DNA of 17,535 nt from Nitrospirota bacterium (lineage in GTDB: Bacteria; Nitrospirota; Thermodesulfovibrionia; Thermodesulfovibrionales; Dissulfurispiraceae): positions 1-17,535 of the forward strand of contig JBFLWF010000037.1 in NCBI GenBank assembly GCA_040758355.1, written 5' to 3'. Every line of letters begins with the position of its first letter. The stretch's first letter is position 1. The notes below the pieces were generated by a model. It was not told the origin of the DNA. It saw nothing but the letters and a program-made list of their open reading frames with translations, and made no database searches. The position numbers were made by a program, and so were the translations under genes. Of the stretch, positions 1 through 17,535 are shown in pieces.

Positions 1-10
1 AGGAGGAGTT

Positions 11-1210
11 ATGGCCAAGGCAAAATTTGAGAGGGTAAAGCCGCATGTAAACGTGGGAACCATAGGGCACGTTGACCATGGAAAGACCACATTGACAGCA
101 GCAATAACCAAGGTATTGGCAATAAAAGGACTTGCCCAGTACAGGGCATACGACCAGATAGACAACGCACCCGAAGAAAGGGCAAGGGGAATTACCATAG
201 CAACAGCCCACGTAGAATACGAAACAAACAAGAGGCACTATGCCCATGTGGACTGCCCAGGACACGCAGACTACGTAAAGAACATGATAACCGGAGCAGC
301 CCAGATGGACGGGGCAATACTCGTAGTCAGCGCAGCAGACGGCCCAATGCCCCAGACAAGGGAGCACATACTCCTTGCAAGGCAGGTAGGAGTGCCGTAC
401 ATAGTAGTATTCATGAACAAAGTCGACATGGTGGACGACCCCGAACTCCTTGACCTCGTAGAACTCGAAGTAAGGGAACTGCTCAGCAAATACGGATTTC
501 CCGGGAACGACATACCAATAGTCAAGGGAAGTGCACTAAAAGCAATGGAAAGCACAAGCAACGACCCCAATACAGAAGAATACAAATGCATACATGAGCT
601 CATGGACGCTGTGGACAGCTACGTGCCCACACCCGAGAGGCCCATAGACAAACCATTCCTCATGCCGATAGAAGACGTATTCACAATCTCGGGCCGCGGA
701 ACAGTCGTCACAGGAAGAGTAGAAAGAGGAATAGTCAAAGTAGGAGAAGAAGTAGAGATAGTTGGACTGAGAGAGACTAGGAAGACAGTAGCAACCGGAG
801 TAGAGATGTTCAGGAAACTCCTTGACGAAGGCCGAGCAGGAGACAACATAGGAGTACTACTGAGGGGAATAGGGAAAGAAGAAGTGGAGCGCGGGATGGT
901 ACTTGCAAAACCCGGAAGCATAACCCCGCACACAAAGTTCAAGGCAGAGGCATACGTATTGACAAAAGAAGAAGGAGGAAGGCACACGCCATTCTTCAAC
1001 GGATACAGACCGCAGTTTTACTTCAGGACGACAGACGTAACAGGAGTAGCGCACCTTCCTGAGGGAGTAGAGATGGTAATGCCCGGAGACAATATAACCG
1101 TAACAGTGGAACTGATAGCACCTATAGCCATGGAGAAGGAACTGAGGTTCGCAATAAGGGAAGGCGGAAGGACAGTAGGTGCTGGGGTTGTTACTGAGGT
1201 GTTGGAGTAG
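11..1210 (+). CDS. tuf: Elongation factor Tu
   Basis: [10 protein letters not shown]-loop, [20 protein letters not shown]-terminal [21 protein letters not shown] at 1-6. Confidence 0.99.
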
Positions 1211-1214
1211 AAAG

Positions 1215-1520
1215 GTGAACCAAAAGATCAGGATAAAATTAAAGGCTTACGACCACAGATTGCTGGACCAGTCTGTAAAGGAGATAGTGGATACAGCACA
1301 GAGGACGGGTGCGCGGATTGCGGGTCCCATACCTCTGCCGACGAGGATAAGCAAGTTTACTGTCCTGAGGTCGCCCCATGTGGATAAAAAGTCCAGGGAG
1401 CAGTTCGAGATAAGGACTCATAAAAGGCTTATAGATATATATGATCCAACCCCCGATACTGTCGATGCATTAATGAAGCTTGAACTCGCTTCAGGGGTAG
1501 ATGTGGAGATAAAGCTATGA
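1215..1520 (+). CDS. rpsJ: 30S ribosomal protein S10
   Basis: [15 protein letters not shown] and [14 protein letters not shown] motifs; start moved from 1179 to the GTG at 1215 (GGAG at 1204-1207, no tuf overlap). Confidence 0.98.
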
Positions 1521-2128
1521 CAGGTATTTTAGGCAAAAAGCTCGGCATGACACAGATATCTACAGAGGACGGCAGGCTCGTGCCTGTTACGGTAATAGAG
1601 GCAGGGCCGTGCTGCGTGGTTCAGGTCAAGACACCGGATAAGGACGGATACGAGGCCGTAAAGATCGGTTTTATCGAGGCAAGAAAAGAAAAGAATGTGA
1701 CCAAACCCCTCGCAGGCGTCTTTAAAAAGGCAGGAACACCGCTGTTCAGGATATTAAAGGAGTTCCATATTTCAGGTCTGCAGGTGGGAGATATGATCAA
1801 GGCCAACAGCTTTAGCAAAGGCGATAAGGTAACGGTCTCAGGAATATCAAAGGGCAAGGGATTTCAGGGCGTCATGAAGAGGCATAGATTTAAAGGTGGC
1901 CCGGATTCACACGGCTCCATGTTTAACAGGGCGCCGGGTTCCATTGGTGCAAGTTCATTCCCTTCAAGGGTTTGGAGGGGGCAGAGGATGGCAGGACACA
2001 TGGGCAGCGATAAGGTTACAATGAGAAACCTCACCGTCATCGATGTCCGTCCTGAGCAGAATCTCATACTTATAAAGGGTGCTGTGCCGGGAGCTACAAA
2101 CTCGATCGTAGAGATAAGGAAGGCTTAA
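1517..2128 (+). CDS. rplC: 50S ribosomal protein L3
   Basis: [34 protein letters not shown] overlap with rpsJ. Confidence 0.98.
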
Positions 2129-2156
2129 ATACAGGCCCAAAAATATGGAGAATGAC

Positions 2157-2804
2157 ATGTTTGAGATAGAGGTTAAAGACATAAATAACAATGCAAAAGG
2201 CAAAATAACCCTTTCAGAAGCAGTATTCAACAGCACTGCTTCAGAAGCGGTGGTGCATAGCGCTGTTGTAAGCTATCTCGCAAACCAGAGGCAGGGAACC
2301 CATGCCACAAAGACGGTCAGCATGGTTAGCGGCGGCGGCAAGAAGCCCTGGAAACAGAAGAAGACAGGAAGGGCAAGGCACGGCAGCATAAGGTCTCCAA
2401 TCTGGAGAGGCGGCGGTATTGCATTCGGGCCTCAGCCCCGCGACTACTCCGTCAATCTGCCGAAGAATATGAGAAAGGCCGCATTATACAAGGCCCTGAC
2501 AATGAAGCTATCTGACGGAGAGATAGCTGTGGTCGACTCCATCTCTATGGATAAGCCGAAGACAAAGGACATGGTCAGGATTTTAAGGAATATAGGGTTG
2601 TCTGAAAAGACAGTGCTTATAGTTCTTTCGGAGAAGGATGAAAATATAATGCTTTCTGTCAAGAACATTCCGACGGCAGATGTTGTCAGGGTGTCGGACC
2701 TTAATGCCTATCAGGTGGCAGCGTTTGACTGTGTTCTTTTTACCGCAGACGCCATATCAAAGCTGCAGTCCAATTTGGAGGTTAAGGCGGAGGTGGCTGT
2801 ATGA
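2157..2804 (+). CDS. rplD: 50S ribosomal protein L4
   Basis: RQGTHATKT, GGGKKPWKQKKTGRARHGS, WRGGG; ATG 2157 preferred over 2145 because GGAG lies at 2147-2150. Confidence 0.97.
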   Translation: MFEIEVKDINNNAKGKITLSEAVFNSTASEAVVHSAVVSYLANQRQGTHATKTVSMVSGGGKKPWKQKKTGRARHGSIRSPIWRGGGIAFGPQPRDYSVNLPKNMRKAALYKALTMKLSDGEIAVVDSISMDKPKTKDMVRILRNIGLSEKTVLIVLSEKDENIMLSVKNIPTADVVRVSDLNAYQVAAFDCVLFTADAISKLQSNLEVKAEVAV

Positions 2805-3088
2805 AGATAATTTACGATGTAATCAAAAGGCCTCTTTTTACTGAAAAGGGCATGGACATAAAGGAGAGGGAGAACAAGGTCCTCTTAGAGGTAAATCCCG
2901 ACTCGAACAAGCACGAGATTAAAAAGGCTGTGGAAGAGGTATTCAAGGTAAAGGTTGCAAAGGTGGCAACAATCAATGAAAAGGGCAAGATGAAGAGGTT
3001 CGGGAGGTCGGTAGGCAAGACCCCGGACAGGAAGAAGGCAATAATAACGTTAAAGAAGGGCGAAAAGCTCGATTTCATCGAGGCCTAA
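2801..3088 (+). CDS. rplW: 50S ribosomal protein L23
   Basis: PLFTEK, KHEIKKAVEEVFKVKV, KKAIITL; operon position. Confidence 0.97.
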   Translation: MKIIYDVIKRPLFTEKGMDIKERENKVLLEVNPDSNKHEIKKAVEEVFKVKVAKVATINEKGKMKRFGRSVGKTPDRKKAIITLKKGEKLDFIEA

Positions 3089-3103
3089 AAGGAAGAGAGA
3101 AAA

Positions 3104-3922
3104 ATGGGTATAAGGAAATATAATCCGACATCGCCTGGAAGGAGATTCCAGAGTTCATCAGACTACAAGGACATAACAGCCGACAGTCCCTATAAGCCGC
3201 TTTCAGCGCCTTTAAGGAAGACAGGCGGAAGGAACAATAAAGGACAGGTTACAGTATGGCAGAGGGGCGGAGGAAACAAGCGCATATACAGGATGATAGA
3301 TTTTAACCGCGAAAAGATAGGCATGCCGGCTGTTGTTAAGACAATAGAGTATGATCCCAACAGGTCTGCACGCATAGCACTTCTCAAGTACAGGGACGGC
3401 GAGCACAGGTATATACTTGCACCTGTGGGGCTTGGTGTCGGAGATACAGTAATGACAGGCCCTGATGCAGAGATAAAGCCGGGAAATGCAATGCCGATAA
3501 ATGCCATTCCCCTCGGCACAATGATTCACAACATAGAGTTAAATCCCGGACAGGGTGCAAAGCTCGTAAGGACTGCCGGCGCAGCCGCCCAGATTGTCGC
3601 AAAGGAAGGCAAGTTCGCGCAGATAAAGATGCCTTCTGGAGAAGTGAGAATAGTCATGACCTCATGCATGGCAACCATCGGGCAGGTCGGAAATGTCGAG
3701 CATGAGAATGTCACATACGGCAAGGCAGGGAGAAAAAGATATCTGGGCAAGAGGCCCCATGTCAGGGGCGTTGCCATGAACCCTATAGACCATCCATTGG
3801 GTGGTGGCGAAGGCAAGTCTTCAGGAGGCAGGCCCGCATGCTCTCCATGGGGCAAGCCGGAAGGCGTCAAGACAAGGCGTAACAAAAGAACAGACAAGTT
3901 TATAGTAAAGAGAAGGAAGTAA
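3104..3922 (+). CDS. rplB: 50S ribosomal protein L2
   Basis: [34 protein letters not shown]. Confidence 0.99.
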
Positions 3923-3933
3923 AGGAGGAATAA

Positions 3934-4218
3934 GTGCCGAGATCCTTAAAAAAAGGGCCTTATGTGGAGCCAAAACTGATGAAGAAGGTAGAGACCATGA
4001 TCGAAACCGGGGACAAGAAGATGATAAAGACATGGTCAAGGAGATCCACTGTAATGCCTGAATTCATAGGCTTTACCTTTGCAGTGCATAACGGAAGGAA
4101 ATTTATACCCGTGTATGTCTCTGAAAATATGGTAGGACATAAACTTGGTGAGTTTGCACCAACAAAGACATTCAAAGGACATGCACGATCAGAAAAGACA
4201 ACATCGGTGAAGGGCTAA
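3934..4218 (+). CDS. rpsS: 30S ribosomal protein S19
   Basis: [28 protein letters not shown] start after AGGAGG. Confidence 0.98.
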
Positions 4219-4232
4219 TAGAGGATAATGAT

Positions 4233-4568
4233 ATGGAATCAAGGGCAATTTTGAAATATGCAAAGATTACGCCGAGGAAGGCGAGAAGGGTTATAGACCT
4301 CATAAGGGGCAAAAGGGCTTCTGATGCGCTTGTATCACTCAGATATATGCCATATAGGGGTGCCCGGGATGTTGCAAAGCTTTTAAAGTCTGCAATGGCA
4401 AATGCAGAGCAAAAAAACAGCCATGTGGATATCGATAAATTAAGGATAAAGACAGCCCTTGTCGATCAGGGGCCTGTTATGAAGCGGATGGAACCCCGTG
4501 CCATGGGCAGGGCAAATGTGATTAAGAAGAGAACATCTCATATAACAATTATCCTGTCGGAGGAATAA
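4233..4568 (+). CDS. rplV: 50S ribosomal protein L22
   Basis: [36 protein letters not shown]. Confidence 0.98.
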
Positions 4569-5224
4569 TGGGCCAGAAGACGAATCCAATAGGCAACAGA
4601 ATAGGAATAATAAGGACGTGGGAGTCCCGGTGGTTCCAGAAAAAAGGCTACGCAGGCAGCCTTATTGAGGACATAAATGTACGCAATATGATTAAAGAGA
4701 AATTATTCCACGCAGGCGTTTCGAAGATAGAGATAGAGAGGCCGGGCCAGAAACTGAAGATTATAATATATACGGCAAGACCCGGAATAATAATAGGAAA
4801 GAAGGGCGCTGAAGTAGAAAAGCTGAAAAAAGAAATAGAAGATATAACAGGCAAACAGGTTGCCATCGATATAAAAGAGGTAAGAAAGCCGGAAGTAAAT
4901 GCACAGCTCGTTGCAGAAAATATAGCGCTGCAGCTCGAAAAGAGGGTTGCATTCAGAAGGGCATTAAAGCGTGCAGTATCCTCTGCCCAGAGGTTCGGTG
5001 CACTTGGAATAAAGGTTCAGTGCTCCGGAAGGCTTGCAGGCGCCGAAATAGCACGGTCCGAGTGGTACAGGGAGGGAAGGGTTCCCCTCAGCACATTCAG
5101 GGCAGATGTGGATTACGGCTTTGCAGAGTCGAGGACAACCTACGGCAAGATAGGCATAAAGGTCTGGATATACCACGGCGATGTGCTCCCGGAGCAATCA
5201 GGAACTTCGCCATTAGGAGAGTAA
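4568..5224 (+). CDS. rpsC: 30S ribosomal protein S3
   Basis: [39 protein letters not shown] overlap with rplV. Confidence 0.98.
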
Positions 5225-5227
5225 TAC

Positions 5228-5647
5228 ATGTTAGCGCCTAAGAAAGTTAAATTCAGAAAGATGATGAAGGGCAATATGAACGGCAAGGCTTACAGGGGAG
5301 CCGATGTGTCCTTCGGCGAGTTCGGCATAAAGGCTATGGAGCCGGGCTGGATAACAAGCCGCCAGATAGAGGCTGCTAGGGTTGCCATAACAAGGCATGC
5401 CAAAAAGGGCTGCAAGGTCTGGATAAGGATATTCCCTGACAAGCCCATAACCAAGAAGCCTGCTGAGACAAGGATGGGTAAGGGAAAGGGCAATCCCGAA
5501 TACTGGGTTGCCGTTATAAAGCCCGGAAGGATACTGTATGAAGTATCTGGAATCAGCGAAGAGGTGGCAAAGGAGGCATTCATACGCGCCTCTCGGAAGC
5601 TGCCGGTTGCAACAAAATTCGTAAAGAGAGAGGAGGCTGTATCATGA
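5228..5647 (+). CDS. rplP: 50S ribosomal protein L16
   Basis: [33 protein letters not shown]. Confidence 0.98.
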
Positions 5648-5838
5648 AGCCCTCCGAGATCAGAGGACTTTCAATAGAGGAATTAAAGCAGAAAGAGATG
5701 GACTTGAGAAAGGAACTGTTCAACCTGAGGTTTCAGCTTTCAAAGGGAGAGCTGGCAAACAATATGAGGGTGCGTGCAGTTCGCAAGGATATAGCACGAG
5801 TACTTACTGTAATGACGCAAAAACAAAAAGGGGTATAG
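5644..5838 (+). CDS. rpmC: 50S ribosomal protein L29
   Basis: [25 protein letters not shown] overlap with rplP. Confidence 0.97.
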
Positions 5839-5841
5839 GAA

Positions 5842-6090
5842 ATGCCTAAGAAGGTTTATACAGGTGAGGTAGTGAGCGATAAGATGGACAAGACCGTGGT
5901 TGTCGCCGTAACAAGGACATTCCAGCATCCATTATATAAAAAGACGGTTAAGAAGATTACCAAGTTCAAGGCGCACGACGAAGAAAATAAATGCAAGGCT
6001 GGAGATACGGTTCAGATAATCGAGAGCAGGCCGATGAGCAAGGATAAAAGGTGGCAGGTAATCAAAATAGTTGAAGGCGAGGGCAGATAG
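5842..6090 (+). CDS. rpsQ: 30S ribosomal protein S17
   Basis: [31 protein letters not shown]. Confidence 0.98.
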
Positions 6091-6092
6091 AT

Positions 6093-6461
6093 ATGATACA
6101 GCCGAGGAGCATTCTTGAAGTAGCAGACAACTCAGGAGCCAAAAGGGTCCAGTGCATAAGGGTGCTTGGTGGTTCTAACAGGAGATATGCGAGGCTCGGC
6201 GACATCATTGTCGTGAGCGTGAAAGAGGCTATTCCGGAAGGTAATATAAAGAAGGGTGCAAAGGCAAAGGCCGTTGTTGTCAGAACAAGGAAAGAAGCAA
6301 GGAGACCTGACGGCTCGTACATAAGATTTGACCAGAATGCAGTCGTTCTTATAAATAACCAGATGGAGCCCATAGGAACGAGAATATTTGGTCCGGTTGC
6401 AAGGGAACTGAGATGGAAAGAATTTATGAAGATCATATCCCTTGCCCCGGAGGTTCTGTAG
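6093..6461 (+). CDS. rplN: 50S ribosomal protein L14
   Basis: [30 protein letters not shown]. Confidence 0.99.
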
Positions 6462-6470
6462 GAGGATAAG

Positions 6471-6788
6471 GTGGGTTTAAGGATTAAAAAAGGCGATACG
6501 GCACTCGTTATAGCAGGAAAGAACAAGGGAAAGAGCGGAAGGGTGCTTTCTGTCCTGCCGACAAAGGAGCGTGTTATTGTTGAAGGCTTAAACATCGTAA
6601 AGAAACATATGAAGCCGGGCAAGCAATATACACAGGGCGGGATAATCGAGAAAGAGGCACCGATACATATATCCAATGTCATGCTTATGTGCCCGAAATG
6701 CAATAAGCCCACAAGGATAGGCAGTACGGTATATGACGACGGAAGGAAACTGAGGACATGCAAGAAGTGCAAGGAGGTCATAGACTGA
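6471..6788 (+). CDS. rplX: 50S ribosomal protein L24
   Basis: [19 protein letters not shown] motif, EAPIHISNV; carries CPKC and CKKC; GTG start. Confidence 0.98.
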
Positions 6789-6790
6789 TA

Positions 6791-7333
6791 ATGGCACCCA
6801 GGCTGAAGGAAAAATATACAAAAGAGATTGTGCCGGCAATAATGAAGGAGTTCTCATATAAAAGCATTATGCAGGTTCCGAGGCTCGAAAAGGTTGTGGT
6901 TCACGTTACCCTCGGAGAGGCAACACAGAATATAAAGCTCCTCGATGCTGCGGAAAGGGAACTTGCAGCAATTACGGGCCAGAAGGCGCTTGTAACAAAG
7001 TCAAAGAAGGCAATAGCAGGCTTTAAACTGAAGAAGGGAGTTCCCCTTGGATGCAAGGTTACCCTGAGGGGCGAGAGGATGTATGAATTCTTAGACAGGC
7101 TCATCAGCCTTGCATTGCCGAGGATAAGGGATTTTAAGGGACTTTCCGGGAAGTCCTTTGACGGCAAAGGCAATTATACCTTCGGCCTTAAGGAGCAGTA
7201 TATATTCCCTGAGATAGACTATGATAAGGTCGAAATGGTGCATGGTCTTGACATCACCATATGCACCACCGCAAAAACAGACGAAGAGTGCAAGGCATTG
7301 CTGAGGCAATTTGGAATGCCTTTTAGAAGGTAA
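6791..7333 (+). CDS. rplE: 50S ribosomal protein L5
   Basis: [30 protein letters not shown]; start moved from 6758 to ATG 6791 (GGAGG within the rplX 3' end). Confidence 0.98.
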
Positions 7334-7344
7334 AGGAGGACTTT

Positions 7345-7530
7345 GTGGCAAAAACATGCATGATCGAGAAGTCTAAAAGACCGCCAAAATTCAGGGTAAG
7401 GGCTCACAATAGATGCAAGGTATGCGGCAGGCCAAAGGCATATATAAGGAAGTTCGGCCTTTGTAGAATTTGTTTCAGGACACTTGCCCTTAAGGGACAG
7501 ATACCCGGGGTAACAAAATCAAGCTGGTAA
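7345..7530 (+). CDS. rpsN: 30S ribosomal protein S14, short zinc-binding (type Z) form
   Basis: 61 aa, RCKVCGRP and LCRICFR Cys pairs, ends [11 protein letters not shown] start. Confidence 0.97.
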
Positions 7531-7560
7531 GACTAAGGAATTAAGGAGTAAGGAGGATAG

Positions 7561-7956
7561 ATGCTCACTGATCCAATTTCAGACATGCTGACGCGAATGA
7601 GGAATGCGATTCTCATAAAGAGCGAAAAGGTTGATATACCTGCTTCCAAGATGAAGGTTGAGATAGCAAAGATATTAAAGGAAGAGGGGTTCATAAAGTC
7701 CTATAAGATCATCAAGGATAAAAAACAGGGCATTTTAAGGGTGACCCTTAAATATACTTCTGAAAACGAGCCTGTGGTATCAGGGCTCAAGAGGATAAGC
7801 AAACCCGGAAGAAGGGTTTATGTTGGAAAGAGCGACGTGCCGCGGGTAATGGGCGGGGTCGGAATTGCAATTATCACAACGCCGAAGGGCATATTGAGCG
7901 ACAAGGGATGCCGGAATGAAGGCGTTGGCGGCGAAGTGCTGTGCTATGTATGGTAA
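7561..7956 (+). CDS. rpsH: 30S ribosomal protein S8
   Basis: [33 protein letters not shown]. Confidence 0.98.
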
Positions 7957-7959
7957 AAA

Positions 7960-7980
7960 AGGCAATAGGCAATAGGCAAA
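7960..7980. repeat. Three tandem heptamers in the rpsH-rplF spacer
   Basis: AGGCAAT AGGCAAT AGGCAAA, running into the AGGAG SD. Confidence 0.75.
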
Positions 7981-7991
7981 AGGAGAGATAG

Positions 7992-8534
7992 ATGTCGAGG
8001 ATAGGCAAACAACCCGTAGATATACCTCAGGGTGTAAATGTAGAGCTCAAGAATGATATGGTCAAGGTAAAAGGCCCGAAGGGCGAACTCAGTTACTCCC
8101 TCCCTGAAGGCATTAAGGCCTCCCTTACAGACAGCAAGCTCCTGTTAGAAAGAGGCTCGGATACAAAGGTGGACAGGGCGCTCCATGGACTTGCACGCAG
8201 CTTGCTATCCAATATGGTGAATGGCGTTTCAAGAGGATATGAAAGGGTGCTTGAAATAACCGGTATCGGCTACAGGGCACAGGTGAAGGGCAATAAGATT
8301 GTATTTACACTCGGCTACTCCCATCCTGTTGAATTTGAGTTGCCTGCCGGTGTTAGCGCAAAGGTTGACGAAAAACAGACGACAATTACCCTCAGCGGTA
8401 TTGACAAGCAGCTTTTGGGGCAGGTTGCGGCGAACATTAAAGAACTCAGGGCGCCCGATGCTTACAAGGGCAAAGGCATCAGGTATGCAGGCGAGAGGAT
8501 CAAGCTGAAGGCCGGTAAGACAGGCAAGAAATAG
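7992..8534 (+). CDS. rplF: 50S ribosomal protein L6
   Basis: MSRIGKQP, VKGPKGEL, LGYSHP, PDAYKGKGIRY. Confidence 0.98.
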   Translation: MSRIGKQPVDIPQGVNVELKNDMVKVKGPKGELSYSLPEGIKASLTDSKLLLERGSDTKVDRALHGLARSLLSNMVNGVSRGYERVLEITGIGYRAQVKGNKIVFTLGYSHPVEFELPAGVSAKVDEKQTTITLSGIDKQLLGQVAANIKELRAPDAYKGKGIRYAGERIKLKAGKTGKK

Positions 8535-8560
8535 AGGCATAGGAGTACAGGAGGAGATTG

Positions 8561-8920
8561 GTGAATATTAAGGAACTGGCAAGGGAAAGAAGACATGCGA
8601 GGATAAGAAAAAGGGTATTCGGGACGGCTGAAAGACCGAGGCTCAGCGTCTTCAGAAGCCTTAACCATATATATGCCCAGATCATTGACGATACAAAAGG
8701 GCATACCGTTGCCTCTGTCTCAACCCTCGATAAGGAGATCAAGGAGGAGAAGGGACATAAAGGTAATGTGGCAATGGCCAAAAAGGCCGGTCAATTGCTT
8801 GCATCAAAGGCATCAAAGGCCGGAATAAAGAGTGTAGTATTTGACAGAGGCGGGTATAAATATCATGGCTGCATAAAGGCCCTTGCTGAAGCCGCAAGGG
8901 AAGGCGGACTGGAGTTTTAG
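8561..8920 (+). CDS. rplR: 50S ribosomal protein L18
   Basis: [43 protein letters not shown] 8561 fits SD spacing better than TTG 8558. Confidence 0.97.
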
Positions 8921-8926
8921 GAGGTT

Positions 8927-9451
8927 ATGGTGAAGAGTGAGAGGATCGACGCCGAGGGGCTTAGTTTAAAGGACAAGGTTGTGTACATAAACAGGGTTGC
9001 CAAGGTTGTGAAGGGCGGCAGGAGATTCTCCTTCAGCGCCCTCGTTGTGGTCGGAGACGAAAACGGCATCGTTGGCGTTGGCAAAGGCAAGGCAACAGAA
9101 GTTCCCGAGGCCATAAGAAAGGCCGTGGAACAGGCAAAGAAAAGACTCATGAGGTTCCCGTTGAAGGAAGGAACAATACCCCACAGGATTATCGGGCGGT
9201 ACGGCTCGAACTCTGTGGTCATGAATCCTGCAAAGAAGGGTACAGGGCTGATCGCAGGTGGTCCTGTCCGTGCTGTCTTTGAGGTGGCGGGAATACACGA
9301 CATCGTTGCAAAGTCTCTCGGCAGTCATAATCCGTTTAATGCCGTAAAGGCAACACTGGACGGGCTCGGCAGCCTGAAAAACCCCGATGCTGTTTTAAAG
9401 CTCAGGGGCAAATCAGAGGAAGAGCCTGCAGCAGAAGAGACGAACGAATAA
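8927..9451 (+). CDS. rpsE: 30S ribosomal protein S5
   Basis: [30 protein letters not shown]; true start may be GTG 8930 given the SD at 8919-8925. Confidence 0.98.
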
Positions 9452-9491
9452 CAGTAAGCAGAAGAAGGATAGGAGGTTAGAAAAGATAACC

Positions 9492-9950
9492 ATGAAGATA
9501 CAGGATTTAACTCCGGGAGGAGGCAGCAAAAGGCGGTCTAAGAGAATAGGTCGTGGCCCAGGCTCAGGACACGGAAAGACAGCCACAAAAGGGCATAAAG
9601 GACAGAAGTCCCGTTCCGGAGGCACAAAAGGTCCTTCCTTCGAGGGCGGTCAGACGCCTTTACAGAGGAGATTGCCCAAGAGGGGGTTTAAGAATGCTCC
9701 CTTTAAGAAGGTGTATGCGGTTTTAAATCTCAGTGATCTGGTAAAACTTGATATCGATACCATAACTCCCGAGGCGCTTTTAGAGAAGAGGGTTATAAAG
9801 GATTTAAAATATGGCATAAAGATACTCGGTGAAGGCACTGTAAACAAGCCATTGACCATAAAGGCCCATGCCTTTAGCGCTTCAGCAGTATCAAAGATAA
9901 ATGCTGCCGGCGGTAAGGCTGAAATACTTTCGCCTTCAAAGGTGCTTTAA
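9492..9950 (+). CDS. rplO: 50S ribosomal protein L15
   Basis: [30 protein letters not shown]. Confidence 0.98.
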
Positions 9951-9952
9951 CA

Positions 9953-11260
9953 TTGGGAGTCCTTGCAAACATCAGAAATATATTTAAGATCCCTGAGCTC
10001 AAAGTCAGGGTTCTTTTCACATTAAGCCTCCTCACTGTCTATAGAATCGGAGCACACATACCAACACCGGGGATCAATGGCGATGCCTTGAGCAAATTCC
10101 TCACGGAAAAAGGGGGAGCCCTCATGGGCTTTTTCGATATGTTTTCCGGCGGTGCATTGTCTAGGGTTACCATTTTTGCCCTCGGCATAATGCCTTATAT
10201 CAGTGCATCCATCATATTCCAGCTCCTGACAGTTGTCATTCCTGCCCTCGGAAGAATCGCAAAGGAAGGAGAGGCAGGCAAAAAGAAGATCGTTAAATAC
10301 ACGAGGTATGCCACTGTTGTCATAGCCGCCATCCAGTCTTTGGGTATAGCAATCGGTATTGAAGGCATGTCAGGCGGCCAGTTTGTACAGAATCCTGGAT
10401 GGTCGTTCAGGCTTCTTACAATGATTACACTCACATCGGGCACTGCCTTTTTGATGTGGCTCGGCGAGCAGATAACCGAGAGGGGCATCGGCAACGGCAT
10501 ATCCCTGATAATTTTTGCAGGAATAGTTGCGAGATTCCCCAATGCTATAGTCAACACCTTTAATCTTGTAAGGGCTGGAGAGCTGTCCGTATTCTTTGTC
10601 CTTATTCTTGTTGTGATGATGGTCGCTGTAGTGGGTGGTATCGTATTCATAGAGAGGGGACAGAGGAAGATACCTGTCCAGTATGCAAGAAGGGTTGTGG
10701 GCAGAAAGGTTTTCGGTGGACAGACTACCCATCTGCCTTTAAAGATCAATACATCGGGAGTTATCCCTCCCATATTCGCATCATCAATAATAATGTTTCC
10801 TGCAACCGTTGCAGGCTTTATCAGCATACCATGGGTTCAGGGCATAGCAAAGCAATTATCCCCGGGGACTGCAATGTATACAACCCTGTATGTGGGCTTG
10901 ATATTCTTCTTCAGCTATTTTTATACAGCAGTAATATTCAACCCCGTGGATATCGCAGACAACTTACAAAAACATGGCGGTTTTATTCCCGGGATCAGGC
11001 CTGGTCAGAAGACCTCCGAGTATATATACAGGGTGCTCACAAGGCTTACCTTTGTCGGCGCGGTTTATCTGGCCATAGTATGCGTCATGCCCGAGCTTTT
11101 AATCGGGAAATTCAATCTGCCGTTCTATTTTGGAGGCACATCCCTTCTCATAGCTGTTGGTGTTGCCCTTGACACTGTTTCGCAGATAGAATCCCATCTC
11201 GTGACAAGGTCTTATGAAGGCTTCCTTAAGAAAGGAAGGCTGAGGGGCAGAAGAGGCTGA
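9953..11260 (+). CDS. secY: Preprotein translocase subunit SecY
   Basis: IFALGIMPYISASII, WLGEQITERGIGNGISLIIFAGI, FIPGIRPG, FGGTSLLI; multiple TM segments; TTG start. Confidence 0.99.
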   Translation: MGVLANIRNIFKIPELKVRVLFTLSLLTVYRIGAHIPTPGINGDALSKFLTEKGGALMGFFDMFSGGALSRVTIFALGIMPYISASIIFQLLTVVIPALGRIAKEGEAGKKKIVKYTRYATVVIAAIQSLGIAIGIEGMSGGQFVQNPGWSFRLLTMITLTSGTAFLMWLGEQITERGIGNGISLIIFAGIVARFPNAIVNTFNLVRAGELSVFFVLILVVMMVAVVGGIVFIERGQRKIPVQYARRVVGRKVFGGQTTHLPLKINTSGVIPPIFASSIIMFPATVAGFISIPWVQGIAKQLSPGTAMYTTLYVGLIFFFSYFYTAVIFNPVDIADNLQKHGGFIPGIRPGQKTSEYIYRVLTRLTFVGAVYLAIVCVMPELLIGKFNLPFYFGGTSLLIAVGVALDTVSQIESHLVTRSYEGFLKKGRLRGRRG

Positions 11261-11281
11261 AACATTAAGCAGCAAACAGAT

Positions 11282-12034
11282 GTGATAATAATTAAATCTC
11301 AGTCAGAAATAAATAAGATAGCCGCTGCATGCCGCATAGTGGCAGAGATTCTGGAAGGTCTTAAAGCCTTTGTTAAGACAGGCATATCCACTGCCGATAT
11401 AGAGGCGTATGTGGATAGGGAAATAAATAAGAGGGGTGCAACCCCTGCCTTTAAGGGATACAGAGGGTATCCGTCGAGTGTATGCATATCTGTAAACGAG
11501 CAGGTTGTGCACGGGATACCATCCAGGGCAGCAAGACTAAAAAACGGTGATATTGTGAGCATAGATTTAGGGGCGATACTGGACGGATTTTATGGCGATG
11601 CAGCTTTGACCATTCCTGTTGGAGATATAAGTCCTGATGCATCACGGCTTATCATGGTGACAGAGGAAGCCTTCTACAAGGGAATTGAAAAGGCGGTAGC
11701 CGGAAACAGGGTTTCCGATATATCTGCCGCAATACAGGATCATGTGGAGTCCAATGGTTTTTCGGTGGTGAGGGCCTTTGTCGGCCACGGCATCGGCCGT
11801 TCGCTCCACGAAGAGCCGCAGGTTCCGAACTTCGGGAAACCGGGACAGGGGCCGAGGTTGAAAGAGGGTATGACCATGGCAGTTGAGCCCATGGTCAATG
11901 CCGGAGGCCCTGACGTTAAGATACTGGATGACGGCTGGACAGCGATTACCGCAGACGGCAGCCTGTCAGCCCATTATGAGCATACAGTTGCAATAACAAA
12001 AAATGGCGCTGAAATCTTGACTAAACTCTCATGA
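11282..12034 (+). CDS. map: Type I methionine aminopeptidase
   Basis: CISVNEQVVHGIP, DGFYGDAA, GHGIGRSLHEEP, AVEPMVN, SAHYEHT metal-ligand motifs; GTG start. Confidence 0.98.
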   Translation: MIIIKSQSEINKIAAACRIVAEILEGLKAFVKTGISTADIEAYVDREINKRGATPAFKGYRGYPSSVCISVNEQVVHGIPSRAARLKNGDIVSIDLGAILDGFYGDAALTIPVGDISPDASRLIMVTEEAFYKGIEKAVAGNRVSDISAAIQDHVESNGFSVVRAFVGHGIGRSLHEEPQVPNFGKPGQGPRLKEGMTMAVEPMVNAGGPDVKILDDGWTAITADGSLSAHYEHTVAITKNGAEILTKLS

Positions 12035-12046
12035 GATAGGTATAAT
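12017..12046 (+). promoter_or_regulatory. Putative sigma70 promoter for infA and downstream genes
   Basis: TTGACT (12017-12022), 18-nt spacer, TATAAT (12041-12046). Confidence 0.7.
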
Positions 12047-12060
12047 TATAAGCTTAAAAT

Positions 12061-12279
12061 ATGGCGAAAGAAGAAAATATCGAACTTCAGGGAACAATCG
12101 TAGAAACCTTGCCGAATGCGATGTTCAGGGTAGAGCTTGAGAACGGGCAGGTAATACTTGCCTATGTATCCGGCAAGATGAGGATGCATTTTATAAAGAT
12201 ACTGCCTGGAGACAAGGTTACTGTGGAGCTCTCTCCCTATGACCTTACAAAGGGACGCATTACTTATAGATTTAAGTAG
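12061..12279 (+). CDS. infA: Translation initiation factor IF-1
   Basis: [45 protein letters not shown]. Confidence 0.99.
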
Positions 12280-12281
12280 GA

Positions 12282-12317
12282 TATATGACCTATACGACTT
12301 ATATGACCTATATTACT
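12282..12317. repeat. Four tandem 9-nt repeats in the infA-rpmJ spacer
   Basis: TATATGACC TATACGACT TATATGACC TATATTACT. Confidence 0.85.
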
Positions 12318-12330
12318 ATGGAGGATTTGT

Positions 12331-12444
12331 ATGAAGGTAAGGCCGTCTGTAAAGCCTATATGTTCTAAATGCAAGATTGTCAAGAGAAAAGGTGTTATAA
12401 GGATTCTCTGCGAAAACCCAAGACACAAGCAGAGACAGGGATAA
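12331..12444 (+). CDS. rpmJ: 50S ribosomal protein L36 (zinc-binding form); absent from the ORF track
   Basis: Manual translation [44 protein letters not shown] upstream. Confidence 0.98.
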
Positions 12445-12449
12445 TAAAA

Positions 12450-12477
12450 ATTTCAAATTTGAAATTTCAGATTTCAA
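12450..12477. repeat. Four tandem heptamers in the rpmJ-rpsM spacer
   Basis: ATTTCAA ATTTGAA ATTTCAG ATTTCAA; overlaps the perfect palindrome AAATTTCAAATTTGAAATTT (12448-12467). Confidence 0.8.
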
Positions 12478-12500
12478 ATTAAAATAAAGAAGGAGTTTTT

Positions 12501-12866
12501 ATGGCGAGAATAGCTGGTGTTGACCTGCCGAAGAGTGAGCGTGTGGAAGTAGGACTTACACGCATATTCGGCATTGGAAGGTCTTTATCCAATAAGATAC
12601 TTACAGAAACAAATGTAAACCCGAACACGAGGGTGAAAGACCTTACCGATGAGGATATTGTTAAAATAAGGAGCCTCATAGAAAGGGATTATAAGGTAGA
12701 GGGCGACCTGAGGCGTGAAATATCGATGGATGTAAAGAGGCTTCATGATATCGGTTGCTATAGAGGGCTCAGGCATAAGGCCCACCTGCCTGCGAGAGGA
12801 CAGAGGACAAGGACCAATGCGAGGACACGAAAAGGTCCAAGAAAGCTTGTGGTCAAGAAAAAGTAA
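12501..12866 (+). CDS. rpsM: 30S ribosomal protein S13
   Basis: [37 protein letters not shown]. Confidence 0.98.
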
Positions 12867-12902
12867 GCCAAAGGAAAACATAAAGAAGGAGGAGTTTATT
12901 TG

Positions 12903-13289
12903 ATGGCCCAGAAAAAGAGAGCAGGCAAGAAGGTTAAGAAGAATATACCCAGTGGCTCAGCCCATATACAGACCACTTTTAACAATACAATAATTACCAT
13001 AACCGACCAGGGCGGCAATGTGATAGCATGGTCGAGTGCAGGAAGCCTTGGTTTCAAGGGGTCAAGGAAAGGCACTCCCTTTGCTGCGCAGATAGCGTCA
13101 GAGACAGCAGCAAAAAAGGCAATGGAGATGGGGCTTAAGCACGTGGACGTTTATGTAAAGGGCCCCGGCGCCGGCAGGGAGACGGCAATCCGCGCACTTC
13201 AGGCAGCAGGACTTGAGATAACATTGATTAAGGATGTTACCCCTGTTCCGCACAACGGCTGCAGACCGCCGAAAAGGAGGAGGGTGTAA
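12903..13289 (+). CDS. rpsK: 30S ribosomal protein S11
   Basis: [42 protein letters not shown]; start ATG 12903 or TTG 12900. Confidence 0.98.
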
Positions 13290-13915
13290 TGGCAAGATAT
13301 ACCGGTGCATTATGCAGACTGTGCAGGAGAGAGGGAGAGAAGCTCTTTTTAAAGGGCAGCAGATGCTACACCGACAAATGCGCGGTTGAAAAAAGAAAAT
13401 ACGCCCCCGGACAGCACGGGCAGAGCAGGGGAAAGCTTTCTGACTACGGCATACAGTTGAGGGAAAAGCAGAAGGTCAGAAGGATATACGGCGTGATGGA
13501 GGACCAGTTCAGGATATATTTTAAAAAGGCATCACGCATGAAAGGCGTAACAGGCGAGGCCCTGCTCCAGTTGCTTGAGAGAAGGCTCGATAACGTTGTC
13601 TATAGAATGGGATTTTCGACAAACAGGAGAGAGGCTCGGCAGCTTGTGAAGCACGGACATTTCCTTGTCAATGGCGGAACAGTCGATATCCCTTCCTATC
13701 TCCTCAGGCCCGGCGATGTGGTCGAGGTCAGAGAGGCCAGCAGGCAGTTGCAGGCAATATCCGATAGCCTGTCAATGGCGGAGCACAAGGGATTTCCAGA
13801 ATGGATAGAGCTGGACATGCAGAATATGAAGGGTAAGTTTGTCAGGATTCCTTCGCGGGAAGAGATACAACTGCCTGTCCATGAGCAGCTTATAGTCGAG
13901 CTCTATTCGAAGTAA
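13289..13915 (+). CDS. rpsD: 30S ribosomal protein S4
   Basis: [40 protein letters not shown]. Confidence 0.98.
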
Positions 13916-13933
13916 GACTTTGAATTTCAGGAT

Positions 13934-13964
13934 ACCGGGGATAACCGACTCGGTTTTTATTTTT
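13934..13964 (+). terminator. Possible weak intrinsic terminator or attenuator between rpsD and rpoA
   Basis: ACCGGG-N9-CTCGGT stem (one G-U pair) followed by TTTTATTTTT. Confidence 0.35.
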
Positions 13965-14008
13965 AGAAATAATTAAAAGCAGAATTATACAGGCATAGGA
14001 GGCCTTAC

Positions 14009-15010
14009 ATGGATCTTGTTAAAAAGGGCTTTCAGTTACCCAAAAAGATTAACTTTGATGAGGAAACCCTTACCGATTCCTACGGCAAGCTGGTCGTAGA
14101 GCCGCTTGAGCGCGGGTTCGGTACTACCATAGGAAATTCGCTGCGCAGGATTTTGCTTTCCTCGATAGAGGGAGCTGCTGTTACCGCAGTGAGAATCCCC
14201 GGTGTTTTGCACGAATTTTCCAACATAAAGGGTGTAAAGGAAGACGTTGTCGATATTATCCTGAACATAAAGAAACTGAGGTTCAAGATGCACGGTGACG
14301 GCAGGAAGACCGCAACCGTGAAAGTAAAGGGCCCGAAGGTTGTGACAGGCGCTGATATAGAGACAGATCCCAGTGTCGAGGTTTTGAACAGAGACCATCG
14401 TATCGCCACGGTTGACAACGGCACCACGCTGGAAATAGAGATGTACGTAAAAAAGGGAAAGGGCTATATACCGGCAGAGATAAATAAAGAAGAGGGTCTC
14501 CCCATCGATGTGCTTGCCATAGATTCTGTATTCAGCCCCATAAAGAAGGTGAACTTCTGGGTTGAGAAGGCAAGGGTAGGAAGGGCTACGGATTATGACA
14601 GGCTCATCATGGAGGTATGGACCGACGGAAGCATAACCCCTGAGAAGGCGGTGAGCGATGCAGCATCGATACTCATGGACCACCTCGACCTGCTTATCTT
14701 TGTAGAGGAAGAGGAGATAACCGAAGAGACAGCGGGTTCCATGATTGCGGCTGCATCCAATCCATCTTTGAATGAGAACCTGCTGAAGAGCATCGATGAG
14801 CTGGAACTCTCTGTCAGGGCATATAACTGCCTCAAGAATGCCAATATAAAAACAATCGGAGACCTTGTTCAGAAGACAGAGCACGAGATGCTCAGGACAA
14901 AGAACTTTGGCCGCAAGTCCCTGAACGAGATAAAGGAGATACTCGTGGGCATGGGATTGAACTTCGGCATGAGAATAGACATGGATGAATTGGTGAGGGG
15001 AGGTAGATAA
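14009..15010 (+). CDS. rpoA: DNA-directed RNA polymerase subunit alpha
   Basis: EPLERGFGTTIGNSLRRILLSS, GVLHEFS, ELELSVRAYNCLK, KNFGRKSLNEIK. Confidence 0.99.
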   Translation: MDLVKKGFQLPKKINFDEETLTDSYGKLVVEPLERGFGTTIGNSLRRILLSSIEGAAVTAVRIPGVLHEFSNIKGVKEDVVDIILNIKKLRFKMHGDGRKTATVKVKGPKVVTGADIETDPSVEVLNRDHRIATVDNGTTLEIEMYVKKGKGYIPAEINKEEGLPIDVLAIDSVFSPIKKVNFWVEKARVGRATDYDRLIMEVWTDGSITPEKAVSDAASILMDHLDLLIFVEEEEITEETAGSMIAAASNPSLNENLLKSIDELELSVRAYNCLKNANIKTIGDLVQKTEHEMLRTKNFGRKSLNEIKEILVGMGLNFGMRIDMDELVRGGR

Positions 15011-15423
15011 TGCGCCATAAAGTAGCAGGCAGCAATTTCAATAGAACAGCGAACCAGAGAAAGGCATTGCTGAGGGGACTCGTATCGTCCCTCTTCGAGC
15101 ACCAGAGGATAGAGACAACACTGGCAAAGGCAAAGGCAATTAAAGGCATAGCAGAAGAGCTCGTTACCTTTGGCAAGCGCGGCGACCTCCATTCCAAGAG
15201 GATGGTGATGTCCTATATTCCTAACAGGACTGTTGTGGCAAAGCTCTTTTCGGATATAGCTCCGAGGTTTGCAGACAGAAACGGCGGTTATCTGAGGATA
15301 GTCCAGACAAGACAGAGGGTCAATGACAGGGCGCCCATGGCTATTATAGAATTTATCGATTATCAGGACATAAAAGAAAAAGGTCAAGGCAAGGGTCAGG
15401 AAAAAGAAGGTAAGAAAGAATGA
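15010..15423 (+). CDS. rplQ: 50S ribosomal protein L17
   Basis: MRHK, RIETTLAKAK, KLFSDIAPRFADRNGGYLRI, DRAPMAIIE. Confidence 0.98.
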   Translation: MRHKVAGSNFNRTANQRKALLRGLVSSLFEHQRIETTLAKAKAIKGIAEELVTFGKRGDLHSKRMVMSYIPNRTVVAKLFSDIAPRFADRNGGYLRIVQTRQRVNDRAPMAIIEFIDYQDIKEKGQGKGQEKEGKKE

Positions 15424-15554
15424 ACGACATACTCATCGGAGCAGGAATAATCCTGGTATGGGTGATCCTTCAGTTCTTTGTCTTTCCAAAACTCGGAGTA
15501 CCCACCTGAGCGGTGCCGCAAAAGGGTTCGGGAAACTCAAAGAAGTGCAAATAA
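15420..15554 (+). CDS. Small single-pass membrane protein; 29 aa if TGA 15507-15509 is a stop, 44 aa if it is read as selenocysteine
   Basis: ATGA overlap with the rplQ stop, GAAGGT at 15406-15411; MNDILIGAGIILVWVILQFFVFPKLGVPT(TGA)AVPQKGSGNSKKCK-TAA; lies upstream of the operon terminator. Confidence 0.65.
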
Positions 15555-15577
15555 ATTTTCAGAATATAGTTTTAACG

Positions 15578-15607
15578 AAAGGGATTCGCAAAGCGAATCC
15601 CTTTTTT
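15578..15607 (+). terminator. Rho-independent terminator ending the ribosomal protein operon
   Basis: GGGATTCGC-AAA-GCGAATCCC perfect 9-bp stem followed by TTTTTT and preceded by AAA. Confidence 0.9.
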
Positions 15608-15636
15608 GTTATCGAGCATTTATAATATAATTCAGT

Positions 15637-16299
15637 ATGCAGGCAAATAAGAAGAAAAGAATACTTATCGTCGATGACGAGAAAGTGATAAGGGCAAACC
15701 TTTCCGATCTGCTGGAAGGAAACGGCTATCTTACAGATACTGCAGTCTCCGGAAGGCAGGCAATAGAGAAGGTTACGTCAGAGGATTTCGATATCGTTCT
15801 CCTTGATTTGATGATGCCTGTAATGGACGGCATGGAAGCGCTCAAGGAGATCAAGAAGATCAGGCCGAAAATAAAAGTGATCATGATTACCGCCTTCGCC
15901 ACAGTAGAAGGAGCAGTGGATGCCATGAAAAGCGGTGCAAGCGACTACCTGCCCAAACCATACGTACCGCAAGAGCTTCTTGCTACTATAAGCCGGGTAA
16001 TAGACGAGGCAAAATTCGAAAAGGGTCTTAAAAGGTTAAGGCTTGAGGATACCCTTTTCTCCTTATCAAGCCCCATACGTAGAGATATCCTCATGCTGCT
16101 TTATTCAAAGGGAAGCCTGCGTCTAACCGACATAACAAAAAACCTCGAGATAGACGACCATACAAAGGTTATTTTCCATCTGAAGACACTAAAGGAATTC
16201 AGGATGATAGACCACGGCGAAAGATCATACCACCTCACCCGTCTTGGAGAAAAGATAGTAGAATTCCTCAAAATTTTAGGCGCCTACCTTTCGGAATAA
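15637..16299 (+). CDS. Response regulator: N-terminal receiver plus C-terminal ArsR-like winged helix-turn-helix (paralog 1)
   Basis: ILIVDDE, LLDLMMP (D57), T85, K107-P; C-terminal LSSPIRRDIL...FHLKTLKE...YHLTRLG is wHTH-like. Confidence 0.88.
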   Translation: MQANKKKRILIVDDEKVIRANLSDLLEGNGYLTDTAVSGRQAIEKVTSEDFDIVLLDLMMPVMDGMEALKEIKKIRPKIKVIMITAFATVEGAVDAMKSGASDYLPKPYVPQELLATISRVIDEAKFEKGLKRLRLEDTLFSLSSPIRRDILMLLYSKGSLRLTDITKNLEIDDHTKVIFHLKTLKEFRMIDHGERSYHLTRLGEKIVEFLKILGAYLSE

Positions 16300-16336
16300 T
16301 AACTCGCCAAATTTCCCTTATTTTTCAATGCCCATT

Positions 16337-16385
16337 ATGTGAACTGGACTTCACATTGAACTTATTGTTGAAAAAGGTGTATAAA
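16337..16385 (+). promoter_or_regulatory. Palindromic operator-like site next to a putative sigma70 promoter
   Basis: ATGTGAA-N6-TTCACAT (16337-16356); TTGAAC (16356-16361), 18-nt spacer, TATAAA (16380-16385). Confidence 0.5.
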
Positions 16386-16420
16386 ACCTGTAGGCGTTTT
16401 TTTAGGATACAGGGGGCGTT

Positions 16421-16612
16421 ATGGCATGCAACATCTGCAAATATTATCAGGTGGTCGAAAATTTCAAGATGAAAAAATATTCCCACTACTGCTTCTTCTT
16501 CAGCACATTTATGGAAAAGACGAGGGAAAAGTGCGATTCATGCAGGCCGGTAAAGGAACCAAAACAGAACGGCGAACCGCCTGAAACTGGATACCACGGG
16601 AGAGATTTATAA
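16421..16612 (+). CDS. Hypothetical small Cys-rich, putatively metal-binding protein
   Basis: AGGGGG SD-like run upstream; CNIC, a lone Cys and CDSC in 63 aa; fills the gap between the paralogs, stop 5 nt before the next ATG. Confidence 0.6.
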   Translation: MACNICKYYQVVENFKMKKYSHYCFFFSTFMEKTREKCDSCRPVKEPKQNGEPPETGYHGRDL

Positions 16613-16617
16613 TCGCT

Positions 16618-17280
16618 ATGAAAACAGATAGGCAAAAAAGAATCCTCATTGTCGATGATGAGGAAGTAATAAGGGCAAACCTTTCCGAGATCCTGAAAGA
16701 AAACGGCTATTTTACAGATGCGGCGGTCTCCGGAATACAGGCCATTAACAAGGCTACCTCTGCTGATTTTGATGTTGTTCTCCTTGATTTGATGATGCCT
16801 GTGATGGACGGTATGGAAACGCTCAAGGAGATCAAAAAGATCAGGCCGAAAATAAAAGTGATCATGATTACCGCTTTTGCCACAGTAGAAGGGGCAGTGG
16901 ATGCTATGAAAAATGGTGCAAGCGACTATGTCCGTAAACCGTATATGCCCCATGAACTCATTGCTACCATACAACGGACACTCGAAGAGGCACGATTTGA
17001 ATCAAACCTTAAAAAGATGAATTTCGAATATGCCATTCTTCCCTTGTCCAATCCAATAAGGAGGGATATACTGCTGTTGCTTTACTCGAAAGGAAGCAAG
17101 CGTTTCATGGACTTCGTACGAGAGTTCGACATGGATGACCATACAAAACTTACCTTTCATATCAACATGCTCAGAGAACACGGCTTGGTAGAACAGGGAA
17201 GAAGGTCATATTCCCTTACCCCAAAAGGAGTAAGAATGGTGGAGTTCCTGAGGATCTCGGAGGCCTACCTTTCAGCATAA
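16618..17280 (+). CDS. Response regulator: receiver plus ArsR-like winged helix-turn-helix (paralog 2)
   Basis: Same length as 15637..16299 and aligns without gaps; D13/D14, D57, T85 and K107 conserved. Confidence 0.88.
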   Translation: MKTDRQKRILIVDDEEVIRANLSEILKENGYFTDAAVSGIQAINKATSADFDVVLLDLMMPVMDGMETLKEIKKIRPKIKVIMITAFATVEGAVDAMKNGASDYVRKPYMPHELIATIQRTLEEARFESNLKKMNFEYAILPLSNPIRRDILLLLYSKGSKRFMDFVREFDMDDHTKLTFHINMLREHGLVEQGRRSYSLTPKGVRMVEFLRISEAYLSA

Positions 17281-17333
17281 ATAATCCTGCATTTCCTCCG
17301 GACAAATGCTTGCCTTTAAATGTCTTGCACAGT

Positions 17334-17359
17334 TTTTTGAGAAATTCATTTCTCAAAAA
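17334..17359. repeat. Perfect 11-bp inverted repeat between convergent genes
   Basis: TTTTTGAGAAA-TTCA-TTTCTCAAAAA. Confidence 0.7.
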
Positions 17360-17362
17360 CCC

Positions 17363-17533
17363 TCATTCTGAGAAGAAGGTTTCTCTTGATTTTGCCTTTA
17401 CTAAAAAGTATGGCTCATCGTGGAAGAGAGTGGGTAAACCGATGGACTTGAAGCGGTATAACATGGCTTCAAATAATGGGGAAAGAGCTTTCAAAGGGGC
17501 GAGAAAATCCGTATGATTACCGTATGGGAAAAA
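17363..17533 (-). CDS. Possible 3' end of a convergent gene entering from the right window edge; product unknown
   Basis: Minus-strand frame open from the edge to the TGA at 17365-17363: FFPYGNHTDFLAPLKALSPLFEAMLYRFKSIGLPTLFHDEPYFLVKAKSRETFFSE*; it ends 3 nt from the inverted repeat. Confidence 0.4.
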   Translation of the reverse strand, partial: FFPYGNHTDFLAPLKALSPLFEAMLYRFKSIGLPTLFHDEPYFLVKAKSRETFFSE

Positions 17534-17535
17534 AT

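Follow-up and report, generated by a model that had tools for sequence, protein, structure and literature searches.

A 44-codon membrane peptide gene with an in-frame UGA behind rplQ: a probable selenoprotein from a widespread family

The window, i.e. the entire stretch of 17,535 nucleotides analysed here, comprises a tuf-S10-spc-alpha ribosomal operon whose end genes are rpoA (14009-15010) and rplQ. The TGA stop codon of rplQ shares the tetranucleotide ATGA with the start codon of a small ORF. The same type of overlap is found in the window at rpsJ/rplC, rplD/rplW and rplP/rpmC. The ORF is composed of 29 codons, a TGA, 14 sense codons and a TAA (15552-15554), and a terminator-like stem (15577-15605) with an adjacent T run closes the operon (Table 1). 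The first-pass annotation had proposed a candidate selenoprotein gene at this place. The ATGA overlap, GAAGGT, TGA, 14 codons, TAA and hairpin that it listed are all present in the sequence where it had located them, and so is the strong terminator, which it had assigned to 15578-15607. An RNA contig from one sequencing run covers 15116-15313, a part of rplQ. Elsewhere in the operon, there is no space for rpmD (L30) between rpsE and rplO (9451-9492) or for adk between secY and map (11260-11282). Downstream of the terminator, two tandem paralogous genes are located (15637-16299 and 16618-17280). The first one, which was scanned, encodes a response-regulator receiver and a C-terminal DUF7347-like domain. 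The window contains no kinase gene.

Table 1. Features at the end of the ribosomal operon (positions in the window)
Feature	Position	Strand	Basis
rplQ (L17), upstream cistron	15010..15423	+	rplQ directly 5' of the ORF in 30/30 fetched loci
Shine-Dalgarno-like GAAGGT, 8 nt 5' of ATG	15406..15411	+	sequence only
44-codon gene, single-pass membrane selenoprotein if UGA encodes Sec	15420..15554	+	sequence and homologs
Transmembrane helix, residues 3-24	15426..15491	+	AlphaFold helix 3-24; mean hydropathy 2.75
P-[KR]-[LFM]-G-[VI]-x-T, juxtamembrane motif immediately N-terminal to Sec	15486..15506	+	alignments
In-frame TGA, inferred Sec30	15507..15509	+	TGA in 48/48 of the order; Cys in homologs
SECIS-like hairpin GGGTT-CGGGA-AACTC, 5 bp stem, CGGGA loop	15524..15538	+	covariation; type common to selD, fdhA
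Candidate resolving thiol Cys43, 13 residues C-terminal to Sec and penultimate in the peptide	15546..15548	+	Cys in 27/28 rows of alignment A1
Intrinsic terminator-like stem and T run, 3' of the full frame	15577..15608	+	sequence

Clear homologs (E<=0.012) are encoded in 52 of 61 related genomes including the source genome, each with one TGA; one further match in this search was due to chance and was left out. In 60 of these 61 genomes, selB was found. From the window's order, 56 loci yielded 48 distinct sequences, and all 48 have TGA in the Sec column, as expected by the first-pass annotation for a Sec codon. For comparison, TGA ends 621 of 2,014 long ORFs (~31%) in the source genome. The next stop codons of the 48 sequences are mixed: 24 TAA, 13 TGA and 10 TAG, and one sequence runs off. 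The tail frame is open for at least 13 codons in all 48 sequences, and the +2 frame closes within 13 codons in 37 of them. The +1 frame is mostly open, too (it closes early in 3/48), so that it is not informative as a control. In 28 tails of 14 codons, the mismatch at codon positions 1, 2 and 3 after the TGA amounts to 0.28, 0.28 and 0.60, respectively, versus a flat 0.73, 0.72 and 0.73 downstream of the real stop. Indels in alignment A1 comprise whole codons, and a tail Cys is present in 44 of the 48 distinct sequences. This means that coding conservation indeed continues past the TGA. Throughout the order, the ORF has been conserved together with its TGA and hairpin. TAA or TAG in the Sec column had been named as an argument against Sec decoding: None occurs among the 48 sequences, and the single TAA copy found elsewhere belongs to a decayed homolog. 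The gene is real and, judged from the sequences, its product is almost certainly a 44-residue membrane peptide in which an apparent stop codon is read as Sec. The comparison strongly supports Sec decoding of the UGA, to which we assign a probability of about 95%. At one locus (L003, G004:C7), the stop is replaced after locus position 1632 and the frame continues into unrelated sequence close to where the contig ends; this may be due to an insertion or an assembly join.

A sample of 251 genomes from the phylum yielded 54 matches, one of which is a chance match without the motif. The other 53, which include kin and are therefore not independent, all belong to the window's own class and are all selB-positive; none of the 119 selB-less genomes has a real match. 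In 10 selB-positive genomes with a weak or no match, the DNA behind rplQ was inspected. Two of them (G038 and G050) carry diverged copies that have kept the TGA, the hairpin and a terminal K-K-C. In the other eight, such an ORF is absent 3' of rplQ, which means that the gene is dispensable.

The gene is located directly 3' of rplQ in all 30 fetched loci. Among 19 further motif-bearing loci, 16 have it after rplQ, one after secG and two after neither. In one family, the gene follows tpiA-secG instead of rplQ (five loci: L065, L073-L075, L301). None of 30 loci from the phylum of Desulfobacteraceae is near rplQ. The proposed link to the translation machinery applies to the window's class, where the gene shares an operon with ribosomal genes; elsewhere, genes for thiol-redox and sulfur functions are found nearby instead. 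As indicated by the sequences, the form in the window is a sub-lineage that became fixed 3' of rplQ and whose partner Cys moved to +13.

The source genome (2.77 Mb, 99% complete) encodes the machinery required for Sec insertion, the lack of which would have spoken against a selenoprotein: selA, selB and selD score above the curated cut-offs, and a tRNA-Sec with UCA anticodon was found. An in-frame TGA is also present in selD, and GGGTC-CGTCG-GACCT, a hairpin of the same type, comes after it. A strict scan required a stem of 5 bp or more with a 5-nt [CA]G[GT] loop 15-25 nt after TGA, a pattern set after sight of the hairpins of this ORF and selD. It matched 192 of 99,253 TGA triplets of the genome, among them that of selD. 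Motifs among the matches are those of selenoproteins that we take to be formate dehydrogenase (FdhA), a YeeE-like protein and rhodanese. The likely selenoprotein genes other than this ORF are located on contigs C3, C4, C9 and C29. Judged from their motifs, they presumably encode formate dehydrogenase, a YeeE-like protein with two TGAs, two rhodanese-like proteins, a U-P-Y-C thiol oxidoreductase and one more protein on C4.

The loop of the hairpin is separated from the UGA by 19 nt. It comprises 5 nt with G as second base and is closed by a 5 bp stem. The bSECIS model demands a loop of 3-9 nt, a stem of 4-16 bp, a G in the first two loop positions, a spacing of 16-37 nt and an MFE <= -7.5 kcal/mol; known genes outside this model are acknowledged in the review that describes it (PMC13188914). 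The geometry of the window hairpin lies within these ranges. Its energy, -4.1 to -6.6 kcal/mol, misses the limit of -7.5. With -4.1 kcal/mol, it is no more stable than shuffled sequences (z +0.76), so its earlier description as weak is correct for the hairpin alone. Most homologs pass the -7.5 limit when the 45 nt after the UGA are considered. When 30 loci were aligned with MAFFT, pairing was seen in 86.7% of the cells of the 5-bp stem, and 5 both-side changes were counted versus 1.5 in shuffled controls. In a loop-anchored comparison of 45 of the 48 sequences, an arrangement that favours the structure, 36 both-side pair changes were observed versus 11.2 in shuffled alignments, which is above all slid controls. 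The suggestion of a bacterial SECIS element is borne out by geometry and covariation, but not by energy. A simple SECIS-like scan was positive for 42 of 48 family members versus 41 of 961 TGA-ended long ORFs of the genome, and some of these 41 background ORFs are real selenoprotein genes. Outside the order, a looser scan detected a hairpin in 38 of 41 TGA forms versus 7 of 18 Cys forms.

Beyond the phylum, the family is broad. A profile search yielded 685 clusters at 50% identity. Among the best 150 of them, 125 end exactly before the Sec column, because gene calling used table 11; 13 continue with Cys, six with Trp, three with Arg, and one each with Gly and Leu, and one is spurious. The assumption that the ORF is too short for standard gene callers proved half right: The 29-codon stub is often called but cut at the TGA, as in these 125 matches, so that the gene is truncated rather than always missed. 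Members were found in 92 of 201 genomes sampled around a Desulfobacteraceae genome (all but two with TGA, one with Cys and one with TAA), in 15 of 171 around a Thermoguttaceae genome (Planctomycete; 14 with TGA), in 46 of 151 around a Bryobacteraceae genome and in 19 of 151 around a Polyangia genome. Members in these four other phyla are mostly of the type U-x4-C. In the Planctomycete sample, all 14 TGA carriers have a selB match (background 121/171), and the Cys carrier has none. The TGA form is present in 7 of the 10 genomes of this sample with at least two selB-like matches, hinting that many single matches represent a SelB-like paralog. In the phylum sets around Bryobacteraceae and Polyangia, tRNA-Sec was detected in 50 of 58 TGA carriers, its absence from the other eight being subject to partial scoring and draft genomes, and in 5 of 7 sense-codon carriers. 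Hence, Cys forms are not confined to Sec-less genomes. At least 120 metagenome loci and one viral locus show the TGA-ATG pattern; all 121 have a transmembrane segment upstream, 111 a Cys at +5 and 114 a hairpin. The viral locus is a TGA-type copy (L287) on an IMG/VR contig, which may be host DNA. Searches of plasmids gave no family match. Among 7,999 candidates scored for fusions, seven longer matches were found, all of them extensions without a Pfam domain.

Cys-containing homologs, whose absence would have counted against Sec decoding in the first-pass annotation, exist: 18 loci and 53 Cys-form proteins were identified. In the 53 proteins, P23, G26, T29, C30 and C35 are invariant. The Cys forms occur in 18 named genomes, and selB is above the cut-off in 2 of 10 that were tested. 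Other residues in the Sec column are Arg, Gly, Leu or Trp (P0021, P0042, P0052, P0142 and the six proteins continuing with Trp), for each of which a codon one base from TGA exists. Non-canonical Sec codons are known from the literature. These forms could be such codons, errors, table-4 gene calls or decay. In L310 (G386:C11:52757-52930), the motif has decayed and the Sec column holds TAA, yet a Cys is still found 6 codons on. Genome G386 has a normal tRNA-Sec, selB and a Sec-type selD. Recoding of TAA in this genome was rejected, as the anticodon of the tRNA-Sec is UCA and selD uses TGA. Two subfamilies deviate in the tail. L312, L313, L315, L316 and L319 (G463, G403, G372, G297 and G338) are paralogs with the same transmembrane start and an inserted stretch that ends with C-P-T-U, a CxxU motif, and is followed by no later Cys; in 4 of the 5 genomes, such a copy accompanies a normal one. 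In L334-L336 and L341-L343 from the phylum of Polyangia, U-[AM]-V-P precedes an R-R-S motif, and a second Cys is absent from the vicinity. Their Cys counterparts, C-A-V-P and C-M-V-P, occur in genomes with tRNA-Sec.

AlphaFold predicts a single helix and a low-confidence tail. W14 and Q18 in the helix are conserved, and P23 and G26 are invariant in alignments A1, A3, A6 and A7. The N-terminal net charge is <=0 in 47 of 47 sequences, and the C-terminal side is positive in 46 of 47. According to the positive-inside rule, Sec should therefore face the cytoplasm next to the membrane. From the model and the charges, we infer an N-out, C-in topology: Sec would lie immediately below the surface of the membrane, and the short basic tail, rich in Gly, Pro, Ser and Lys, would be unstructured and cytoplasmic. 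The second Cys is found at +5 in most lineages and at +8 or +13 to +17 in the window's order, where 26 of 47 sequences have it at +13 and 4 of 47 have no tail Cys. Several Myxococcota copies lack a Cys within the first 15-25 tail residues. The variable Sec-Cys spacing argues against a rigid catalytic motif. A Sec/Cys redox pair, as suggested by the tail Cys in 44 of 48 sequences, is plausible. A lipoprotein or signal peptide was rejected due to the acidic N-terminus and the lack of a lipobox, i.e. on sequence grounds. A thioredoxin-fold UxxC/CxxU selenoprotein does not correspond to the single helix, the disordered tail and the lack of Pfam or NCBIfam matches.

The neighbourhood provides clues to the function. 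Among 180 loci outside the order, thioredoxin, CcdA or TlpA genes are located within 2.5 kb in 29, a raw count that has no background rate and includes close kin, e.g. five related loci among L036-L041. DUF302 genes were counted in 13 and a cluster of rhodanese, MBL, flavin-disulfide reductase and YgaP-TM genes in 11 of the 180 loci; ArsR genes occur in six and RND genes in five (all raw counts within 2.5 kb). Neighbours were named by Pfam on 105 chosen ORFs, and many of the 180 loci are short contigs. About 150 loci have no thioredoxin-family neighbour, and the neighbours of the gene in the window are ribosomal and not redox genes. A modelled complex of a Cys-form peptide with the neighbouring CcdA domain scored 0.00, which is no evidence either way.

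The likeliest function, with odds somewhat short of even, is that of a membrane-anchored, cytoplasm-facing selenol/thiol redox switch that is reset by thioredoxin. As last cistron of the S10-spc-alpha operon, the gene would be translated by ribosomes that re-initiate at the overlap with rplQ. At the UGA, SelB that has docked on the hairpin 19 nt further on very probably inserts Sec at codon 30; otherwise, a 29-residue stub would be released. Most likely, Sec is a fast nucleophile that becomes oxidised or persulfidated, be it through a membrane partner or through reactive species of oxygen or sulfur. The tail Cys could resolve it into a selenylsulfide loop, which thioredoxin would reduce again. 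Through such resolution and re-reduction, the peptide would act as a membrane-tethered redox switch or relay in the network of thioredoxin/CcdA and sulfane sulfur. Its location 3' of rplQ could provide constant, growth-coupled expression.

Other explanations have to be considered. If the UGA were a plain stop, a 29-residue membrane peptide would be made and the tail would be untranslated. The 125 of 150 best database matches that end there, the homolog with TAA and the eight of 58 TGA carriers in which tRNA-Sec was not detected agree with this, yet it is very improbable: TGA, which accounts for only ~31% of the stops in the genome, occupies the column in 48/48 sequences and the real stops are mixed, and neither the coding signature with exclusively in-frame indels nor the Cys homologs nor the covarying hairpin would be expected. 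A device for selenium status is improbable, too. It could be a Sec sink that costs little and is translated at a high rate, or a sensor that signals the supply of Sec-tRNA to a membrane partner through its two forms of 29 aa (short) and 44 aa (long). Such a device would profit from the strong operon and the weak hairpin in this lineage, and the most conserved residues precede the UGA, the tail sequence being largely shaped by the hairpin. But Cys forms with two invariant Cys persist in genomes without a selB match (8/10), which indicates that the chemistry matters without selenium.

The peptide might also bind or sense metals or metalloids (As, Hg, Cu, Zn), which Sec and Cys would coordinate at the surface of the membrane, possibly as an oligomer or in support of an efflux system. 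In line with this rather unlikely role, the flexible tail offers two soft ligands, extra Cys are present in some Cys forms, ArsR (6/180) and RND (5/180) genes are among the neighbours, and an HMA domain and a MerR gene were each noted in single loci. However, thioredoxin-family genes outnumber such neighbours, a ribosomal operon with its constant expression is a poor match for an inducible metal response, and sets of ArsR, RND, YgaP and rhodanese genes are also compatible with persulfide handling. Similarly doubtful is a redox-sensitive accessory of the Sec translocon or the membrane-bound ribosome, by analogy a miniature SELENOS, whose helix would dock on SecYEG or YidC and whose basic Sec-Cys loop would contact the ribosome or nascent chains. 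In this class, the operon that the gene concludes also contains secY (rplQ-linked in 30/30 and 16/19 loci), and in one family it directly follows secG. Polar Q18 and W14 are conserved in the helix as for a partner surface, and the 14-residue Sec30-Cys43 loop, the penultimate Cys and the tail with 25% Lys are exclusive to this lineage. For comparison, human SELENOS has a 15-residue loop between Cys174 and Sec188 and associates with Sec61 complexes and ribosomes (PMC13524514). By contrast, 0 of 30 loci from the phylum of Desulfobacteraceae are near rplQ, the gene was lost in several genera of the order, and hitch-hiking on strong housekeeping operons accounts for both the rplQ and the secG placement. 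By the same analogy, one could envisage, with little probability, that the ribosomal/secY operon (in one family, the site behind secG) captured a micro-selenoprotein with a general redox role in the membrane, which gained the 14-residue Sec-Cys loop and became a selenium-dependent redox switch of the translocon or membrane-bound ribosome. This would make it a bacterial functional counterpart of SELENOS and tie selenium and redox state to membrane protein biogenesis.

The first-pass annotation mentioned similar small transmembrane peptides, and rightly so: The family is a published prediction under an obscure label, 'Unknown (Geobacter lovleyi)', reported for 5 organisms in Table S3 of Peng et al. 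(2016; PMC5029168). Six sequences of this name, printed in 2025, share one N-terminal hydrophobic helix with W-x3-[QN], then L-P-[KR]-[LM]-G-[IV]-x-T-U-[ML]-x3-C and a short charged tail; they were compared by eye and are tied to the 2016 label by name, as the 2016 table provides no sequence. Their pattern is the consensus of the cross-phylum alignment A6, which includes the window's peptide. By eye, this peptide displays W-x3-[QN] in the helix and P-[KR]-[LM]-G-[IV]-x-T-U, and its profile retrieves proteins of exactly the printed type. It differs from the six printed members by U-A-V-P instead of U-[ML]-S, by a shorter, Lys-rich tail and by its fixed place 3' of rplQ. In addition, the U-x4-C spacing of all six, with the second Cys at +5, is replaced by a Cys at +13, which designates the window's lineage as a variant sub-lineage. 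In its accessible parts, the 2016 source gives neither function, topology, SECIS analysis nor context for the family (PMC5029168). The family is absent from Tables S1 and S2 of deep-Sep (PMC12013277) and from the 119-family table of a 2026 review (PMC13188914), and 'lovleyi' does not appear in the main text of this or of a 2022 review. In the open-access literature, no paper on function, topology or a link to rplQ of the family was found. The window's peptide has no match in Pfam or NCBIfam. Searches of both with 67 members gave only weak transmembrane look-alikes (EmbA-type, ATP synthase b; best E 0.005), a profile search of PDB sequences nothing below E 0.18 and Rfam nothing real. The ESM Atlas contains one unnamed cluster at 0.89, which is a lead only. 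In the source databases, members are labelled 'hypothetical protein' or unnamed.

What is added here is the breadth of the family, its topology, the covariation of the SECIS-like hairpin, the gene context and the placement behind rplQ or secG. With members in ~46% of the sampled genomes from the phylum of Desulfobacteraceae, in 30% from that of Bryobacteraceae and in most of this order, the family is far more widespread than recorded (5 organisms in 2016, missing from the table of the 2026 catalogue). It may rank among the commoner bacterial selenoproteins, for which databases hold a 29-residue 'hypothetical protein'. Since a ribosomal operon captured the gene, it seems that the Sec expenditure of these anaerobes scales with growth. 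As a minimal membrane selenoprotein that has no enzyme fold and can be synthesised, it permits a simple test of Sec at the membrane surface.

Among known systems, the genes of selD, fdhA, YeeE-like and rhodanese selenoproteins resemble this gene in that a short stem bearing a 5-nt [CA]G[GT] loop lies 16-24 nt 3' of the UGA. Bacterial selenoprotein genes with a bSECIS inside the ORF have Cys homologs, too. In contrast to these, the peptide comprises only 44 residues without an enzyme fold, and most of the sequence 3' of the Sec codon is taken up by the SECIS element. The YgaP-like transmembrane domain (DUF2892, PF11127) also comprises small membrane proteins, some of which end with G-[IM]-[SR]-T-C, and adjoins the family gene in some loci, but it has two helices and a C-P-x-Y motif. 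Homology to it, suggested by a resemblance, was rejected, since profile comparison yielded a probability of 2% over 6-8 columns. In eukaryotes, the counterpart in general layout is SELENOS, with which SELENOK is grouped. SELENOS differs by its length (189 versus 44 residues) and its SECIS in the 3'-UTR. Human SELENOS is described with a membrane anchor, a disordered cytosolic tail, a 15-residue Cys174-Sec188 loop and an association with Sec61 complexes and ribosomes (PMC13524514). The likeness to the window's peptide, an analogy only, consists in the anchor, the tail and a Sec-Cys loop of ~15 residues, many of which are Gly, Pro or basic (PMC13524514). The order is mirrored: Sec is penultimate in SELENOS and juxtamembrane in the window's peptide.
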